Origin: a virus
IMG/VR virus record: IMGVR_UViG_3300008262_000047
Reading direction: 5' to 3' (one strand)
Length of the DNA: 64,000 nucleotides
The position numbers and the translations under genes are program-made. The notes beneath the pieces are model-generated. The model had not been told where the DNA came from. It did not search any database and saw only the letters and a list, made by a program, of their open reading frames with translations. Positions 1 through 64,000 of this stretch are shown one piece after another (position 1 is the first letter of the stretch; the number at the start of each line of letters is the position of its first letter).

Positions 1-616
1 CATCCATCATGGTAAGACGCTTTTCTTCAGGTTCTTGCATCTTGTTCTGTATTTCTTCAGACAACTTTTTCTGCGTTTCTAGAGACTTTGTTAAGCGTTC
101 TTTATCTTTCTTCAATGTTGTTAATTCCACAACACGCGCTTCAAGGTCTCTCTTGATTTCTTCTTTTTCTTTCTCTGTGACAGTTTTATCTTCTTGTGCC
201 TTTTCTTGCCAGTATTTCAGATAACGAACTTCTTCTTCTTTACTTTCCACTTCTTTCTCATTGACGACAATATCCTTCTCCACCTTTTCTGTTTGCTTTT
301 CGGTTTGTACAACCATTTTTGCAAACATGGTTCGTAATTCTTCTCTGTCTTTGGTTGTATCACCTTGACTGGTTGCCATTTTTTTCAAGGCGTTAAGCAT
401 GTCTTGAAAAATCTTCTTCTGTTCATCTGAAAAGTCTACTTCGTTTTGAACAGATAAGTTTTCAATTATTGAACCAATACTGGTTGACATTTGCCCAGCA
501 AATTCCATGTTTCTTTGCAAGTTGTCAGCAGGCGAGGTTTTTAACATACTTGCCTGTAGATTTTTTGCAATCTCATCCTTTGTTTTATTTGCCTTGGGCT
601 TACTTTTACGAGCCAT
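1..616 (-). CDS. Coiled-coil protein, N-terminal part (runs off the window); candidate tape measure / gp29-like hub protein
   Basis: Not in the ORF track. Hand translation from ATG at 616 (AGGA upstream): MARKSKPKANKTKDEIAKNLQASML...EEIKRDLEARVVELTTLKKDKERLTKSLETQKKLSEEIQNKMQ, open to the window edge and E/K-rich helical. Follows the chaperone-like genes. Confidence 0.6.
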   Translation of the reverse strand, partial: MARKSKPKANKTKDEIAKNLQASMLKTSPADNLQRNMEFAGQMSTSIGSIIENLSVQNEVDFSDEQKKIFQDMLNALKKMATSQGDTTKDREELRTMFAKMVVQTEKQTEKVEKDIVVNEKEVESKEEEVRYLKYWQEKAQEDKTVTEKEKEEIKRDLEARVVELTTLKKDKERLTKSLETQKKLSEEIQNKMQEPEEKRLTMMD

Positions 617-628
617 GGTGGATTCCTA

Positions 629-811
629 TTAGTATTGTTGATTCTTTTTTTGAGCCTTTTTTTCTAAATGACGTATTAACATACCAACGTACACATCTCT
701 TTCCCATGGCATCATATTCTCTAGCTCAGATAAAGAATATTGATGTTCTTGCATCAATATGAAATTTGTTTCGTAATAATTGATGACAGAATCATGAGAA
801 AGAGTTAAACG
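629..811 (-). CDS. gp51-like small baseplate hub assembly ORF; probably the -1 frameshift extension of the upstream gp26-like gene
   Basis: Hand translation: RLTLSHDSVINYYETNFILMQEHQYSLSELENMMPWERDVYVGMLIRHLEKKAQKKNQQY*. The YSLSELENMMPWER motif is typical of small gp51-like ORFs in T4-like phages. Confidence 0.75.
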   Translation of the reverse strand, partial: RLTLSHDSVINYYETNFILMQEHQYSLSELENMMPWERDVYVGMLIRHLEKKAQKKNQQY

Positions 812-1503
812 AAAAAATTGACTATCTCATTGATGTTTACAATATTATTTCTTGCACACTTTGGGCATGCAAAACGAATATCGTGATGAATTGCTGGCAT
901 TGTGTCAAAAAACAATTTCATCATTTCAAACTGTGTACTTGTCACATTGTCAACAAATTCACGAAAATCTTCTTGTGTAGCATTTTCTCTGTTGTATACT
1001 TCTTCGTTCGTCTGAATAGTTTCAATACAGTGTGCCACCATATCGTAGATGTCATCAACCGTAGCATCTGGATTTGATAACAATGCCAAATGTTCAATTT
1101 TTGGATATCGCATCATCACAATTAAATCTTTCGATAACTCTAACCGATTGGTATGATGTTCATTGTATAACACTTCCACTTGATTGATATCAATTGTTGA
1201 TGATGTTGAATGTTTACAATTACCACAGATGAGATTAAATTCAATGATTTCACCCACAGATTTTCCACGTATTTCTAAAAATAATTTCTGTACGTCAACC
1301 ATAGAATGAGTATCACATGACACTGTTCCGTTTGTACACGCCAATACAGCTTCATTTAATGCACGCAACACGGCATTTCTATCACCACTTTCAGATGCCA
1401 ATAACAATAATTTTTCTTCTCTCATGACAAACGGACGAAACGTCACTTTTTGTTTTGACACGGGTAATGTAGTTTCAAAAGTTGGTAAATGATTTATTTT
1501 CAT
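805..1503 (-). CDS. gp26: Baseplate hub assembly protein / chaperone, gp26-like
   Basis: LPVSKQKVTFRPFVMREEKLLL and LFLEIRGKSVGE motifs, two CxxC pairs, C-terminal NFF. Confidence 0.85.
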   Translation of the reverse strand: MKINHLPTFETTLPVSKQKVTFRPFVMREEKLLLLASESGDRNAVLRALNEAVLACTNGTVSCDTHSMVDVQKLFLEIRGKSVGEIIEFNLICGNCKHSTSSTIDINQVEVLYNEHHTNRLELSKDLIVMMRYPKIEHLALLSNPDATVDDIYDMVAHCIETIQTNEEVYNRENATQEDFREFVDNVTSTQFEMMKLFFDTMPAIHHDIRFACPKCARNNIVNINEIVNFFV

Positions 1504-1511
1504 AATTTATC

Positions 1512-2075
1512 CTATGTTGTAATGTTTTCAACCGTCCAATATTTATAGGCAAATCCAATATTCAAACGATGAATTCCTACAGCAGAATATGATGTCTGCA
1601 TCAAATTCATTGACTTAGGAAATGCCTCATGCAATTTCACTTTATATCGTGTTGTTTCTTTGTATCCCTGAACAGGCGTGGGACCAATGGGACCTTCATG
1701 TACAGCTTCAATAATGATGTCACCGATGATGTCTCTGTATGGTGCCACTTCACGGGAAGTGCCAATAATGGCATTCATCCAATCATCAAAAAACTTTTTC
1801 ACCTTCCATTCAGAGTCTACAAAAAATGTAAAGTTGGCTGACTCTCCAAAAAAGTCAACCGCAGAAGGACGTTGAATGTTTAGATTGTGTATTCGTGCTG
1901 GTCGTGTAATAATGGTTTTACCCGGAAACGCGGCTTCTTCACAAAACAATGTGAGTAGCTGGTCAGCGGGTGCTGTAACTATGTTGGGTTTGGAAACAAT
2001 AGTTACAGAAAATTTTTCAGATTTTGCCAATCCTTTGGCACGTACTACTGTGAGAAAATTTTCTATACTAGGCAT
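1512..2075 (-). CDS. Tail tube-like protein / baseplate tail tube initiator (gp54/gp19 family)
   Basis: CEEAAFPG, FFDDWMNAI, LHEAFP and FAYKYW motifs of the tail-tube fold; similar in pattern to gp19 at 46239. Confidence 0.75.
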   Translation of the reverse strand: MPSIENFLTVVRAKGLAKSEKFSVTIVSKPNIVTAPADQLLTLFCEEAAFPGKTIITRPARIHNLNIQRPSAVDFFGESANFTFFVDSEWKVKKFFDDWMNAIIGTSREVAPYRDIIGDIIIEAVHEGPIGPTPVQGYKETTRYKVKLHEAFPKSMNLMQTSYSAVGIHRLNIGFAYKYWTVENITT

Positions 2076-2655
2076 CTATGTTTTGTTTGGAGAGTTGATA
2101 GACAGATGATTTAGTTTCTCCTTGGAATGATTCAACAGGAAGAAATATAGCAGCACGCCAATCTTGAGGATTTATCTCAAGGAAACGAGATTGTATATTG
2201 GGATATAGATATCGTTTCACACAAGGTTTTGCTTCTGGGAACCGAGAAAAATTCCCAATAATATTCCAAGACATACGGAGTTGTGTGGTATTTGAAATGG
2301 TGGGTTTATCCGCCAATTTCATTAGTTCATCTAACAACTTCATACGCAAGAGTGGTGGTAGATAATGTAAGTTCAATCCCAAGAACCCCCCTTTAATCAC
2401 GTTGAAGGGCATCACCAAGGGAAACTCATCATAATAGGGAAGTTTTGCTGCCATTTTAGGATTATACATGAACAAGTACATTCGTCCAGGTTCTATGTTA
2501 CTTGTCAACTTACCTATGCCCGATTCCAATGCCTTGTTCGCAGTCATGGTATTCAATCCCAACTTTCGTATTTGCGCTTGATACCATTGGTAGGATTTCA
2601 CACCCTTCCCATCAGGTCTCATTTGCTCAAATGGATTCTGTTTCTTAGATTTCAT
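2068..2655 (-). CDS. gp2: DNA end protector protein
   Basis: GRMYLFMYNPK...LPYYDEFPLV...GFLGLNLHYLPP...CVKRYL...AIFLPVESF. Confidence 0.9.
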   Translation of the reverse strand: MKSKKQNPFEQMRPDGKGVKSYQWYQAQIRKLGLNTMTANKALESGIGKLTSNIEPGRMYLFMYNPKMAAKLPYYDEFPLVMPFNVIKGGFLGLNLHYLPPLLRMKLLDELMKLADKPTISNTTQLRMSWNIIGNFSRFPEAKPCVKRYLYPNIQSRFLEINPQDWRAAIFLPVESFQGETKSSVYQLSKQNIDA

Positions 2656-2674
2656 AAAGTGGTGAAATTGGGGG

Positions 2675-2730
2675 CTTGACTACTACTTGACAAGGTGATA
2701 AATTCACTATGTTAGGGATGAATAGATAAT
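2675..2730. repeat. Conserved non-coding element, copy 1 (gp2 leader)
   Basis: 46/56 ungapped identity to the reverse complement of 53596..53651 (manual alignment). Confidence 0.85.
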
Positions 2731-2737
2731 TCTGTTA

Positions 2738-3205
2738 CTATTTATCTCTGTTCTGTAAAAGCCCTAAGTCTTTCTCCGTGATGAGCATAAATTCCCATCC
2801 GTATTGAGCAGCAGCTTTACGCGCCGCTTCCCATTTGGCATTGTTCACAGCCCATTGTACAACCTCACTAATAAATCGCTTCGTTTTTTTACTAGGGATT
2901 TGAGGTTCTTGCGTGAATCGAAATGGCTTCACTTCAATCAAATACTTTTTTATAGTACCATTCTTAGTTTTTACTTTGATGAAGAAATCCACAAAATATC
3001 GGTGAATTTTATTGTCTACTGGGCTTAAATATGGGACGACAATTTCTTCTGATCCCCATTCTATTACACCTTCGTTGAAATCACACCATTTCATAAATCG
3101 CACTTCATAACTGCTACGATAAATGATGTTTGTGACATCCCCACGATATTTGCGGGGATTTTTTGGTGTATATTTGCCTTTGTATGTATCTTTAGTATAA
3201 GCCAT
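2738..3205 (-). CDS. gp4: Head completion nuclease (TnsA-like PD-(D/E)xK)
   Basis: YKGKYTPKNPRKYRGD, YRSSYE, WGSEE, HRYFVDF, IEVKP, NNAKWEAA. Confidence 0.93.
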   Translation of the reverse strand: MAYTKDTYKGKYTPKNPRKYRGDVTNIIYRSSYEVRFMKWCDFNEGVIEWGSEEIVVPYLSPVDNKIHRYFVDFFIKVKTKNGTIKKYLIEVKPFRFTQEPQIPSKKTKRFISEVVQWAVNNAKWEAARKAAAQYGWEFMLITEKDLGLLQNRDK

Positions 3206-3212
3206 ATAAATA
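3205..3212 (+). promoter_or_regulatory. T4-type late promoter TATAAATA (baseplate operon)
   Basis: Exact TATAAATA ~30 nt upstream of gp48; gp55 is encoded in the window. Confidence 0.75.
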
Positions 3213-3243
3213 ATAGGTAAACGTTCTTCACGGGATTATTTAG

Positions 3244-4365
3244 ATGGCGCAAATTCCATTAGCACCAAACAGAAACAGAGATGCCACACAGGATTCAAGT
3301 GTCCGCCAACAGCGCATCCCAGAAGGATACCGCGAGGCGTTAACACAAGGTGCCATTCGTCAGAATGAGTCACGAAACACATTTCGTTCAACCCAACAAC
3401 TTCGATATCCCAAAGAAACCGGATTGTTAGCAGAACAACCCCATTGGTTGAAAATTCTTATTCGCGTGCGTGAACAAAATAGCCAAGCCACTGGAGGCAA
3501 TGTTGTGGGTGGCACATATACAGAAACAAGTGCTCGTAGAGTTAGTGGTGAAAATGCTACAGCAATAGCAGCAACTGTGGGAGCGGCATCGGGAGCCTCA
3601 CGCCCTACAGGGGGATTAATCGGAAAAATCCCATTACTAAATTTTGCAACTAAGGCGGTGAAGGGTGTGACGGGCGCAGCAGCAGGTGCCTTGGCAACCG
3701 CCGCATCAGGTAGTAACAAATCAACAACATTATCAACATCAATATGTTTAGGCTTACAAGAACCCCCAAAAGCTGATTATTCTGTGGAATGGGAAGAACA
3801 AGCATTGGGTTCTGTGTTGAGTGGGGGTAGTCAAGGATTGTTTAATACGGCAAAAGGTTTGGCGGGTGAAACATTACGTAGACAGATTAATCCGGGTAAG
3901 ATAGGTGAAATTGCAGGCGTTGACCAAGCGGCAGCAACTGCTGCTGTAGATAAATCGTTAGGAAAAATTCGTAATCCTTATCGTGAACAAATTTTCAAAC
4001 AAGTGAATTTTCGAGAATTCACCTTTGAGTATACATTCTTACCTGAAAGTGTGCAAGAAGCAGAACAGGTTTTAGCAATATTAAAAGTTCTTCGTCAAAA
4101 CATGTTACCCGAAGTTGCACAAAATAGTTTCTATATGATATATCCTGCAGAATTCTCATTGTATTACATGTACAAAGAAAACATCAATCCCCATGTGCAC
4201 CAATTCAGTGATTGTGTACTCACTTCAATGTCAGTGAAATATGGTGGTCAAGATTTCGTGACGTTTAAAGGGACGCCAGGATTGCCCGCTGAAGTTACCA
4301 TGACATTGAAGTTTAAGGAAATTGTTCCCATCACAGGTGATAGAGTTTACGGAGAAAATCTATAA
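3244..4365 (+). CDS. gp48: Baseplate tail tube cap
   Basis: LRYP, NPYREQIFKQVNFREFTFEYTFLPES, YPAEF, CVLTSMSVKY, LKFKE; synteny with gp53. Confidence 0.85.
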   Translation: MAQIPLAPNRNRDATQDSSVRQQRIPEGYREALTQGAIRQNESRNTFRSTQQLRYPKETGLLAEQPHWLKILIRVREQNSQATGGNVVGGTYTETSARRVSGENATAIAATVGAASGASRPTGGLIGKIPLLNFATKAVKGVTGAAAGALATAASGSNKSTTLSTSICLGLQEPPKADYSVEWEEQALGSVLSGGSQGLFNTAKGLAGETLRRQINPGKIGEIAGVDQAAATAAVDKSLGKIRNPYREQIFKQVNFREFTFEYTFLPESVQEAEQVLAILKVLRQNMLPEVAQNSFYMIYPAEFSLYYMYKENINPHVHQFSDCVLTSMSVKYGGQDFVTFKGTPGLPAEVTMTLKFKEIVPITGDRVYGENL

Positions 4366-5114
4366 TGCTACGAGGACTGCCACAAATTGTTGTACCAGTT
4401 TCAACATTTACTGGAACTGATACACAACTATCCGGTGTGATTACCATCACGGAAAAGCAGATTACAGGAGTCAATACAAAGTTCATTGAAGAAATTGTAA
4501 TTGGTGCTGAGTTATATGTTAATGATGTTATGGTGGGCATCATCTCTCGCATTGAATCAGATGTGTTATGTTTTCTAGAAGAACCTGCATCTGATACATA
4601 TACAGGTGTTGCAACAATTCGAAATTTTCAAGTAAGTGATACAGGACGTCCAATTACAATATCAGACATCTTGTATCGCATTGCAATCAATAAAGACTTT
4701 TCACGCAAAGCATCTTTTTTGATGCCCTATACTGTAGTTGAAGGTGATACACCTGAAATTGTTTCCTTTAAGTTTTATGGGACACCATTATATCATTGGG
4801 TAATCCTAATCATCAATGACATTGTGAATCCCCGCGAAGAATGGCCCTTGTCAGAAAAACAACTACTAGAAAAAATTGCACTACAGTATCCTGATGATTT
4901 ACCATCCGATGTGTATGAGTGGAGAGAAATAAATTATGGATACGTTGTAGATTATAACGCAGGATTGGCGGCGCAACAACAAATATATTCTGTTTCAATC
5001 TATGATTATGAAACAGAAAAAAATGAAGCAAAGCGTACCATTAAGGTACTAGACCCCAATTTCATTACTGATTTCATTACAGCATATTCACGAGCATATA
5101 CTGATATAACATAA
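4365..5114 (+). CDS. gp53: Baseplate wedge protein (LysM-like) with extra N-terminal beta domain
   Basis: YTVVEGDTPEIVSFKFYGTPLYHWVILIINDIVNPREEWP; YDYETEKNEAKRTIKVL. Confidence 0.88.
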   Translation: MLRGLPQIVVPVSTFTGTDTQLSGVITITEKQITGVNTKFIEEIVIGAELYVNDVMVGIISRIESDVLCFLEEPASDTYTGVATIRNFQVSDTGRPITISDILYRIAINKDFSRKASFLMPYTVVEGDTPEIVSFKFYGTPLYHWVILIINDIVNPREEWPLSEKQLLEKIALQYPDDLPSDVYEWREINYGYVVDYNAGLAAQQQIYSVSIYDYETEKNEAKRTIKVLDPNFITDFITAYSRAYTDIT

Positions 5115-5116
5115 TT

Positions 5117-6529
5117 ATGGCAAATCCTATAGATGCCCCAGCGTTAAATCCTGGGTCTGTTAACATTAAAGAGGTCACATTGTTCAAGGCGGGACAGGAA
5201 TATCCATTAAAGGATTTCATTGTTGAACTATCTGTGTTTGAAGATATGTTTTCCAATACCATGTCAGCTACAATGATTTTATCTGACGGATTAAATTTGG
5301 TGGGATCACTTCCTATTACAGGCGGTGAGATTATTAATATTTCATATACTGTACCAGGATTTGAAGATTCACAAATTTTTGGTCGTGCCTTTTATGTGTT
5401 TGCTGTTCGTGATAGATTTCCCTCAAGCACAGACCGTCAACAAATGTACATGTTATCTCTCATGTCATTGGAAGCAGCTGTAGATTCTGTTACTGTTGTT
5501 TCAAAAAAATATACAGGTAAACCTAGTGAAATTGCAAAACAGATATTTGATGAATATCTTTCAATGCCTCGTTTTTGGAGCAAAGAGTACGATATGCCTG
5601 CTGGATTAAGTGACGAAGAAACATTGACACGTCCTGCATGGAAAAAATCAGTACCGCAGCAAAATAGAACATCATTACAATTGATGCCAAACTCAGAGTC
5701 TAAAAATAAAGTTACCTGGGTTGTACCCATGTGGAGTCCAATGAAGTGTATCAATTGGTTGGCAAATCGTCATCTCGATGAAGGTAGTAAAGCAGCCAAC
5801 ACCTTGGCATGGGAATCATCACAACAATTTTATTTTGCGACTGTTGATAGCATATTCAAAGCTCAAGAAAATGTGAATGAGCGCAAGGTGTATTATTACG
5901 GATTTGATGATGCCATGATTGAACGTATTACAAAAAATAATTCTACAAAAAATACGTTGATAGAAGGATACAAGAAGGTGGAAAATGTTGCCATACCCAC
6001 AAACTATGACATTCTTCGTAGTCAAGAAATGGGACATTATTCATCAACAATGCACGTGTTCGATGTGGTCACTAAAAAGTATGATGAATATGTGTTTGAT
6101 TACATCAACAACTATTCACAGTTTGAACACTTACATGGCAAAACAAATCCCACGTTTCCGTCACAACAACTACGAAATGTTCATTCATATGTAACATTCC
6201 GTCCTAAGCATAAGAAAATTTTCAATGATTTTGAAGACCCAAAATTTGAAGATTGGGTTCTACAGAGAACAAGTTTACTATACGATATTAGTAATTTGAA
6301 AATTGAAATCACAGTTCCTGGTTTGGCAGGAACACAGGCAGGTGAAGTTGTACAATTCTATTATCCAAAAATGGCAGCAAAGGGTAGTGATGAAAATGTT
6401 GAGAATTTGATTGATAGATATCTATCAGGAAGTTATCTGGTGACTGCTGTACGTCATATTATTGCGCGAGATAAGTATACAATGAAATTGGAAATGGTAA
6501 AAGAATCACTTGCTTCAGGATTAGGATAA
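5117..6529 (+). CDS. Baseplate hub protein (gp27/phage late control D-like)
   Basis: Lies between gp53 and gp5; FEDMFSNTMS, LPITGGE and YLSGSYLVTAVRHII motifs. Confidence 0.7.
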   Translation: MANPIDAPALNPGSVNIKEVTLFKAGQEYPLKDFIVELSVFEDMFSNTMSATMILSDGLNLVGSLPITGGEIINISYTVPGFEDSQIFGRAFYVFAVRDRFPSSTDRQQMYMLSLMSLEAAVDSVTVVSKKYTGKPSEIAKQIFDEYLSMPRFWSKEYDMPAGLSDEETLTRPAWKKSVPQQNRTSLQLMPNSESKNKVTWVVPMWSPMKCINWLANRHLDEGSKAANTLAWESSQQFYFATVDSIFKAQENVNERKVYYYGFDDAMIERITKNNSTKNTLIEGYKKVENVAIPTNYDILRSQEMGHYSSTMHVFDVVTKKYDEYVFDYINNYSQFEHLHGKTNPTFPSQQLRNVHSYVTFRPKHKKIFNDFEDPKFEDWVLQRTSLLYDISNLKIEITVPGLAGTQAGEVVQFYYPKMAAKGSDENVENLIDRYLSGSYLVTAVRHIIARDKYTMKLEMVKESLASGLG

Positions 6530-7014
6530 TGCATACAAATGTATATAATAATGGGGGCTTCTATTGGTTCATGGGTGTTGTGGAAGATAGACAAGACCCT
6601 GAGGCACTAGGAAGATGTCGTGTTCGTATTGTGGGATATCATAATCCCGACAAAACTATTTTGCCTACTGAAGATTTACCGTGGGCAATACCTCTTATGC
6701 CCATGACATCAGCTTCTATTTCAGGAACAGGACATGCACCTGTGGGTCCTGTAGAAGGAACATGGGTAATGGGATTTTTCCTTGACGGTGATGAATGTCA
6801 GTTGCCTGTCATGTTAGGCACATTCCCGGGACGTGCTGAGCCGGTCAACTTGGTAACATTACTACAAAAACTTGCCGAAGCATTATCAAAAACTCTTACA
6901 TTACCTACAACTGGGTTGTCCAGTTTGGCAATTCCTACTGTGAATGTATTGGCCACCAATGAGACTCAACGAAATGATGCCTTAAATAACAGCGTTACGG
7001 TACAAGAATCATGA
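6529..7014 (+). CDS. gp5: gp5 N-terminal OB-fold domain, encoded separately
   Basis: WFMGVVEDRQDPEALGRCRVRIVGYH...LPTEDLPWA...GTWVMGFFLDG...PVMLG. Confidence 0.88.
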   Translation: MHTNVYNNGGFYWFMGVVEDRQDPEALGRCRVRIVGYHNPDKTILPTEDLPWAIPLMPMTSASISGTGHAPVGPVEGTWVMGFFLDGDECQLPVMLGTFPGRAEPVNLVTLLQKLAEALSKTLTLPTTGLSSLAIPTVNVLATNETQRNDALNNSVTVQES

Positions 7015-9971
7015 TAGATAGACGTTTAATTATCAATGAAATACAACGACAGTTTCCGAAAGATAATGATAATAGTATTGAATCATTATTGCGTATTTCA
7101 CCCACCTTACGTGGATTAATTGAATCAGAAGAAGGCGCCGAAACTTTCACAACAACATTTGGGACATTTTCTCTCCCCCAATTTCTAACTCCTTCCATTA
7201 TTAATCAGATTGTTCGTGAAATTGCGGAAGCACGAAATGTTGATGGCACCTCAATTAACAGTGTTAATGCATTGTCAGCGTTAACTGAAGTTTTGCAGAT
7301 TGCTCAATCTCAAAATCCATTCACAGTAACACCTGATGACATTTACGCTGCGTCACAATATGAAAATTATGAAGATATCCCATTACAAGAAAATACATTA
7401 TTAACGACATTTGATGGTGATGTATTCATTGACCCAACAACAGGAGCATTGGCATTAGCACCCACTCCTAATTCTCGTATTCTTGCACCAGAAAAAAGTC
7501 CCGAAGGACACATTGGACCATTAACTCCTGAAGATGTTGAAATTTTTGCTTTGTTGCTCGAAGATGAAATTCGTCAAGAACGTGTGGCACAAGGATCACC
7601 TCATGGGTTAGATGTCATTGATGAAAATGAAAAAATGGGTTTATATGGATTGACGGTTCCTGATTTAGTCTCAATTGGTGTCGTAAGTCAAGGAGCCATT
7701 GATGATTGGAACTCCATCCCTGAAAATGCACGTGAAGATTATGCCAAACAAGCTGTATTGGCAGGCGTCATCTCATTGGCATTTTACAATAACATCCCAT
7801 ATATTCTACGAACATCATTAAGTTGGTATGTCATGGCGAATGCTCGCTTTTGGCTTGAAAGACTTATTGGTCCTAAAAACTTCATGACGTTACAAAGAAT
7901 ACAGCGTTTGTTAATGTATCGTCATGTATTGCGTCAGTGGAAAACAACGTTTGCATATTTTGTTAAAAATCTCATCACACGCAAATCACAGATATTAGGA
8001 CATTTATTGGCGGCACGATTAGTGGGTGAACGTGCTGCACGTGCATTTGGATTAGGTGGGCAATTCGCCTCGGTGATTGGAAGAACAGCGGAAGAAATTT
8101 ATAATCGAGGTGTGAAGGCAGTAGAAAGTGGTATACGAAATCCTACGTCAGCAGCTCAAATTGACCAAGCGGCTCGTACAGTACCAACACCACCCACACC
8201 TCGTCCAACAACATCTCGCAAATATAGATTCTTCCCTAACATCCTGCAGCAAAACACGAATGAACCTTTACGCCGAGTCCCAGATAATCAAGGATTCTAT
8301 GACCCCAATCGTGTATATCCGCGTGTCACACATATAGGTGAACCTGATACAAATCGGTTGGCACGTAATCATAAAATTAAGGACACGATTGTACAAACAA
8401 AGGATGAAGAACGCATACTTGATGTTCCTGTTGCACGAAAATCATCTCCCACCAAATGGAGTCAACCCAAGTCCCCATATAACACAAAATATCCTTACAA
8501 CCATGTGTATGAGTCTGAATCTGGACACGTAATTGAATATGATGACACACCAAACAATGAACGTATGCATTGGTATCACCGTGAAGGCACCTTCATGGAA
8601 ATTGATAGAAATGGTACTATGGTGCGTAAAATTGTGGGTGATGGTTATGAAATATGGGAACGAGATGGGTATGTATACATTGGGGGCAAGTGCAATGTAA
8701 CCGTAGAAGGTAATTGTAATCTGTATGTGAAGAACAATGTGAATCTTCAAGTTGACGGAAATCTTACTGCCGATGTTCACAAGACAGTGACTTTCAATGT
8801 TGCCAAAGATTTCAATGTTACAGCAGGCGGCACAATTAATTTGAAGGCCAAGAAAAATGTCAACGTGGAGTCAGGTGCCACTATTAATGCCAAGGCGAAA
8901 AACAACTTTAATGCGTCAGGCAAAAATGTCAACATCCAAGCTCAGGCAGTAATGAAACTGTCAGGTAAGTTGAAGGCTTCATTGGCAGCACCACAGGGAC
9001 AAGCATTATTACTATCAGGTGCGGGTACGGTTGTTGTGAACGGTACAGGATTGGCATTGCTACCATTGCCAGGTGCCGCTGCGGCAACTTTGGCTAAATC
9101 GAATGAAGCATCTACCGCAGGATCTGCTGATATTGGTGATCCTCCAGGTGAACGTAATCCCCGCGAGCCTCAACTTGTACCTTTGACATTGGAAGATAGA
9201 GTTGATGAGTGGGCGTCATCATTGTCTACATTGGCGGAAAATCCTGAAGATAATCGGGACGCCATTAATGCCTTGAAGAAGAAAGGCGTTGATGAAGGAT
9301 TAGTCACAAATGAAGATTTGAATCGCCCATTGGCAGAAGGAACAAGAGATGAAACACCACCTCCGGCAGCGAGACCGGCGGCAGTTGCCTCATGTCAGCT
9401 CATCTATTCACAATCTTCATTCCCAAGTTCATATAGTTTAACTCCGAATGTTACATTAGGATCCCTGCCCGGATATAATGTACTTCGCGGACAATATGGA
9501 TTAACTGTACAGGACATGGTGTGTAATTTACGTCAATTGGCAGTAAATGTCATAGAACCCATGTTTGAATTAGTTGGGAAGGGTAACATCATCATCACCT
9601 CGGTGTTTAGAACTCCTGAATCTGTAACTGGATCCTTGAATCCACCCCGAGGCGTATCATTCCATCAACAAGGTCTGGGTATTGATGTATGCTTCCATAG
9701 AAAAAACTTCTCAGAATACTATAACATTGCTGTCCAATTGAAAAACTCCATTCAGTACGATAAACTACTTCTTGAATATCGTTTAGGAAATGTTCGTGGG
9801 GTGTCATCATATAAACCTTGGATTCACATACAATGGCAACAACAGGGTATTAATTTAGCGAATGGGAACAAGGGAGGACAGGCTAGATTACAAGCATTTA
9901 CTCTCAAAAATGATAGAACATATTCTCAGACACTTGTTAACCTATTACCAGACTCCACATTAAGATATTAA
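7011..9971 (+). CDS. gp5: gp5 C-terminal part: beta-helix spike with a C-terminal peptidase M15-like domain
   Basis: YPYNHVYESESGHVIEYDDTP...YHREGTFMEI and VxGN beta-helix repeats; C-terminal ITSVFR...SFHQQGLGID...WIH. Confidence 0.82.
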   Translation: MIDRRLIINEIQRQFPKDNDNSIESLLRISPTLRGLIESEEGAETFTTTFGTFSLPQFLTPSIINQIVREIAEARNVDGTSINSVNALSALTEVLQIAQSQNPFTVTPDDIYAASQYENYEDIPLQENTLLTTFDGDVFIDPTTGALALAPTPNSRILAPEKSPEGHIGPLTPEDVEIFALLLEDEIRQERVAQGSPHGLDVIDENEKMGLYGLTVPDLVSIGVVSQGAIDDWNSIPENAREDYAKQAVLAGVISLAFYNNIPYILRTSLSWYVMANARFWLERLIGPKNFMTLQRIQRLLMYRHVLRQWKTTFAYFVKNLITRKSQILGHLLAARLVGERAARAFGLGGQFASVIGRTAEEIYNRGVKAVESGIRNPTSAAQIDQAARTVPTPPTPRPTTSRKYRFFPNILQQNTNEPLRRVPDNQGFYDPNRVYPRVTHIGEPDTNRLARNHKIKDTIVQTKDEERILDVPVARKSSPTKWSQPKSPYNTKYPYNHVYESESGHVIEYDDTPNNERMHWYHREGTFMEIDRNGTMVRKIVGDGYEIWERDGYVYIGGKCNVTVEGNCNLYVKNNVNLQVDGNLTADVHKTVTFNVAKDFNVTAGGTINLKAKKNVNVESGATINAKAKNNFNASGKNVNIQAQAVMKLSGKLKASLAAPQGQALLLSGAGTVVVNGTGLALLPLPGAAAATLAKSNEASTAGSADIGDPPGERNPREPQLVPLTLEDRVDEWASSLSTLAENPEDNRDAINALKKKGVDEGLVTNEDLNRPLAEGTRDETPPPAARPAAVASCQLIYSQSSFPSSYSLTPNVTLGSLPGYNVLRGQYGLTVQDMVCNLRQLAVNVIEPMFELVGKGNIIITSVFRTPESVTGSLNPPRGVSFHQQGLGIDVCFHRKNFSEYYNIAVQLKNSIQYDKLLLEYRLGNVRGVSSYKPWIHIQWQQQGINLANGNKGGQARLQAFTLKNDRTYSQTLVNLLPDSTLRY

Positions 9972-9977
9972 ATTTAA

Positions 9978-9985
9978 TATAAATA
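9978..9985 (+). promoter_or_regulatory. Late promoter TATAAATA upstream of gp25
   Basis: Exact motif in the intergenic gap. Confidence 0.6.
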
Positions 9986-9990
9986 ATGTC

Positions 9991-10380
9991 ATGACCATAC
10001 CTAATAGAATTTACCAAGATTTAGACTTAACATTTAGCGTTACTGCAACAAAAGATGTTGCAAAACGTTTGGATGTTAATGCTGTCAAACAATCCATAAA
10101 AAATCTCTTGTTTATTCGGAAGGGAGAAAAGTTATTTCGTCCTGAAATTGGTTCAGATTTGCAAAGAATTTTGTTTGAACCTATGGATTTTTTAACTGTA
10201 GACTTACTTCGTGACGTTATTAGTGAAACGATACAGAAATTTGAACCGCGTGTTCGCATAGAAAATATTGAGATTATTCCTGACTATGACACCAATTCAT
10301 ATGATTTAACATTGTATTTTTATGTGATTGGCATCTACACACCTGTTACATTTAATCTAACCTTACAGAGACTTCGCTAA
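9991..10380 (+). CDS. gp25: Baseplate wedge subunit
   Basis: YQDLDLTF, AVKQSIKNL, GEKLFRPEIGS, FEPRV. Confidence 0.93.
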   Translation: MTIPNRIYQDLDLTFSVTATKDVAKRLDVNAVKQSIKNLLFIRKGEKLFRPEIGSDLQRILFEPMDFLTVDLLRDVISETIQKFEPRVRIENIEIIPDYDTNSYDLTLYFYVIGIYTPVTFNLTLQRLR

Positions 10381-12251
10381 TGGCCGAACTAAGAGTCACG
10401 GAACTAGAATTTCAACAAATCAAAGAGAATTTAATTCGTTATTTAGGTGCATCTGAACAGTTCTCAGATTACAATTTCGAAGGTTCAGGTATCAGTAATT
10501 TATTGGATGTGTTGGCATATAACACACATTACAATGCCATATTGGCACATCTACAAGCTAATGAAATGTTTATTGATACGGCTGTCAAGCGTTCATCTGT
10601 TGTATCTATTGCAAAAACACTAGGATACACACCCAGAAGTGTTATCTCCCCTAAGGCGAGAGTTAATGTCACAGTGGCAAGTGCTCAGGCAGGACCTTTA
10701 TCACTACCTGCAAATACAAAATTTTCAGCATCAGTTGATGGACAAAGTTTTACATTCGTATCATTAGTTGAGCATATTGCAACAAAAGTTGCCGGATCAT
10801 TCACATTTAGTAATGTTGATATTGTTGAAGGTGTTGTCATCTCACAACAACAAACAGTCACATCTGACATTGTGACAGGTCCCATCACTATTAAAAATAG
10901 TAACATTGATTTGTCCACATTGGCCGTCACTGTTCAAAATAGTCAAGCAGATTTAACAACAACAGCATGGAAACGTTCAGAAACCGTTATTGATATTACA
11001 AGTAGTGATACGGTGTATTGGGTGGAAGAAGGTCAAGATGGATATTATAAGTTGTTTTTTGGTGACAACATCATAGGTAAAAGTTTGACATCAGGAAACA
11101 TTGTTAACATTCAATATGTGGCATCGTTGGGTGATAGTGCAAATGGTGCACAAACCTTCTCAATTCAAACAACACTAGGCGGCGGATCTCCAATCACAAC
11201 GTTAGTGCATGCTGCTTCAGGTGGTTCTGACAGAGAAAACATTGATAGTATTCGTTTTAACGCACCTCGGTATAATGCCACACGCGGCAGAGCTGTTACT
11301 GTTGAAGATTACAAGTCATTAATTTTAGCAAACTTTGATAAAGCAAAATCTGTTGCCGTTTGGGGCGGTGAACAAAATGTTCCTCCCATTTATGGCAAAG
11401 TATTCATGTCAATTGATCCTAAAGAAGATTACATCATCACTGAATCTGACAAAGACAACATCATTAACAGTGTAATTCGTCCTCGTAGTGTATTGTCATT
11501 ACAGCATGAATTTGTTGATCCTACATATCTTCATGTTGGAATGGATGTGAAAGTTTCGTATAATCCTAAAATTACACCATACACATCCAATCAAATTTCA
11601 AGTTTAGTGGCAGGGGAAATTCGTCGCTACTTTTCTAATGAATTGTCAACATTGGATAAGAAATTCTATTATGGTCAATTGATTAATAGAATACAAACTT
11701 CACAGCGTTCCATCTTAGGAACATTGGTGGATTTACGCTTGCAACGTAGACTTGTTCCCATTTTAAATGTCCCTGAATCATTGAATGTGTATTTCACAAC
11801 AGCCATTGAACCCAACTCGTTTAAGAGTACAAATTTCAAGACCACAATTCAAGGTGTTCAATACACCGCCTATATTCAAGATTATCCAGATGAAACTCCG
11901 CCTTCACGTACAGGAACGGGCACGTTAAAACTTCTGGATGCATCAACCAATAGAATCATTGATAACAACTACGGTAAAATTTACTATAGTGATTCAGGGT
12001 TATTTGTTATCAACCGTTTATTGGTTACACAATTAATTGCAGGCGCATTTGATGTCCGTTTTTCTGCGTTACCACAAGATTTAAATAAAGATTTAGCACC
12101 CACCATTGTAAGAACTACTCCTATTGTGGAACGTGCTGTTTATCCCTATCCTTCACAAAACATTGTGGTTGTGTTAGATGATAGTCAACAAAATAAAGCC
12201 CTAGGAACATTGTCTGGTTTAACCGTTACAGCACAACCATTTGAAGGATAA
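10380..12251 (+). CDS. gp6: Baseplate wedge subunit
   Basis: DYNFEGSGISNLLDVLAYNTHY, RSSVVSIAKTLGYTPRS, RAVTVEDY, WGGE. Confidence 0.93.
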   Translation: MAELRVTELEFQQIKENLIRYLGASEQFSDYNFEGSGISNLLDVLAYNTHYNAILAHLQANEMFIDTAVKRSSVVSIAKTLGYTPRSVISPKARVNVTVASAQAGPLSLPANTKFSASVDGQSFTFVSLVEHIATKVAGSFTFSNVDIVEGVVISQQQTVTSDIVTGPITIKNSNIDLSTLAVTVQNSQADLTTTAWKRSETVIDITSSDTVYWVEEGQDGYYKLFFGDNIIGKSLTSGNIVNIQYVASLGDSANGAQTFSIQTTLGGGSPITTLVHAASGGSDRENIDSIRFNAPRYNATRGRAVTVEDYKSLILANFDKAKSVAVWGGEQNVPPIYGKVFMSIDPKEDYIITESDKDNIINSVIRPRSVLSLQHEFVDPTYLHVGMDVKVSYNPKITPYTSNQISSLVAGEIRRYFSNELSTLDKKFYYGQLINRIQTSQRSILGTLVDLRLQRRLVPILNVPESLNVYFTTAIEPNSFKSTNFKTTIQGVQYTAYIQDYPDETPPSRTGTGTLKLLDASTNRIIDNNYGKIYYSDSGLFVINRLLVTQLIAGAFDVRFSALPQDLNKDLAPTIVRTTPIVERAVYPYPSQNIVVVLDDSQQNKALGTLSGLTVTAQPFEG

Positions 12252-14851
12252 TGTCAAACTTAAAGAACAAGTTACAGCATTTAGTTGAAGGACAGATACC
12301 TGAATATCTTCGCGTATCATATCCTAGATTTGCTTCGTTCATTAAAGAGTACTATACATTTCTTGACACCAATCGTCAAGCCAATGCAGTACTTCTTAAT
12401 TCTAACACTTGGACAGACGTTGATTTAACATTAGATTTATTTGTGGATGAAATGCGTAAGCAACATGCTTATGATATTTCCTCAGAAGCCTTAACTGAAC
12501 AGCGTCGTTTAATTAAGTTTATCAATCAATATTACGAAGCAAAGGGAACAGAAAACGCTGCGGAATTGTATTTCCGCATGATGTATAATGATACCGCAAC
12601 TATAAAATATCCCGGTGATTATGTTCTACGTGCTTCTGATGGCGTTTGGCAGTCGAAAAAAACACTGAAGATTGATACTGATTTCACACAAATTGATCCT
12701 GCCTCATTAGATTTAGCGCCCGCTGATTTACGTGAAGTCGCTGATGATGTATTTTCTCTGAAAGAAAAAACAATATATTTAAAGTATCATCGTCGTGAAC
12801 CTACCGGATTGAAACTATACTCACATGAATTGGGGTGTGTTGAGGTTGGTCGTATCATTACAAACAATGATATTTTTGAACTAGAAGTTGACGTTCCTAA
12901 AACCATTAACGTAAAAGATTTCAATGAAGCTTTAGCAACCTTATCATATTATGATACGGTATGGGTTACAGCATTTGTTAATGGTGTTGAATATGTGTAT
13001 GGTTTTTTGACACAGCAACTTATAGGATACACCATTCTTTCCGGCGGTGAAAATTTCCGCCGCCGTGATACCTTCACAGTAGAAGTGGAAGAAAGTCCGT
13101 TATATCCTATCCCAGGACAAGAAAATAACAATGGCATCATTCGTGTAACAAGTGTAACCAAAAAAGATGTTGAAGAATATTTTGCGTCTGATTATGTTTC
13201 AATAGGTTCAGAGTATGCTGCTAGTGATACTGAAGGTGTCATTAATAACTTTCGTTTCATTTCTACCGGACATCGCTTTGATGTCACGGGTGATTACTTT
13301 GCAGAATTATATAATGAAGATGACGATTACACAACATATAAAGATTTCACCCGCGTATTAGAAAATCCCAGAAAAAGTAGATTCTCTACATTAGTAACAG
13401 GTGATTATTTTGAAGAACGCGAAGGTGTTACATCATACATGGAATTCAATGATGACCGAGGTTATACTGATTTCAATGAAACAATATATAATCTCAGTTC
13501 TGCCACAGTACGATTCGAAGTAGGATACATTTACGAACATCCCGGTGCATGGAAAAATAATGCTGGCTTCTTGTCAGATATCAATAAATTACAAGACAAC
13601 TATTATTATCAGGCATATTCCTATGTGGTACAAACTAAAAATGTACCATATGAAACTTGGAACACCTTATATAAAAATAGTGCCCATCCTGCAGGGTTCA
13701 TTGTGTTTGGTGAATTACTTGTTGAAAATGACATTACATTTACACCGATAGATATTACAAGTACACAATACATTATCAACAATTTTGATGATGGTGTTCA
13801 ACCAGTTGATACTGTTGCAAAACATGTTGCAAAACCTGTTACTGATACTTTCTCTGTAAGTGAAAATTCCATATACAATTTCAATAAGTCGTTGACTGAT
13901 ACGGCGGTTGTAGATGACGTATCAGGATTGGAGTTAAATATTCAACCAGTCTTTAGTGATATTGTAGTATCGTCTGATATCCTTGCGAAAGACATTAACA
14001 TTGCCAATATTACTGATGGTGTTGTTACCTCAGAAACATTCTTTGCAGAAATTACTATTGAACGTTCATTGGAAGATACAATAATTACTAGTGATACAGT
14101 ATCCACAAAGAATGTTAGTAAATTAGTGGAAGACAATACCTCTAGCAGTGATATTCTTTCATACTCTCTTACGAAAACAAATATAACTGACTCAGTTAAT
14201 ACCTTAGATTCGGTTGAAAAAAATATCAGTATACAAATTGATGGTAATACGTATAATATAGAAAATTTCTTTGAAGAAGAATATGTAAGTGATAACGTGG
14301 TTACTGTGTCGGATGAGTTTTTACTTACCCGTACATATTTCTATACCGATACAGTTACAGTAGATGATACACCTTCTGTAAATTTACAACTTAATAAAAC
14401 AGAAGATGTTGAGACAACTGATACTGTGGATACTATTTTCATCGAAAAAAATATTGCCGATTCTGTTATTGTCAGTGATATAAAAAATATTGTCTTTTCA
14501 CAAGAAGATGATGTAACAAGTGATTTGACTGAACAAGTGTCTATAACTGATAGCATAGAAATTTTCAGAGCATATTCTACAGATGAAACGGTAAATATCA
14601 ATGACTCAAATGTTCTTCTTGTTGGAAAAAATGTTTCAGATAGTGTATCTTCATCAGAAACTATAAACACGTTTGATGTCGATAAAAACATTATTGATAC
14701 TGTGTTAACAGGTGAAATTGTAATTCGTGATTTCGAAAAGTTTTTCAATAACACAACATCATTGTCTGATTTGATTTGTATCGCCCTAGACGATTATATT
14801 GCAACAGGGTATGTTGATATAGGATATGCAGGAACGGTCAACTGTACTTAA
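12251..14851 (+). CDS. gp7: Baseplate wedge initiator (gp7-like) with repetitive acidic C-terminal extension
   Basis: YYEAKGTE, LRASDGVW, LQDNYYYQAYSYV, HPAGFIVFG; follows gp6. Confidence 0.75.
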   Translation: MSNLKNKLQHLVEGQIPEYLRVSYPRFASFIKEYYTFLDTNRQANAVLLNSNTWTDVDLTLDLFVDEMRKQHAYDISSEALTEQRRLIKFINQYYEAKGTENAAELYFRMMYNDTATIKYPGDYVLRASDGVWQSKKTLKIDTDFTQIDPASLDLAPADLREVADDVFSLKEKTIYLKYHRREPTGLKLYSHELGCVEVGRIITNNDIFELEVDVPKTINVKDFNEALATLSYYDTVWVTAFVNGVEYVYGFLTQQLIGYTILSGGENFRRRDTFTVEVEESPLYPIPGQENNNGIIRVTSVTKKDVEEYFASDYVSIGSEYAASDTEGVINNFRFISTGHRFDVTGDYFAELYNEDDDYTTYKDFTRVLENPRKSRFSTLVTGDYFEEREGVTSYMEFNDDRGYTDFNETIYNLSSATVRFEVGYIYEHPGAWKNNAGFLSDINKLQDNYYYQAYSYVVQTKNVPYETWNTLYKNSAHPAGFIVFGELLVENDITFTPIDITSTQYIINNFDDGVQPVDTVAKHVAKPVTDTFSVSENSIYNFNKSLTDTAVVDDVSGLELNIQPVFSDIVVSSDILAKDINIANITDGVVTSETFFAEITIERSLEDTIITSDTVSTKNVSKLVEDNTSSSDILSYSLTKTNITDSVNTLDSVEKNISIQIDGNTYNIENFFEEEYVSDNVVTVSDEFLLTRTYFYTDTVTVDDTPSVNLQLNKTEDVETTDTVDTIFIEKNIADSVIVSDIKNIVFSQEDDVTSDLTEQVSITDSIEIFRAYSTDETVNINDSNVLLVGKNVSDSVSSSETINTFDVDKNIIDTVLTGEIVIRDFEKFFNNTTSLSDLICIALDDYIATGYVDIGYAGTVNCT

Positions 14852-14856
14852 AGTAG

Positions 14857-14864
14857 TATAAATA
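14857..14864 (+). promoter_or_regulatory. Late promoter TATAAATA
   Basis: Exact motif, followed by an AGGAG RBS before 14898. Confidence 0.75.
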
Positions 14865-14897
14865 CTAATAACAACTTTTACTTTTTAGGAGAAAGAA

Positions 14898-15344
14898 ATG
14901 CAAGAAAACATCAAGGCAACAGGTAAGTTGAACATTGTTCTTCGTGATGAAAATGGTAACATCAAAGAAGAACACACCCACGACAACTTAGTTGTAACAA
15001 CAGGTTTACAACACATTGCATCCCGTATGGCAGGCACATCACAAGGCGTCATGTCACACATGGAAGTGGGTACAGATAACACCGCAGCATCAGCCGGGCA
15101 AACTGGATTAATCGCAGGCGGTTTAACAGCTGGTCGTCAAGGTCTTGACTCATACACAGCCTCAGGTGCAACTGTAACTGCCGTTGCAACTTTTGCTGCA
15201 GGTGAAGGCACAGGCGCATTGACAGAAGCAGGCATCTTCAATGCTAGTTCATCAGGCACCATGTTGTGCCGTACAGTGTTCCCAGTAGTTAACAAGGGAT
15301 CATCTGATAGTATGTCAATCACTTGGACCATCACCATCTCATAA
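14898..15344 (+). CDS. Small virion structural protein (tail/baseplate associated)
   Basis: NLVVTTG, ALTEAGIFNA, SITWTIT resemble tail-collar/fibre-attachment domains; strong RBS. Confidence 0.6.
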   Translation: MQENIKATGKLNIVLRDENGNIKEEHTHDNLVVTTGLQHIASRMAGTSQGVMSHMEVGTDNTAASAGQTGLIAGGLTAGRQGLDSYTASGATVTAVATFAAGEGTGALTEAGIFNASSSGTMLCRTVFPVVNKGSSDSMSITWTITIS

Positions 15345-15361
15345 TTCAGTAAGTAAACAAT

Positions 15362-17503
15362 ATGGCTAACCTGATTCCTGCTCAAACCAGGCACGAAATT
15401 GCTCGGTCAATTTATCGTGACATCATTACAGGACATGACTTTTTCTATGTTTTCGCAGGAAAATCATTTGAAGAAGCCGATACTCCTGTAGATACCCGAC
15501 ACTACATTTCCGACGTACATAGAAATATGTTGTTGGCAAAACGTGTCGTACCTGGTCCTTATGATGTGGTTTATATGATTCGTCGTAAGGATTGGGAATC
15601 AGGGACCATATATGTTGAATATAGTGATTATGAAGAATTGGCATATGATGACGACGGTGTTTTTGTTGTAGAAGATTTTTATGTAATGACTGACGAATAT
15701 AATATTTACAAGTGTATTCGTGTCGGAAGAAACAGTCAAGGTGTTGCCATTGCCTCAACTATAAAACCAACATCAACAACTCCTGAGCCTGTGGTATTAA
15801 GTGATGGGTATTGTTGGAAGTTCATGTATGAAGTTCCTGTCATTGATAGAATTAAGTTTCTTACAACAGATTATATTCCTGTGCGAAATGTATCTGACGG
15901 TGTTAATTTCAATGTGAATGGTGTTATTGAAGAAGTTCGTATTGAGAGCCCAGGTGAAGGATATAATACACCATACCTAGTAATTAAGGGCGACGGATTA
16001 GTACCCACAACCATTACATTTAATGGTGGCACAGCTGTAGATTCCGCAAACGATACCATTGAATATCCGGGTCATAATTTTGCAACAGGTGATGCCGTAA
16101 CATATAATACAGGTGGCGGAACTTCCATCACAAATTTAACAAACAATACTGTTTACTATACTATATTCTATACCAATAAAGAAATTCGTTTAGCAGCATC
16201 GTTAGTTGATGCTGAAAATGGCGCATATATTAATATTGCGTCGGGTGTGGGATTGTCACACTCATTGACACCTGTAGGCACAACATCAAACGTGACAATT
16301 GACGGTGCGGGGAGTATCACTTCTGTTACTGTCACAAACTCAATGCGCGGATATACACATGCCCGTGCAATCATGTATGATGCTAAAACTACACCTGCTG
16401 ATTATAGCCCATCAATTTCTGGCTCAGAAAACTATTCAGGGACCATCTCCACTGATTCCACAACGCGATTGGTGTTGGGCACAGATACAGATTTCACAAA
16501 TGAATTGGAAGATGGGTGGACCATTGTAGATTCAGCGAACAATGTGATAGGTGTTGTATCTAATATCATCTCTTCCACTGAATTGGAATTGGTCACATTC
16601 CCAGAAGTTGAACTTGCCAACTCAACATATAGTGCATTTTCGGGTAATGGATTTCAGGGCATAGTTGTTTTAGGTGCTGAAACAGCAAGTGGTATCAATC
16701 AAGATGTGGTACTTGAAACAATTCATGGAGCCATTTATAAAGTTGATATCCTCGACGGCGGCGCTGGATATGATACAGCAACCGTTGAAGTTATTGGTGA
16801 TGGTACGGGTGCAGAATTGTATATTGATCCCGATGATGATATTGTAAATGGTGTAATTAAGAATGTTCAAATTTTAGATTACGGACAAAATTACAATTAT
16901 GCTCGCATTGTAATTAATGGATTGCCCACTGAAGTGGCATCTGTGCGAGCAAACGTAGGTCCTCAACGAGGGCATGGATTCAACATCGCCCAAGAATTGT
17001 TTGCTCATACATTGTGTATTAGTACAACAATCACCACAGAAAATGCCGATTTATTCCAAGGTAATGATTATCGTCAACTCGGAATTGTAAAGAATCTCAA
17101 GTTGTATAATGCAACACAAGATGTTGATATTGGGTATTTTCAAAAGGATACAGGAACAAGTTCGTTCATCGTCACCGTTCCTGAAGATGAATATAATGAA
17201 TATTCCATTGACGATGAAATTGAGTCATCAACAGGTGGTATATATAAAGTATTAACAAAGTTGTTTGATGCATCAACAGAAACGTATAAGGTCTATCTGG
17301 CATATGTTGAAGGAACAGAAGGACTCACAACAGAAAATACGTTCACGAACAACACAACAGAATTTGAAAACTTGACCTGTACAAATGTGGAAGACCCTGA
17401 ATTTGATAAAAATACAGGCACCATCATTTACGTGAACGATTTCTCTCCCATCACACGTACAGCAGAACAGATTGAAACTATTAAACTCTTTTTACACTTC
17501 TAG
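15362..17503 (+). CDS. gp8: Baseplate wedge subunit gp8-like, with inserted beta domains
   Basis: RRKDWESGTIY, FYVMTDEYNIYKCI, DGYCWKFMY, GHG, DYRQLGIVKN, EQIETIKLFLHF. Confidence 0.8.
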   Translation: MANLIPAQTRHEIARSIYRDIITGHDFFYVFAGKSFEEADTPVDTRHYISDVHRNMLLAKRVVPGPYDVVYMIRRKDWESGTIYVEYSDYEELAYDDDGVFVVEDFYVMTDEYNIYKCIRVGRNSQGVAIASTIKPTSTTPEPVVLSDGYCWKFMYEVPVIDRIKFLTTDYIPVRNVSDGVNFNVNGVIEEVRIESPGEGYNTPYLVIKGDGLVPTTITFNGGTAVDSANDTIEYPGHNFATGDAVTYNTGGGTSITNLTNNTVYYTIFYTNKEIRLAASLVDAENGAYINIASGVGLSHSLTPVGTTSNVTIDGAGSITSVTVTNSMRGYTHARAIMYDAKTTPADYSPSISGSENYSGTISTDSTTRLVLGTDTDFTNELEDGWTIVDSANNVIGVVSNIISSTELELVTFPEVELANSTYSAFSGNGFQGIVVLGAETASGINQDVVLETIHGAIYKVDILDGGAGYDTATVEVIGDGTGAELYIDPDDDIVNGVIKNVQILDYGQNYNYARIVINGLPTEVASVRANVGPQRGHGFNIAQELFAHTLCISTTITTENADLFQGNDYRQLGIVKNLKLYNATQDVDIGYFQKDTGTSSFIVTVPEDEYNEYSIDDEIESSTGGIYKVLTKLFDASTETYKVYLAYVEGTEGLTTENTFTNNTTEFENLTCTNVEDPEFDKNTGTIIYVNDFSPITRTAEQIETIKLFLHF

Positions 17504-17509
17504 GTACAT

Positions 17510-20500
17510 ATGGCTATCAATTTAGGAACTTCACCCTACTATGATGATTTTGATGTTGAAAAGAATTTTCACCGAGTTCTTTTCAAGCCCGGTTATGCGG
17601 TTCAAGCCCGTGAACTTACTCAACTTCAAACCATTTTACAAAACCAAATACAACGTTTTGGTGACCATGTATTCAAAGATGGTTCTGTTGTAGTTGGTTG
17701 TGCTGAAACATTTCAGTTCAATGTACCATTTGTAAAAGTAAAAAACACCGATTCGGCAGGTATCACAATTGGTAGTTCTGCATATGAGTTATACAAAACA
17801 ACGCTTGTGAATGCCGTTGTTAGTAACGAACTGGGTGTATCTGCCAAAATTGTGCGCGTTGATGAAGATTCAACAGGACAACGAGTTCTGTATTTGAATT
17901 ACCAATCATCATTCTACGATGAAACAGCACAAGAACTCATCACTGTGTTTGCTGAAGATGAAGCACTCACTGTGGTTGATTCAACTGGTATAACACAATC
18001 ATTTAGATTTTCTGTTTCAAGTAGTTCAGCCACAGGTGTAGGTTCACTCTACACCATTGATGATGGCATTGTCTATGTTGATGGAACATTTGTCCGTCAT
18101 AACTCACAGACTAAAGTTCTGAGTTTCTATAGTAGTACACCAACAAAAAATATTGGATTCAGAATTATTACCAGTACGGTAACATCAAATGATGATGTAA
18201 GTTTACTTGATCCTGCTGCAGGGTCTTACAATTATGCAGCACCTGGCGGCGACCGATATAAACTTACCACACAACTTGAATCTTACGAAATAACAACAAC
18301 ACCTGACCAAGGATTCCATCTTCTATTCTTAGTTGAAGAAGGAAAGGTGAAGCGCGCATTTAACAAGCCACAATATTCAGAATTACAACGAGTATTGGCA
18401 CAACGAACATATGATGAATCAGGTAACTATGTTGTCACAGGATTAAACGTCAATGTTCGTGAACATTTAAAAACATCAACAAATAATGGTAAGTACACAG
18501 TAGAAACTATTGGCGATGCTTCCAAGTTGGTGTATGGTGTTGAACCCGGTAAAGCCTATGTAGAAGGATTTGATACAGAATTAAAGTCCACTGATTATCT
18601 TGCAGTTGATAAGGCAACTGATACATTACTAGTTGATGAACAACAAATTCCTACATTGTTTGGTAATTATGTTTATGTAAAGTCGGTGACCGGTAGTTGG
18701 TCATTGGCTGAAAACAATGCCACACTCAATCTCCGTGACGGTAGTAGTGTTTTAATTGCCACGGCAAAATTCCGTCTATTACGTTTCTATCGTGATGTTA
18801 CAGGAACAGGAAGTTCAAAATTCTACAAGTTATATTTGTATGGCATCACACTAGAAGCGGGCAAGACGGTTGATGATTTAACAACAATTCGTAACATCAC
18901 AACAACAAATTCTAGTGCCACGGTGGCCATTACACCTGGAGATGATTTAGGTTCAGTTACACAAACTGGATTTAAATTACACGAAGGCACATATAATTCA
19001 CTACTATTCCCCACAGGATCCCAAGCTGTTGTGCAGTATGAAAACGATACTGACTACTTCTTCTGGAAATATTTGGGTGAATATACATTCAACGGTTCAG
19101 GTAATGGTAGTATTGCCGTAAGTGGTGTGGGACAAACCTTGGCAGGCACTAGTTCTTCCTTTAAGGATGATTTCATTGTTGTTGAACCTGTAGGTGCATC
19201 ATACAACTTAGCAGAAATCACAGGATACACACCAACCAATACAACGTCAGGTACATTGGCAGTTGCCGTGGGTGATGCAGGCGCAAACAGAAAAGTATAT
19301 GCACGAGTTCGTCAAGGTAATGGTGCGCCTATTGATTTGACACTTGACACCACATTTTTGGCAGTGGATGGCTCAACATTAACTTCTACTAGTGCCACTA
19401 ATTTAGCAGCAGGTAGAATTTACCTAGGCGTATCACACGCATTACAACTTGTATCAGTACACATTGCCGACGATACTGAAGCATACCCATCAACTGAAAG
19501 TGGTTTGAGTGCATGGAGTAATGTCACTTCAGAATTTACTCTATATGAAAACTCAAATGACAACGTATACAATACATCATATGTTCAATATACAGGTGCT
19601 GAAGATTTAACTGAAAAGAAAATTGTGTTGAAGTTAAAAAACTTCACACGCTCATCAACATTAGGTTACCTAAATAGAAATTCATATCAAAGTGCCTTGA
19701 TTGATTTTGATCCAACAACACTTGATTACAACAAGCAAATCTTCACATATGAATTACCCGTGTATACATCAGAATCAACAGGCATCACATATGATATTCG
19801 TGATGTAATTGATTTCCGACCAACCGTTGAATTACGTTCGGGATATTCAGGTCAAACATATGTTGACGCCAAAAACAACAATATGAATGCATCACATAAT
19901 GTGCCTATCACAACGTTAGATACAACAAATGGTATAACGATACCTGATCCCGATAGCACATTGACGGCATCATTCACCATTAATTTACCCAGAAAGGATA
20001 AAGTTGTATTAACCCGCGATGGTGAATTTAAGGTGATTACTGGTGTGTCTGCACTTAACCCACAAACACCTGCCGATGCCATTAACGCCATGACATTGGC
20101 AGTCATAGAATTGGCACCATATCCATCATTATCAACATTTGCTTCTCGCGTCTACGACCGCGAAGATTATGCATCAATTGTTCGTTTAGTAGATAATCGT
20201 CGTTACACAATGCGTGACATTGGTGAACTTGAACAACGTGTGAATAGACTTGAATACTACACAGCATTGTCAATTGCTGAAAATCGTGCTGCCAATATGT
20301 TGATTACAGACGATTCAGGTAACGCCATGGTTAAGAAGGGTATTCTTGTTGATGCCTTCGATGGACATGATATTGGTAACGTGTTTGATGCTGATTACTA
20401 TGCATCAATTGATACCAAGAATAAAATATTACGAGCACCCTTCGCATTAAACAACATTGAACTTCATTTACCTTCTGATGAATCTGAGGTCATCACAACA

Positions 20501-23218
20501 GGATATTCAGGTACATTTACCACTATCACAGAAAATAAATTTGCGTCAAAGGGTCGTGTCTGTGGTAATTTGTTACTAGGTAATTACATGGCAGGCGATT
20601 TACGTTTGGATCCGCCACAAATCACATGGGTAGATACACAAGTTCGTCCTGATGTTCAAGTAAATTATAACGGCGTTAATGATGGATGGGAATTCAATAC
20701 AAACGCCTTCAAGTTACACTGGAACAGTTGGAAAACCATATGGCAAGGTGTTGAAACAACCAATCTTCCTGTATTGAGTGTCACTACAGTTGCAGGTTTG
20801 GTAGGTGTTCGTGGTAGTGAAGCGGCACCATTAATTTCAGATGTCACAAAAAACATCATTACATCAGGTAAACTCCCAGAAAACAATCTTAGAAATATTG
20901 GTGTTCGTGTATTAGACGTTTCTGTTGTCCCATACATTGAAAAGCAAATCATCACATTCACTGCAACAGGATTGAAACCCGGTACGGCTGTTCAGGCATA
21001 TTTTGACGGCGAAGATGTCTCAGCACATTGCCGTTACTTTACATTGCCTACCGGTGTTACTGTAAATACAATACGTAATTTGTCAGAAGGCATATTGTCA
21101 TCACAATATACACCAAGTGCTTCGGCATACGGTGATCCATTAATTGTTGCAACCGATGGTACCTTAGTGGGACAATTCTTAATCCCTGCGAATACATTCC
21201 GCGTGGGAAATAAGGTGTTTAAATTAACAGATGCTTCAGAAACAACATCAGCGGCTGCACAATTACAATCATCAGGTGTCCCTAATATTGATGATGGTTC
21301 AATTTCATCAACACGATTCCCAGCAATTCGTCAAGATGCTCTTTCTGAAACACAAAACAATGTTGTGAGTCGTTTGTTGTTGTCTAATCCATCAACATTC
21401 AATCCCGCATCATTTGGCGATCCCATGGCACAGACCTTCATCATTGAAGGACATCCCGATGGTGTGTTCTTGAATAAGGTTGAATTGTTCTTCAAGAGAA
21501 AGTCATCAACCAAGAAGTTCACCATTCAAATCCGTGAAGTCATTAATGGATTCCCGGGCAATAAAATTGTACCGTTCAGTACCAAGACATTAAATGCGTC
21601 AGAAATTTCCGTCTCAGGTACTGCAAATACAGCAACCACATTTACATTTGAATCTCCGGTATATCTAAAGAACAACACAGAATATGCTCTTATGTTATTG
21701 CCTGAAAACAACACGACTGAATATGAAGTGTGGGTTTCTGAATTGGGTGAAAATTTAATAGGCACTAACGAACGTATCACACAACAACCTTATGTTGGTG
21801 TATTGTTCATTCCTAATAATAACACCATCTGGACAGCATTAGAATCTGAAGATTTGAAATTCAAAATGTATTCTAGAAGTTTTGAAACAACACGTACCGT
21901 CATTCTTGAATCTAAGCCCATTGATTACGTCACCATTTCACAAACAGGTACGTATGTTTTGAAACCAGGTGATGTTGTTCAAGTATTTGATGACACACAA
22001 ACAGTATTGCCCGGAACAATTCAAGTATCAGAAAATGATACCATTGCGGGTTCAAGTACAGACTTCACCGACCTATCAGTGGGTGACCAACTTCGTGTAT
22101 TTGCACCTTCGACAACAACCAATTTTACAGGTACTATCAGTATAACAGGTACTGCTGTCACTGGTTCAGCCACAACATTCACCTCAGACCTACGTGTGGG
22201 TGACATTCTATATCAAGATGATAACATCACTGTTATTGGAAAGGTGGCATCAATTCAATCTGACACAGCATTAACACTTGAAGCCTCAGGGTCAGGTACT
22301 ACATTGAATTATCGAGCACGCGCTTTGTTAGGTACAGTAAAAGACATCATCTCTGATACAAGTTTAGTTCTTGAAAATGATGCAGTGAATATCACAGGAA
22401 CAGGATTAACCTTCTATAAGGATGATACAACAGCTACAGGTTATGTCACGAAGGTGTATGGCACAACGGCTGAAATATTCATAACCTCAGGTAGTTTGGC
22501 AACAAACGATACATTCACACGTGGTGCGTCTACATTCACCTTTGATAGTATTGATAACAAGCAAGCTACAGCACTTTCACCTAACTTAGGTATCTTGAGT
22601 TTAAATCCCTCAACACAAGTGAAATTATCATACACACTACTTGATACATCAAGTACATATTATCCCGGGTTAGGCGCATATATTACTGTGAACAATAATG
22701 ATACTGTTGAGTTGCCTAAAGAATTCACAATTTATTCTCATTCAAACACAACAGGAAACATTCCTACATTGAAGATAAAGGCGGAATTATCAACCAATAA
22801 TTCATTGTTAACACCTGTGTTAGACACACGAAAAATTTCTGTTCTAACATTGGCGAATGACATTGCCGCATCTGGTTCTTCAGATGCCGTGTATGTCACA
22901 CGAACTGTAACATTGGATGGTGACGGCGCCGATGACTTGCGTGTATTCTTCGATATGATTCGTCCTGAACAATGTTCTGTAATTGTAGAAGCCAAGATGC
23001 AGAATGTAGAAGATGATAGACCGTTTGCTGATGTTGATTGGGTAACGTTGAATGAACAGGCTCCTGTTGTATATAATGGTAACATCTATCAGGAATATAG
23101 TTACAGTGTGTCAGCTCCTTCATCATTTGCCAAGTTTGCTGTGAAAATTACAATGAACTCCACTGATAAGAGTAAAACTCCTCTCATTAAGAATCTCAGA
23201 GCAGTAGCGGTGATTTAA
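17510..23218 (+). CDS. Very large virion structural protein (VrlC/DUF4815-like)
   Basis: PYYDDFD...FHRVLFKPGYAVQARELTQLQ, RTYDESGNY, RRYTMRDIGELEQR, DPMAQTF. Confidence 0.8.
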   Translation: MAINLGTSPYYDDFDVEKNFHRVLFKPGYAVQARELTQLQTILQNQIQRFGDHVFKDGSVVVGCAETFQFNVPFVKVKNTDSAGITIGSSAYELYKTTLVNAVVSNELGVSAKIVRVDEDSTGQRVLYLNYQSSFYDETAQELITVFAEDEALTVVDSTGITQSFRFSVSSSSATGVGSLYTIDDGIVYVDGTFVRHNSQTKVLSFYSSTPTKNIGFRIITSTVTSNDDVSLLDPAAGSYNYAAPGGDRYKLTTQLESYEITTTPDQGFHLLFLVEEGKVKRAFNKPQYSELQRVLAQRTYDESGNYVVTGLNVNVREHLKTSTNNGKYTVETIGDASKLVYGVEPGKAYVEGFDTELKSTDYLAVDKATDTLLVDEQQIPTLFGNYVYVKSVTGSWSLAENNATLNLRDGSSVLIATAKFRLLRFYRDVTGTGSSKFYKLYLYGITLEAGKTVDDLTTIRNITTTNSSATVAITPGDDLGSVTQTGFKLHEGTYNSLLFPTGSQAVVQYENDTDYFFWKYLGEYTFNGSGNGSIAVSGVGQTLAGTSSSFKDDFIVVEPVGASYNLAEITGYTPTNTTSGTLAVAVGDAGANRKVYARVRQGNGAPIDLTLDTTFLAVDGSTLTSTSATNLAAGRIYLGVSHALQLVSVHIADDTEAYPSTESGLSAWSNVTSEFTLYENSNDNVYNTSYVQYTGAEDLTEKKIVLKLKNFTRSSTLGYLNRNSYQSALIDFDPTTLDYNKQIFTYELPVYTSESTGITYDIRDVIDFRPTVELRSGYSGQTYVDAKNNNMNASHNVPITTLDTTNGITIPDPDSTLTASFTINLPRKDKVVLTRDGEFKVITGVSALNPQTPADAINAMTLAVIELAPYPSLSTFASRVYDREDYASIVRLVDNRRYTMRDIGELEQRVNRLEYYTALSIAENRAANMLITDDSGNAMVKKGILVDAFDGHDIGNVFDADYYASIDTKNKILRAPFALNNIELHLPSDESEVITTGYSGTFTTITENKFASKGRVCGNLLLGNYMAGDLRLDPPQITWVDTQVRPDVQVNYNGVNDGWEFNTNAFKLHWNSWKTIWQGVETTNLPVLSVTTVAGLVGVRGSEAAPLISDVTKNIITSGKLPENNLRNIGVRVLDVSVVPYIEKQIITFTATGLKPGTAVQAYFDGEDVSAHCRYFTLPTGVTVNTIRNLSEGILSSQYTPSASAYGDPLIVATDGTLVGQFLIPANTFRVGNKVFKLTDASETTSAAAQLQSSGVPNIDDGSISSTRFPAIRQDALSETQNNVVSRLLLSNPSTFNPASFGDPMAQTFIIEGHPDGVFLNKVELFFKRKSSTKKFTIQIREVINGFPGNKIVPFSTKTLNASEISVSGTANTATTFTFESPVYLKNNTEYALMLLPENNTTEYEVWVSELGENLIGTNERITQQPYVGVLFIPNNNTIWTALESEDLKFKMYSRSFETTRTVILESKPIDYVTISQTGTYVLKPGDVVQVFDDTQTVLPGTIQVSENDTIAGSSTDFTDLSVGDQLRVFAPSTTTNFTGTISITGTAVTGSATTFTSDLRVGDILYQDDNITVIGKVASIQSDTALTLEASGSGTTLNYRARALLGTVKDIISDTSLVLENDAVNITGTGLTFYKDDTTATGYVTKVYGTTAEIFITSGSLATNDTFTRGASTFTFDSIDNKQATALSPNLGILSLNPSTQVKLSYTLLDTSSTYYPGLGAYITVNNNDTVELPKEFTIYSHSNTTGNIPTLKIKAELSTNNSLLTPVLDTRKISVLTLANDIAASGSSDAVYVTRTVTLDGDGADDLRVFFDMIRPEQCSVIVEAKMQNVEDDRPFADVDWVTLNEQAPVVYNGNIYQEYSYSVSAPSSFAKFAVKITMNSTDKSKTPLIKNLRAVAVI

Positions 23219-23409
23219 TGGAAACGCCATTTGTACGTGATAAGCATTCCAAGGCACTTATAAATACTGACACAACAGTTATTTTTGCTCGGCGTCAAGA
23301 AAAGCGTCAAGTGCAGAAGATATCCGAGCTTCAAGAAGAAATTACTGAAGTCAAAAACGACTTATTAGAAATAAAACAATTATTACAATCAATAATCAAC
23401 AGAGGATAA
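23218..23409 (+). CDS. Small coiled-coil hypothetical protein
   Basis: Coupled to the upstream stop (TAATG); RDKHSKALINTD plus C-terminal heptads. Confidence 0.7.
   Translation: METPFVRDKHSKALINTDTTVIFARRQEKRQVQKISELQEEITEVKNDLLEIKQLLQSIINRG
23259..23266 (+). promoter_or_regulatory. Late promoter TATAAATA (internal, upstream of fibre gene 23413)
   Basis: Exact motif. Confidence 0.55.
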
Positions 23410-23412
23410 CTT

Positions 23413-24363
23413 ATGGCTACTTTAACGCTTCGCCAAACAGCCCCAGCAGCAGGAACAAACAAAGGTGCCCCACTTACTAATGCAGAAGTTGACGCCAACT
23501 TCAACAGTTTAGATGTTGCCAAATTGGAAAAATCAGGCGGCACAATGACGGGAACTTTAGTTCTTGTAACAGGAACAACAACCATTGCTCCTGTAAAACT
23601 TGTGTCTGGCACAAACTTAACAACTCCACAAGCAGGTGCCGTCGAATTTAACGGCACGAACTTGTTTTTCACCCCAAGTTCAACACGCAAAACTGTCGCC
23701 TTCACTGATAGTAACATCACAGGCACATCGGCAGGTTGGACAACTGGTCGCACCGTGACATTCGCCACAGGCGATGTAACAGGTAACTTCACCATTGATG
23801 GTTCTGCAAACGTATCAAACGTAGCGTTAACAATTGCCGCCAACTCAGTTGCTTTAGGCACCGATACTACAGGTGATTATGTCGCATCATTAGTGGCAGG
23901 CACAGGTGTTACATTAACAAATAATAGTGGTGAGAGTGCCACACCCACTGTTGCCATTGGTCAAGCCGTAGGAACAGCAAGTAACGTGACATTTGGAAGT
24001 ATCAATGTGGGCTCAGCAACAGGTGCTGCCACAGGACAAATCAAGGCATCAGGTGACATCATTGCCTTCTCATCCTCAGATGCAGGATTAAAGACAGATG
24101 TTGCAGTTATTTCTGATGCTCTCACAAAGGTGAAGGCACTTCGCGGTGTCACATATACTTGGAATGAAGAAGCTAATGCATTAGGATTACATGGGGCAGA
24201 TACAGGTGTTATTGCACAAGACGTTGCCGGTGTACTACCTGAAGTTGTAACAACCCGTGAAAGTGGTCACATGGCTGTGAAGTATGAAAAGATGATTGGG
24301 TTGTTGATTGAAGCCATTAAGGAATTGGATGATAAGTTAAGTAAGTGCAACTGCACTAAGTAA
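23413..24363 (+). CDS. Tail fibre with C-terminal intramolecular chaperone (peptidase S74-like)
   Basis: SSDAGLK...LRGVTYTW...GVIAQDV...LPEVV...VKYEKMIGLLIEAIKEL. Confidence 0.85.
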   Translation: MATLTLRQTAPAAGTNKGAPLTNAEVDANFNSLDVAKLEKSGGTMTGTLVLVTGTTTIAPVKLVSGTNLTTPQAGAVEFNGTNLFFTPSSTRKTVAFTDSNITGTSAGWTTGRTVTFATGDVTGNFTIDGSANVSNVALTIAANSVALGTDTTGDYVASLVAGTGVTLTNNSGESATPTVAIGQAVGTASNVTFGSINVGSATGAATGQIKASGDIIAFSSSDAGLKTDVAVISDALTKVKALRGVTYTWNEEANALGLHGADTGVIAQDVAGVLPEVVTTRESGHMAVKYEKMIGLLIEAIKELDDKLSKCNCTK

Positions 24364-24384
24364 TAACACAGGAGAACATAGACA

Positions 24385-25713
24385 ATGGCCATCGTATCCA
24401 GCGGGCAAATTTCAATTAAAGATGTAGGCGACGAAAAGGGATTGCCGTCAAGTGAACTATCCCTTCAGTCATTGTCTACAAACAATGTTAACACATTGGA
24501 TCCTTCTCCTAAGGTGCCTGCTAACACTTCGGGTGCGGTAGGTAATTATCCTGACGGTTCAACACCTCATGCTATCAGTGAGTTTTTTGCCTATAATCAT
24601 AATTTTACTACTACAACTACCGCGGCACCAACAACTACAACATCCACATCAACAACAACGACGACATCAACAACAGAACCACCAACAACGACGACATCAA
24701 CAACATCTACAACATCTACAACATCTACAACAGAACCACCAACAACGACGACATCAACAACATCTACAACATCTACAACAGAACCACCAACAACGACGAC
24801 ATCAACAACAGAACCACCAACAACGACGACATCTACATCTACAACATCTACAACATCTACAACATCTACAACATCTACATCAACAACATCAACTACATCA
24901 ACAACCACAGCGGCGCTCGGTGATTGTTGGACCGTATACAACACTTCACCATTCAACAATCAACAAACCTATGTGTTCGACTATATACCCTATGGTAGTG
25001 CTGGATATATACAAGGATCATTGGATTTCGGCCAATTTGTTAATTTATGTGTAGCACCAGGTACGTTGATTGTAGATGTAAGCGGACAAGGTGGATCTAC
25101 ATCAGGTGGATTTGGAGTATGTACCAACGACTCTCAATGTTCAGGCTCACCCCCAGCAACAACTACTACAACTACAACAGCAGCCACAACTACTACAACA
25201 GCAGCCACAACTACTACAACAGCAGTCTGTTATAGTTCAACATTGGGACTTTCAGGTGTTCAAGGAAGTATATCTGGAGCCTGTTCAGCCGCAGCACAAT
25301 TCACATATTATGTGGGTGGAACCAAGTTGTATACTGACTCGGGATGTGGCACGTTTGCAGACGCCGGTTATTATGGCGATGGAGGTGGGGTATACTATCA
25401 AGTAACAGGCGCAGGTAACTTGACAGGCCCAACATCGTGCCCAGGCGGAACAACGACAACAACTGCAGCTCCCACAACAACTACAACAGCAGCTCCCACA
25501 ACAACTACAACAGCAGCAGCAACAACAACTACAACAGCAGCAGCAACAACAACAACGACAACATGTGTCGTGGGTTGTTTACCTGGCACATCAACATGTA
25601 TAGGTGACGCTGCTGTATGTGACCTTCAAAATGACGATTGCACAATCACATATGGATATTTGGTACAAAACTGTGATCCTGGCTGTTGTTCAGGTGGTGC
25701 ATGTATCTGCTAA
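24385..25713 (+). CDS. Mucin-like Thr-rich, Cys-rich protein; candidate fibre-tip adhesin
   Basis: AGGAG RBS; N-terminal SSGQISIKDV...PHAISEFFAYNH module; three Thr tracts separating Cys-rich domains (18 Cys). Confidence 0.75.
   Translation: MAIVSSGQISIKDVGDEKGLPSSELSLQSLSTNNVNTLDPSPKVPANTSGAVGNYPDGSTPHAISEFFAYNHNFTTTTTAAPTTTTSTSTTTTTSTTEPPTTTTSTTSTTSTTSTTEPPTTTTSTTSTTSTTEPPTTTTSTTEPPTTTTSTSTTSTTSTTSTTSTSTTSTTSTTTAALGDCWTVYNTSPFNNQQTYVFDYIPYGSAGYIQGSLDFGQFVNLCVAPGTLIVDVSGQGGSTSGGFGVCTNDSQCSGSPPATTTTTTTAATTTTTAATTTTTAVCYSSTLGLSGVQGSISGACSAAAQFTYYVGGTKLYTDSGCGTFADAGYYGDGGGVYYQVTGAGNLTGPTSCPGGTTTTTAAPTTTTTAAPTTTTTAAATTTTTAAATTTTTTCVVGCLPGTSTCIGDAAVCDLQNDDCTITYGYLVQNCDPGCCSGGACIC
24607..24909 (+). 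repeat. Coding tandem repeats (ACATCTACA / ACAGAACCACCAACAACGACG) encoding the TTSTTEPP tract
   Basis: Directly visible; shorter Thr/Ala tracts at ~25159-25220 and ~25450-25563. Confidence 0.9.
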
Positions 25714-25742
25714 ATCATTAACAACAAGGTGATATTTACTTT

Positions 25743-26693
25743 ATGAAAAACTTACGTTATATATCAGCCCAACCTGCCATTGATTATTACACATGGCAGG
25801 TTGAGGTTATGATACACAATTTTTTAAAAAATGGTTTAAATCCAAACAATATAGATATTGTATGTTCCATTAAAAACAATCATATCCCTGATGCTTGGAT
25901 TAAATTAGCTAATCACTATAACACGGTTCGATTCTTTTTTTATAATGATGACAGAGAAAATTCGGTATATATTTCTTCAATTCGTCCACACATTCTACAA
26001 AAACATTTTGAGAAGCATCCTTATTTAAAAGATGAAGCCATTATGTATCATGATTGCGATATCATTCTCACGAAGCCCCCACAATGGGACCATTTAGTGC
26101 ATGACGATGTTTGGTATTTAAGTGACACGCGCTATTACATTGGAGCAGAATATATTAAAAGCAAAAAATGTGGTGTGTACGAACGCATGTGTGAAATTGT
26201 AGGTATAAGTGAAGATGTTCCGGTACAATATGAGATGCACAGTGGAGGTGCTCAATATCTCATGAAAAACATTGATGCTGCTTTTTGGAAAAAGGTGTAT
26301 GAGGATTCTGAAAAATTGTATCAATTTTTTCTTGACCATCTGAAAGCATTTCCTCAAACCGATAAATATCACCCCATACAAAAATGGACTGCTGATATGT
26401 GGGCAGTTTTATGGAATGGTTGGTATTTTGGACATGATACCAAAGTGGTGGACGAATTAGAGTTCACATGGCCTATGCACGGTCTTGACTTTTGGGAGAA
26501 ATGTACTATCATGCATAATGCGGGAGTTACAGGAGAAACAGCAGATAAGGACAGAACTTTTTTTAAGGGTAAGTATGTTGACGGAAAATTACCGTATAAT
26601 AATATTACTCTTGAAAATTATAACGAAAAGATGTGTACATATAAGTATGTACAAGAAATTCTTGAAACCGCTAAAACGAGTTGTTTACTATGA
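25743..26693 (+). CDS. GT-A glycosyltransferase; resembles peptide O-glycosyltransferases (HPAT/SGT1-like)
   Basis: YYTWQ, YISSIRP, YHDCD (DxD), GGAQYL, WTADMWAVLW, HNAG; family match is by recalled motif pattern. Confidence 0.6.
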   Translation: MKNLRYISAQPAIDYYTWQVEVMIHNFLKNGLNPNNIDIVCSIKNNHIPDAWIKLANHYNTVRFFFYNDDRENSVYISSIRPHILQKHFEKHPYLKDEAIMYHDCDIILTKPPQWDHLVHDDVWYLSDTRYYIGAEYIKSKKCGVYERMCEIVGISEDVPVQYEMHSGGAQYLMKNIDAAFWKKVYEDSEKLYQFFLDHLKAFPQTDKYHPIQKWTADMWAVLWNGWYFGHDTKVVDELEFTWPMHGLDFWEKCTIMHNAGVTGETADKDRTFFKGKYVDGKLPYNNITLENYNEKMCTYKYVQEILETAKTSCLL

Positions 26694-27259
26694 GATATGA
26701 TTTTGTTGAAATAGGCACATGCGACTACCACACGTTATTAGAAGGGTGTACACCTGAACAAATAGGTTTGTCAGTCGAACCTGTAAAAACATATCTAGAC
26801 CGATTACCCGATAAACCTAATGTAACTAAGATAAACGTTGCTATATCAGCAGAAAACAACATAGTAGATTTATTTTGGGTTGAACCCGAAAATCAAGAAA
26901 AGTATAATTTAGGTTTCACAAAAGGTTGGGCCACTATAATTAAACCCCACCGAGGTCATTCTGAAGCAAAAAAGATGTTAGAGACAGGAATGTTAACTAA
27001 CCATAAAATAGAAGCCATCACATGGTCTACCCTTGTGGAACGTTATCAAATCGAATCTGTGGATTTAGTTAAGATAGACACAGAGGGTCATGATTGTGTA
27101 GTTGTTAACAGTATACTTGATTCTTCTGTTCATCCAATACAAATAGAGTTTGAAATAACACATTGCTTAAAAGAAGAATTGGCTCAGACATATTCACGCC
27201 TTCAAAAAAATAGATATACATTAATTATAGAAGGTGAAGATGCCGTATGGAGAAGATGA
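26690..27259 (+). CDS. FkbM-family methyltransferase
   Basis: FVEIG, SVEP, INVAIS, VDLVKIDTEGHD, IEFE; ATGA overlap with the upstream gene. Confidence 0.85.
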   Translation: MRYDFVEIGTCDYHTLLEGCTPEQIGLSVEPVKTYLDRLPDKPNVTKINVAISAENNIVDLFWVEPENQEKYNLGFTKGWATIIKPHRGHSEAKKMLETGMLTNHKIEAITWSTLVERYQIESVDLVKIDTEGHDCVVVNSILDSSVHPIQIEFEITHCLKEELAQTYSRLQKNRYTLIIEGEDAVWRR

Positions 27260-27886
27260 ATGATACCAAAAATAATTCATCAAATATGGGTAGGGGATTT
27301 TAAATTACCCAAGCGAGAACAGAAACTAGCAAATGAAATAAAAGAGATGCACTCGGATTACGAATATATTTTCTGGTCTTCGCCCCCACCATTATCTAAA
27401 AATATTCAAAATTGGTATGACAAATTCTACTCAATAAAAAACTATGCTTTTTGTGCAGACTTGTTACGTATTTGGGCTGTTAAAGAATTTGGAGGATTCT
27501 ACTTGGATATTGATTTTAAACCGGTGAATTCATTGGACGATTTTTTAAATTATGATGGGGTATTTTTATACCACAACGAAGGCGACTTAACTATTCCAAA
27601 TAATGTATTTGGTGCAAAAAAAGATTTAGATGTTCTAGAATACTGTACACAACAAATAAATGATAGCAATAATTGGTATGGGCCTAGTTGGTTTGGTAGT
27701 GTTGTTAAATCTTCTTTAGGGTATAGTTATGAAACCACACACGAAGTTATTAAAAACAAGATGAGGGAAAAGAATATAGAATATTTTGTGTACGGAGAAT
27801 TTGAAAATAAATATGCAAAACATTTATCATTGTACAGTTGGTCGCCTGAAATTTGGAATAGATTAAATAACCAGGAACAGTTATGA
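27260..27886 (+). CDS. Glycosyltransferase, GT32/Och1-like (DxD)
   Basis: MIPKIIHQIWVG, ADLLR, GGFYLDID. Confidence 0.9.
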   Translation: MIPKIIHQIWVGDFKLPKREQKLANEIKEMHSDYEYIFWSSPPPLSKNIQNWYDKFYSIKNYAFCADLLRIWAVKEFGGFYLDIDFKPVNSLDDFLNYDGVFLYHNEGDLTIPNNVFGAKKDLDVLEYCTQQINDSNNWYGPSWFGSVVKSSLGYSYETTHEVIKNKMREKNIEYFVYGEFENKYAKHLSLYSWSPEIWNRLNNQEQL

Positions 27887-28668
27887 AAAAAGTTAGTTTT
27901 GTCTGTACATCATTTAGAAGATATACATGTGTCAATAGAATCATTGCGCAGTTTAATGCACAAACATACCCAAACAAAGAACTGATTATCCTAAATACAG
28001 ATATGGAATATCCTATGTCATTGGGATTTTCTGATGACCGTATTGTATTAATAAACAATAACACTGATATGCAAACAGGTCTTCCGTATACTAATCGAGG
28101 ACAAATTTGTCGTGATGCAGTAATCTACGCCACAGGTGATTATTTCATGTTGGCTGATGATGACGACATTTACCTACCTTGGCATATTCAACAAGCTGTA
28201 GATAAAATAGAAGAAGTGGGTACAGATGCATGGAAACCTCAAAAAAGTTTCTTTGCCACTCAACATAAATTAGAACTTACACAAAATACATTGGAAGCAA
28301 GTGTTATTGTGAAAATGCCTCGGATTCGACAAATTGGATTTCGCTCAGACATCACAGGATATGAGGGATTGAGTTGGTATACTAAATTACGCGATGAAAA
28401 ACAATTAGATGAACATTACACACACTACGTTCCCTCATATTGTTTCAATTGGTCAGACCCACATGAAATAGCAGGACATAAACAAAGTGGAAATATTAAT
28501 GACCCCAATAATTTTGAACAACATAAAGCAGCATCACAAGATTATGCAAAAGAACCTTTACGTAATGACATGAACCTCACCGACGTATATGAAAAATATT
28601 ACGTCTTTTTACGAAATAATAGTGAACTATTTCCTAGTGATTTAATCCTTAAATATGTGAAAGAATAA
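27883..28668 (+). CDS. Glycosyltransferase family 2
   Basis: VSFVCTS, QTYPNKELIILN, ATGDYFMLADDDDIYLPWHI. Confidence 0.85.
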   Translation: MKKVSFVCTSFRRYTCVNRIIAQFNAQTYPNKELIILNTDMEYPMSLGFSDDRIVLINNNTDMQTGLPYTNRGQICRDAVIYATGDYFMLADDDDIYLPWHIQQAVDKIEEVGTDAWKPQKSFFATQHKLELTQNTLEASVIVKMPRIRQIGFRSDITGYEGLSWYTKLRDEKQLDEHYTHYVPSYCFNWSDPHEIAGHKQSGNINDPNNFEQHKAASQDYAKEPLRNDMNLTDVYEKYYVFLRNNSELFPSDLILKYVKE

Positions 28669-29336
28669 TGCAACCAAACACATTTCCTGATGTAGCCAAC
28701 ATCATTGATACATCGTCTGTGCCCATTTTAATACTTGTGATATCTGAAGGGTGTGAAAATGGATTAAAACCAGAACAGCAGCAGTTAGAACAAAAGCTAC
28801 AAGAACATCCTACACCTGTGGTATATTACACCATGTGTATCCCAGAACATCTCATGGGATTTCCTCGTGCCCAAACTCCCACATTATACTATTTTCTTCC
28901 GAAAAATCAAACTCCTGTGTTCTGGCGATTTGCCATATTCAATAACACATTGAATGATGATTTAAACATCATCACAAAAATGATGACAGGATTGACATAT
29001 GAACAAGCTCGTTTCACACCTGAAGAACAAGAAACCATTTTAAAGGTTGATTATTTTTTAGAACAGGAGAAGGAAACCCTTCATAAGTTTCCTTCAGTAT
29101 TTCAACAGGCACGGAATCTTGCCAAAGAAATGTGGAAAACAGGAAAAAACGCCGCAAAAGGATTGCCTGTCATTGTTCCTACTGAAGTGGGATTTGAACG
29201 TATGAATATTTGTCAGTCATGTGACAAGTTGGAAAAAGATGCATTTCGCTGTACTGAGTGTGGTTGTTTCATGAAAACCAAGACTCAACTCGCCTCAGCG
29301 TCATGTCCATTAAATAAATGGGCACCGCATGTATAA
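28668..29336 (+). CDS. Hypothetical protein: possible thioredoxin-like N-terminus plus a Cys-rich C-terminal domain
   Basis: C-terminal RMNICQSC...CTECGCFMKTKT...CPLNKW; N-terminal TPTLYYF. Confidence 0.55.
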   Translation: MQPNTFPDVANIIDTSSVPILILVISEGCENGLKPEQQQLEQKLQEHPTPVVYYTMCIPEHLMGFPRAQTPTLYYFLPKNQTPVFWRFAIFNNTLNDDLNIITKMMTGLTYEQARFTPEEQETILKVDYFLEQEKETLHKFPSVFQQARNLAKEMWKTGKNAAKGLPVIVPTEVGFERMNICQSCDKLEKDAFRCTECGCFMKTKTQLASASCPLNKWAPHV

Positions 29337-29339
29337 ATA
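29332..29339 (+). promoter_or_regulatory. Late promoter TATAAATA
   Basis: Exact motif upstream of 29368. Confidence 0.7.
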
Positions 29340-29367
29340 CTATAGAACGATTAATTAGGATTTCTCA

Positions 29368-29781
29368 ATGGCAACGTTAACATTACGAACAGTTAAAGGA
29401 TCAACATTAACACATCAAGAACTTGATGACAATCTCTCAAACTTGAATAGTTTCAAGGTTGAAGGTCGTGCAGGAACGTTAACAACAACAAGTACGTCAT
29501 TAAATCAACTATTGGATTCTGTTGCAGCATCTTCTGTTAGAACATTGCGATACATTGTTCAAGTTGCCAACACAACTACGAGTGAGTTTCATGCCACATC
29601 TCTCATGATTATTCATGATGGAACCACTGTGTATTTAACTGAATATGGCACTGTATTGACAGGAAACTCTTTGGCAACATTTGATGCTGATATTAATAGT
29701 GGAAATCTTCGTATTTTAGTTACGCCTACAAATGCATCATCAACGGTGTTTCGTTTTTCTGCTATGACAATTCAGGCATAA
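29368..29781 (+). CDS. Short fibre/structural protein
   Basis: N-terminus shared with 23413 (MATLTLR..KG..LT..E.D.N); C-terminal domain shared with 32732. Confidence 0.7.
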   Translation: MATLTLRTVKGSTLTHQELDDNLSNLNSFKVEGRAGTLTTTSTSLNQLLDSVAASSVRTLRYIVQVANTTTSEFHATSLMIIHDGTTVYLTEYGTVLTGNSLATFDADINSGNLRILVTPTNASSTVFRFSAMTIQA

Positions 29782-29791
29782 TTTCAAAAAC

Positions 29792-29799
29792 TATAAATA
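29792..29799 (+). promoter_or_regulatory. Late promoter TATAAATA
   Basis: Exact motif upstream of 29808. Confidence 0.65.
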
Positions 29800-29807
29800 T
29801 TCAACAT

Positions 29808-30140
29808 ATGGCAACTGCTCGTAATTTAGTTATTGACCAAGGTAGTACATATTCAATTTCCATTGAACTGTCTGACGCCTTGGGCAATCCTTTAGATTTA
29901 ACTGATTATACCATTCGTGCTCAAATGCGTAAAAGTTATGGGTCGAATACGTATACTCAATTCACAACTTCTGCAGGTGATGAACCTGAGAATGGGGTGA
30001 TTACATTATCATTAACATCAACTCAAACAGGAGCATTACGTTTTGGTCGATATGTCTATGATATTGAAATTGAAAATGATGATGTAATTACCAGAGTTCT
30101 TGAAGGGATAGTAACCGTAACACCCGAGGTCACACGATAA
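29808..30140 (+). CDS. Virion structural protein (Ig-like adaptor)
   Basis: NLVIDQG, AQMRKSY, GRYVYDIEI, TRVLEGIVTVTPEVTR. Confidence 0.7.
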   Translation: MATARNLVIDQGSTYSISIELSDALGNPLDLTDYTIRAQMRKSYGSNTYTQFTTSAGDEPENGVITLSLTSTQTGALRFGRYVYDIEIENDDVITRVLEGIVTVTPEVTR

Positions 30141-30352
30141 TGGCACTCAAAGTACAAGTATCAACACCTCAAAGAATTAATACAAATGTAAAAAAGGTTT
30201 CGTTACCTCTAGTTAATTTAGAAGAATTGAAGAACGTGAATAAAGATAATTTAGAAGATGGCGCCACTTTGATATGGAATGAAACGGAACAACGTTGGGA
30301 TGCACAGCAAATTCAAGCATCAGCAACGAATATAGATGGCGGAACATATTAA
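30140..30352 (+). CDS. Small structural protein ending IDGGTY
   Basis: Coupled ORF; LEDGATLIWN...IDGGTY. Confidence 0.65.
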   Translation: MALKVQVSTPQRINTNVKKVSLPLVNLEELKNVNKDNLEDGATLIWNETEQRWDAQQIQASATNIDGGTY

Positions 30353-30373
30353 AAAACCCACAGGAGATTTTCC

Positions 30374-32155
30374 ATGTCAACAGTAATTCAAATTAAGCGT
30401 TCTTCAGGATCAACAGCACCAGCAACATCTGCCTTAGCAGAAGGCGAATTAGCGTATAGTCAAGACCGCTCCAACAGCGGCGCCGGCGCTATTCTCTACA
30501 TCGAATCTGTAGGTTCAGACGGTACTACCCAAGTTATTGATAAAGTAGGTGGTAAATACTACACCAACACAGTTGATGCCTTCTTAGTTCCTGCCACAGG
30601 AACAGTGGGCGCAAAGGTGGAATTAAAGGATGCCGATGCTACACATTCTGTCACATTAAAGGCACCTAACACAGTTGCAGCCAACGTTACATACACATTA
30701 CCTTCAACATTCAGTGCAGACCAATATTTAAAGACTGACGGTTCAGGTAATCTTTCATTTGCTGCCGTTCCATCAGGATCCTTCACAATTGCAGGTGACA
30801 CAGGTACTGACAATTTCACAACAGGTGAAACATTAACATTCACCGGTGGCGAAGGTATTGATACATCAATTACCGATAACGTAGTAACAATTTCAGCAGA
30901 AGATGCATCTGATACCAACAAGGGTATTGCATCATTCAACAGTACCAACTTCACAGTATCATCAGGTAACGTTGTTATCAACTCAGTACAAGCCACAAAG
31001 GTTGATATTGCAGGCGGCACATCATTAACATCATTGGCTGATTCAGATGAATTCTTGGTCTATGATGCCTCAGCAGAAGCAAATCGTCGCATCACAGCAG
31101 AAAACGTTGCAGATTACATCTATGCCGGATTGTCAGGTGATATCAGTGTAACTGAAGCAGGTGTAGTTTCTATTGCCGCTAACTCAGTAGCACTAGGTAC
31201 AGACACAACAGGTAACTATGTTGCTACTGTTGCGGGTACAGCAAATCAAATTTCCATCACTGGCTCAGGCTCAGAAACGGCTGCTGTTACAGTTGCATTA
31301 ACTGAAGATGTGGCATTGGTAGGTGATTTGACAGTTGGTGGTAACGACATCAAGATGAGTGGTGGCACAACAGCCATTACATTCTCAGGCTCAGGTGACG
31401 TTGCAGTAGCAGGTGATTTAACTGTTACAGGTAATGACATCAAGTCCTCATCAGCCACAGCACTTACTCTTTCAGGTGCTGATGTCGCAGTTGCAGGTGA
31501 TTTGACAGTTACAGGTAACGATATCAAATCCTCATCAGCAACAGCACTCACATTGTCAGGCGCCAATGTTGAAGTTAAGGGTGATTTACAAGTTACAGGT
31601 AACGATATCAAGTCATCAACAGGCGCAACTGCCTTGACACTTGATGGCGCCAACGTAACTGTGGCAGGTAACTTAACAGTTAACGGTTCATCAACAATTG
31701 TAAACTCAACAACTGTAACAATTGATGACGTACTCTTGAAGTTGGCTGATAACAACACAGGTAACTCAGTTGACTCAGGTGTCTATGCTGAATATGTTGA
31801 ATCATCAACAACGAAGTATGCTGGTTTCTTCCGCGATGCGTCTGATAACAACATCTTCAAGTTCTTCAAAGGATTAGAATCAGAACCATCAACAACTGTT
31901 AACGTAAGTGGTACAGGTTACTCAGTTGGTACAATCTTAGCCAACTTGACAGGCGGTACTGTTTCAAGTCTAGCTTCAGCAATCGGTGTTGCAGATGGTG
32001 GTACAGGTGCTTCAACATTGACAAGTAACGGTGTATTGTATGGTAATGGCACAGGCGCCATTCAAGCAACAGCAGCAGGCACAAACAATTACTTCTTGAA
32101 GTCAAACAATGGCACACCAAGTTGGTCAAATGTCATTGATGGTGGTACTTACTAA
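30374..32155 (+). CDS. Tail fibre protein with internal repeats
   Basis: IQIKRS...LAEGELAY N-terminus; repeated GDLTVTGNDIKSS units; C-terminal IDGGTY. Confidence 0.8.
   Translation: MSTVIQIKRSSGSTAPATSALAEGELAYSQDRSNSGAGAILYIESVGSDGTTQVIDKVGGKYYTNTVDAFLVPATGTVGAKVELKDADATHSVTLKAPNTVAANVTYTLPSTFSADQYLKTDGSGNLSFAAVPSGSFTIAGDTGTDNFTTGETLTFTGGEGIDTSITDNVVTISAEDASDTNKGIASFNSTNFTVSSGNVVINSVQATKVDIAGGTSLTSLADSDEFLVYDASAEANRRITAENVADYIYAGLSGDISVTEAGVVSIAANSVALGTDTTGNYVATVAGTANQISITGSGSETAAVTVALTEDVALVGDLTVGGNDIKMSGGTTAITFSGSGDVAVAGDLTVTGNDIKSSSATALTLSGADVAVAGDLTVTGNDIKSSSATALTLSGANVEVKGDLQVTGNDIKSSTGATALTLDGANVTVAGNLTVNGSSTIVNSTTVTIDDVLLKLADNNTGNSVDSGVYAEYVESSTTKYAGFFRDASDNNIFKFFKGLESEPSTTVNVSGTGYSVGTILANLTGGTVSSLASAIGVADGGTGASTLTSNGVLYGNGTGAIQATAAGTNNYFLKSNNGTPSWSNVIDGGTY
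31310..31690 (+). repeat. Four ~20-codon GDLTVxGNDIK repeats in the fibre shaft
   Basis: Visible in the translation and in DNA (ggtga(t)ttnacagttacaggtaacgatatcaa). Confidence 0.8.
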
Positions 32156-32176
32156 TAATCTGAATAGAGACTCGTT

Positions 32177-32359
32177 ATGGACACACAAAAACTTTTAAAC
32201 AAGTACATCGCCTCTTTGGGTGAACAAGTCAAACAGTTAACAATGGAAAAAACAATGTTATCTGCCCAACTTGCTCTCACCCAAGAGGAGTTGGAAGAAA
32301 TGAAAAAGAAGTTAGATACTTCCCCGGCATCTGAAGAAAATAGTCAATGGCAACAATAA
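32177..32359 (+). CDS. Small coiled-coil protein
   Basis: Heptad pattern; position in the operon. Confidence 0.6.
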   Translation: MDTQKLLNKYIASLGEQVKQLTMEKTMLSAQLALTQEELEEMKKKLDTSPASEENSQWQQ

Positions 32360-32700
32360 TTAAACTTAAAAGAAGCGAGTTAGCATTAGCTATACCAACC
32401 GTCAATGATTTGGCGGTTGGTGAACTTGCTATAAATTCAATTGATAAAATCTTTTATATTAGAAAATCAAATGATGAAATTGTACCTGTTGCCAATTACG
32501 TTGATATTGATCCAAGTGAAATTGACACCCGTTTAGATGCTGTTGAAACTGCTTTGTTAGGCTCAGTGTTCCCGTCAGGAGATTACGGGGATTTAGATGC
32601 TTTAACTGTAGATGCGTTTGGCGTCTTAGTGAGTAGATCCTATGATTGTTTAACGACACCGGCAGGATCTTTGTTAGAAACAGATTTAGAAAGTCTTTAA
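32347..32700 (+). CDS. Short fibre-associated protein
   Basis: IKLKRS...LAVGELAIN N-terminus like 30374. Confidence 0.65.
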   Translation: MATIIKLKRSELALAIPTVNDLAVGELAINSIDKIFYIRKSNDEIVPVANYVDIDPSEIDTRLDAVETALLGSVFPSGDYGDLDALTVDAFGVLVSRSYDCLTTPAGSLLETDLESL

Positions 32701-32731
32701 TATAAAATATAGAGATACAGGAGATTTATAG

Positions 32732-33451
32732 ATGCCAACACAGGTGCAGTTTCGTAGAGGAACAACAACACAAAATAATAATTTCACCGGCGCTGCGGGT
32801 GAAATTTCGGTAGACACAACTCTTAAAACTCTACGTGTTCATGATGGCACCACCCAAGGTGGGTTTTCTTTGGCAAAATCTGATTTGTCTAATACAACAG
32901 CCATTACACCTACAAGTGTGTCTACATTAACAAACAAAACTGTTACGTTAGGTAATAACACAATAACAGGGACTATTGCAGAATTTAATACCGCGTTAAC
33001 TGACAGCGATTTTGCCACGTTAGCGGGCACAGAAACATTAACAAACAAGACGCTAACAAGTCCTACGCTAACAAGTCCTACACTGACAACACCTACGTTG
33101 GGTGTGGCATCAGCAACATCGGTTGCATTGGCTAACGGTATTCTTCGTTCAGCTACACTGACAACCTCCGCCACAACAGCAAATCAAGTAGCGGATAGTA
33201 TTGCAATTGCAACGTATAGAAGTGTGAAATATCAAATTTCCATCACATCAGGTTCTGCATATCATATGACTGAAGTAAGTATCATCCACGATGGAACTGA
33301 TGCATACATCACTGAATATGGTACTATTTTGACAGGGGTATCATTGGCGTCATTTGATGCAGATATCTCAGGGGGCAATCTTCGTCTGTTGACAACACCT
33401 GCAAATGCCTCAACGGTGTATAAGATTGTAGCAACAGCAATCAATGTCTAA
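32732..33451 (+). CDS. Fibre protein with an Mtd/hyaluronidase-type N-terminal domain
   Basis: QVQFRRGTT...FTGAAGEISVDT...VHDG; TLTNKTLTSP repeats. Confidence 0.75.
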   Translation: MPTQVQFRRGTTTQNNNFTGAAGEISVDTTLKTLRVHDGTTQGGFSLAKSDLSNTTAITPTSVSTLTNKTVTLGNNTITGTIAEFNTALTDSDFATLAGTETLTNKTLTSPTLTSPTLTTPTLGVASATSVALANGILRSATLTTSATTANQVADSIAIATYRSVKYQISITSGSAYHMTEVSIIHDGTDAYITEYGTILTGVSLASFDADISGGNLRLLTTPANASTVYKIVATAINV

Positions 33452-34314
33452 TGGCTATCCAATCATCAGGTGCCGTTTCTCTAGGGAACATTAACCAAGA
33501 ATTGGGGCGAAGCCTTACTGCCAGTATAGGATTACGTTTGGCAGAAATAGGCTCATATGTAACAATAAATACCGGTTCAACATCTAGACCAAATGGTCAA
33601 GCACCCCACACAATGTCAGAATGGCGGGGGTATAACCATACAGCCTCAGTGGGTCCCACTATAACCAATGCGGTAACATATGATAGTGGGGCAGGTAACA
33701 ACTATGTTTACTCACTATCTTTTTCCATACCGAGTTCAGGCCCCTATTATATACAGGTGCAAAATATTACAACAGGTAGTTATTCCGGATTATATGGATT
33801 CAGTGGTACAACAGGTACGGTAAACGCTAGTACAGAGGTAGCCTGCCAGAATGTATCTTTTCGTATGCGATTATACAATTATAACACAGGACAATATTTA
33901 CCTTTTGGGCCCACATATACACTTTATGCCCCACCACCTCAATACGGGGAATATTTGTCAACTGCATATTGTAGTGGATATACTCTGTATGGAAATTTTG
34001 CTAATGGGAATTGTGGTTCATATGTAGATGTTGCTGAATATGATTCTCCCACATGTGGTTATACTGGAGGTGGTGGCGGTTCTTGTGGGGGAAACCACAC
34101 CGGTAGTGCATGTTGTAGTGCAAATGGCACGGGATTCTGGGCATTTAATAGTGATTGTGGTGATAGTTCGAGAGTTGATTTATATTATGACTCAAATGCA
34201 TGTTACTATACTGGAGATGGTAGTTGTGTATCCCACACAGGAACATATAATAATGGAGTATATATCTATTATATGACGAATGGGTGTTTAAGTTATTTTG
34301 TTGGTTCCTGCTAA
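33451..34314 (+). CDS. Cys/Gly/Tyr-rich candidate fibre-tip adhesin
   Basis: N-terminus MAIQSSGAVSLGNINQELG...PHTMSEWRGYNH is paralogous to 24385; 12 Cys. Confidence 0.7.
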   Translation: MAIQSSGAVSLGNINQELGRSLTASIGLRLAEIGSYVTINTGSTSRPNGQAPHTMSEWRGYNHTASVGPTITNAVTYDSGAGNNYVYSLSFSIPSSGPYYIQVQNITTGSYSGLYGFSGTTGTVNASTEVACQNVSFRMRLYNYNTGQYLPFGPTYTLYAPPPQYGEYLSTAYCSGYTLYGNFANGNCGSYVDVAEYDSPTCGYTGGGGGSCGGNHTGSACCSANGTGFWAFNSDCGDSSRVDLYYDSNACYYTGDGSCVSHTGTYNNGVYIYYMTNGCLSYFVGSC

Positions 34315-34325
34315 CTTTTATTATC

Positions 34326-34829
34326 ATGCCTAAAACAATAAGTAATTTTCTTACACAGTCTGAACGTCTAGACTGTCTCGCAGAATCATTAGAAATTTCA
34401 GAATACATTATTCTGAACTCTACCATAGATATGGCTATGTGTATAAAGTATAGACATCATGTAACTGAATATTTCAACAATGAAAATCTACAAATTGCAG
34501 GAACAATCAAAATATCACACCAATCCACTAAGATAAATCTTAACGATATCATACAGAATAATGTGTTTCCTATTACACCCACTCACATGGCTGTAGTATC
34601 ATTGGCCGCGCTTTCTCCGCAGGACAGAGTTATGCATATTCGTCAAGGGGATGAGTTTATTATGGAACCATTTCCTTTAGAACTTGACCAGGGGTGCGTA
34701 CACGCACTTCAAAATCATACACATCTAGTCATCCCCACAAAATATTGGATAGACAATAGTGATGTAACACTATCAGCCGATAGCTGTGTGAGATTGTATC
34801 TACTATATGGTAATATAAATACACAGTAA
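34326..34829 (+). CDS. Hypothetical protein
   Basis: ORF filling the gap; start moved to ATG 34326 to avoid overlap. Confidence 0.55.
   Translation: MPKTISNFLTQSERLDCLAESLEISEYIILNSTIDMAMCIKYRHHVTEYFNNENLQIAGTIKISHQSTKINLNDIIQNNVFPITPTHMAVVSLAALSPQDRVMHIRQGDEFIMEPFPLELDQGCVHALQNHTHLVIPTKYWIDNSDVTLSADSCVRLYLLYGNINTQ
34814..34821 (+). promoter_or_regulatory. Late promoter TATAAATA
   Basis: Exact motif upstream of the GAGG RBS of 34854. Confidence 0.7.
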
Positions 34830-34853
34830 CCCTGCCACCGAGGATAGAGAATC

Positions 34854-37283
34854 ATGGCAACCACAAAACGTTTTGTCGCAAAAAATGGATTAGATAACAA
34901 CGCTCAAAGTATTACAAATGTAGGTGTTGCAGGAGCAACTCTTACAATGTCAAACGCCCACAGTTTGACATTAACAACATCAGGAAATTCAACATTAACA
35001 GTTCCCTCAGGATCAGCCACATTACTTTCTAGTGGTGGTGCATTGGGAACTCCCAGTTCAGGCACATTAACCAACTGCTCAGGACTTCCTGTATCAACAG
35101 GTATTTCAGGATTGGGCACAGGTGTTGCCACATTCTTAGCAACACCATCAAGTGCCAACCTATTAGCGGCTGTCACAGATGAAACAGGCACAGGCGCATT
35201 GGTGTTTGCCAATACCCCAACACTTGTCACACCCACGTTAGGTGTGGCAACAGCAACTAGTGTCAACAAAGTTGCCATCACAGCTCCCGCGACATCAGCA
35301 ACATTAACCATTGCTGATGGCAAGACATTAACAGCAAGTAACACATTGACACTTACAGGTACCGATTCAAGTTCTGTGGCATTTGGCGCAGGCGGTACCG
35401 TGGCATATACATCAAATAATCTCAGTGCATTTGCCTCAACATCATCGTCTGAATTGGCAGGAGTACTTTCAGACGAGACAGGTACAGGCGCCTTGGTATT
35501 TGCCAATACCCCAACACTTGTTACACCTGTTCTTGGTACACCTACGTCAGGTACTTTATCAAACTGTACCGGTCTTCCTGTATCAACAGGTATTTCTGGA
35601 TTGGGTACAGGTGTTGCCACATTCTTAGCAACACCAACAAGCGCAAATCTTCTTGCAGCAGTCACAGATGAAACAGGCACAGGTACTTTAGTATTCTCTG
35701 CTAGCCCTACATTCACAGGAACCGTTAGCGCCGCTAATTTGACATTGAGTGGCGATTTAACTGTGAACGGTACAACTACTACAATTAATTCAACAACAAT
35801 TTCTGTTGACGATAAGAATATTGAATTAGGTGCTGTTTCATCTCCTTCCAATACAACGGCTGATAATGGTGGTATCACATTAAAAGGTACAACAGACAAA
35901 ACATTTAATTGGGTAAACTCTACAGGTGCCTGGACAAGTTCTGAGCACATTGAAATTGCCTCGGGTAAGAGTTTGTTCCTCAAAGGTTCAACATCAGGAA
36001 CCATCACAGTATCTCCTGCTGCAACAGCAGGCACTAACACTCTTACTATCCCAGCAGTAACAGGTACTGTTGTTACAACAGGTGACACAGGAAGTGTCAC
36101 AAACACCATGTTGGCGGGAAGTATTGCTAATACTAAACTTACTAATAGTACCATCTCAGGTGTGGCGTTAGGTAGTAATTTAAATACATTGACAATTGGT
36201 ACTGGGTTGTCAGGCACAAGTTATAACGGATCCGCAGGTGTCACAATTGCCAATACAGGTGTCACAAGTAACGTGGCAGGTACAGGTATTTCTGTGTCAG
36301 GTGCTACAGGTGCTGTCACTATCACCAACTCAGGTGTAACAAGTGCTGTTGCGGGCACAGGTATTTCTGTGTCAGGCGGCACCGGTGCTGTCACCATCAC
36401 CAACTCAGGTGTAACTGCTGTTAACGGCAGTACAGGTTCTGTCACTGTAGCGGCAACCAATCAAACGATGAACATTGGTACCACGGCCGTTGCCATTAAT
36501 CGAGGTTCGGCAAACTTAGCGTTGACAGGTATTTCAAGTGTGGCAATGCCAGGCTCAACATCAGGTACAGTGACATTACAACCTGCAGCAACAGCAGGCA
36601 CCACAACAATCACATTACCCGCTACAACAGGTACTGTGATTACATCAGGTGATTCAAGTACAGTTACGAATACCATGTTGGCAGGCAGTATTGCCAACGC
36701 TAAGTTGTCTAACAGTTCCGTTACTGTCACAGCGGGCACAGGTATGTCAGGCGGCGGTTCTGTTGCACTTGGTAGTTCAATAACCTTGACAAATGCGGGT
36801 GTCACAGGTATCACTGGAGGAACAGGTGTGTCTGCATCAGCCTCAACAGGCAGCGTAACGGTGTCTATCGGACAAGCAGTAGCAACATCCTCAAACGTAC
36901 AATTCAATAGTATAGGTGTCAATACAGGGGCATCAGGTACAGCAGGTGAAATTCGGGCAACAAACGAAATCACAGCCTATTACTCTGACGCACGACTAAA
37001 GAACTTCCATGGGAAGATTGAAAAGGCAGGTGAAAAGGTAGCGGCATTAAATGGTTACTACTTCACAGAAAATGAACTTGCCAAGTCATTGGGATATAGT
37101 AATGATAAGATGCAAATCGGTGTAAGTGCCCAAGAAGTGCAGGAAGTATTACCTGAAGCTGTGGCATCTGCTCCCATTGATGATAAATATTTGACGGTAA
37201 AGTATGAAAAACTTGTTCCTCTTTTGATTGAAGCTATCAAGGAATTACAAGCTGAAGTTGCTGAATTGAAAAAGCAAAGATAA
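34854..37283 (+). CDS. Long tail fibre with internal duplications and C-terminal S74-like chaperone
   Basis: G/T/S-rich repeats; YSDARLK...GVSAQEV...VKYEKLVPLLIEAIKEL. Confidence 0.85.
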   Translation: MATTKRFVAKNGLDNNAQSITNVGVAGATLTMSNAHSLTLTTSGNSTLTVPSGSATLLSSGGALGTPSSGTLTNCSGLPVSTGISGLGTGVATFLATPSSANLLAAVTDETGTGALVFANTPTLVTPTLGVATATSVNKVAITAPATSATLTIADGKTLTASNTLTLTGTDSSSVAFGAGGTVAYTSNNLSAFASTSSSELAGVLSDETGTGALVFANTPTLVTPVLGTPTSGTLSNCTGLPVSTGISGLGTGVATFLATPTSANLLAAVTDETGTGTLVFSASPTFTGTVSAANLTLSGDLTVNGTTTTINSTTISVDDKNIELGAVSSPSNTTADNGGITLKGTTDKTFNWVNSTGAWTSSEHIEIASGKSLFLKGSTSGTITVSPAATAGTNTLTIPAVTGTVVTTGDTGSVTNTMLAGSIANTKLTNSTISGVALGSNLNTLTIGTGLSGTSYNGSAGVTIANTGVTSNVAGTGISVSGATGAVTITNSGVTSAVAGTGISVSGGTGAVTITNSGVTAVNGSTGSVTVAATNQTMNIGTTAVAINRGSANLALTGISSVAMPGSTSGTVTLQPAATAGTTTITLPATTGTVITSGDSSTVTNTMLAGSIANAKLSNSSVTVTAGTGMSGGGSVALGSSITLTNAGVTGITGGTGVSASASTGSVTVSIGQAVATSSNVQFNSIGVNTGASGTAGEIRATNEITAYYSDARLKNFHGKIEKAGEKVAALNGYYFTENELAKSLGYSNDKMQIGVSAQEVQEVLPEAVASAPIDDKYLTVKYEKLVPLLIEAIKELQAEVAELKKQR

Positions 37284-37295
37284 TAGGAGTACGTC

Positions 37296-37502
37296 ATGGG
37301 GTTACTACCAGCAACTGGTTCCGCTATAACGATGGGCCGTGTGCGTAATGCATACGGCCTATCAGGAGCAGCTCGATTACGTGCTGACTTGGCACAGGCG
37401 GTTAATAACAATCCTGTAGGTACTGCACCAAACATTAATCTATCAGGTCAAGTACGCCTATCTATTGATTTTGGTGGAAGAACCACGCCTTTCAACTACT
37501 AA
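37296..37502 (+). CDS. Minimal fibre-tip cap protein
   Basis: AGGAG RBS; LPATGSAITMGRV...LSIDFGG resembles the N-terminal module of 24385 and 33451. Confidence 0.6.
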   Translation: MGLLPATGSAITMGRVRNAYGLSGAARLRADLAQAVNNNPVGTAPNINLSGQVRLSIDFGGRTTPFNY

Positions 37503-37510
37503 TATACATA

Positions 37511-37539
37511 TTGACAAATAGATATTAACATATTATATT
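37511..37539 (+). promoter_or_regulatory. Sigma70-like promoter TTGACA-N17-TATATT
   Basis: Consensus -35, 17-nt spacer, near-consensus -10, upstream of 37567. Confidence 0.7.
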
Positions 37540-37566
37540 TTTACTATTCTTTTTGTGGAGTGAAAC

Positions 37567-38025
37567 ATGAGTACAATTACATTTGAACAATTATTAGATG
37601 TCATCAACGAAAACCCATCGGAATATGAAGAACGATATGTCCGATGGGTTACCGTTGCCCATGATAAAAAGAAGTTAACTGAACTTCTGTATGAATTGAA
37701 ATATCTAAAGGAAGAAAACAAGTGGCCTGAAAGAATACAACTACTTGAAGAAATTCTTGAAGAAACAGGGCATGAACATTGCTACAATCTTTTGGTGAAT
37801 GAGCCACAAACCGCTCGTTTCGCTTTGATTGAAAAATTTGCTCGTCAAGCCGCCATGGAAGTATTAATTTTTGACCGATATGGTATTGAAACATTAAATA
37901 TCATCACACAACTCCCACTTGCTGATTATCAATTGGTGGTGAAGCGAGTTTATGAAATTGTCACGATGATTCGTGACATCACAACATCCACTACATCATT
38001 GGCACAAGGATTGGCGGGTGTATGA
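37567..38025 (+). CDS. Hypothetical helical protein
   Basis: GGAG RBS; ORF track. Confidence 0.7.
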   Translation: MSTITFEQLLDVINENPSEYEERYVRWVTVAHDKKKLTELLYELKYLKEENKWPERIQLLEEILEETGHEHCYNLLVNEPQTARFALIEKFARQAAMEVLIFDRYGIETLNIITQLPLADYQLVVKRVYEIVTMIRDITTSTTSLAQGLAGV

Positions 38026-38720
38026 AGAAGAACATTTATGGTTTGAGTGCATGGAGATTTCAACCCACGAAATTGGCAATTCTTGTTCCATGTCGAGAAA
38101 ATATGTACAGTTTATTCGCATCATCACTTGTTGAATTAGTGAAAACAACAACGATGGTGGGTATTGATGTGCATGTACTTTATAATCAAAGTACTATTCT
38201 ATTAACCCAACGAGAAAAGTTGGCACAACAAGCACTTGAAATTAACGCTGATTATGCCCTATGGCTAGATTCTGACATGTTATTTCCCAGCAGTGCAGCA
38301 TTACGATTAATGGGACACAATAAGGATGTTGTCTGTTCCAACTACATGAAACGTTCTGTTCCTTTACAGACAGTTGCCTATCCTGAACGAGGTGACTGGG
38401 ACAATTGGTTGCCATTGGAATATGACCAAGAATTACAAGAAGTTGAGGGGGTTGGCATGGGGTGTGTCATGATGAAAACCGAAGTGTTAACAAAAATTCA
38501 ACCTCCCTATTTTGCTTTTGAGTATAAAGATAAAGAATGGCATGGTGAAGATTTCTACTTCCAAAAGAAATTACGCGATGCGGGATATAAGATTTGGGTG
38601 GACATGAATCTCAGCCGCCAAGTACGTCATGTAGGACAATGGGCGTTTGGTCCATCCATTGATGTGAATGACGAAAAGATTGTTAAAAAACATAAAGCTA
38701 AAATGAAGAAGGAGTCATAA
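38022..38720 (+). CDS. GT-A (GT2-like) glycosyltransferase
   Basis: ALWLDSDMLFP, GVGMGCVMMK, GEDFYF, VRHVG. Confidence 0.8.
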   Translation: MKKNIYGLSAWRFQPTKLAILVPCRENMYSLFASSLVELVKTTTMVGIDVHVLYNQSTILLTQREKLAQQALEINADYALWLDSDMLFPSSAALRLMGHNKDVVCSNYMKRSVPLQTVAYPERGDWDNWLPLEYDQELQEVEGVGMGCVMMKTEVLTKIQPPYFAFEYKDKEWHGEDFYFQKKLRDAGYKIWVDMNLSRQVRHVGQWAFGPSIDVNDEKIVKKHKAKMKKES

Positions 38721-38721
38721 T

Positions 38722-39825
38722 ATGTTGAAAGGTGAAAGTTGGTTAGCCCATAGTGATTTGTTCACGAAATATTGGATTGTTGAAACAAAGCCATGGGTTC
38801 GTTCTCTTGGCTGGTTCACTGATTTTGAACAGACAGTCCGAGATTCTAAAGGGTGGGCTCAGGCGGGTGAAAAGGAACTCACCATTTATGAATACATCAA
38901 TGTGTTGGAAGAAAAAGGCTCAGAGAGAAAAATTTATCAGCATGCCAATGGCAAGTGGCAACACATTTCAGCTCCTTTAGTATTCGTTGTTCGAAAAAAT
39001 GATGAACTTGTATTCATTGCAGGTTGGGCAGGAGACCCCAAAACTATCAGAGAATATCAATCTCAAAGTGTGGATCCATGGGACTGGCCGGAAAAGATTA
39101 TTGTTGATGTCAATCCTCTAGCAGCAATTCACACATTGAAATTTAATCGCACAGAAAATTTAGAAACTCCTGTATTTTTTGCCAGTAACGGCGAAACAAA
39201 TGCAGATGAGAATTGGGAACACCTTGTTAAAATGTGTCCGCGAGCTGTCCGTATTGATGGAATTAACGGTCGTAGAAAAATGTTTTTACGCTGTGTGGAT
39301 TTATCAGAAGGGGCATCCCACTTCTTTGTAGTCACAGGAAAAAACAAATTAACTGACAAAACAATTTTTGATTATCCAGTAAAAGATGCACCGCGGGCAC
39401 ATCTCGTATTTAATGCTAAAAATATGAGTAATCGTCTAGAATATGGACACATGGGTGTCGTGGCATATAATACCGATTTGGTTCTTAGCACCCCTGAAAA
39501 CTTTGGTCTGGACTTCACCTCATATAGTCCCATTCATACAGTGCCGCGAACCGTATCAGAAGCCACATTTGCCACTAGTCCATTTGAGGCTTGGCGAACA
39601 GCATTCCGTGAGTGTGTGAAACTCACGTTACGAAATTCAATAAATGACCAACATTGGTTGGCACGTTGGATGGCGTTTGCCGAGGGAGTTCATAGTAATT
39701 GGGTACTTATTGGTGCAAAAGAAGGGCATGAATTTGCTCTACGATATAAAGATTCCCCCGATGAATTACGGAACACTGTTGATTGGAATTGGCTTGATAA
39801 TCACTTCAAAACAACGCACACATAA
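38722..39825 (+). CDS. Glycosyltransferase-like protein (GT-A-like C-terminal half, no obvious DxD)
   Basis: ETNADENW, RIDGING, LEYGHMG, SPFEAWRTAFRECVKL. Confidence 0.55.
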   Translation: MLKGESWLAHSDLFTKYWIVETKPWVRSLGWFTDFEQTVRDSKGWAQAGEKELTIYEYINVLEEKGSERKIYQHANGKWQHISAPLVFVVRKNDELVFIAGWAGDPKTIREYQSQSVDPWDWPEKIIVDVNPLAAIHTLKFNRTENLETPVFFASNGETNADENWEHLVKMCPRAVRIDGINGRRKMFLRCVDLSEGASHFFVVTGKNKLTDKTIFDYPVKDAPRAHLVFNAKNMSNRLEYGHMGVVAYNTDLVLSTPENFGLDFTSYSPIHTVPRTVSEATFATSPFEAWRTAFRECVKLTLRNSINDQHWLARWMAFAEGVHSNWVLIGAKEGHEFALRYKDSPDELRNTVDWNWLDNHFKTTHT

Positions 39826-39833
39826 TCAATTCT

Positions 39834-39841
39834 TATAAATA
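39834..39841 (+). promoter_or_regulatory. Late promoter TATAAATA
   Basis: Exact motif upstream of gp13. Confidence 0.75.
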
Positions 39842-39875
39842 GTTATTGTACTCATATCAATAGTTGAGGAAGATT

Positions 39876-40853
39876 ATGACAGCAATAACCACACGACAAC
39901 AATTAAAAGATTATTGTTTGCGTCGTTTAGGGTATCCCGTCATTGAAATCAATGTAGATGACGACCAAATAGAAGATAGAATTCAAGATGCCATTGACTT
40001 CTTTCATGAGTATCATTTCGATGGGGTGGAACGTGTTTATTTCACCCCAAAAATCACTTTATCTGAACTCTTTCTTTCAGGTATTTTAGGTGAAAATTTT
40101 GAGATAGGTGAGACCGTAGAAGGGGCAACATCAGAAGCCATAGGTGTTGTTGTTAGAAAATCACCTGGTATTTTAGTTATTAAAGGAGATGATCCTTTAA
40201 GACCTTTCGTTGCTAGTGAAGTTATTACAGGTTCCAATTCAGGATTTTCAACTACACTTCGAAACACGAATCCATATTTTGCAGGAACATTTGCAAAAAA
40301 ATATTTTGATGTAGCGGACCCGGTCACAGGTGTTATCCGCGTTTTCCCATTGGGGTCAGCAGGATCAAGTTCAGCAGGCACCACAAATATTTTCAATGTT
40401 GTATATCAATTCAGATTGAATGACATGTATAATTTGTTGTCATCTGATGTTACATATTACAATCAAGTGAAAATGCACTTACAATTACTTGATGATATGT
40501 TTGCGGGTAATAGAACTATTCGTTTCAATAGAAAAATGAATCGTTTGTATATTGATGTAAATTGGGAAGAAACTTTCTCTGAGGGTGATTATGTGGCAGT
40601 TGAGGCTTTTGTGATGGTTGAACCAGAAACATTCACAGAAGTATATAATGATATGTTTTTAAAGAGATATGCCACAGCCCTTATCAAACGTCAATGGGGT
40701 ACAAACTTAAAGAAGTTCCAAGGTATGCAACTTCCGGGCGGCGTTCAAATGGATGGACAACGTATGTTCGAAGAATCCATGGAAGAAATTCGTCAAATCG
40801 AAATAGAAATGCAAAGTCGTTACGAACTTCCTGTTGACTTTATGGTGGGATAA
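39876..40853 (+). CDS. gp13: Neck protein
   Basis: LKDYCLRRLGYPVIEINVDDDQIEDRI, YHFDG, KRQWGTNLKKF, LPGGV; start at the ATG after GAGG. Confidence 0.93.
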   Translation: MTAITTRQQLKDYCLRRLGYPVIEINVDDDQIEDRIQDAIDFFHEYHFDGVERVYFTPKITLSELFLSGILGENFEIGETVEGATSEAIGVVVRKSPGILVIKGDDPLRPFVASEVITGSNSGFSTTLRNTNPYFAGTFAKKYFDVADPVTGVIRVFPLGSAGSSSAGTTNIFNVVYQFRLNDMYNLLSSDVTYYNQVKMHLQLLDDMFAGNRTIRFNRKMNRLYIDVNWEETFSEGDYVAVEAFVMVEPETFTEVYNDMFLKRYATALIKRQWGTNLKKFQGMQLPGGVQMDGQRMFEESMEEIRQIEIEMQSRYELPVDFMVG

Positions 40854-41593
40854 TGCCAACCAATTTTTATTTTCAAAGCGGTAACACCTCGGGAGTTACC
40901 AATGAACAGCGACTCTTGGAAGATTTAATCATTGAAAGCATCAAGATTTATGGTCATGATGTATACTATCTTCCTCGTTCATCAGGTAATCAAGATAATG
41001 TATTGGGAGAAGATGTATTAAGTCGCTTTGATACTGCCATTCCATTAGAAATGTATTTGGCAAACATTCAAGGATGGGACGGCAATGGTGAACTATTCAC
41101 AAAGTTTGGTATCAATGTAAATGACCAAGCCACATTCGTTGTTTCAAAACGTAGATGGGAAGATAGTGTAGGAGCCAGTCCCCCGGAATTACTACAACTC
41201 CCATCTCGTCCCGCTGAAGGAGATTTAATTTATCTCCCGAAAACTAACAGTATGTTTGAAATTAAGTTCGTGCAACACCTTGATCCATTCTATCAATTAG
41301 GCAAATTTTACATTTACAGTATGAGTTGTGAATTGTATCAATATAGTTCAGAAGTGTTTTCAACAGGTGTTGCAGAAATTGATGTCACAGTTGACACCAT
41401 TACACAAGATGCCTATGAATATGAAGTGTTAACTCAAACAGGCGGCAGGTTGTTAACACAAGCAGGATTCTCAATTATCAAACAAGATTTCAAAACAATT
41501 GATAATGTACCGTTTTCTGATACAGAATTTTTCGAATCTGAAGGCAGCGACATTCTTGATTTTTCTGAAGTTAATCCATTTGGTGAATACTAA
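40853..41593 (+). CDS. gp14: Neck protein
   Basis: ESIKIYGHDVYYLPR, RPAEGDLIY, PFYQLGK, FSEVNPFG. Confidence 0.93.
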   Translation: MPTNFYFQSGNTSGVTNEQRLLEDLIIESIKIYGHDVYYLPRSSGNQDNVLGEDVLSRFDTAIPLEMYLANIQGWDGNGELFTKFGINVNDQATFVVSKRRWEDSVGASPPELLQLPSRPAEGDLIYLPKTNSMFEIKFVQHLDPFYQLGKFYIYSMSCELYQYSSEVFSTGVAEIDVTVDTITQDAYEYEVLTQTGGRLLTQAGFSIIKQDFKTIDNVPFSDTEFFESEGSDILDFSEVNPFGEY

Positions 41594-42402
41594 TGTTTAA
41601 TAATCGTCACTTCTATCATCAACATATACGTAAGGCTATTATTGCTTTTGGTACGTTGTTTAATAACATCACATTACGTAGAATAAACGCCGAAGGTGAA
41701 GTTGCACAAAGTTTGTTTGTGCCATTAAGTTATGCCCCAAAGCAAAAGTTCATAGACCGTATTCGTGAAGCTCCTGAACTAGAAACAGGTCGTGCAACGT
41801 TTCAAATTACATTACCCCGTATGGGATTTGAAATAACAAATTTTAATTATGATGCATCTAGAAAATTAGCTGTTACACAAAATGTTCGTTCAGTTGATAC
41901 AACAGGTACAACAAATACGGGTGTTCGCTATTCATATATTTCTACCCCATATAACATGGGGATTAGTTTAAGTGTGTTTGCAAAAAATCAAGATGATGGA
42001 TTACAAATTGTGGAACAAATTCTCCCCTATTTCAATCCTGATTTCAATGTCACAATTAATGAAATTCCTGAACTGGGCGTGAAACGTGACTTACAAATTG
42101 TACTGGATAACATCAGTTATCAAGATGAGTGGGAGGGAGGATTTGATAAGCGGTTGAGTGTAATTTGGGATTTGAACTTTACAATTAAAATGAACTTCTT
42201 TGGGTATGTGCAAGATGCCAATCTCATCAAGAAAACAATACAAAACATATATACAGATTATGGATTGTTTGAAGGACAACCTCCTACAAATACTCAGGTT
42301 GGTAGAAGAATCACAACTACCACAGACCCAGAAAATGCAACACCTATAGATAATTATACATTCGTACAAGAATTTGATGACATTTTTTCGAGTGAAATAT
42401 GA
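41593..42402 (+). CDS. gp15: Tail sheath stabiliser / tail terminator
   Basis: FGTLFNNI, VPLSYAPKQK, LPRMGFE, QIVEQILPYFNP. Confidence 0.93.
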   Translation: MFNNRHFYHQHIRKAIIAFGTLFNNITLRRINAEGEVAQSLFVPLSYAPKQKFIDRIREAPELETGRATFQITLPRMGFEITNFNYDASRKLAVTQNVRSVDTTGTTNTGVRYSYISTPYNMGISLSVFAKNQDDGLQIVEQILPYFNPDFNVTINEIPELGVKRDLQIVLDNISYQDEWEGGFDKRLSVIWDLNFTIKMNFFGYVQDANLIKKTIQNIYTDYGLFEGQPPTNTQVGRRITTTTDPENATPIDNYTFVQEFDDIFSSEI

Positions 42403-42800
42403 GCTTTGATAAGTTAGATGAAAAATTTCAAGTTGTTTCAACGACAGTAGACGAGGTGGAAGAAAAGACATCTCCTGTAATAGAAGATGATGCCCAACAC
42501 GCCCGTGAAACATTGAGAAATTTAATTGATAAGGGGAATGAAGCCATTGACGGTATCTTACATATTGCAAAAAACAGTGACCATCCCCGAGCATATGAAG
42601 TTGCAGGACAACTCATTAAGACTGTTTCTGATACTGCCAAGGATTTACTTGAAGTTCAAAAGCGGAAAAAAGAATTGGAAAAAACAGATAAACCAAAAAT
42701 ACAGACACAAAACAATTTGTTCGTTGGTTCAACTCATGAGTTATTGAAAGCCATGAAGAAAGTCAATGAACCCATTACAATACAGGATGTAAATGATTGA
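42399..42800 (+). CDS. gp16: Terminase small subunit
   Basis: HPRAYEVAGQLIK, NNLFVGSTHEL. Confidence 0.92.
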   Translation: MSFDKLDEKFQVVSTTVDEVEEKTSPVIEDDAQHARETLRNLIDKGNEAIDGILHIAKNSDHPRAYEVAGQLIKTVSDTAKDLLEVQKRKKELEKTDKPKIQTQNNLFVGSTHELLKAMKKVNEPITIQDVND

Positions 42801-44436
42801 AGAAAACAATTCGTACCATGGCAATCCTAACTTAAAACCTGTTGGTCATCAACACCAGTTCACACCAGAAGAAATTCAGGAATTTGTGAAGTGTCAAGAG
42901 GATCCAATTTATTTCATTGAGAATTATTGTCACATTGTTACACTTGACCATGGATTACAACTTTTCAAACTGTACGGTTGTCAGAAAACGAAAGTTAATG
43001 TTATTCTGAATAATCGTAAAGTGGTACTTATGGAAGGGCGTCAGCAAGGAAAAACTATCACGGCTGCCGCATGTATCCTATGGTATACATTATTTCAAGA
43101 GAGTAAAACTGTAGCAATTCTAGCCAATAAAGGTAGTGCTGCGCGTGAAGTATTAGACCGTTATCAAATCATGTATGAACATCTTCCCATCTGGATGCAA
43201 CAAGGAGTTCGTACTTGGAACAAAGGTAACGTTGAGTTGGAAAATGGAAGTAAGGTGTTTACTGCTGCCACAACAGGATCCGGTATTCGTGGTAAGTCTG
43301 TTAACTGGCTGTATATTGACGAAGCTGCCATTATCCCGAACAACATTGCAGAACAATTCTTTGCGTCTGTATATCCGACAATTTCTGCCGGTACAACAAC
43401 CAAGATTCTGCTAACATCCACCCCATTAGGTTACAACCATTTTTGGAAATTCTGGAACGAAGCTGAAAAGGGTAAAAACGGGTTCGTTCATCACTTTATT
43501 CCATATTGGGAAATTCCGGGTCGTGATGAAGCCTGGGCAGAAGAACAAAGAAAGACGTTGGGTGATGTGAAATTCAATCAAGAAGTACTATGTCAGTTTT
43601 TGGGTTCTACAAACACGTTGATTAATGGCGCAACACTGGCATATATGAGTAGTATGGATCCTGTGTTTTACAATGAAATGGGGTTGTCCATTTATACTGA
43701 ACCCAGCAAAGATAGAATGTATGTCATTTGTGTTGACGTTGCCCGAGGTGTGGGAGGAGATTATTCGGCATTCACCATTGTTGATGTCACTGAGATGCCG
43801 TATAAACTTGTAGGTAAGTTTAAAAACAATACCATTTCTCCCATGTTGTTCCCAGATGTCATTGTGAAAGCTGCACGAGATTACAATAATGCATATATAC
43901 TTGTAGAAACAAATGACATTGGCGGACAAATTGCAGACATTCTACATATTGAACATGAATATGAAAATATGCTCTGTACAATACAAGAAAACAAACAAAC
44001 CTACATTAGTCCAGGATTTGCCAAATCCACAACAATGGGTGTTAGAACCACAAAGTCTGTGAAACGTCAAGGGTGTTTCGCCATCAAATCTCTCCTCGAG
44101 GAGAAAAAACTAAATATATTTGACGCCGAAACCATTCATGAATTTTCAACATTCATTGAGAAAAATGGTACATTCGTAGCTGACGAAGGATATCATGATG
44201 ACTTAGTGATGACGTTAGTACTATTTGGTTGGCTTACCACAAACCAATATTTCCGCGAACTCACAGACATCAACGTTCGTGAGAGAATCTACAAACAACA
44301 AATGATGCAAATTGAAGATGAACTGACACCATTTGGTTTCATAGATGACGGCACTTCAGAATCCATATTTGTTGAGAACAATATTGTGTGGTCAACCGAT
44401 AAATCTTTGCCATGGAACAACATCTACAAGAATTAA
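42793..44436 (+). CDS. gp17: Terminase large subunit
   Basis: RQQGKT Walker A, YIDEAA Walker B, STPLGYNHF, DVARGVGGDYS, HDDLVM. Confidence 0.96.
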   Translation: MIEENNSYHGNPNLKPVGHQHQFTPEEIQEFVKCQEDPIYFIENYCHIVTLDHGLQLFKLYGCQKTKVNVILNNRKVVLMEGRQQGKTITAAACILWYTLFQESKTVAILANKGSAAREVLDRYQIMYEHLPIWMQQGVRTWNKGNVELENGSKVFTAATTGSGIRGKSVNWLYIDEAAIIPNNIAEQFFASVYPTISAGTTTKILLTSTPLGYNHFWKFWNEAEKGKNGFVHHFIPYWEIPGRDEAWAEEQRKTLGDVKFNQEVLCQFLGSTNTLINGATLAYMSSMDPVFYNEMGLSIYTEPSKDRMYVICVDVARGVGGDYSAFTIVDVTEMPYKLVGKFKNNTISPMLFPDVIVKAARDYNNAYILVETNDIGGQIADILHIEHEYENMLCTIQENKQTYISPGFAKSTTMGVRTTKSVKRQGCFAIKSLLEEKKLNIFDAETIHEFSTFIEKNGTFVADEGYHDDLVMTLVLFGWLTTNQYFRELTDINVRERIYKQQMMQIEDELTPFGFIDDGTSESIFVENNIVWSTDKSLPWNNIYKN

Positions 44437-44459
44437 AGTATTTTGAAGGTGTGTAAAGT

Positions 44460-44467
44460 TATAAATA
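44460..44467 (+). promoter_or_regulatory. Late promoter TATAAATA
   Basis: Exact motif upstream of gp18. Confidence 0.75.
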
Positions 44468-44535
44468 TTATAAACCATAGTGTAATCACGCCCTGAAAAT
44501 ACTATTAAGATTTCAATCACTAACAGGAGAATAAA

Positions 44536-46209
44536 ATGGCATTTCAATTATCACCAGGCGTACTTGTAGTCGAAAAAGACCTAACAGGTATCGTTCCTGC
44601 TGTTGCCACATCAATAGGTGGCTACGTAGGAGCCTTCCAATGGGGTCCGGTAGAACAAATCACAACCATCAGCAACGAAGCTGAACTCGTCAAAACATTT
44701 GCAAAGCCAAACAATACAGTTGCCGCTAGCTGGTTCTCAGCCGCCAACTTCTTGGCATATGGCAACAACTTAAAGGTTGTTCGCTCAGTAGGTAGTAATG
44801 CAAAGAATGCTGTAACATCAGGCACAGCAATTCTCATCAAGAACGAAGACCAATGGGAAGCACAATATTCAAACGGCGCCGCATCAGTAGGTGAATGGGC
44901 TGCTAAGTTCCCAGGTGTTCTAGGTAACTCATTAAAGGTGTCAGCATGTGACGCTTCAGGCTTCTCAGCATGGACCTATCGCACAGAATTCGACGCAGCA
45001 CCTGGCACATCAGACTTCCTCGTGAATTTAGGAAACACTGAAGCCGGCGACGAAATGCACATTGTCGTTGTTGACGAAGATGGTTTATGGACAGGCACAC
45101 CTGGTACTGTACTAGAAAAGTTTGCATTCGTTTCAAAGGGTAGTGACGTTAAGAAGGCTGACGGATCAAATGCATTCTATCGTGATGTACTTCGTGGTTC
45201 ACGTTACGTATATTGGATGGATCATCCTGCAGGAACAAACTGGGGCAGTGCTGCATCAGCATCAATCGAATATGATGGCTTAGGATCAGACGATTGGTCA
45301 CTTGCCAATGGTGTTTCTGACGATGCACCATCAACCGGCGCACTTCAAACAGGTTGGGACTTATTTGCCAATGCAGAAATCGTTGATGTAAATCTTCTAT
45401 TCAACGGTCCTAACGCATTAGCAGTTGGACAATACATGATTCAAACTGCTCAAGCACGTATGGATTGCGTAGGTTTCGTTTCACCTCTCTTAGCATCTGT
45501 ATTAAATAACGCAGGCAGCGAAGCTGAGGACATCATCACAGACCGTCAAGATACATTAAATGTCAATACATCATATGGTGTTATGGACTCAGGTTGGAAA
45601 TATCAATACGACAAGTACAATGATTTGTATCGTTGGGTTCCATTGAATGCCGACATTGCAGGTCTCTGTGCACGTACTGACACCATTGCCGATCCTTGGT
45701 TCTCACCAGGTGGTTTAAATCGTGGTCAAATCAAGAATGTTGTGAAGTTGGCATATTCACCTGACAAGACTGACCGCGATGAACTATATAAGAATGGCAT
45801 CAACCCAGTTGTGTCATTCCCAGGCGAAGGTACTGTATTGTTTGGCGACAAGACACTTCTTGCCAAGCCATCAGCTTTCGATAGAATCAACGTTCGTCGT
45901 TTGTTCATCGTTCTAGAAAAGGCAATTGCCACAGCAGGCAAGTATCAATTGTTTGAATTCAACGATGCCTTCACACGCGCACAATTCCGTAACTTAGTGG
46001 AACCATTCTTGCGCGATGTTCGTGGTCGTCGTGGTATCTTTGACTTCCGCGTAGTTTGCGATGAAACAAATAACACAGGCGAAGTCATTGACCGTAACGA
46101 ATTCGTAGCTGACATCTTCATCAAGCCAGCTCGTTCAATCAACTTCATGCAATTGAACTTCATCGCCACACGTACTGGTGTGAGCTTTGAAGAAGTCGTA
46201 GGCGCCTAA
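44536..46209 (+). CDS. gp18: Tail sheath protein
   Basis: SPGVLVVEKD, FQWGP, WFSPGGLNRG, FDRINVRRLF, IKPARSINF. Confidence 0.96.
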   Translation: MAFQLSPGVLVVEKDLTGIVPAVATSIGGYVGAFQWGPVEQITTISNEAELVKTFAKPNNTVAASWFSAANFLAYGNNLKVVRSVGSNAKNAVTSGTAILIKNEDQWEAQYSNGAASVGEWAAKFPGVLGNSLKVSACDASGFSAWTYRTEFDAAPGTSDFLVNLGNTEAGDEMHIVVVDEDGLWTGTPGTVLEKFAFVSKGSDVKKADGSNAFYRDVLRGSRYVYWMDHPAGTNWGSAASASIEYDGLGSDDWSLANGVSDDAPSTGALQTGWDLFANAEIVDVNLLFNGPNALAVGQYMIQTAQARMDCVGFVSPLLASVLNNAGSEAEDIITDRQDTLNVNTSYGVMDSGWKYQYDKYNDLYRWVPLNADIAGLCARTDTIADPWFSPGGLNRGQIKNVVKLAYSPDKTDRDELYKNGINPVVSFPGEGTVLFGDKTLLAKPSAFDRINVRRLFIVLEKAIATAGKYQLFEFNDAFTRAQFRNLVEPFLRDVRGRRGIFDFRVVCDETNNTGEVIDRNEFVADIFIKPARSINFMQLNFIATRTGVSFEEVVGA

Positions 46210-46238
46210 ACTAAATAACTTCTAGGAGATAGAAACAA

Positions 46239-46754
46239 ATGGATATTACCCAATTTAGAAACAAGTTAGGCGCAGGTGGTGCTCGTCCAAATCAATTTTT
46301 GGTAACACTTACTTGGCCTGCAGCAGTAGGAGTAGCCGCTTCTGATGACTCATTACTTGTCACAGCCGCTGCACTCCCTGCATCAAACGTTAACCCAACA
46401 ATCGTTCAATATCGTGGTCGTGAAGTAAAGATGGCAGGAGAACGCATCTTTGATCCATGGACAATCACAGTTATCAACGATACATCTTTGAAGATGCGTC
46501 AATACTTCGAACGCTGGACAAACTTAATGAACGACCGTGTAAACAACGGTGGTCAATTAACCCCTGCGTTGTATCAATGTGATTTACGTGTACAACAATT
46601 GGATAGAAATGATGTTACACTTCGTACATATGAAATTCGTAACGCATTCCCAATTAACGTTTCAGAAATTGCATTAGCATACAGTCAAAATGATGTCATT
46701 TCAGAATTCACAGTGACTTTCCAATATTCGCATTTTGACGTAACACCTGTTTAA
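46239..46754 (+). CDS. gp19: Tail tube protein
   Basis: GGARPNQF, YRGREVKMAGER, WTITVIND, EFTVTFQY. Confidence 0.95.
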   Translation: MDITQFRNKLGAGGARPNQFLVTLTWPAAVGVAASDDSLLVTAAALPASNVNPTIVQYRGREVKMAGERIFDPWTITVINDTSLKMRQYFERWTNLMNDRVNNGGQLTPALYQCDLRVQQLDRNDVTLRTYEIRNAFPINVSEIALAYSQNDVISEFTVTFQYSHFDVTPV

Positions 46755-46776
46755 TCTTTGACAAGGTAAAAATATT

Positions 46777-48360
46777 ATGGATATTTTTGGATATAGCATC
46801 AAGCGGAAGGAGCCCGCACGAACTGAAATTAGTTTCGTGCCTCCTTCCGACGATGGTGCTCTCGACACTGTCCGGGCAGGTGGGTACTACGGTACCTACC
46901 TCGACCTGGATAATGCAGCAAAAAATGAATCAGATTTAATTCAACGCTATCGTGCCATTTCTTTAATGGCGGATGTTGATAGTGCCATTGATGATATCGT
47001 CAATGAATCCATTGCCAATATTGAAGATGAGGATCCTATTGAAATTGATTTAGATGATGTAAAGGCTCCAGCATCAATCAAGAAAGCCATCAAGGAAGAA
47101 TTTGCAAACATCACACAAATTCTTGACTTTAAACATCGAGCACAAGATTATTTTCGTCGCTGGTATGTAGATGGTCGTGTGTATTTTCACAAAGTTGTAG
47201 ACGTAGCAAAACCCAAACAAGGGTTAACTGATATTCGTTATATTGATCCAAGAAAAATCAAGAAAATCAGAAACGTCATTAAAGAAACTGAAAAAAATAC
47301 AGGTGTAGAACTTGTACGTAAGGTGGAAGAATTTTTCGTATATAATGAAAAGGGTGTATTAACTACACCTGTGACACAAGCAAGTCCAAGTGCCACACAA
47401 GGATTGAAAATAACCAAAGACGCCATTTGTTATGTCCCATCAGGTTTAGTTGATGTAGATAATAACATGGTGTTGAGCTATTTACATAAAGCCATCAAAA
47501 CAGCAAACCAATTGCGTATGATGGAAAATGCTCTTGTCATCTATCGTTTAGCAAGAGCGCCCGAAAGAAGAATTTTCTATATTGATGTAGGTAACCTTCC
47601 CAAGTTGAAGGCTGAACAATACATCAAGGACATCATGAATCGTTATCGCAACAAGTTGGTGTATGATGCCAACACAGGCGAGATTCGTGATGATAAAAAG
47701 ACTATGAGCTTGTTGGAAGATTTCTGGTTGCCTCGTCGTGAAGGAGGTAAGGGTACTGAAATTGATACTCTACCTGGTGGTCAAAACCTCGGTGAAATTG
47801 CCGACATTGAATACTTCCAACGTAAGTTGTATGAAAGTTTATATGTTCCTGTTTCTCGTTTGCAACAACAATCAGGATTGAACTTTGGTCGTGCCGCTGA
47901 AATTAATCGTGATGAATTGAAGTTCACAAAATTCATCAATAAATTGCGCCGTCAATTTTCACGTATGTTTGATGACCTGTTGAAAACACAACTTGTGTTA
48001 AAAGGTGTCACAACTGAAACTGATTGGGAAGAAATGAAGGAAGATATCAAGTATAAGTTTGCTCAAGATGCCTATTATTCTGAAAGCAAAGACCAAGAAT
48101 TGTTGCGGGCTCGCGTTGAATTACTATCACAACTTGCAGAATTTGATGGTAAATATATAAGTAAGAGTTACATTCAAAAGCATGTGTTGCGTTTAACTGA
48201 TGAAGAAATTGCACAAATGAATTCAGAAAACGAAGAAGCTGCTTCAGCAGGAATGGATTACTCTGAACCCCTTGAAGACCCAAATCAGCCCGGCAACATA
48301 TTACCTAAGGGATCTCCTTTCCCCGCCCCACCGGAGAAGAAAAAGAATGGAACTACATGA
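46777..48360 (+). CDS. gp20: Portal vertex protein
   Basis: WYVDGR, IYRLARAPERRIFYIDVGNLPK, EDFWLPRREGGKGTEI. Confidence 0.96.
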   Translation: MDIFGYSIKRKEPARTEISFVPPSDDGALDTVRAGGYYGTYLDLDNAAKNESDLIQRYRAISLMADVDSAIDDIVNESIANIEDEDPIEIDLDDVKAPASIKKAIKEEFANITQILDFKHRAQDYFRRWYVDGRVYFHKVVDVAKPKQGLTDIRYIDPRKIKKIRNVIKETEKNTGVELVRKVEEFFVYNEKGVLTTPVTQASPSATQGLKITKDAICYVPSGLVDVDNNMVLSYLHKAIKTANQLRMMENALVIYRLARAPERRIFYIDVGNLPKLKAEQYIKDIMNRYRNKLVYDANTGEIRDDKKTMSLLEDFWLPRREGGKGTEIDTLPGGQNLGEIADIEYFQRKLYESLYVPVSRLQQQSGLNFGRAAEINRDELKFTKFINKLRRQFSRMFDDLLKTQLVLKGVTTETDWEEMKEDIKYKFAQDAYYSESKDQELLRARVELLSQLAEFDGKYISKSYIQKHVLRLTDEEIAQMNSENEEAASAGMDYSEPLEDPNQPGNILPKGSPFPAPPEKKKNGTT

Positions 48361-49534
48361 GGTTAAGATAGGCGATACCGTTTCTTTCACCCATAAAGGA
48401 AAGAAAGTTACAGGTAGAGTAATACATCGTCACGACGGAAATAAGAATTCTGCCCTTGCGGGTCATGTGAATATTCAGCCATCAAATGCAGATTCTAATC
48501 CCCATACCATACATGTGTCTAAATTAAAACCTGCTACACAAATAAAAGAGGATATTCAGATGGCAGATATTAACGAACAAATTTTAGATTTAATTGATAA
48601 CATTGAAGCAGGCAATCATCTAGAAGCCAATAACATCTTCAACGAATTATTACAATCAAAAATTGATGCTTTGCTTGATGCAAAGAAAAATGAAGTTTCT
48701 TCATCAATGTTCAACACAGAAGAATGTGCTGAATGTATGGAAGAAGAAAAGAAAATGAAGAAGGAAAAGAAAGAAGATGAGGATGACGATGAAGAAGATG
48801 ACTACGAAGATGAAGATGAAAGAATGGATGAAGCTTTAATTGGTGGTCAAAAGAAAATTGATGTCAACAAGAATGGTAAATTAGATGCCATGGACTTCAA
48901 GATGCTTCGTGCCAAGAAGAAGGGCATGAAGGAAGAAGTGAAATCAACTTCAGAAGCATATTCAGATCCATATGCTGCCAAGAAGGCGGCTGAAATGAAG
49001 AAGTCATATAGTAAGACTATGGCAGATGCCAAGAAGGAATATGAAGCTGCCAAGAAGCCAAAGTTTGCCAAGAACTTCATGAAGATGAAGAACGAAGAAG
49101 TGAAGCCCATTGATGAATTGAAATCTGCAACGCTCGGTTCGTATATCAAAAAGGCAGCAGATTCATATGCAGGTGAAGCTCAGTCTGGTACATACCAAAA
49201 GGTAGACAAGCGAGAAAGAGGAATTGCAAATGCTACAAACAAGCTTGTTAAGCGTGCAAAGGCTAATGAAGAAGTGGAATCCATTGATGAAATTTCTTCT
49301 GAAACTTTGAAGTCGTATCAACGAAAGTCCATGGATCAAGGCACCAGAGTGTTGAAGAAGCAAGAAGCACCTTTGTCAGCAAAAAAATTTGCCAAGCGCG
49401 TGAAGGGTATGGCCCGTTCCTCACAAATATTAGACAAGCGTGAACCTCCCAAAAAACTTTATAGAGGTGACAACAAGGGTGGATATCCAAAACAATGGGA
49501 TGAAAGTACAAAGTTCACCGTTGAAAAGGATTAA
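48347..49534 (+). CDS. Prohead core / internal protein (gp67-like), multi-segment; second start at 48560
   Basis: Follows the portal gene; highly charged; GGAG RBS before 48347 and GAGG RBS before in-frame ATG 48560. Confidence 0.65.
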   Translation: MELHEVKIGDTVSFTHKGKKVTGRVIHRHDGNKNSALAGHVNIQPSNADSNPHTIHVSKLKPATQIKEDIQMADINEQILDLIDNIEAGNHLEANNIFNELLQSKIDALLDAKKNEVSSSMFNTEECAECMEEEKKMKKEKKEDEDDDEEDDYEDEDERMDEALIGGQKKIDVNKNGKLDAMDFKMLRAKKKGMKEEVKSTSEAYSDPYAAKKAAEMKKSYSKTMADAKKEYEAAKKPKFAKNFMKMKNEEVKPIDELKSATLGSYIKKAADSYAGEAQSGTYQKVDKRERGIANATNKLVKRAKANEEVESIDEISSETLKSYQRKSMDQGTRVLKKQEAPLSAKKFAKRVKGMARSSQILDKREPPKKLYRGDNKGGYPKQWDESTKFTVEKD

Positions 49535-49536
49535 TC

Positions 49537-49887
49537 ATGGCAAAGATGAGCGAAAAGGATATGGCTCAACGAGAAAAGATTGTGAAGTCCATGAAGAAAA
49601 ACTTCAAAGATTTTCGCAAACGTTACGGTGCCAATGCAAAAAATGTAATGTATGCCACAGCCACTAAAATGGCAATGAAGGAAGAAACATCCGAAGAAAG
49701 AGGTGAATATGATTATGAAGGTGATATGGCAAAATCTTCATTGAAAACAATTATTCGTAATGCACAAGAAATGCATGATATGTTATCTGAAGATACCAAT
49801 CTTCCTGAATGGGTTCAAGGCAAAATTACCTTAGCAGAAGATTATATTGTATCGGCTGCACAATATATGCAATCAGAATCGGAGTAA
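49537..49887 (+). CDS. Head-associated hypothetical protein
   Basis: VMYATATKMA and EYDYEGDMAK...LPEWVQGKIT motifs; lies in the prohead core region. Confidence 0.65.
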   Translation: MAKMSEKDMAQREKIVKSMKKNFKDFRKRYGANAKNVMYATATKMAMKEETSEERGEYDYEGDMAKSSLKTIIRNAQEMHDMLSEDTNLPEWVQGKITLAEDYIVSAAQYMQSESE

Positions 49888-49890
49888 CAA

Positions 49891-50265
49891 ATGGCCATAT
49901 CAATACTTAAAAAGACACCCATACATGTTGTAGTTGCCATTACAGGCGCAAATGCATCTGAAACCATTGATTTAGAAACAACACTAGAAACTACAACACA
50001 GAATGCCGCAACACCTAAGGCAAATATTAGTGGCATCTATTGGTCAATACCTTCAGGTAACGGAACCGTTTCAAGAAATTCTGTACAACTTTGGGCTATG
50101 ACAGGTGCACGTGATTTTCAATTTCACGGATTTTCTGATAACAGAGAAAATGGTAGTAACATAGTTGTGACATTACCCGCAGGTGGTGGTACCATTATTC
50201 TTGAAATCATGAAGGTCTCAGGATATGGTGATACACAACATCTTAATCAATCAATAGGAGCATAA
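49891..50265 (+). CDS. Hypothetical protein in the head cluster
   Basis: GGAG RBS; precedes gp21. Confidence 0.65.
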   Translation: MAISILKKTPIHVVVAITGANASETIDLETTLETTTQNAATPKANISGIYWSIPSGNGTVSRNSVQLWAMTGARDFQFHGFSDNRENGSNIVVTLPAGGGTIILEIMKVSGYGDTQHLNQSIGA

Positions 50266-50267
50266 TC

Positions 50268-50918
50268 ATGAGACTCATTGCTGAAATAGTTGAAGATGTT
50301 CAAATCATCAACGAAGAAAATTCAAAAAATCTTTTCATTGAAGGTGTGTTTCTTCAAAGTGAAATTGCCAATAAAAATTCACGTATCTATCCCAAGACAG
50401 TTATGGAACGCGAAGTAAAGCGTTACATGAAGGAATATGTCGAAGCCAATCGCGCATTTGGTGAACTGGGACATCCTGAAGGTCCAACCATCAATCTTGA
50501 CCGTGTCTCTCACATGATTGTGTCATTGAAGGAAGATGGAAACAATTATGTTGGTCGTGCAAAAATCATGAACACCCCAATGGGTAATATTGCACGTAAC
50601 ATCATTGAAGGTGGTGGTAAGTTGGGTGTGTCGTCACGCGGATTGGGTTCATTAAAAACCACTTCAGAAGGTATCAACGAAGTTCAAGATGATTTCTATC
50701 TTGCAACGGCGGCTGACATTGTGGCTGACCCTTCGGCACCTGATGCTTTCGTACAAGGGATTATGGAAAATAAGGATTGGATGTTTGTAAATGGTTCATG
50801 GACATATCAAAATATGGATGAAACTAAGAAGCTGATTGAAAAGACCAATCAACGTCAATTGCAAGAAATGAAGATTCGTGCCTTTGAAACCTTCTTAAAT
50901 GCCATTTCAAAGAAATAA
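50268..50918 (+). CDS. gp21: Prohead protease
   Basis: GELGHP, INLDRVSH, GVSSRGLGSL, DIVADPSAPDAFV. Confidence 0.96.
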   Translation: MRLIAEIVEDVQIINEENSKNLFIEGVFLQSEIANKNSRIYPKTVMEREVKRYMKEYVEANRAFGELGHPEGPTINLDRVSHMIVSLKEDGNNYVGRAKIMNTPMGNIARNIIEGGGKLGVSSRGLGSLKTTSEGINEVQDDFYLATAADIVADPSAPDAFVQGIMENKDWMFVNGSWTYQNMDETKKLIEKTNQRQLQEMKIRAFETFLNAISKK

Positions 50919-50923
50919 ACTCG

Positions 50924-50931
50924 TATAAATA
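50924..50931 (+). promoter_or_regulatory. Late promoter TATAAATA
   Basis: Exact motif upstream of gp22. Confidence 0.75.
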
Positions 50932-50967
50932 ATATAAAGTTTTTGAAACAACTACAGGAGATACTAA

Positions 50968-52251
50968 ATGTCAGTAGAAAACAAGATTCGAGAAATGATG
51001 GCTAAAAAGCTCGATGAAGCCTTCCCAGGAATGGGTAAGAATTTGGAAACTAAGGCTCCAGCTCAAGGCTCATCACAAACACCAGAAGTTCAAATGATGC
51101 ACAAGGGCGGTGGCGCAGAAAAGCCATCAAACCCTGTAAATCAATTACAAGCAGGCGCAGGCCCCAAAGAAGCTGCTCCCATGAAGCAAGGTTCATCACA
51201 AGATGCTTCAATTGATTTAGAAACTGATGAAAAGAATCAAGGTAAGGCACAAGCATCAAAGAAGGCTAAGATGCCTACTGTTTCACATCAAGGTGCAGGC
51301 GCTGCCACTAACTACACAACAGTAGCAGATCCATCATCTGTCATCAACCAAGCATCTTCAAAGGGCAATGTTCACCAAGAAGAAGCTGAAGTAGAAGGCG
51401 AAGAAGTCATTTCAGAAGAAGAATACAATGCTCTTTCAGAAGAAGAAAAGGCACAATATTCATTAGTAGAAGAAGGCCCAGAAGAAACTGAAGAAGAAGA
51501 TGAAACAGCACTTGCCGAAGCCATGGAAAACATGAAGGCTGAATTGGCAAAGGATGTTGAAAATCTTTTTGCATCAGAAGTTGACTTGTCAGAAGAATTC
51601 AAGACAAAGGCAGCTTCATTATTCGAAGCCGTCGTAACTGCTCGCGTTGCTCACGAAGTAGAAAAGATGCAAGATGCGCTTGCTGAACAAGCAGCACACA
51701 CCGTCGTGAACATCCACGAAGAAATGGTTTCAAAGATTGATGCCTATCTCTCATATGTTGCTGAACAATGGTTGGCAAACAATGAAGTTGCAATTGAAAC
51801 AGGACTTCGTGCAGAAGTCACTGAAGATTTCATTGCAGGCTTGAAGGTGTTGTTCAAGGAACACTACATTGAAGTTCCTGAAGAAAAGTACGATGTTTTA
51901 GGCGACATGCAAAATCAAATTGATACATTAACTGCACAAGTTAACGAATCATTGGCAAAGGCAGTTGAACTTAATACAGAGTTGAACGAAGCAAAGCGTG
52001 AAGTTGTATTCTCAAAGGCAACAAGTGACTTAGCACAAACTGAAGCTGAAAAACTTCGCGGCTTGATTGAAGAAGTTGAATTTGAAAATGAAGAATTATT
52101 TGAACAAAAGATTTCAGTTATTAAAAATAACTACTTCCCCAAGTCAACTGTTTCTTCACCCATCACAGAAGAAGTGGTAGAAACACAAGAAGTATCAGGT
52201 ACGGTTGCTAAATATGCAGAAATGCTTTCACGCAACACATTTGGAAAATAA
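50968..52251 (+). CDS. gp22: Prohead core scaffolding protein
   Basis: LSEEFKTKAASLFEAVV, YLSYVAEQW, LFKEHYIEVPEEK. Confidence 0.92.
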   Translation: MSVENKIREMMAKKLDEAFPGMGKNLETKAPAQGSSQTPEVQMMHKGGGAEKPSNPVNQLQAGAGPKEAAPMKQGSSQDASIDLETDEKNQGKAQASKKAKMPTVSHQGAGAATNYTTVADPSSVINQASSKGNVHQEEAEVEGEEVISEEEYNALSEEEKAQYSLVEEGPEETEEEDETALAEAMENMKAELAKDVENLFASEVDLSEEFKTKAASLFEAVVTARVAHEVEKMQDALAEQAAHTVVNIHEEMVSKIDAYLSYVAEQWLANNEVAIETGLRAEVTEDFIAGLKVLFKEHYIEVPEEKYDVLGDMQNQIDTLTAQVNESLAKAVELNTELNEAKREVVFSKATSDLAQTEAEKLRGLIEEVEFENEELFEQKISVIKNNYFPKSTVSSPITEEVVETQEVSGTVAKYAEMLSRNTFGK

Positions 52252-52257
52252 AGCTAG

Positions 52258-52265
52258 TATAAATA
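52258..52265 (+). promoter_or_regulatory. Late promoter TATAAATA
   Basis: Exact motif upstream of gp23. Confidence 0.8.
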
Positions 52266-52307
52266 ATAGTAACGTTTAACAGTAAACAAAAACTCAGGAG
52301 AACGTAA

Positions 52308-53471
52308 ATGTTTTTATCAGAATCATTACAAAAGAAGTGGGCTCCAGTTCTAGAACACGGATCCCTACCAGCCATCAAAGACAACTACAAGAAGGCTGTT
52401 ACTGCCGTTATTCTTGAAAACCAAGAAAAGGCATTGCGCGAAGAAAAGCAAGCATTGTTCGAAGCTGTTCCAGTTAACAACATTGCTGGCTCAGGATCAA
52501 CCGAAATTGACCGTTACGACCCAATCTTAATTTCATTGGTTCGTCGTTCACTTCCAAACTTGATGGCCTATGACGTAGCCGGCGTACAACCAATGACTGG
52601 TCCAACTGGCCTCATCTTCGCCATGAAGTCACGTTATTCAACCCAAGATGGTGCAGAAGCATTATTCAATGAAGCTGATACCGACTTCTCAGGCACAGGC
52701 ACACACGAAGGTACAAACCCAGTTGATGGCACATACACATACGGCACAGGCTTAACAACAGCAGCAGCTGAAGCTCTAGGCACAGGCGGTATGGCTGGTG
52801 ACTTCAACGAAATGGCTTTCAGTATCGAAAAGACAACTGTAACAGCCAAGTCACGTGCATTGAAGGCCGAATACACAGTTGAATTAGCACAAGACTTGAA
52901 GGCAATTCACGGTCTTGATGCAGAAAGTGAATTATCAAACATTCTTTCACAAGAAATTCTTGCTGAAATGAACCGTGAAGTAATTCGTACTATCTACAAG
53001 GTTGCTAAGCCAGGTGCTGCTTCAACAGCAACAGCAGGTACATTCGACCTTGACGTTGACTCAAACGGTCGTTGGTCAGTAGAACGCTTCAAGGGCTTGA
53101 TGTTCCAAATCGAACGCGATGCAAACGTAATCGCACAAGAAACTCGTCGTGGAGGTACATTGAATGGTCGCTTCAAGGTGTTCATTGATCCATACTCAGC
53201 CAACACAAACTCAGCTTCACAATTCGTAGTAGTTGGTTATAAGGGTTCAAATGCATATGACGCAGGTATCTTCTACTGCCCATACGTTCCATTACAAATG
53301 GTACGTGCCATTGACCCATCTTCATTCCAACCCAAGATTGGATTCAAGACACGTTACGGCATGATTGCAAATCCATTCGTAACACAAGCCAACGGTACAA
53401 CTGACGGCGATACATTCACCGCTAACCGTAATCACTACTATCGTCGCTTGAAGGTCACAAACCTTCTATAA
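52308..53471 (+). CDS. gp23: Major capsid protein (apparently missing an internal segment)
   Basis: GVQPMTGPTGLIFAM, KSRALKAEYTVELAQDLKAIHGLDAE, FYCPYVPL, FQPKIGFKTRYG. Confidence 0.96.
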   Translation: MFLSESLQKKWAPVLEHGSLPAIKDNYKKAVTAVILENQEKALREEKQALFEAVPVNNIAGSGSTEIDRYDPILISLVRRSLPNLMAYDVAGVQPMTGPTGLIFAMKSRYSTQDGAEALFNEADTDFSGTGTHEGTNPVDGTYTYGTGLTTAAAEALGTGGMAGDFNEMAFSIEKTTVTAKSRALKAEYTVELAQDLKAIHGLDAESELSNILSQEILAEMNREVIRTIYKVAKPGAASTATAGTFDLDVDSNGRWSVERFKGLMFQIERDANVIAQETRRGGTLNGRFKVFIDPYSANTNSASQFVVVGYKGSNAYDAGIFYCPYVPLQMVRAIDPSSFQPKIGFKTRYGMIANPFVTQANGTTDGDTFTANRNHYYRRLKVTNLL

Positions 53472-53490
53472 TCGAAGTAGCAGATGAAAC

Positions 53491-53530
53491 AGGAAAGGGA
53501 GAGGCTGAAAAGTCTCTCCCAATCCTTTTG
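53491..53530 (+). terminator. Rho-independent terminator after gp23
   Basis: GGGAGAGGCT-GAAA-AGTCTCTCCC stem-loop followed by aatccTTTT. Confidence 0.8.
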
Positions 53531-53595
53531 CTATATACTTGTATACTTTCTCAGGAGTAGGGAGTATATAGCTGTTTTATAGTATCATAAATAGT

Positions 53596-53651
53596 ATTAT
53601 CAATTCATCCCAGACATAGTGAGTTTAACACTCTGTCAAGTGCCAGTCAAG
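53596..53651. repeat. Conserved non-coding element, copy 2 (gp3 leader)
   Basis: Reverse complement is 46/56 identical to 2675..2730. Confidence 0.85.
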
Positions 53652-53666
53652 AGAGATAGGTGAAAC

Positions 53667-54263
53667 ATGTCAACCGAAATCACAGAAGCAAAATGGACTA
53701 ATCGTCAACCTGAGGAACTAGATTTTCTACGTCCCAATGGCTTTCGTTTCATGATTCAAAGTCTGCCGAAAGTAACATACTTTTGTCAGGCAGCAAACAT
53801 CCCGTCCATGAATTTAGGTGTAGCAAAACAACCCACACCATTGATTGATATCCCAAAGCCAGGTGAAAAACTTGACTTCGGTGAACTCACCATTCGTTTC
53901 ATGATTCAGGAAGACATGGCAAATTACATTGAATTGTACAACTGGATGATTGCTTTAGGTTTCCCAGAGAACCATAAACAATTTCAAAAGAGATTCGCGG
54001 ATCAAGCATTCCGAACACCTGAAATCAATAACCAAGATGTGGGTACACAACGTAGAACTGACCTACCGGAATATAGTGATGCCACATTAATGGTATTGAA
54101 TTCCAGTGACCTCCCAATCGTTCGGTTAAACTTCATAGATTGTTTCCCCATCTCGTTATCTGGATTGGATTTCGATGTATCAACAGGAAACACACAATAC
54201 TTTGTAGGCAACGCCGTCTTTAAATATCGCATGTTCACGGTGGAGTCTTTATTGACTACTTGA
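53667..54263 (+). CDS. gp3: Tail completion / tube terminator protein
   Basis: PNGFRF, YFCQAANIP, PGEKLDFGEL, NYIELYNW, SDATL, FPISLSGLDF. Confidence 0.9.
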   Translation: MSTEITEAKWTNRQPEELDFLRPNGFRFMIQSLPKVTYFCQAANIPSMNLGVAKQPTPLIDIPKPGEKLDFGELTIRFMIQEDMANYIELYNWMIALGFPENHKQFQKRFADQAFRTPEINNQDVGTQRRTDLPEYSDATLMVLNSSDLPIVRLNFIDCFPISLSGLDFDVSTGNTQYFVGNAVFKYRMFTVESLLTT

Positions 54264-54288
54264 CAAATGTAGTTGTACTGTGTATGTT
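54260..54288 (+). promoter_or_regulatory. Sigma70-like promoter TTGACA-N17-TATGTT (extended TG) for uvsY-uvsW
   Basis: Consensus -35 and spacing. Confidence 0.7.
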
Positions 54289-54315
54289 ACATGATGTATT
54301 AACAAGTGAGGTGGT

Positions 54316-54756
54316 ATGAAGTTACAAGAAATACAGGACATGTGGACAGAAGATTGTAAAATTGACCAAACTAATTTAGGGCGTAGTGCCGCCCGTGTTC
54401 CTGAACTTCACGCAAAATATCTCAACATGATGTCATCAGTCCGCCTTCAATATCGTAAGGCTGAGGCTGAATACCTTCGTATCCGAAAGTTGAAAGGTAG
54501 ATATTATCGTGGCGAACTCTCAAAAGAAGAACTTAGTGAATTGGGCTGGGAACAATATCTCAATGCGCGTCCATTAAAAAATGAAATGGATGATGTCATG
54601 AATACTGACGATGATGTTATCCGCATGACGGATAAGTTGGAATATTTAAAAACTGTCATGTACCAATTGGAACAAATCATTAAAAGCATCAATAGTAGAA
54701 CATGGGACATCAAGTCTGCTATTGAATGGTATAAGTTTACGAATGGTGGATTATGA
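54316..54756 (+). CDS. uvsY: Recombination mediator
   Basis: PELHAKYL, YYRGE, RTWDIKSAIEW. Confidence 0.9.
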   Translation: MKLQEIQDMWTEDCKIDQTNLGRSAARVPELHAKYLNMMSSVRLQYRKAEAEYLRIRKLKGRYYRGELSKEELSELGWEQYLNARPLKNEMDDVMNTDDDVIRMTDKLEYLKTVMYQLEQIIKSINSRTWDIKSAIEWYKFTNGGL

Positions 54757-56234
54757 GTGATGTTACCATTAGCAAGAAAGATGAGGTTTATCTTCATGTA
54801 GATGCCGATGCATCCATTCTACTTGAAATGAATGACTTCTTCACGTTTGCAGTTCCGGGTGCTCAATTCACACCCCAATATCGTGCAAAACTTTGGGACG
54901 GAAAAATTCGTCTACTAAGTTTGTTCACAAAGGAGTTATATGTAGGTCTTGCTCCTTATGTAAAAGAATTTTGTAAGTCAAACAATTATACACTTACAAA
55001 TCATTTACCTTCATATGCCGAAGATGTTGAACAAGCAAAACAATTCATTGCATCATTGAATTACCATTCAAATGGTAAGCCCGTTGATATTCGTGATTAT
55101 CAAGAAGATGCTGTACTAGAATCCATTCATCGTGGACGAACACTTCTTCTTTCTCCTACTGCGTCAGGCAAAAGTTTAATCATTTATTCTTTGGTTCGTT
55201 GGCATCAGACCCAAGGGCGCCGACAACTTATCATCGTTCCCACAACTTCTTTAGTCGAGCAATTGTATGGTGACTTTGCTGATTATGCTACAGCGTCGGA
55301 TTGGAAAGTATCTGAAAACTGCACCCGCATTTATTCAGGTAAAGAAAAAGTTACAAACGTTCCTATTGTAATCTCCACGTGGCAGAGCATCTACAAGATG
55401 CCGAAAAGTTATTTTGAAAATTTTGATGTGGTATATGGTGATGAGTGCCATTTGTTTAAAGCCAAATCATTATCATCAATTCTACACAAATGCACCAAGG
55501 CACCTTTTAAGATAGGTACAACAGGAACATTGGATGGCACCAAGACACATCGTTTAGTATTAGAAGGATTGTTTGGTGCTGTTCATAAAGTAACAACCAC
55601 AAAGAAGTTAATGGATACACAACAGCTTGCTGATTTAAAGATTCGTTGCTTACAGTTGGATTACAGTGATGAAGAAAAACAGTTGTGTAAGAAGTTCACC
55701 TATCAACAAGAATTAGATTGGTTAGTCACACACCCCAAGAGAAATAAATTTATACAAAATTTAGTGCTTGACCAAAAAGGAAATACTCTAGTATTATTCC
55801 AATATGTTGAAAAACATGGTGAAGTATTGTTTGATATGCTCTCTGAAAAAGTTGAAAAGGGACGAGAGTTATTCTTTGTACACGGTGGAGTTGAAACTAA
55901 AGATAGAGAAGCAGTTCGTGCCATTACAGAAAAATCTGAGAATGCCATTATTCTTGCGTCATATGGAACATTCTCTACGGGGATAAATATTAGAAATCTC
56001 CACAACATTGTATTTGCTTCGCCCTCGAAATCTCGTATCAGAAATTTACAAAGTATTGGTCGCGGTCTTCGATTGGGAGAACAAAAAACAAGTTGTAAGT
56101 TGTATGATATTGGAGATAACCTCTCATGGAAAACACATAAAAATTATACCCTACTTCATTTAATTGAACGTGTAAAAATTTACAATGAAGAAGGATTCAA
56201 TTATAAACTATTAACAATACCCTTACATGCATAG
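54753..56234 (+). CDS. uvsW: DNA helicase (SF2)
   Basis: SPTASGKS, DECH, GTTGT, STGINI, QSIGRGLR. Confidence 0.95.
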   Translation: MSDVTISKKDEVYLHVDADASILLEMNDFFTFAVPGAQFTPQYRAKLWDGKIRLLSLFTKELYVGLAPYVKEFCKSNNYTLTNHLPSYAEDVEQAKQFIASLNYHSNGKPVDIRDYQEDAVLESIHRGRTLLLSPTASGKSLIIYSLVRWHQTQGRRQLIIVPTTSLVEQLYGDFADYATASDWKVSENCTRIYSGKEKVTNVPIVISTWQSIYKMPKSYFENFDVVYGDECHLFKAKSLSSILHKCTKAPFKIGTTGTLDGTKTHRLVLEGLFGAVHKVTTTKKLMDTQQLADLKIRCLQLDYSDEEKQLCKKFTYQQELDWLVTHPKRNKFIQNLVLDQKGNTLVLFQYVEKHGEVLFDMLSEKVEKGRELFFVHGGVETKDREAVRAITEKSENAIILASYGTFSTGINIRNLHNIVFASPSKSRIRNLQSIGRGLRLGEQKTSCKLYDIGDNLSWKTHKNYTLLHLIERVKIYNEEGFNYKLLTIPLHA

Positions 56235-56694
56235 TTACAACAAGTATAATGAGGGAACGTATTATAAGATTGTGAAATTGAAAACAGGAGAAACTATACT
56301 CTGTACCATGAATCATGATGTTCGGTCGTTGGCATCTGAAACACATTTACAAATGAATGTTCCTGTACAGGTTATCCCTCACCAAGAAACACGACGCAAT
56401 GGTCAAGTGATAGGCGAAAGTTTTGTTTTGCGTCCATGGATTGGATTAAGTGATAGTGATGAATTTACAATTAGTACTGACATTGTATTAACCATAGGAA
56501 GTTTAAAGAAAGAGGTACGTCAACAATATGTCAACTATATTGAACATACCATTGAAACACAAAAGCGCCAAGAAGAACAAATAGAACGTGAAGAAGCAGC
56601 AGAAAATTTATTACGTGAAATTACACCCGGTGAGTTATATTTTGTTGATGAACCTTTGAATATGGAAAATAACCATGACGAAAACCAAGAGTAA
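56227..56694 (+). CDS. Hypothetical protein (possible Sm-like fold)
   Basis: KIVKLKTGETILC...LRPWI; lies between uvsW and gp55. Confidence 0.65.
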   Translation: MHSYNKYNEGTYYKIVKLKTGETILCTMNHDVRSLASETHLQMNVPVQVIPHQETRRNGQVIGESFVLRPWIGLSDSDEFTISTDIVLTIGSLKKEVRQQYVNYIEHTIETQKRQEEQIEREEAAENLLREITPGELYFVDEPLNMENNHDENQE

Positions 56695-57286
56695 AACAAA
56701 CAATCATTACATAGATAATAAAAAGTTTCTACAAGCCTTAATAGATTATAAAGTAGAGGTACGTGAAGCAGAACAGAACAAAGAGGAACGTCCACAAGTT
56801 CCAGAATACATAGGCGACTGCTTCATTAAAATTGCCAATCATTTAGCCTATAAAAATAATTTCATTAATTACAGTTTCCGTGAGGATATGATTTTAGATG
56901 CCATTGAAAATTGTCTCACATATATGGACAACTTCGATCCCGCGAAATCAAGCAATCCCTTTGCCTACTTCACACAAATTACCTATTATGCCTTTGTGCG
57001 AAGAATTCAAAAAGAGAAGAAGCATCTACAAACCAAATATAAGTATATTGCTTCGTTAGATGTGGATAACATCATTCGTCAAGCTCATGACGAAGGCACA
57101 CATACAAATGAGTTCATTCGGTACTTGCAAAAGCAAGCTGATGCCGCCAACCAAGAATTAAGTGCCGACAAAGAAACGAAAAAGATTACACGTAAACCAA
57201 AATATCTACAGGCACTTGATGACGATGTGGTGATTATTGAATCTGAGTATATTGATGTGGAAGAAGTGGATGAATATGATGAGTGA
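56675..57286 (+). CDS. gp55: Late transcription sigma factor
   Basis: HYIDNKKF, YIGDCFIKIA, NPFAYFTQI, AFVRRIQKEKK. Confidence 0.95.
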   Translation: MTKTKSKTNNHYIDNKKFLQALIDYKVEVREAEQNKEERPQVPEYIGDCFIKIANHLAYKNNFINYSFREDMILDAIENCLTYMDNFDPAKSSNPFAYFTQITYYAFVRRIQKEKKHLQTKYKYIASLDVDNIIRQAHDEGTHTNEFIRYLQKQADAANQELSADKETKKITRKPKYLQALDDDVVIIESEYIDVEEVDEYDE

Positions 57287-57289
57287 AAC

Positions 57290-57318
57290 TTGACAAATAC
57301 CTAAATAGTCTGTAGATT
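57290..57318 (+). promoter_or_regulatory. Sigma70-like promoter TTGACA-N17-TAGATT for the DNA-modification operon
   Basis: Consensus -35, 17-nt spacer containing CTAAATA, TG immediately before the -10. Confidence 0.7.
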
Positions 57319-57347
57319 GTTATATAACTTTGTGATTGGAGTGTGAT

Positions 57348-58253
57348 ATGCGTATTCGTTACTCAGAAATTTTTTATTCATTTCAAGGTGAAGCTGAATT
57401 GGCAGGAACGCCTGCCGTTTGGTTACGTTTCTTTGGTTGTAATTTAAATTGTAGTGGATTCGGACAAAAGAATCCCACAGACCCATCTACATATGAATTA
57501 CCATTCGAAACATTCGATGTGGATTCTGTGAAGCATGTCAATGACCTTCCCGTGTGGAAGTTTGGGTGTGACTCATCCTATTCTTGGTCACAACGTTTCA
57601 AGCATCTAGCGCACGATGCATCTCCCGAAGAAATTGCTGACCGTTTAGTTGAAGCCAACAAGAGCGAGCATAACCCACAAGGATTGTTCATTCATCCTGT
57701 AACACAACAACCCATCATGCTATGCTTCACGGGCGGCGAACCCATGATGCAACAAAAGGCAATGATGGAAATTCTTCGTGTGTTGCGTGACAGAAATAAT
57801 GCACCACAACTTGTCACGGTGGAAACAAATGCCACACGCCCCTTGTCAGAAGAATTAAGAAAATTCATGTCATTTGAATTCCCATTCATGGGAAATGGTA
57901 AGGCGCGTTGGCATTGGTCAATGAGTCCAAAATTGTTCACGGTATCAGGTGAAGATAATGTGGTGAGTGCAGAACACATTCATGAATATTCACTTGCCAA
58001 TGCTACATCCATTTTGAAATTTGTGTGTAACGGGACAAAAGAAAATTGGGATGAACTTGACAATCACCTAAATAGAATTAGATTACTATGTGGGAGATAC
58101 ATGCCAGACGTATGGGTGATGCCTGTCGGCGCCACAAAGGATGCTCAAGAGGATCCGTATATTGGTGATTTGTGTATCGAAGCAATGAATCGTGGTTATA
58201 AAGTTGCCACACGAAATCATTGTTATGTCTTTGGCAACGTCATTGGGAGATAA
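57348..58253 (+). CDS. queE: 7-carboxy-7-deazaguanine synthase (radical SAM)
   Basis: EIFYSFQGE, LRFFGCNLNC...CDS, TGGEP, VETN, SPK. Confidence 0.9.
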   Translation: MRIRYSEIFYSFQGEAELAGTPAVWLRFFGCNLNCSGFGQKNPTDPSTYELPFETFDVDSVKHVNDLPVWKFGCDSSYSWSQRFKHLAHDASPEEIADRLVEANKSEHNPQGLFIHPVTQQPIMLCFTGGEPMMQQKAMMEILRVLRDRNNAPQLVTVETNATRPLSEELRKFMSFEFPFMGNGKARWHWSMSPKLFTVSGEDNVVSAEHIHEYSLANATSILKFVCNGTKENWDELDNHLNRIRLLCGRYMPDVWVMPVGATKDAQEDPYIGDLCIEAMNRGYKVATRNHCYVFGNVIGR

Positions 58254-58254
58254 T

Positions 58255-58956
58255 ATGAAGTCACAACATCGTTTTAACGCATCAGCTATTCGTTCTGCCA
58301 TGGGCAAGACTGATCCTGAATTGGGATTACAGGTACATAAGCATCTTGTTGCTCAGGGTGTAGAGACACCTTTCATGCAGACGGAAGAATATAGTGACAA
58401 GAAGATTAAGAAGATTGAAAAACATTTCACTGAAATCATGACAACTCTAGGTATGGATTTGACTGATGACAGTCTCCAAGATAGTCCTAAGCGTGTTGCC
58501 AAGATGTTTGTGAATGAACTATTTTGGGGATTAGATTATGCAGCATTTCCGAAGTGTACTGCCATTGAGAATAAGATGGGGTATGATGAGATGGTTCTTG
58601 AAAAGAACATCACGGTGACTTCGGCATGTGAACATCACTTTGTCACTATTTCAGGTGTGGCACATGTTGCCTACATCCCGAAAAATAAGGTGTTGGGGTT
58701 GAGCAAGTTGAATCGTGTTGTTGAATATTTCTCACGCCGTCCTCAGGTTCAAGAGCGCCTTGCAGAACAAATTTATCATGCTCTGTCATTCATCCTTGAC
58801 ACGCCTGATGTAGCGGTTGTTATTGACGCCGAACATTTCTGTGTAAAGGCACGAGGTGTTGAGGATCCACATTCCAATACAATCACATCGAAGTTGGGTG
58901 GCGGATTCAAGGAGAATCCTGCCCTTCGTTCAGAATTCATGCATCTCATCAAGTAA
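58255..58956 (+). CDS. folE: GTP cyclohydrolase I
   Basis: SPKRVAKMF, CEHH, GLSKLNR, PQVQERL, HFCVKARG. Confidence 0.95.
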   Translation: MKSQHRFNASAIRSAMGKTDPELGLQVHKHLVAQGVETPFMQTEEYSDKKIKKIEKHFTEIMTTLGMDLTDDSLQDSPKRVAKMFVNELFWGLDYAAFPKCTAIENKMGYDEMVLEKNITVTSACEHHFVTISGVAHVAYIPKNKVLGLSKLNRVVEYFSRRPQVQERLAEQIYHALSFILDTPDVAVVIDAEHFCVKARGVEDPHSNTITSKLGGGFKENPALRSEFMHLIK

Positions 58957-58960
58957 TATC

Positions 58961-59476
58961 ATGTCAAGTGATATCAATGTAATGATTGACTTGGAAACCA
59001 TGAGTACCGAGTCAAACGCAGCAATCGCCTCTATTGGTGCGGTAAAATTTTCTATCGAAGCAGGTGTGATAGATACATTTTACTGCACGGTAGATGTGGC
59101 TGACTGTAAATTACAGGGATTACACATTTCTGCTGATACTGTGAAATGGTGGAGTAAGCAACCCAAGGAAGTATTAGAAATGCTTCGTGAAAATAATGTA
59201 TCTCTGCGCGAAGCTCTTACAAAGTTTTCTCAATGGTATGGAACAGTACAATATCCTACATGGGGTTGTGGTTCTGATTTTGATAATGTCATTATGGAAA
59301 ATGCCTATAAGGCAGTAAGTATGGTACGTCCTTGGAACGCCTGGAGAAACAGGTGCTATCGCACAATACGCGAAGTAATTAAATTACCAGAAGCTGAACG
59401 AACAGGCACATATCACAATGCACTTGATGATGCGTTACATCAGACACATCATCTACTTAAAATCTTTGGGAGCTAA
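58961..59476 (+). CDS. DEDDh 3'-5' exonuclease
   Basis: MIDLET, GSDFDNVI, HNALDDA. Confidence 0.85.
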   Translation: MSSDINVMIDLETMSTESNAAIASIGAVKFSIEAGVIDTFYCTVDVADCKLQGLHISADTVKWWSKQPKEVLEMLRENNVSLREALTKFSQWYGTVQYPTWGCGSDFDNVIMENAYKAVSMVRPWNAWRNRCYRTIREVIKLPEAERTGTYHNALDDALHQTHHLLKIFGS

Positions 59477-59478
59477 TA

Positions 59479-60738
59479 ATGTTTGAATATGTTGCTTCTG
59501 GGTTATCCTTTCTGCGTTGCAACTTTAAGGATACACATACAGGATATCTATTGGGTGAATTGAATAAAATGTGGGGACATATTCGTGGTAAATATGACCA
59601 CGAATTTTCATTCCTGTATAACGCCTATATTGAAAAGCATTTCGGTGAGGTGTTTTATGGTGCCTATCGTGGTAAAGGTATTAATCAGGTGTATGCCGAC
59701 TCGGGCGGTCTACAAATTGTCACACAAGGATTGACCATCACGCCGGCATTAAAACAGAAGGTGTACGAGAGTCAAGCCATGTACTCTGATTGCGCCATGA
59801 GTTTTGATGAAATTCCTGTGAGCATTATTGGCACAAAGGCGGTACGTTCAGATATTAACAGTAAATATTTTGATAGAAATAAATTTGAATGGTGTGCGCG
59901 TGAATCAGGCAGAAATGTGAAGAACCAAATTGACACATTCATCGCCATGAAATCTGATGCCAAGCCCATGTTCATTGTACAAGGCGGTGACCTTGACACA
60001 TACATCAAATGGTGTGAGTTGGCACTGGAAGAAATTCCTAAGGAATATCATGAACGCATTGGCGGTGTCGCCATGGGTTCAGGTGGTATCGGTAACGGGA
60101 TGTTTGAAGATTGTAAGCGAGCATTTTATTACACACAAACACCCTTGTTTGAAATGAACAATCATCTCCATTTGTTAGGTATTGGTGCAGTATCACGTAT
60201 GGTACCTACATTGGCAATGATTGAAAGTGGCTTATACACAAACAAACATATTAGTTATGATAGTACGACCCATACATCGGGTGTACAAATGGGAAGATAC
60301 TATGGTCCTGATTTCTCTTGGATTACTCCCGGCAAACACTTCATCAATGAAAATGGTCCTCAGTATTCCATTATCAATGCCGACATCAAGAAAAATGTTC
60401 CGTTCTATGATGTAACAGATGAAGTATTCCATGAGGTCATGAACATCAGTGTTCGAAAGTATCAGGCAAAAACAAATGATCCTAATCCGCCCATTCTTGC
60501 ATTTAACGCATACTTCACTTCATCAGTCATTAACTTTCTACGTCACTTAGATACCATGAGAAAGGATTTTTCACAGATTCATACATTGATGAGTGACGAT
60601 GAATACAATGCCATGATGGCGTTTAGTCGAGTTAAAAACAGAGTGGATTTTGAAAAGTGGGAAAATGAAATGGGACGATATCTCCCAAGTCAAGCTGTTC
60701 GTGATGGCATACCTGCAACATTACCTGAGGACTTTTAA
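59479..60738 (+). CDS. dpdA: TGT-fold DNA-guanine transglycosylase (DpdA-like)
   Basis: ADSGGLQ, SFDEIP, IVQG, HLHLLGIG, SYDSTT; flanked by folE, queE and queD. Confidence 0.75.
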   Translation: MFEYVASGLSFLRCNFKDTHTGYLLGELNKMWGHIRGKYDHEFSFLYNAYIEKHFGEVFYGAYRGKGINQVYADSGGLQIVTQGLTITPALKQKVYESQAMYSDCAMSFDEIPVSIIGTKAVRSDINSKYFDRNKFEWCARESGRNVKNQIDTFIAMKSDAKPMFIVQGGDLDTYIKWCELALEEIPKEYHERIGGVAMGSGGIGNGMFEDCKRAFYYTQTPLFEMNNHLHLLGIGAVSRMVPTLAMIESGLYTNKHISYDSTTHTSGVQMGRYYGPDFSWITPGKHFINENGPQYSIINADIKKNVPFYDVTDEVFHEVMNISVRKYQAKTNDPNPPILAFNAYFTSSVINFLRHLDTMRKDFSQIHTLMSDDEYNAMMAFSRVKNRVDFEKWENEMGRYLPSQAVRDGIPATLPEDF

Positions 60739-60740
60739 TC

Positions 60741-61112
60741 ATGATAAAGCGTTACATTGAAGTGACATTTCAGAAAGAAGGTATTCACAAATATCCCGCA
60801 GCATTGACTGACCCGAAATTGAAAGATGTAGAATTTTTAGGATATCCTCATAGACACATGTTTCATTTCCGTGTTCGTGTATCGGTGACACATAATGACC
60901 GAGACATTGAATTCATCTTATTCAAGCGTGAACTTGAACATCTATATCAAGGCACGTTGCATGTTGATTATAAGAGCTGTGAAATGTTGGCAGAAGATTT
61001 AATAGAGTACATTACTAATGTTTATCCGGGCAGAGAAGTTGAAGTAGGTGTGAGTGAAGATGGTGAGAACGGTGCAATCATTCAATATCAACCAATGGGG
61101 AGTTTGACATGA
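60741..61112 (+). CDS. QueD-like T-fold protein with LxxxHRHxF motif (DpdL-like candidate CDG decarboxylase)
   Basis: FLGYPHRHMF replaces the CxxxHGH motif; DIEF, SCEMLA, VSEDGENG. Confidence 0.65.
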   Translation: MIKRYIEVTFQKEGIHKYPAALTDPKLKDVEFLGYPHRHMFHFRVRVSVTHNDRDIEFILFKRELEHLYQGTLHVDYKSCEMLAEDLIEYITNVYPGREVEVGVSEDGENGAIIQYQPMGSLT

Positions 61113-62272
61113 AGATTTTCTATATGGGATTGGAATCATATGAATCACGATATACATTGCAACTAACTAAGTGGGCAACTACCACTATGGATCGTCGTGG
61201 TGTTGAATATGTGATTGTTCCCGGCAAGACCATTGATAACAGTCAGGCAATTTCTGTGGGACAGGTTCTTGATGCACATGGAAGAAGTTATTTCGCCATG
61301 TCACAAATGATGAATCTTGTGCAGATGATGAAAGATGGGACAGTCACCGGTGAAGATGCCATCTTTTTTGAAGATATGTTTCAACCCGGCATTGAATCGC
61401 TTCCTTACATCATGAATCAAATCCCTGAAAAGGATCGACCGAAGGTGTGGGTACGTTGTCTTGCACAAAGCATTGATCCTGATGACTTTGTTCATGTGTG
61501 GGGTATGGCACCTTGGATGAGTAAGTATGAACACATGGTGAATGATTTTGTTACGGGTGTTCTTGCGTCAAATGAAGAAATGGTGGCACATATGAAGATT
61601 GCAGGTTGGACAGCACCTCTCTACAACATTTCAGGCTTGACGTTTGACCGTGATGAGGTGAGAAGTCGAGTATCGCATATTCCAGAATTCTCATCTAGAA
61701 AGATGCGTGTTGTATTTGCTGCTCGGTTTGACCAAGAAAAGCAACCCAACTTCTTCATGGATATTGCTGAACAAGTTGCAGAAACATATAACATTGAATT
61801 TGCCATAGTATCGGGCGGTCCATTACGGAGTAACAATCCGGTATATTTGGAACGTGCTCGTAAATTAGAAAAGAGTGGTCTTTTAAAGATTTATGATAAT
61901 CTTTCTAAGAATGAGTATTATGAGATTGTTGCCAATAGTCGTGTATTGTTTAATTGTGCATTACAAGATTGGGTAAGTAACACGGTGTCTGAGGCAGATG
62001 CACTTGAATGTAATGTGTTGTATCCTGCCTATCGGTCATTCCCAGAAACGTTTGCCAATGATGCTGAACGTTTATATGTACCTTGGTCACAACAAGATGC
62101 CATTAACAAGTTGTTCAGGCACTTGAATGAACCTCATAGAAACATGGGAAAGATTTCAGCTTGGACATCACAGACAATGGATAGAATTCTAGATGTGATG
62201 TTGGGTCAAGGTGAAGCATGGCGCCGGGATGATAATCGTTATCGTGACTACACTTCTACAAACAAATACTGA
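61109..62272 (+). CDS. GT-B fold glycosyltransferase within the DNA-modification operon
   Basis: VFAARFDQEKQP, LSKNEYY, QDWVSNTVSEA (acidic-x7-E), YRSFPE. Confidence 0.75.
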   Translation: MKIFYMGLESYESRYTLQLTKWATTTMDRRGVEYVIVPGKTIDNSQAISVGQVLDAHGRSYFAMSQMMNLVQMMKDGTVTGEDAIFFEDMFQPGIESLPYIMNQIPEKDRPKVWVRCLAQSIDPDDFVHVWGMAPWMSKYEHMVNDFVTGVLASNEEMVAHMKIAGWTAPLYNISGLTFDRDEVRSRVSHIPEFSSRKMRVVFAARFDQEKQPNFFMDIAEQVAETYNIEFAIVSGGPLRSNNPVYLERARKLEKSGLLKIYDNLSKNEYYEIVANSRVLFNCALQDWVSNTVSEADALECNVLYPAYRSFPETFANDAERLYVPWSQQDAINKLFRHLNEPHRNMGKISAWTSQTMDRILDVMLGQGEAWRRDDNRYRDYTSTNKY

Positions 62273-62282
62273 GGAGATGACA

Positions 62283-62726
62283 ATGAAATTCTATTCAACG
62301 AAAACATTTGGTAATGAGCGTGGTTTGAGCTGTGCATTTCGTCAATGGCGAGCAAAATCACATTGCAATCAAATTCATGGTTATAGTTTAGGATTTCGTT
62401 TCATCTTTGAGGCAGATGTCCTAGATGAAAGAAACTGGGTATATGACTTTGGTGATACCAAGTGGATTAAGGAATACTTAGATGTTGCCTTTGACCACAC
62501 AACGGCAGTTGCCAAGGATGATCCTTTGCTTCCCTTGTTCAAACAAATGGATAAGGAAGGCGGATGCACATTGCGTATTTTTGATAGTGTTGGATGTGAA
62601 GCATTTGCTCATATGGTATATGTTGACATTGCCCCCGGTGTTGTACACAAGACGAACGGGCGAGTTCGCCTTAAGAGTGTGGAAGTATTTGAACATGGGA
62701 GCAACTCTGCCCTGTACGAGGGATAA
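62283..62726 (+). CDS. queD: 6-carboxy-5,6,7,8-tetrahydropterin synthase
   Basis: CNQIHGY, WVYDFG, FDH, GCEAFA, VFE; GAGGAG RBS. Confidence 0.88.
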   Translation: MKFYSTKTFGNERGLSCAFRQWRAKSHCNQIHGYSLGFRFIFEADVLDERNWVYDFGDTKWIKEYLDVAFDHTTAVAKDDPLLPLFKQMDKEGGCTLRIFDSVGCEAFAHMVYVDIAPGVVHKTNGRVRLKSVEVFEHGSNSALYEG

Positions 62727-63770
62727 ATGAAAGTTGCCATAATCACAGATACACATTTTGGTGCGCGAAATGATTCACAGCATTTCGACGCCTATTTCCG
62801 AAAATTTTATGATGAAGTATTTTTCCCATATCTAGATGAAACGGGAATCAAAACTCTTTTGCATTTAGGGGATGTATTCGATAGAAGAAAGTACATCAAC
62901 TTCAATACACTACGTTCATGTAAGGAATATTTTTTCGAGCAACTAAAGATACGTGGTATTGACATGAAGGTGATTCCTGGCAATCATGATACATATTATA
63001 AGAATACAAATGAAGTGAATAGTTTAGATTTATTGTTACGGGAATATCATAACATTGAAATCATTGAAGACCCAACCATCACACAATTAGATGGTCGCAC
63101 AGTATCTTTTATTCCTTGGATGTGTGCAGAGAACTATGATGCCTGTATGAAAGTCATTCAACAACCTGCTGAGTTATGTTTTGGGCATTTTGAAATTGCC
63201 GGATTTGATATGTTTCGTGGGGCAAAGAATGATGGAGGTATGGATAGACAGGTTCTGAAAAACTATTCAATGGTACTCACAGGACATTTCCATCATCGTA
63301 GCACTGATGACAATGTATATTACTTAGGAAGTCCCTATGGGTTCACATGGAGTGACTATGATGATAAACGAGGATTCCATGTATTGGATTTAGATACATT
63401 GGACCTACAATTAATAGAAAATCCATTTGAAATTTTTCATAAGATTTATTATGATGACCGCGAGAAAACCATTGATGCATCCAAGTATGCAAAGGCATGT
63501 GTGAAATTGATTGTTGTCCATAAAAATGATTATCAAAAATTTGACAAACTGCTTGATGCGTTGTATATTAATGAAGTGATTGAATTAACTATCCACGAAG
63601 ATTTTTCAGAATTTGAGTCTGAGGCATTGGATAGTGAGACGGTGAATATTGAAGATACAATGACACTTCTTTCTGAATATGTTGATTCCGTTGAATCAGC
63701 CAAAGACAAGAATAAATTGAAAACGTTGCTGAAAACCTTATACGTTGAGGCACAGAATCTTGAACTATGA
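62727..63770 (+). CDS. gp47: Recombination nuclease subunit (Mre11/SbcD-like)
   Basis: TDTHFG, LGDVFD, GNHD, GHFH. Confidence 0.94.
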   Translation: MKVAIITDTHFGARNDSQHFDAYFRKFYDEVFFPYLDETGIKTLLHLGDVFDRRKYINFNTLRSCKEYFFEQLKIRGIDMKVIPGNHDTYYKNTNEVNSLDLLLREYHNIEIIEDPTITQLDGRTVSFIPWMCAENYDACMKVIQQPAELCFGHFEIAGFDMFRGAKNDGGMDRQVLKNYSMVLTGHFHHRSTDDNVYYLGSPYGFTWSDYDDKRGFHVLDLDTLDLQLIENPFEIFHKIYYDDREKTIDASKYAKACVKLIVVHKNDYQKFDKLLDALYINEVIELTIHEDFSEFESEALDSETVNIEDTMTLLSEYVDSVESAKDKNKLKTLLKTLYVEAQNLEL

Positions 63771-64000
63771 TACATTTTAAAACCGTTCGATGGAAAAACT
63801 TTCTCTCAACAGGGAATGCATTTACTGAAATAGAACTTAATAGACGCCCCACAACTCTTGTTGTGGGTGAGAATGGTAGTGGCAAAAGTACGATGCTTGA
63901 TGCCATTTGTTTTGCTTTGTTTGGTAAACCTTATCGTAACATTAATAAGCCACAACTTGTCAACACCATTAATGGCAAGCATTGTTTGGTTGAGATTGAA
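63767..64000 (+). CDS. gp46: Recombination ATPase subunit (Rad50/SbcC-like), N-terminal part
   Basis: Hand translation: MIHFKTVRWKNFLSTGN...GENGSGKSTMLDAICFALFGKPYR. Confidence 0.93.
   Translation, partial: MIHFKTVRWKNFLSTGNAFTEIELNRRPTTLVVGENGSGKSTMLDAICFALFGKPYRNINKPQLVNTINGKHCLVEIE

Follow-up and report, generated by a model that had tools for sequence, protein, structure and literature searches.

The block at positions 23413-29336 of a 64-kb viral sequence (the window, that is, the whole stretch of DNA analysed) is probably a late unit of a T4-like myovirus, encoding a mucin-like protein together with the enzymes that attach O-glycans to its Thr-rich linkers. In the mechanism that we favour, the block would be expressed late as one unit and the bead-and-linker protein would be O-glycosylated in the infected cytoplasm. 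A soluble, metal-dependent and probably retaining GT-A glycosyltransferase (hereafter GT1) would transfer the first sugar onto the Thr hydroxyls of the poly-Thr tracts, a GT2 and a GT32-like enzyme would extend the glycan, an FkbM methyltransferase would O-methylate a sugar and a DUF6171 protein would act as a dispensable helper. A 75-aa terminal module would probably anchor the glycoprotein on the particle near the fibres, giving rise to a glycan-coated appendage. The attachment of sugar itself, the identity of the sugars, the order of the enzymes (initiation, extension, methyl cap), the virion location and the biological role, which might be adhesion, stiffening or shielding, are what we infer from these genes. 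If true, this would be a phage particle decoration of a kind proven so far only in mycobacteriophages. The core idea of the initial annotation, a cassette dedicated to O-glycosylation of the Thr tracts and initiated by its first enzyme, found strong comparative-genomic support in gene pairing, a natural swap, gene fusions and genomes with GT1 only.

The seven ORFs of the block, all on the plus strand, have the coordinates given by the initial annotation, and its seven-gene layout agrees gene for gene with ORF coordinates, Pfam and PHROG matches (Table 1). Coupling is tight throughout: gaps of 21 nt and 29 nt separate the mucin-like gene from the S74 fibre gene before it and from GT1 after it, ATGA overlaps join GT1 to the FkbM gene and the GT32-like gene to GT2, the FkbM and GT32-like genes abut with a gap of 0, and GT2 and the DUF6171 gene overlap by 1 nt. 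The FkbM gene probably starts at ATG 26690, within its overlap with the GT1 stop; the ORF finder gives TTG 26681. T4-type late-promoter motifs (TATAAATA) bracket the block and are absent from 23267-29331. The motif has 12 matches in the 64-kb window for 4.1 expected, a count reached in 0 of 100 shuffles; 11 of the 12 lie on the plus strand, most of them just 5' of structural genes, and we regard them as putative late promoters.

Table 1. Features of the block and of the motifs that bracket it
Feature	Position	Strand	Basis
T4-type late-promoter motif, nearest one upstream of the block	23259..23266	+	Motif match; putative function
Short tail fibre, C-terminal S74 intramolecular chaperone	23413..24363	+	PF13884 (Peptidase_S74), 53.5 bits (cut-off 22 bits); tail-fibre PHROGs
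Conserved 75-aa N-terminal module, candidate docking module	24385..24609	+	86-92% identity to P0278, P0301
Thr tract 1, residues 76-177	24610..24915	+	64% Thr, 20% Ser, 9% Pro
Bead A, 78 aa, 4 Cys	24916..25149	+	42% identity to equivalent bead of P0301
Thr tract 2, residues 256-281	25150..25227	+	65% Thr
Bead B, 74 aa, 4 Cys	25228..25449	+	Alignment with other bead-and-linker proteins, which share it
Thr tract 3, residues 356-394	25450..25566	+	67% Thr
Cys-rich C-terminal knob and stop codon	25567..25713	+	9 Cys in 48 aa
GT1, soluble GT-A glycosyltransferase, candidate initiating Thr O-glycosyltransferase	25743..26693	+	phrog_4417, E 9e-69
FkbM-family methyltransferase	26690..27259	+	PF05050, 37.1 bits (cut-off 22.7)
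GT32-like DXD glycosyltransferase	27260..27886	+	PF04488, 47.6 bits (cut-off 23)
GT2-family glycosyltransferase	27883..28668	+	PF00535, 28.5 bits (cut-off 23.3), short stretch
222-aa protein, C-terminal Cys-rich DUF6171 domain	28668..29336	+	PF19668, 27.7 bits (cut-off 27); phrog_13558
Next late-promoter motif, closing the block	29332..29339	+	Motif match; putative function

The co-occurrence of GT1 homologues with Thr-rich genes was borne out across phages. Poly-Thr ORFs were found in 24 of the 31 IMG/VR loci with GT1 (36 ORFs in 514 kb), as against 1 of 111 control loci (0/80 T4-like portal loci, covering 851 kb, and 1/32 baseplate or fibre loci without GT1); the Fisher p-value of 7e-20 is nominal, since the loci are not phylogenetically independent. 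About 19 of the poly-Thr ORFs end 17-70 nt 5' of GT1. Exceptions are seven of the 31 loci, where 10 kb around GT1 hold no poly-Thr ORF, and SAC12B, a phage of the Herelleviridae, where even 20 kb hold none. In siphoviruses, GT1 lies between the tail-tube and tail-chaperone genes, and in phiFL1A the tail-tube protein, encoded just before GT1, has a poly-Thr tail at its end. In PLE3, capsid and tail-tube proteins both carry a C-terminal TTTTTTTSK, and a 126-aa poly-Thr protein precedes GT1; this pattern recurs in phages phiCTP1, VPE25, RQ1 and MA9V-3. Five cultured Gram-positive phage genomes with GT1 gave no GT2, GT4-type, GT8 or GT32 Pfam match genome-wide, and GT1 is therefore the only recognisable glycosyltransferase there.

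Sibling phages, about 80% identical, provide a natural swap, with a homologous protein in the same slot bearing TPTNT linkers instead of poly-Thr. The window and locus L156 have linkers in which five or more Thr follow one another 10 and 20 times and TPTNT is absent, and their enzymes are GT1, FkbM, GT32 and GT2. Siblings L157, whose protein has an N-terminal module 86% identical to that of the window, and L124 carry 28 and 24 TPTNT repeats and no T5 runs; in both, GT1 is replaced in the same slot by two genes of the GT60-type family PF11397 (E 7e-73 and 7e-49), which is absent from the window. GT60 is unrelated to GT1 in sequence and goes with TPT-type repeats (57 of 79 GT60 loci), whereas GT1 goes with poly-Thr: loci with poly-Thr only comprise 21 with GT1 alone and none with GT60 alone, and those with TPT only 44 with GT60 alone and none with GT1 alone. 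The GT60 enzymes are polypeptide and hydroxyproline alpha-GlcNAc transferases, such as Dictyostelium Gnt1 and the mucin-initiating enzyme of Trypanosoma cruzi, and the pair found in L124 and L157 appears to do the same job as the GT1 cassette by means of a different enzyme.

The proposed substrate is a 442-aa protein (24385-25713) with 131 Thr (30%), 51 Ser and 18 Cys, the sole ORF in the 64-kb window to reach at least 7 Thr per 10 residues. Its Thr tracts are encoded by tandem DNA repeats, of period 9/30/48/57 in tract 1. The gene is real; over the first 75 aa its product shares 86-92% identity with the proteins of siblings, and the bead domains recur in other proteins. A knob-like terminus is also found in P0277. 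The N-terminal module, kept in P0278 and P0301 although the linkers of both proteins differ, may well dock the protein; the L124 protein carries a related module C-terminally (pairwise E 3e-6; 36% over 47 aa). As observations that count against our explanation, 18 Cys are awkward for a protein made in the cytoplasm, and poly-Thr might be a plain flexible linker.

Adjacency to the S74 fibre is what makes the 442-aa protein a candidate for the fibre-tip label of the initial annotation. The glycosylated product could instead be a soluble decoy or adhesin released at lysis, or a head or neck decoration, a reading that we hold to be unlikely. It draws on the candidate status of the virion placement, on the protein matching no PHROG or Pfam structural family and on an all-beta AF2 model of bead B that is of low confidence (pLDDT 59). 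However, the gene lies inside the fibre module, straight after the S74 fibre and in one late unit with it, and the tags of cultured phages sit on capsid and tail-tube proteins. The terminal module is also better conserved (86-92%) than its neighbours, the S74 fibre being 78-81% identical to those of L124, L156 and L157, as would be expected of a docking interface.

Relatives retain GT1, GT2 and a methyltransferase, but the last may be an FkbM, a Methyltransf_24/TylF or a Methyltransf_23 protein, three families that are not related to each other. The GT2 is 69-81% identical beside GT1 in L005, L010, L011 and L156; the FkbM protein, which scores below the cut-off of TIGR01444, is 80% identical to that of L011 and 42% to that of L156. 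Rosetta-stone fusions join GT1 with GT2 plus GT32 (as GT1-GT2-GT32 proteins), GT6, GT7C, GT25, methyltransferase and DUF6171 domains, the latter in P0079 and P0091. Judging from its distribution, next to GT1 and GT60 cassettes alike and missing from L156, the DUF6171 protein is accessory and not obligatory; its N-terminal part gave a weak thioredoxin-like lead (0.77). A further point against our explanation is that the GT2 and the GT32-like enzyme are recognised from short matches, which enzymes building lipid-linked glycans would suit just as well.

Slightly less probable than a product outside the fibre is that these enzymes are auxiliary genes remodelling glycans of the host surface (LPS, capsule or S-layer glycan), for instance for a superinfection block, with the Thr-rich protein as an unrelated neighbour. 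Glycosyltransferases of marine T4-like phages are usually understood in this way (PMC12801897), and the reading agrees with the weak resemblance of GT2 to PglI, EpsE and WcaA and with the additional Caps_synth match of the L156 orthologue of the GT32-like enzyme. It nevertheless leaves unexplained the near-constant adjacency of GT1 and poly-Thr in unrelated phages, the siphovirus position of GT1 and the co-variation of linker type and enzyme family in siblings, and the block is bracketed only by late-promoter motifs. Most improbable is an unmodified flexible or extended poly-Thr spacer, with GT1 and its partners glycosylating a different target, for example modified bases in DNA or a second virion protein: Thr/Pro linkers are able to work without sugars, DNA glycosylation is known in T4-like phages and the link between enzyme and tract is an indirect one, yet DNA hypermodification is not known from small siphoviruses in which GT1 neighbours the tail-tube gene, short tags such as TTTTTTTSK that close a capsid or tail-tube protein are no inter-domain linkers, and the specificity between repeat type and enzyme family is difficult to understand unless the repeats are substrates of the enzymes.

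GT1 belongs to an unnamed phage family of 2333 homologues (847 clusters at 50% identity), on which a literature search found no paper, nor any biochemical or proteomic data for one of its members; the GT1 of the window has no Pfam match, PF01501 and PF23452 included. Its AF2 model (pLDDT 97.4) adopts a GT-A fold, and D104 and D106 (DxD), Q171 and H258 are invariant across the family; this succession of DxD, mid-domain Gln and C-terminal His we take to be the same as in GT8 enzymes. The best solved-structure matches come from the retaining GT-A enzymes of GT8 and GT24 (Z 14-15; 6mw8 14.7, 3u2t 14.6, 1g9r 14.4), with a Foldseek match to UGGT (E 2e-6) and GT6 also among the nearest folds. Several GT8/GT24 enzymes use proteins or protein-bound glycans as acceptors. 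Compared with glycogenin, LgtC, the Skp1 alpha-galactosyltransferase AgtA and the UGGT catalytic domain, to which it has an identity of 6-12% and a TM of 0.4-0.5 only, GT1 contains one more helical insertion, near residues 179-228.

While the dedicated cassette of the initial annotation stands on comparative genomics, the likeness of its first enzyme to the plant families GT95 and GT96 held in part only. An Atlas structure search placed GT1 at TM 0.76 over 282 residues from a chlorophyte cluster matching PF23452 (HPAT) at 100%, and two viral neighbour clusters had 10% of members matching this profile. Against this, PF23452 reached 1 of 51 GT1 family members, at E 0.23, and 0 of 10 distant members, none significantly, and the solved structures matched include no GT95 or GT96 enzyme. 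We regard this kinship as weak and only a lead. HPAT (GT95, PF23452) and SGT1/SERGT1 (GT96) add the first sugar onto hydroxyls of repetitive, extended polypeptides; they are Golgi membrane proteins acting on Hyp or Ser, whereas GT1 is soluble and paired with Thr runs.

Among viral systems, the A064R protein of chlorovirus PBCV-1 combines two glycosyltransferase domains with a methyltransferase domain, and GT1 also matches the A64R domain 2p6w in structure (Z 11.3). Both systems would share a virus-encoded cytoplasmic pathway in which a glycan on a virion protein is initiated or extended and a sugar then methylated, as proposed here; PBCV-1, however, is a virus of eukaryotes, and its glycans are N-linked to capsid protein and lack a mucin-like tract. 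In the mycobacteriophages Che8, Corndog and Myrna (Freeman et al. 2023, Cell Host Microbe, as described in PMC12363180 and PMC12582341), enzymes encoded by the phage glycosylate its capsid and tail-tube proteins while still in the cytoplasm, and the sugars protect the particle against antibodies; among phages this is the one case demonstrated by experiment. The likeness lies in phage-encoded glycosyltransferases for the phage's own proteins, known here from genes alone. By contrast, the candidate initiator of the window comes from the unnamed family phrog_4417 with a long poly-Thr tract as acceptor, the substrate would be a dedicated 442-aa mucin-like protein and not a capsid or tail-tube tag, and GT1 is carried by marine or freshwater T4-like phages and by phages of Firmicutes and Bacteroidota.

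The 64-kb window corresponds to the structural region of a T4-like myovirus, with genes for the baseplate wedge, a 1902-aa DUF4815 protein, several fibres, sheath, portal, scaffold, the major head protein and the large terminase subunit. Its closest cultured relatives are T4-like phages of Methylophilales and cyanobacteria, at ~40-47% amino-acid identity, and a megablast search of the block studied here against 50,697 phage records returned no match at the DNA level. An ORF check recovered every gene that the initial annotation had placed in this block. The genes are separated by gaps of 0-29 nt or joined by ATGA overlaps, and the FkbM methyltransferase most likely starts at the ATG that overlaps the stop of the preceding glycosyltransferase gene, hereafter GT1.

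The T4-type late-promoter motif TATAAATA matches the window 12 times against 4.1 expected, an enrichment of about threefold, and no shuffle gets to 12. Two sites flank the block and none lies inside it, which makes the S74 fibre, the Thr-rich protein and every one of the enzymes look like members of a single late unit. By analogy with T4-like phages, this motif presumably acts as a promoter, and its sites across the window would provide a map of late transcription units. Scans of sigma-70 promoters and terminators gave chance-level results only.

Locations of the features discussed, in the window (plus strand for the block) and in the viral contigs compared
Feature	Location	Details
Block studied	window 23413-29336	S74 fibre to DUF6171 protein
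Short fibre with S74 intramolecular chaperone	window 23413-24363	PF13884, 53.5 bits (cut-off 22), C-terminal, full profile covered
Mucin-like protein	window 24385-25713	442 aa; 131 Thr, 51 Ser, 18 Cys; 75-aa N-terminal module; Thr tract 1, residues 76-177; bead, 4 Cys; tract 2, 256-281; bead, 4 Cys; tract 3, 356-394; knob, 9 Cys
GT1, GT-A-type enzyme	window 25743-26693	phrog_4417
FkbM methyltransferase	window 26690-27259	start at ATG 26690; PF05050, 37.1 bits (cut-off 22.7); TIGR01444, 31.5 bits, below cut-off 37.7
GT32-like protein	window 27260-27886	PF04488 (DXD sugar-binding region), 47.6 bits (cut-off 23)
GT2	window 27883-28668	PF00535, 28.5 bits (cut-off 23.3), residues 81-116 only; orthologue in L010 aligns over 5-114
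DUF6171 protein	window 28668-29336	
TATAAATA example sites	window 3205, 9978, 14857, 23259, 29332, 29792, 34814, 39834, 44460, 50924, 52258	just 5' of most structural genes; 23259 and 29332 flank the block
Alternative cassettes	L124:8147-14079; L157:1332-8412	same slot as the window block; epimerase NAD-dependent
Poly-Thr ORF	L005:6313-7404	absent from gene calls
Poly-Thr ORF at tail-tube gene, phage RQ1	L122:19232-19934	
Poly-Thr ORF upstream of GT1, phage VPE25	L121:8462-8617	
GT1 with radical SAM/SPASM enzyme	L006:7407-11440	also in L007
GT1-DUF6171 fusion with GT29	L008:7456-11184	
Mtd_N fibres	window 32732-33451; L156:15584-17209	PF18454, E 6e-13
Small gene cluster	window 37567-39825	between fibre and neck genes

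The Thr-rich product has a mucin-like (PTS-domain) architecture, in which long tandem Pro/Thr/Ser repeats set apart Cys-rich globular domains, here called beads. Its three tracts are 64-67% Thr, tandem DNA repeats lie beneath them, and no other ORF of the window contains such tracts. From gene linkage only, we infer that these repeats would be densely O-glycosylated. The public gene calls hold only a 245-aa shortened version (P0276) of this gene, and the full 442-aa ORF is considered real because its N-terminal module and beads are conserved in other proteins; a homologue search with the N-terminal module gave two matches only. In a related contig (L005), a poly-Thr ORF is also missing from the gene calls, and gene finders appear to overlook such low-complexity genes systematically. 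An AlphaFold (AF2) model of the second bead (bead B), built on an 8-row alignment, reached a pLDDT of 59, too poor for a fold search.

GT1 belongs to an unnamed family without Pfam match; one collection contains 2333 of its proteins at E<=1e-5, and in another the family forms 847 clusters at 50% identity. The AF2 model computed from 51 diverse members (pLDDT 97.4) displays a single Rossmann-like alpha/beta/alpha GT-A domain, with 159 PDB matches at E<=0.001, the top ones all being glycosyltransferases. The best solved folds are retaining GT8/GT24 enzymes, namely Skp1 alpha-galactosyltransferase (Z 14.7), glycogenin (14.6), LgtC (14.4) and the UGGT catalytic domain, followed by GT6 enzymes and the chlorovirus capsid-glycan enzyme A64R (Z 11.3). 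D104 and D106 (HDCD, a DxD after the fourth strand), Q171 and H258 are invariant in the 51 sequences, down to 34% identity, and follow the order in which GT8 enzymes carry their metal-binding and catalytic-region residues. Given this fold and the DxD motif, GT1 is predicted to be a GT-A-fold, metal-dependent glycosyltransferase, and it should act in the cytoplasm since it has no hydrophobic N-terminus. The likeness to GT8 concerns the fold only, as the GT8 profile PF01501 matched neither GT1 nor anything in five GT1-bearing phage genomes. A PDB sequence search with GT1 and its family profile returned no genuine match, its TALE-repeat matches being an artefact of a 31-residue stretch.

The initial annotation proposed to test whether glycosyltransferase homologues co-occur with Thr-rich genes across phages, and comparative genomics bears such a linkage out for GT1. 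Among uncultured viral contigs, a poly-Thr ORF was found in 24 of 31 GT1 loci, against none of 80 T4-like portal control loci and one of 32 control loci with a DUF4815 baseplate/fibre gene and no GT1. The nominal Fisher p of 7e-20 for GT1 loci versus pooled controls is not a true probability, the loci being related; GT1 identities among them range from 36% to 71%, with hosts from several phyla. In about 19 GT1 loci, a distance of 17-70 nt separates the end of the poly-Thr ORF from GT1 downstream of it, and two of the loci scored as negative have no upstream sequence at all.

Cultured phages display the same association directly on virion proteins. In Enterococcus phage phiFL1A, the major tail protein terminates in NGTTTTTSTTTTTTSSTTTTTTTQASSK and GT1 is encoded directly after it. 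The sequence TTTTTTTSK forms the C-terminus of both the major capsid protein and the major tail protein of Lactobacillus phage PLE3, in which a 126-aa protein immediately 5' of GT1 is half poly-Thr. A like pattern exists in Clostridium phage phiCTP1, Enterococcus phage VPE25, Staphylococcus phage RQ1 and Chryseobacterium phage MA9V-3. A phage-encoded glycosyltransferase is here genetically linked to virion proteins with a Ser/Thr-rich acceptor region. Whole-genome profile searches of five of these cultured phages detected no GT2, GT4-type, GT8 or GT32 domain; the one glycosyltransferase that can be recognised in them is GT1, in keeping with an initiating enzyme that may act alone.

Two of these phages present a further particularity. 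The long poly-Thr stretch lies in an ORF that overlaps or directly continues the 3' end of the tail-tube gene in RQ1, and of the gene upstream of GT1 in VPE25; these ORFs have the look of extensions produced by frameshifting or read-through, by which a fraction of the subunits would be tagged. Contigs labelled as giant-virus MAGs (L035, L205 and L216), which may be true giant viruses or mis-binned phage sequences, also carry GT1 and the GT60-like gene.

Four sibling phages, the window and contigs L156, L157 and L124, form a natural swap experiment. They have common flanks at ~70-90% identity, consisting of the DUF4815 protein, a 63-aa ORF, the S74 fibre, p137, p110 and a 593-aa fibre, and differ in the slot occupied by the block.

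Content of the mucin-protein slot in four sibling phages
Phage	Slot protein	T5-or-longer runs	TPTNT	Following genes
Window	442 aa	10	0	GT1, FkbM, GT32-like, GT2
L156	P0278, 402 aa	20	0	GT1, FkbM, GT32-like, GT2
L157	P0301, 525 aa	0	28	two PF11397 (GT60-type), GT25, GT11, sugar epimerase
L124	445 aa	0	24	two PF11397 (E 7e-73 and 7e-49), two unknowns, sugar epimerase

The L157 protein shares with the window protein an N-terminal module at 86% identity and a homologous bead at 42%, its linkers being PTPTNT repeats. The conserved terminal module is N-terminal in the window protein and C-terminal in that of L124. GT60 enzymes attach GlcNAc directly to Thr or Hyp of proteins. On one protein scaffold, the linker sequence and the family of the adjacent candidate initiating enzyme change together. 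The wider locus sets agree, TPT-type repeats being called by a density criterion because a laxer TxTxT count passed long proteins by chance. Such repeat ORFs were found in 57 of 79 loci with a GT60 (PF11397) gene, 13 of the 79 having a poly-Thr ORF, and in 3 of the 31 GT1 loci; they occur in none of the 80 portal controls and none of 31 DUF4815 controls (L124 excluded). Loci with poly-Thr alone carried GT1 exclusively (21 versus 0) and those with TPT-type repeats alone GT60 exclusively (44 versus 0).

This co-variation is what an enzyme-acceptor relationship predicts. Glycosyltransferases of marine T4-like phages are normally interpreted as modifiers of the host surface or of DNA (PMC12801897), and the block could be read in the same way. 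Host-glycan remodelling and DNA glycosylation are both hard to square with a linker that changes together with its neighbouring enzyme, and we rejected them as main explanations.

The partner enzymes extend the picture of the proposed glycosylation of the mucin-like protein. GT1 domains exist as fusions with GT2 plus GT32, GT6, GT7C, GT25, a methyltransferase, radical SAM/SPASM or DUF6171, which ties the GT2, GT32-like and DUF6171 genes of the window to one pathway with GT1. Near relatives retain GT1, GT2 and a methyltransferase, the extra glycosyltransferase being GT32 or GT25. TylF-type enzymes methylate sugars, and the methyltransferase is of FkbM type in the window, L011 and L156, Methyltransf_24/TylF-like in L010 and Methyltransf_23 in L005; that methyltransferases without common ancestry were recruited several times suggests selection for a methylated sugar. 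The DUF6171 protein, named after the Cys-rich domain at its C-terminus, stands beside both GT1 and GT60 cassettes and is missing in L156, which makes it an accessory; a search of the ESM Atlas with it yielded weak thioredoxin-like leads only (0.77), which were set aside.

Other loci point to additional chemistries. In L006 and L007, GT1 is flanked by two poly-Thr proteins in which Cys residues frame the Thr runs (CSATTTTTTTTTTTTAGC), and a radical SAM/SPASM enzyme follows; in protein P0129, GT1 and radical SAM/SPASM are fused. These arrangements hint that the putative substrates of GT1 in this lineage undergo a further modification, for instance crosslinking. In L008, a 1085-aa poly-Thr protein and an S74 fibre precede a GT29 (sialyltransferase-family) gene, a GT1-DUF6171 fusion and a 665-aa cytidylyltransferase-like gene, an assortment that suggests glycan capping with a CMP-activated (nonulosonic-acid-type) sugar. 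Elsewhere in the window, the small cluster near the neck genes encodes two family-less proteins and a 232-aa protein with an Anp1-like (mannosyltransferase-type) match of 27.1 bits, under the Pfam cut-off of 28.8, and may be a further glycan-handling unit. Fibre proteins of the window and of L156 start with an Mtd_N domain, the N-terminus of the major tropism determinant, which is known from targets of diversity-generating retroelements.

The initial annotation also likened GT1 to the plant GT95 and GT96 enzymes. A structure search of the ESM Atlas gave one independent lead in this direction, a TM score of 0.76 over 282 residues to a chlorophyte cluster of which 100% is PF23452, the plant and algal HPAT (GT95) family; in two viral neighbour clusters, 10% of the members match PF23452. 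The HPAT profile itself did not match the window GT1 at E<=0.1 and gave nothing significant among 61 family members (one of 51 at E 0.23, none of 10 distant homologues), and GT1 is therefore not placed in GT95. Of the proposed O-glycosylation cassette, the core is well supported by comparative genomics, through the GT1/poly-Thr pairing and the linker/enzyme swap, and the link to GT95/96 is unproven, as are the fibre-tip location and the enzyme order; the initial interpretation is supported in part.

The likely explanation for the block, to which we give good though not full credence on gene content and linkage, is a late unit made of a mucin-like protein and the enzymes that would O-glycosylate its Thr linkers. 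The protein would be produced in the cytoplasm late in infection, and GT1 would start the glycan by setting a first sugar on hydroxyl groups of Thr in the poly-Thr tracts. Lengthening of the glycan would fall to GT2 and the GT32-like enzyme, and FkbM would methylate a sugar. All this would presumably draw on host nucleotide sugars, as no sugar-nucleotide gene is part of the cassette. The conserved terminal module would fasten the product to the particle; this attachment, the "fibre tip" site, the sugar identities and the order of the enzymes are all presumptive. The glycosylated protein could serve for shielding, stiffening of an extended stalk, adhesion or protease resistance.

A broader proposal, on which we are evenly divided, is that phages carry swappable mucin and glyco-code cassettes. 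A bead-and-linker protein with a constant docking module would be matched to its initiator, poly-Thr with GT1 or TPTNT with GT60, and the glycan coat exchanged as one unit. GT1 would then represent a new family of soluble polypeptide Thr O-glycosyltransferases, distant kin of plant and algal HPAT/SGT1, extending from Firmicutes siphoviruses to aquatic T4-like phages. The swap itself offers a ready test of acceptor specificity.

GT1 is found in phages of lactic acid bacteria, enterococci, staphylococci, clostridia and Bacteroidota as well as in aquatic T4-like phages. If GT1 and its partners coat poly-Thr tracts, its 847 sequence clusters would make virion glycosylation widespread, and the routine annotation of phage glycosyltransferases as host-surface or DNA modifiers would change. 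It would be relevant to phage therapy, through antibody escape and pharmacokinetics, to the biology of dairy phages, to adsorption, and to how stable particles are in water or how well they resist grazing there. GT1 and GT60-like enzymes would also be small, soluble, sequence-tag-directed O-glycosyltransferases, handy for bacterial glyco-engineering.

Chloroviruses and giant viruses glycosylate their virions with their own enzymes. To our knowledge, glycosylation of phage-particle proteins has been shown in mycobacteriophages only, where it alters immune recognition. It is established that enzymes encoded by these phages glycosylate their virions (Freeman et al. 2023, as reported in PMC12363180). 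The putative GT1 systems match those of mycobacteriophage type in the gene linkage of glycosyltransferases to virion proteins with a Ser/Thr-rich region. Our literature search found no paper on the GT1 family or on poly-Thr tags in phages. Virion glycosylation is known in principle, unlike this family of enzymes, this type of acceptor, a mucin-like substrate dedicated to the purpose and a cassette that can be swapped.
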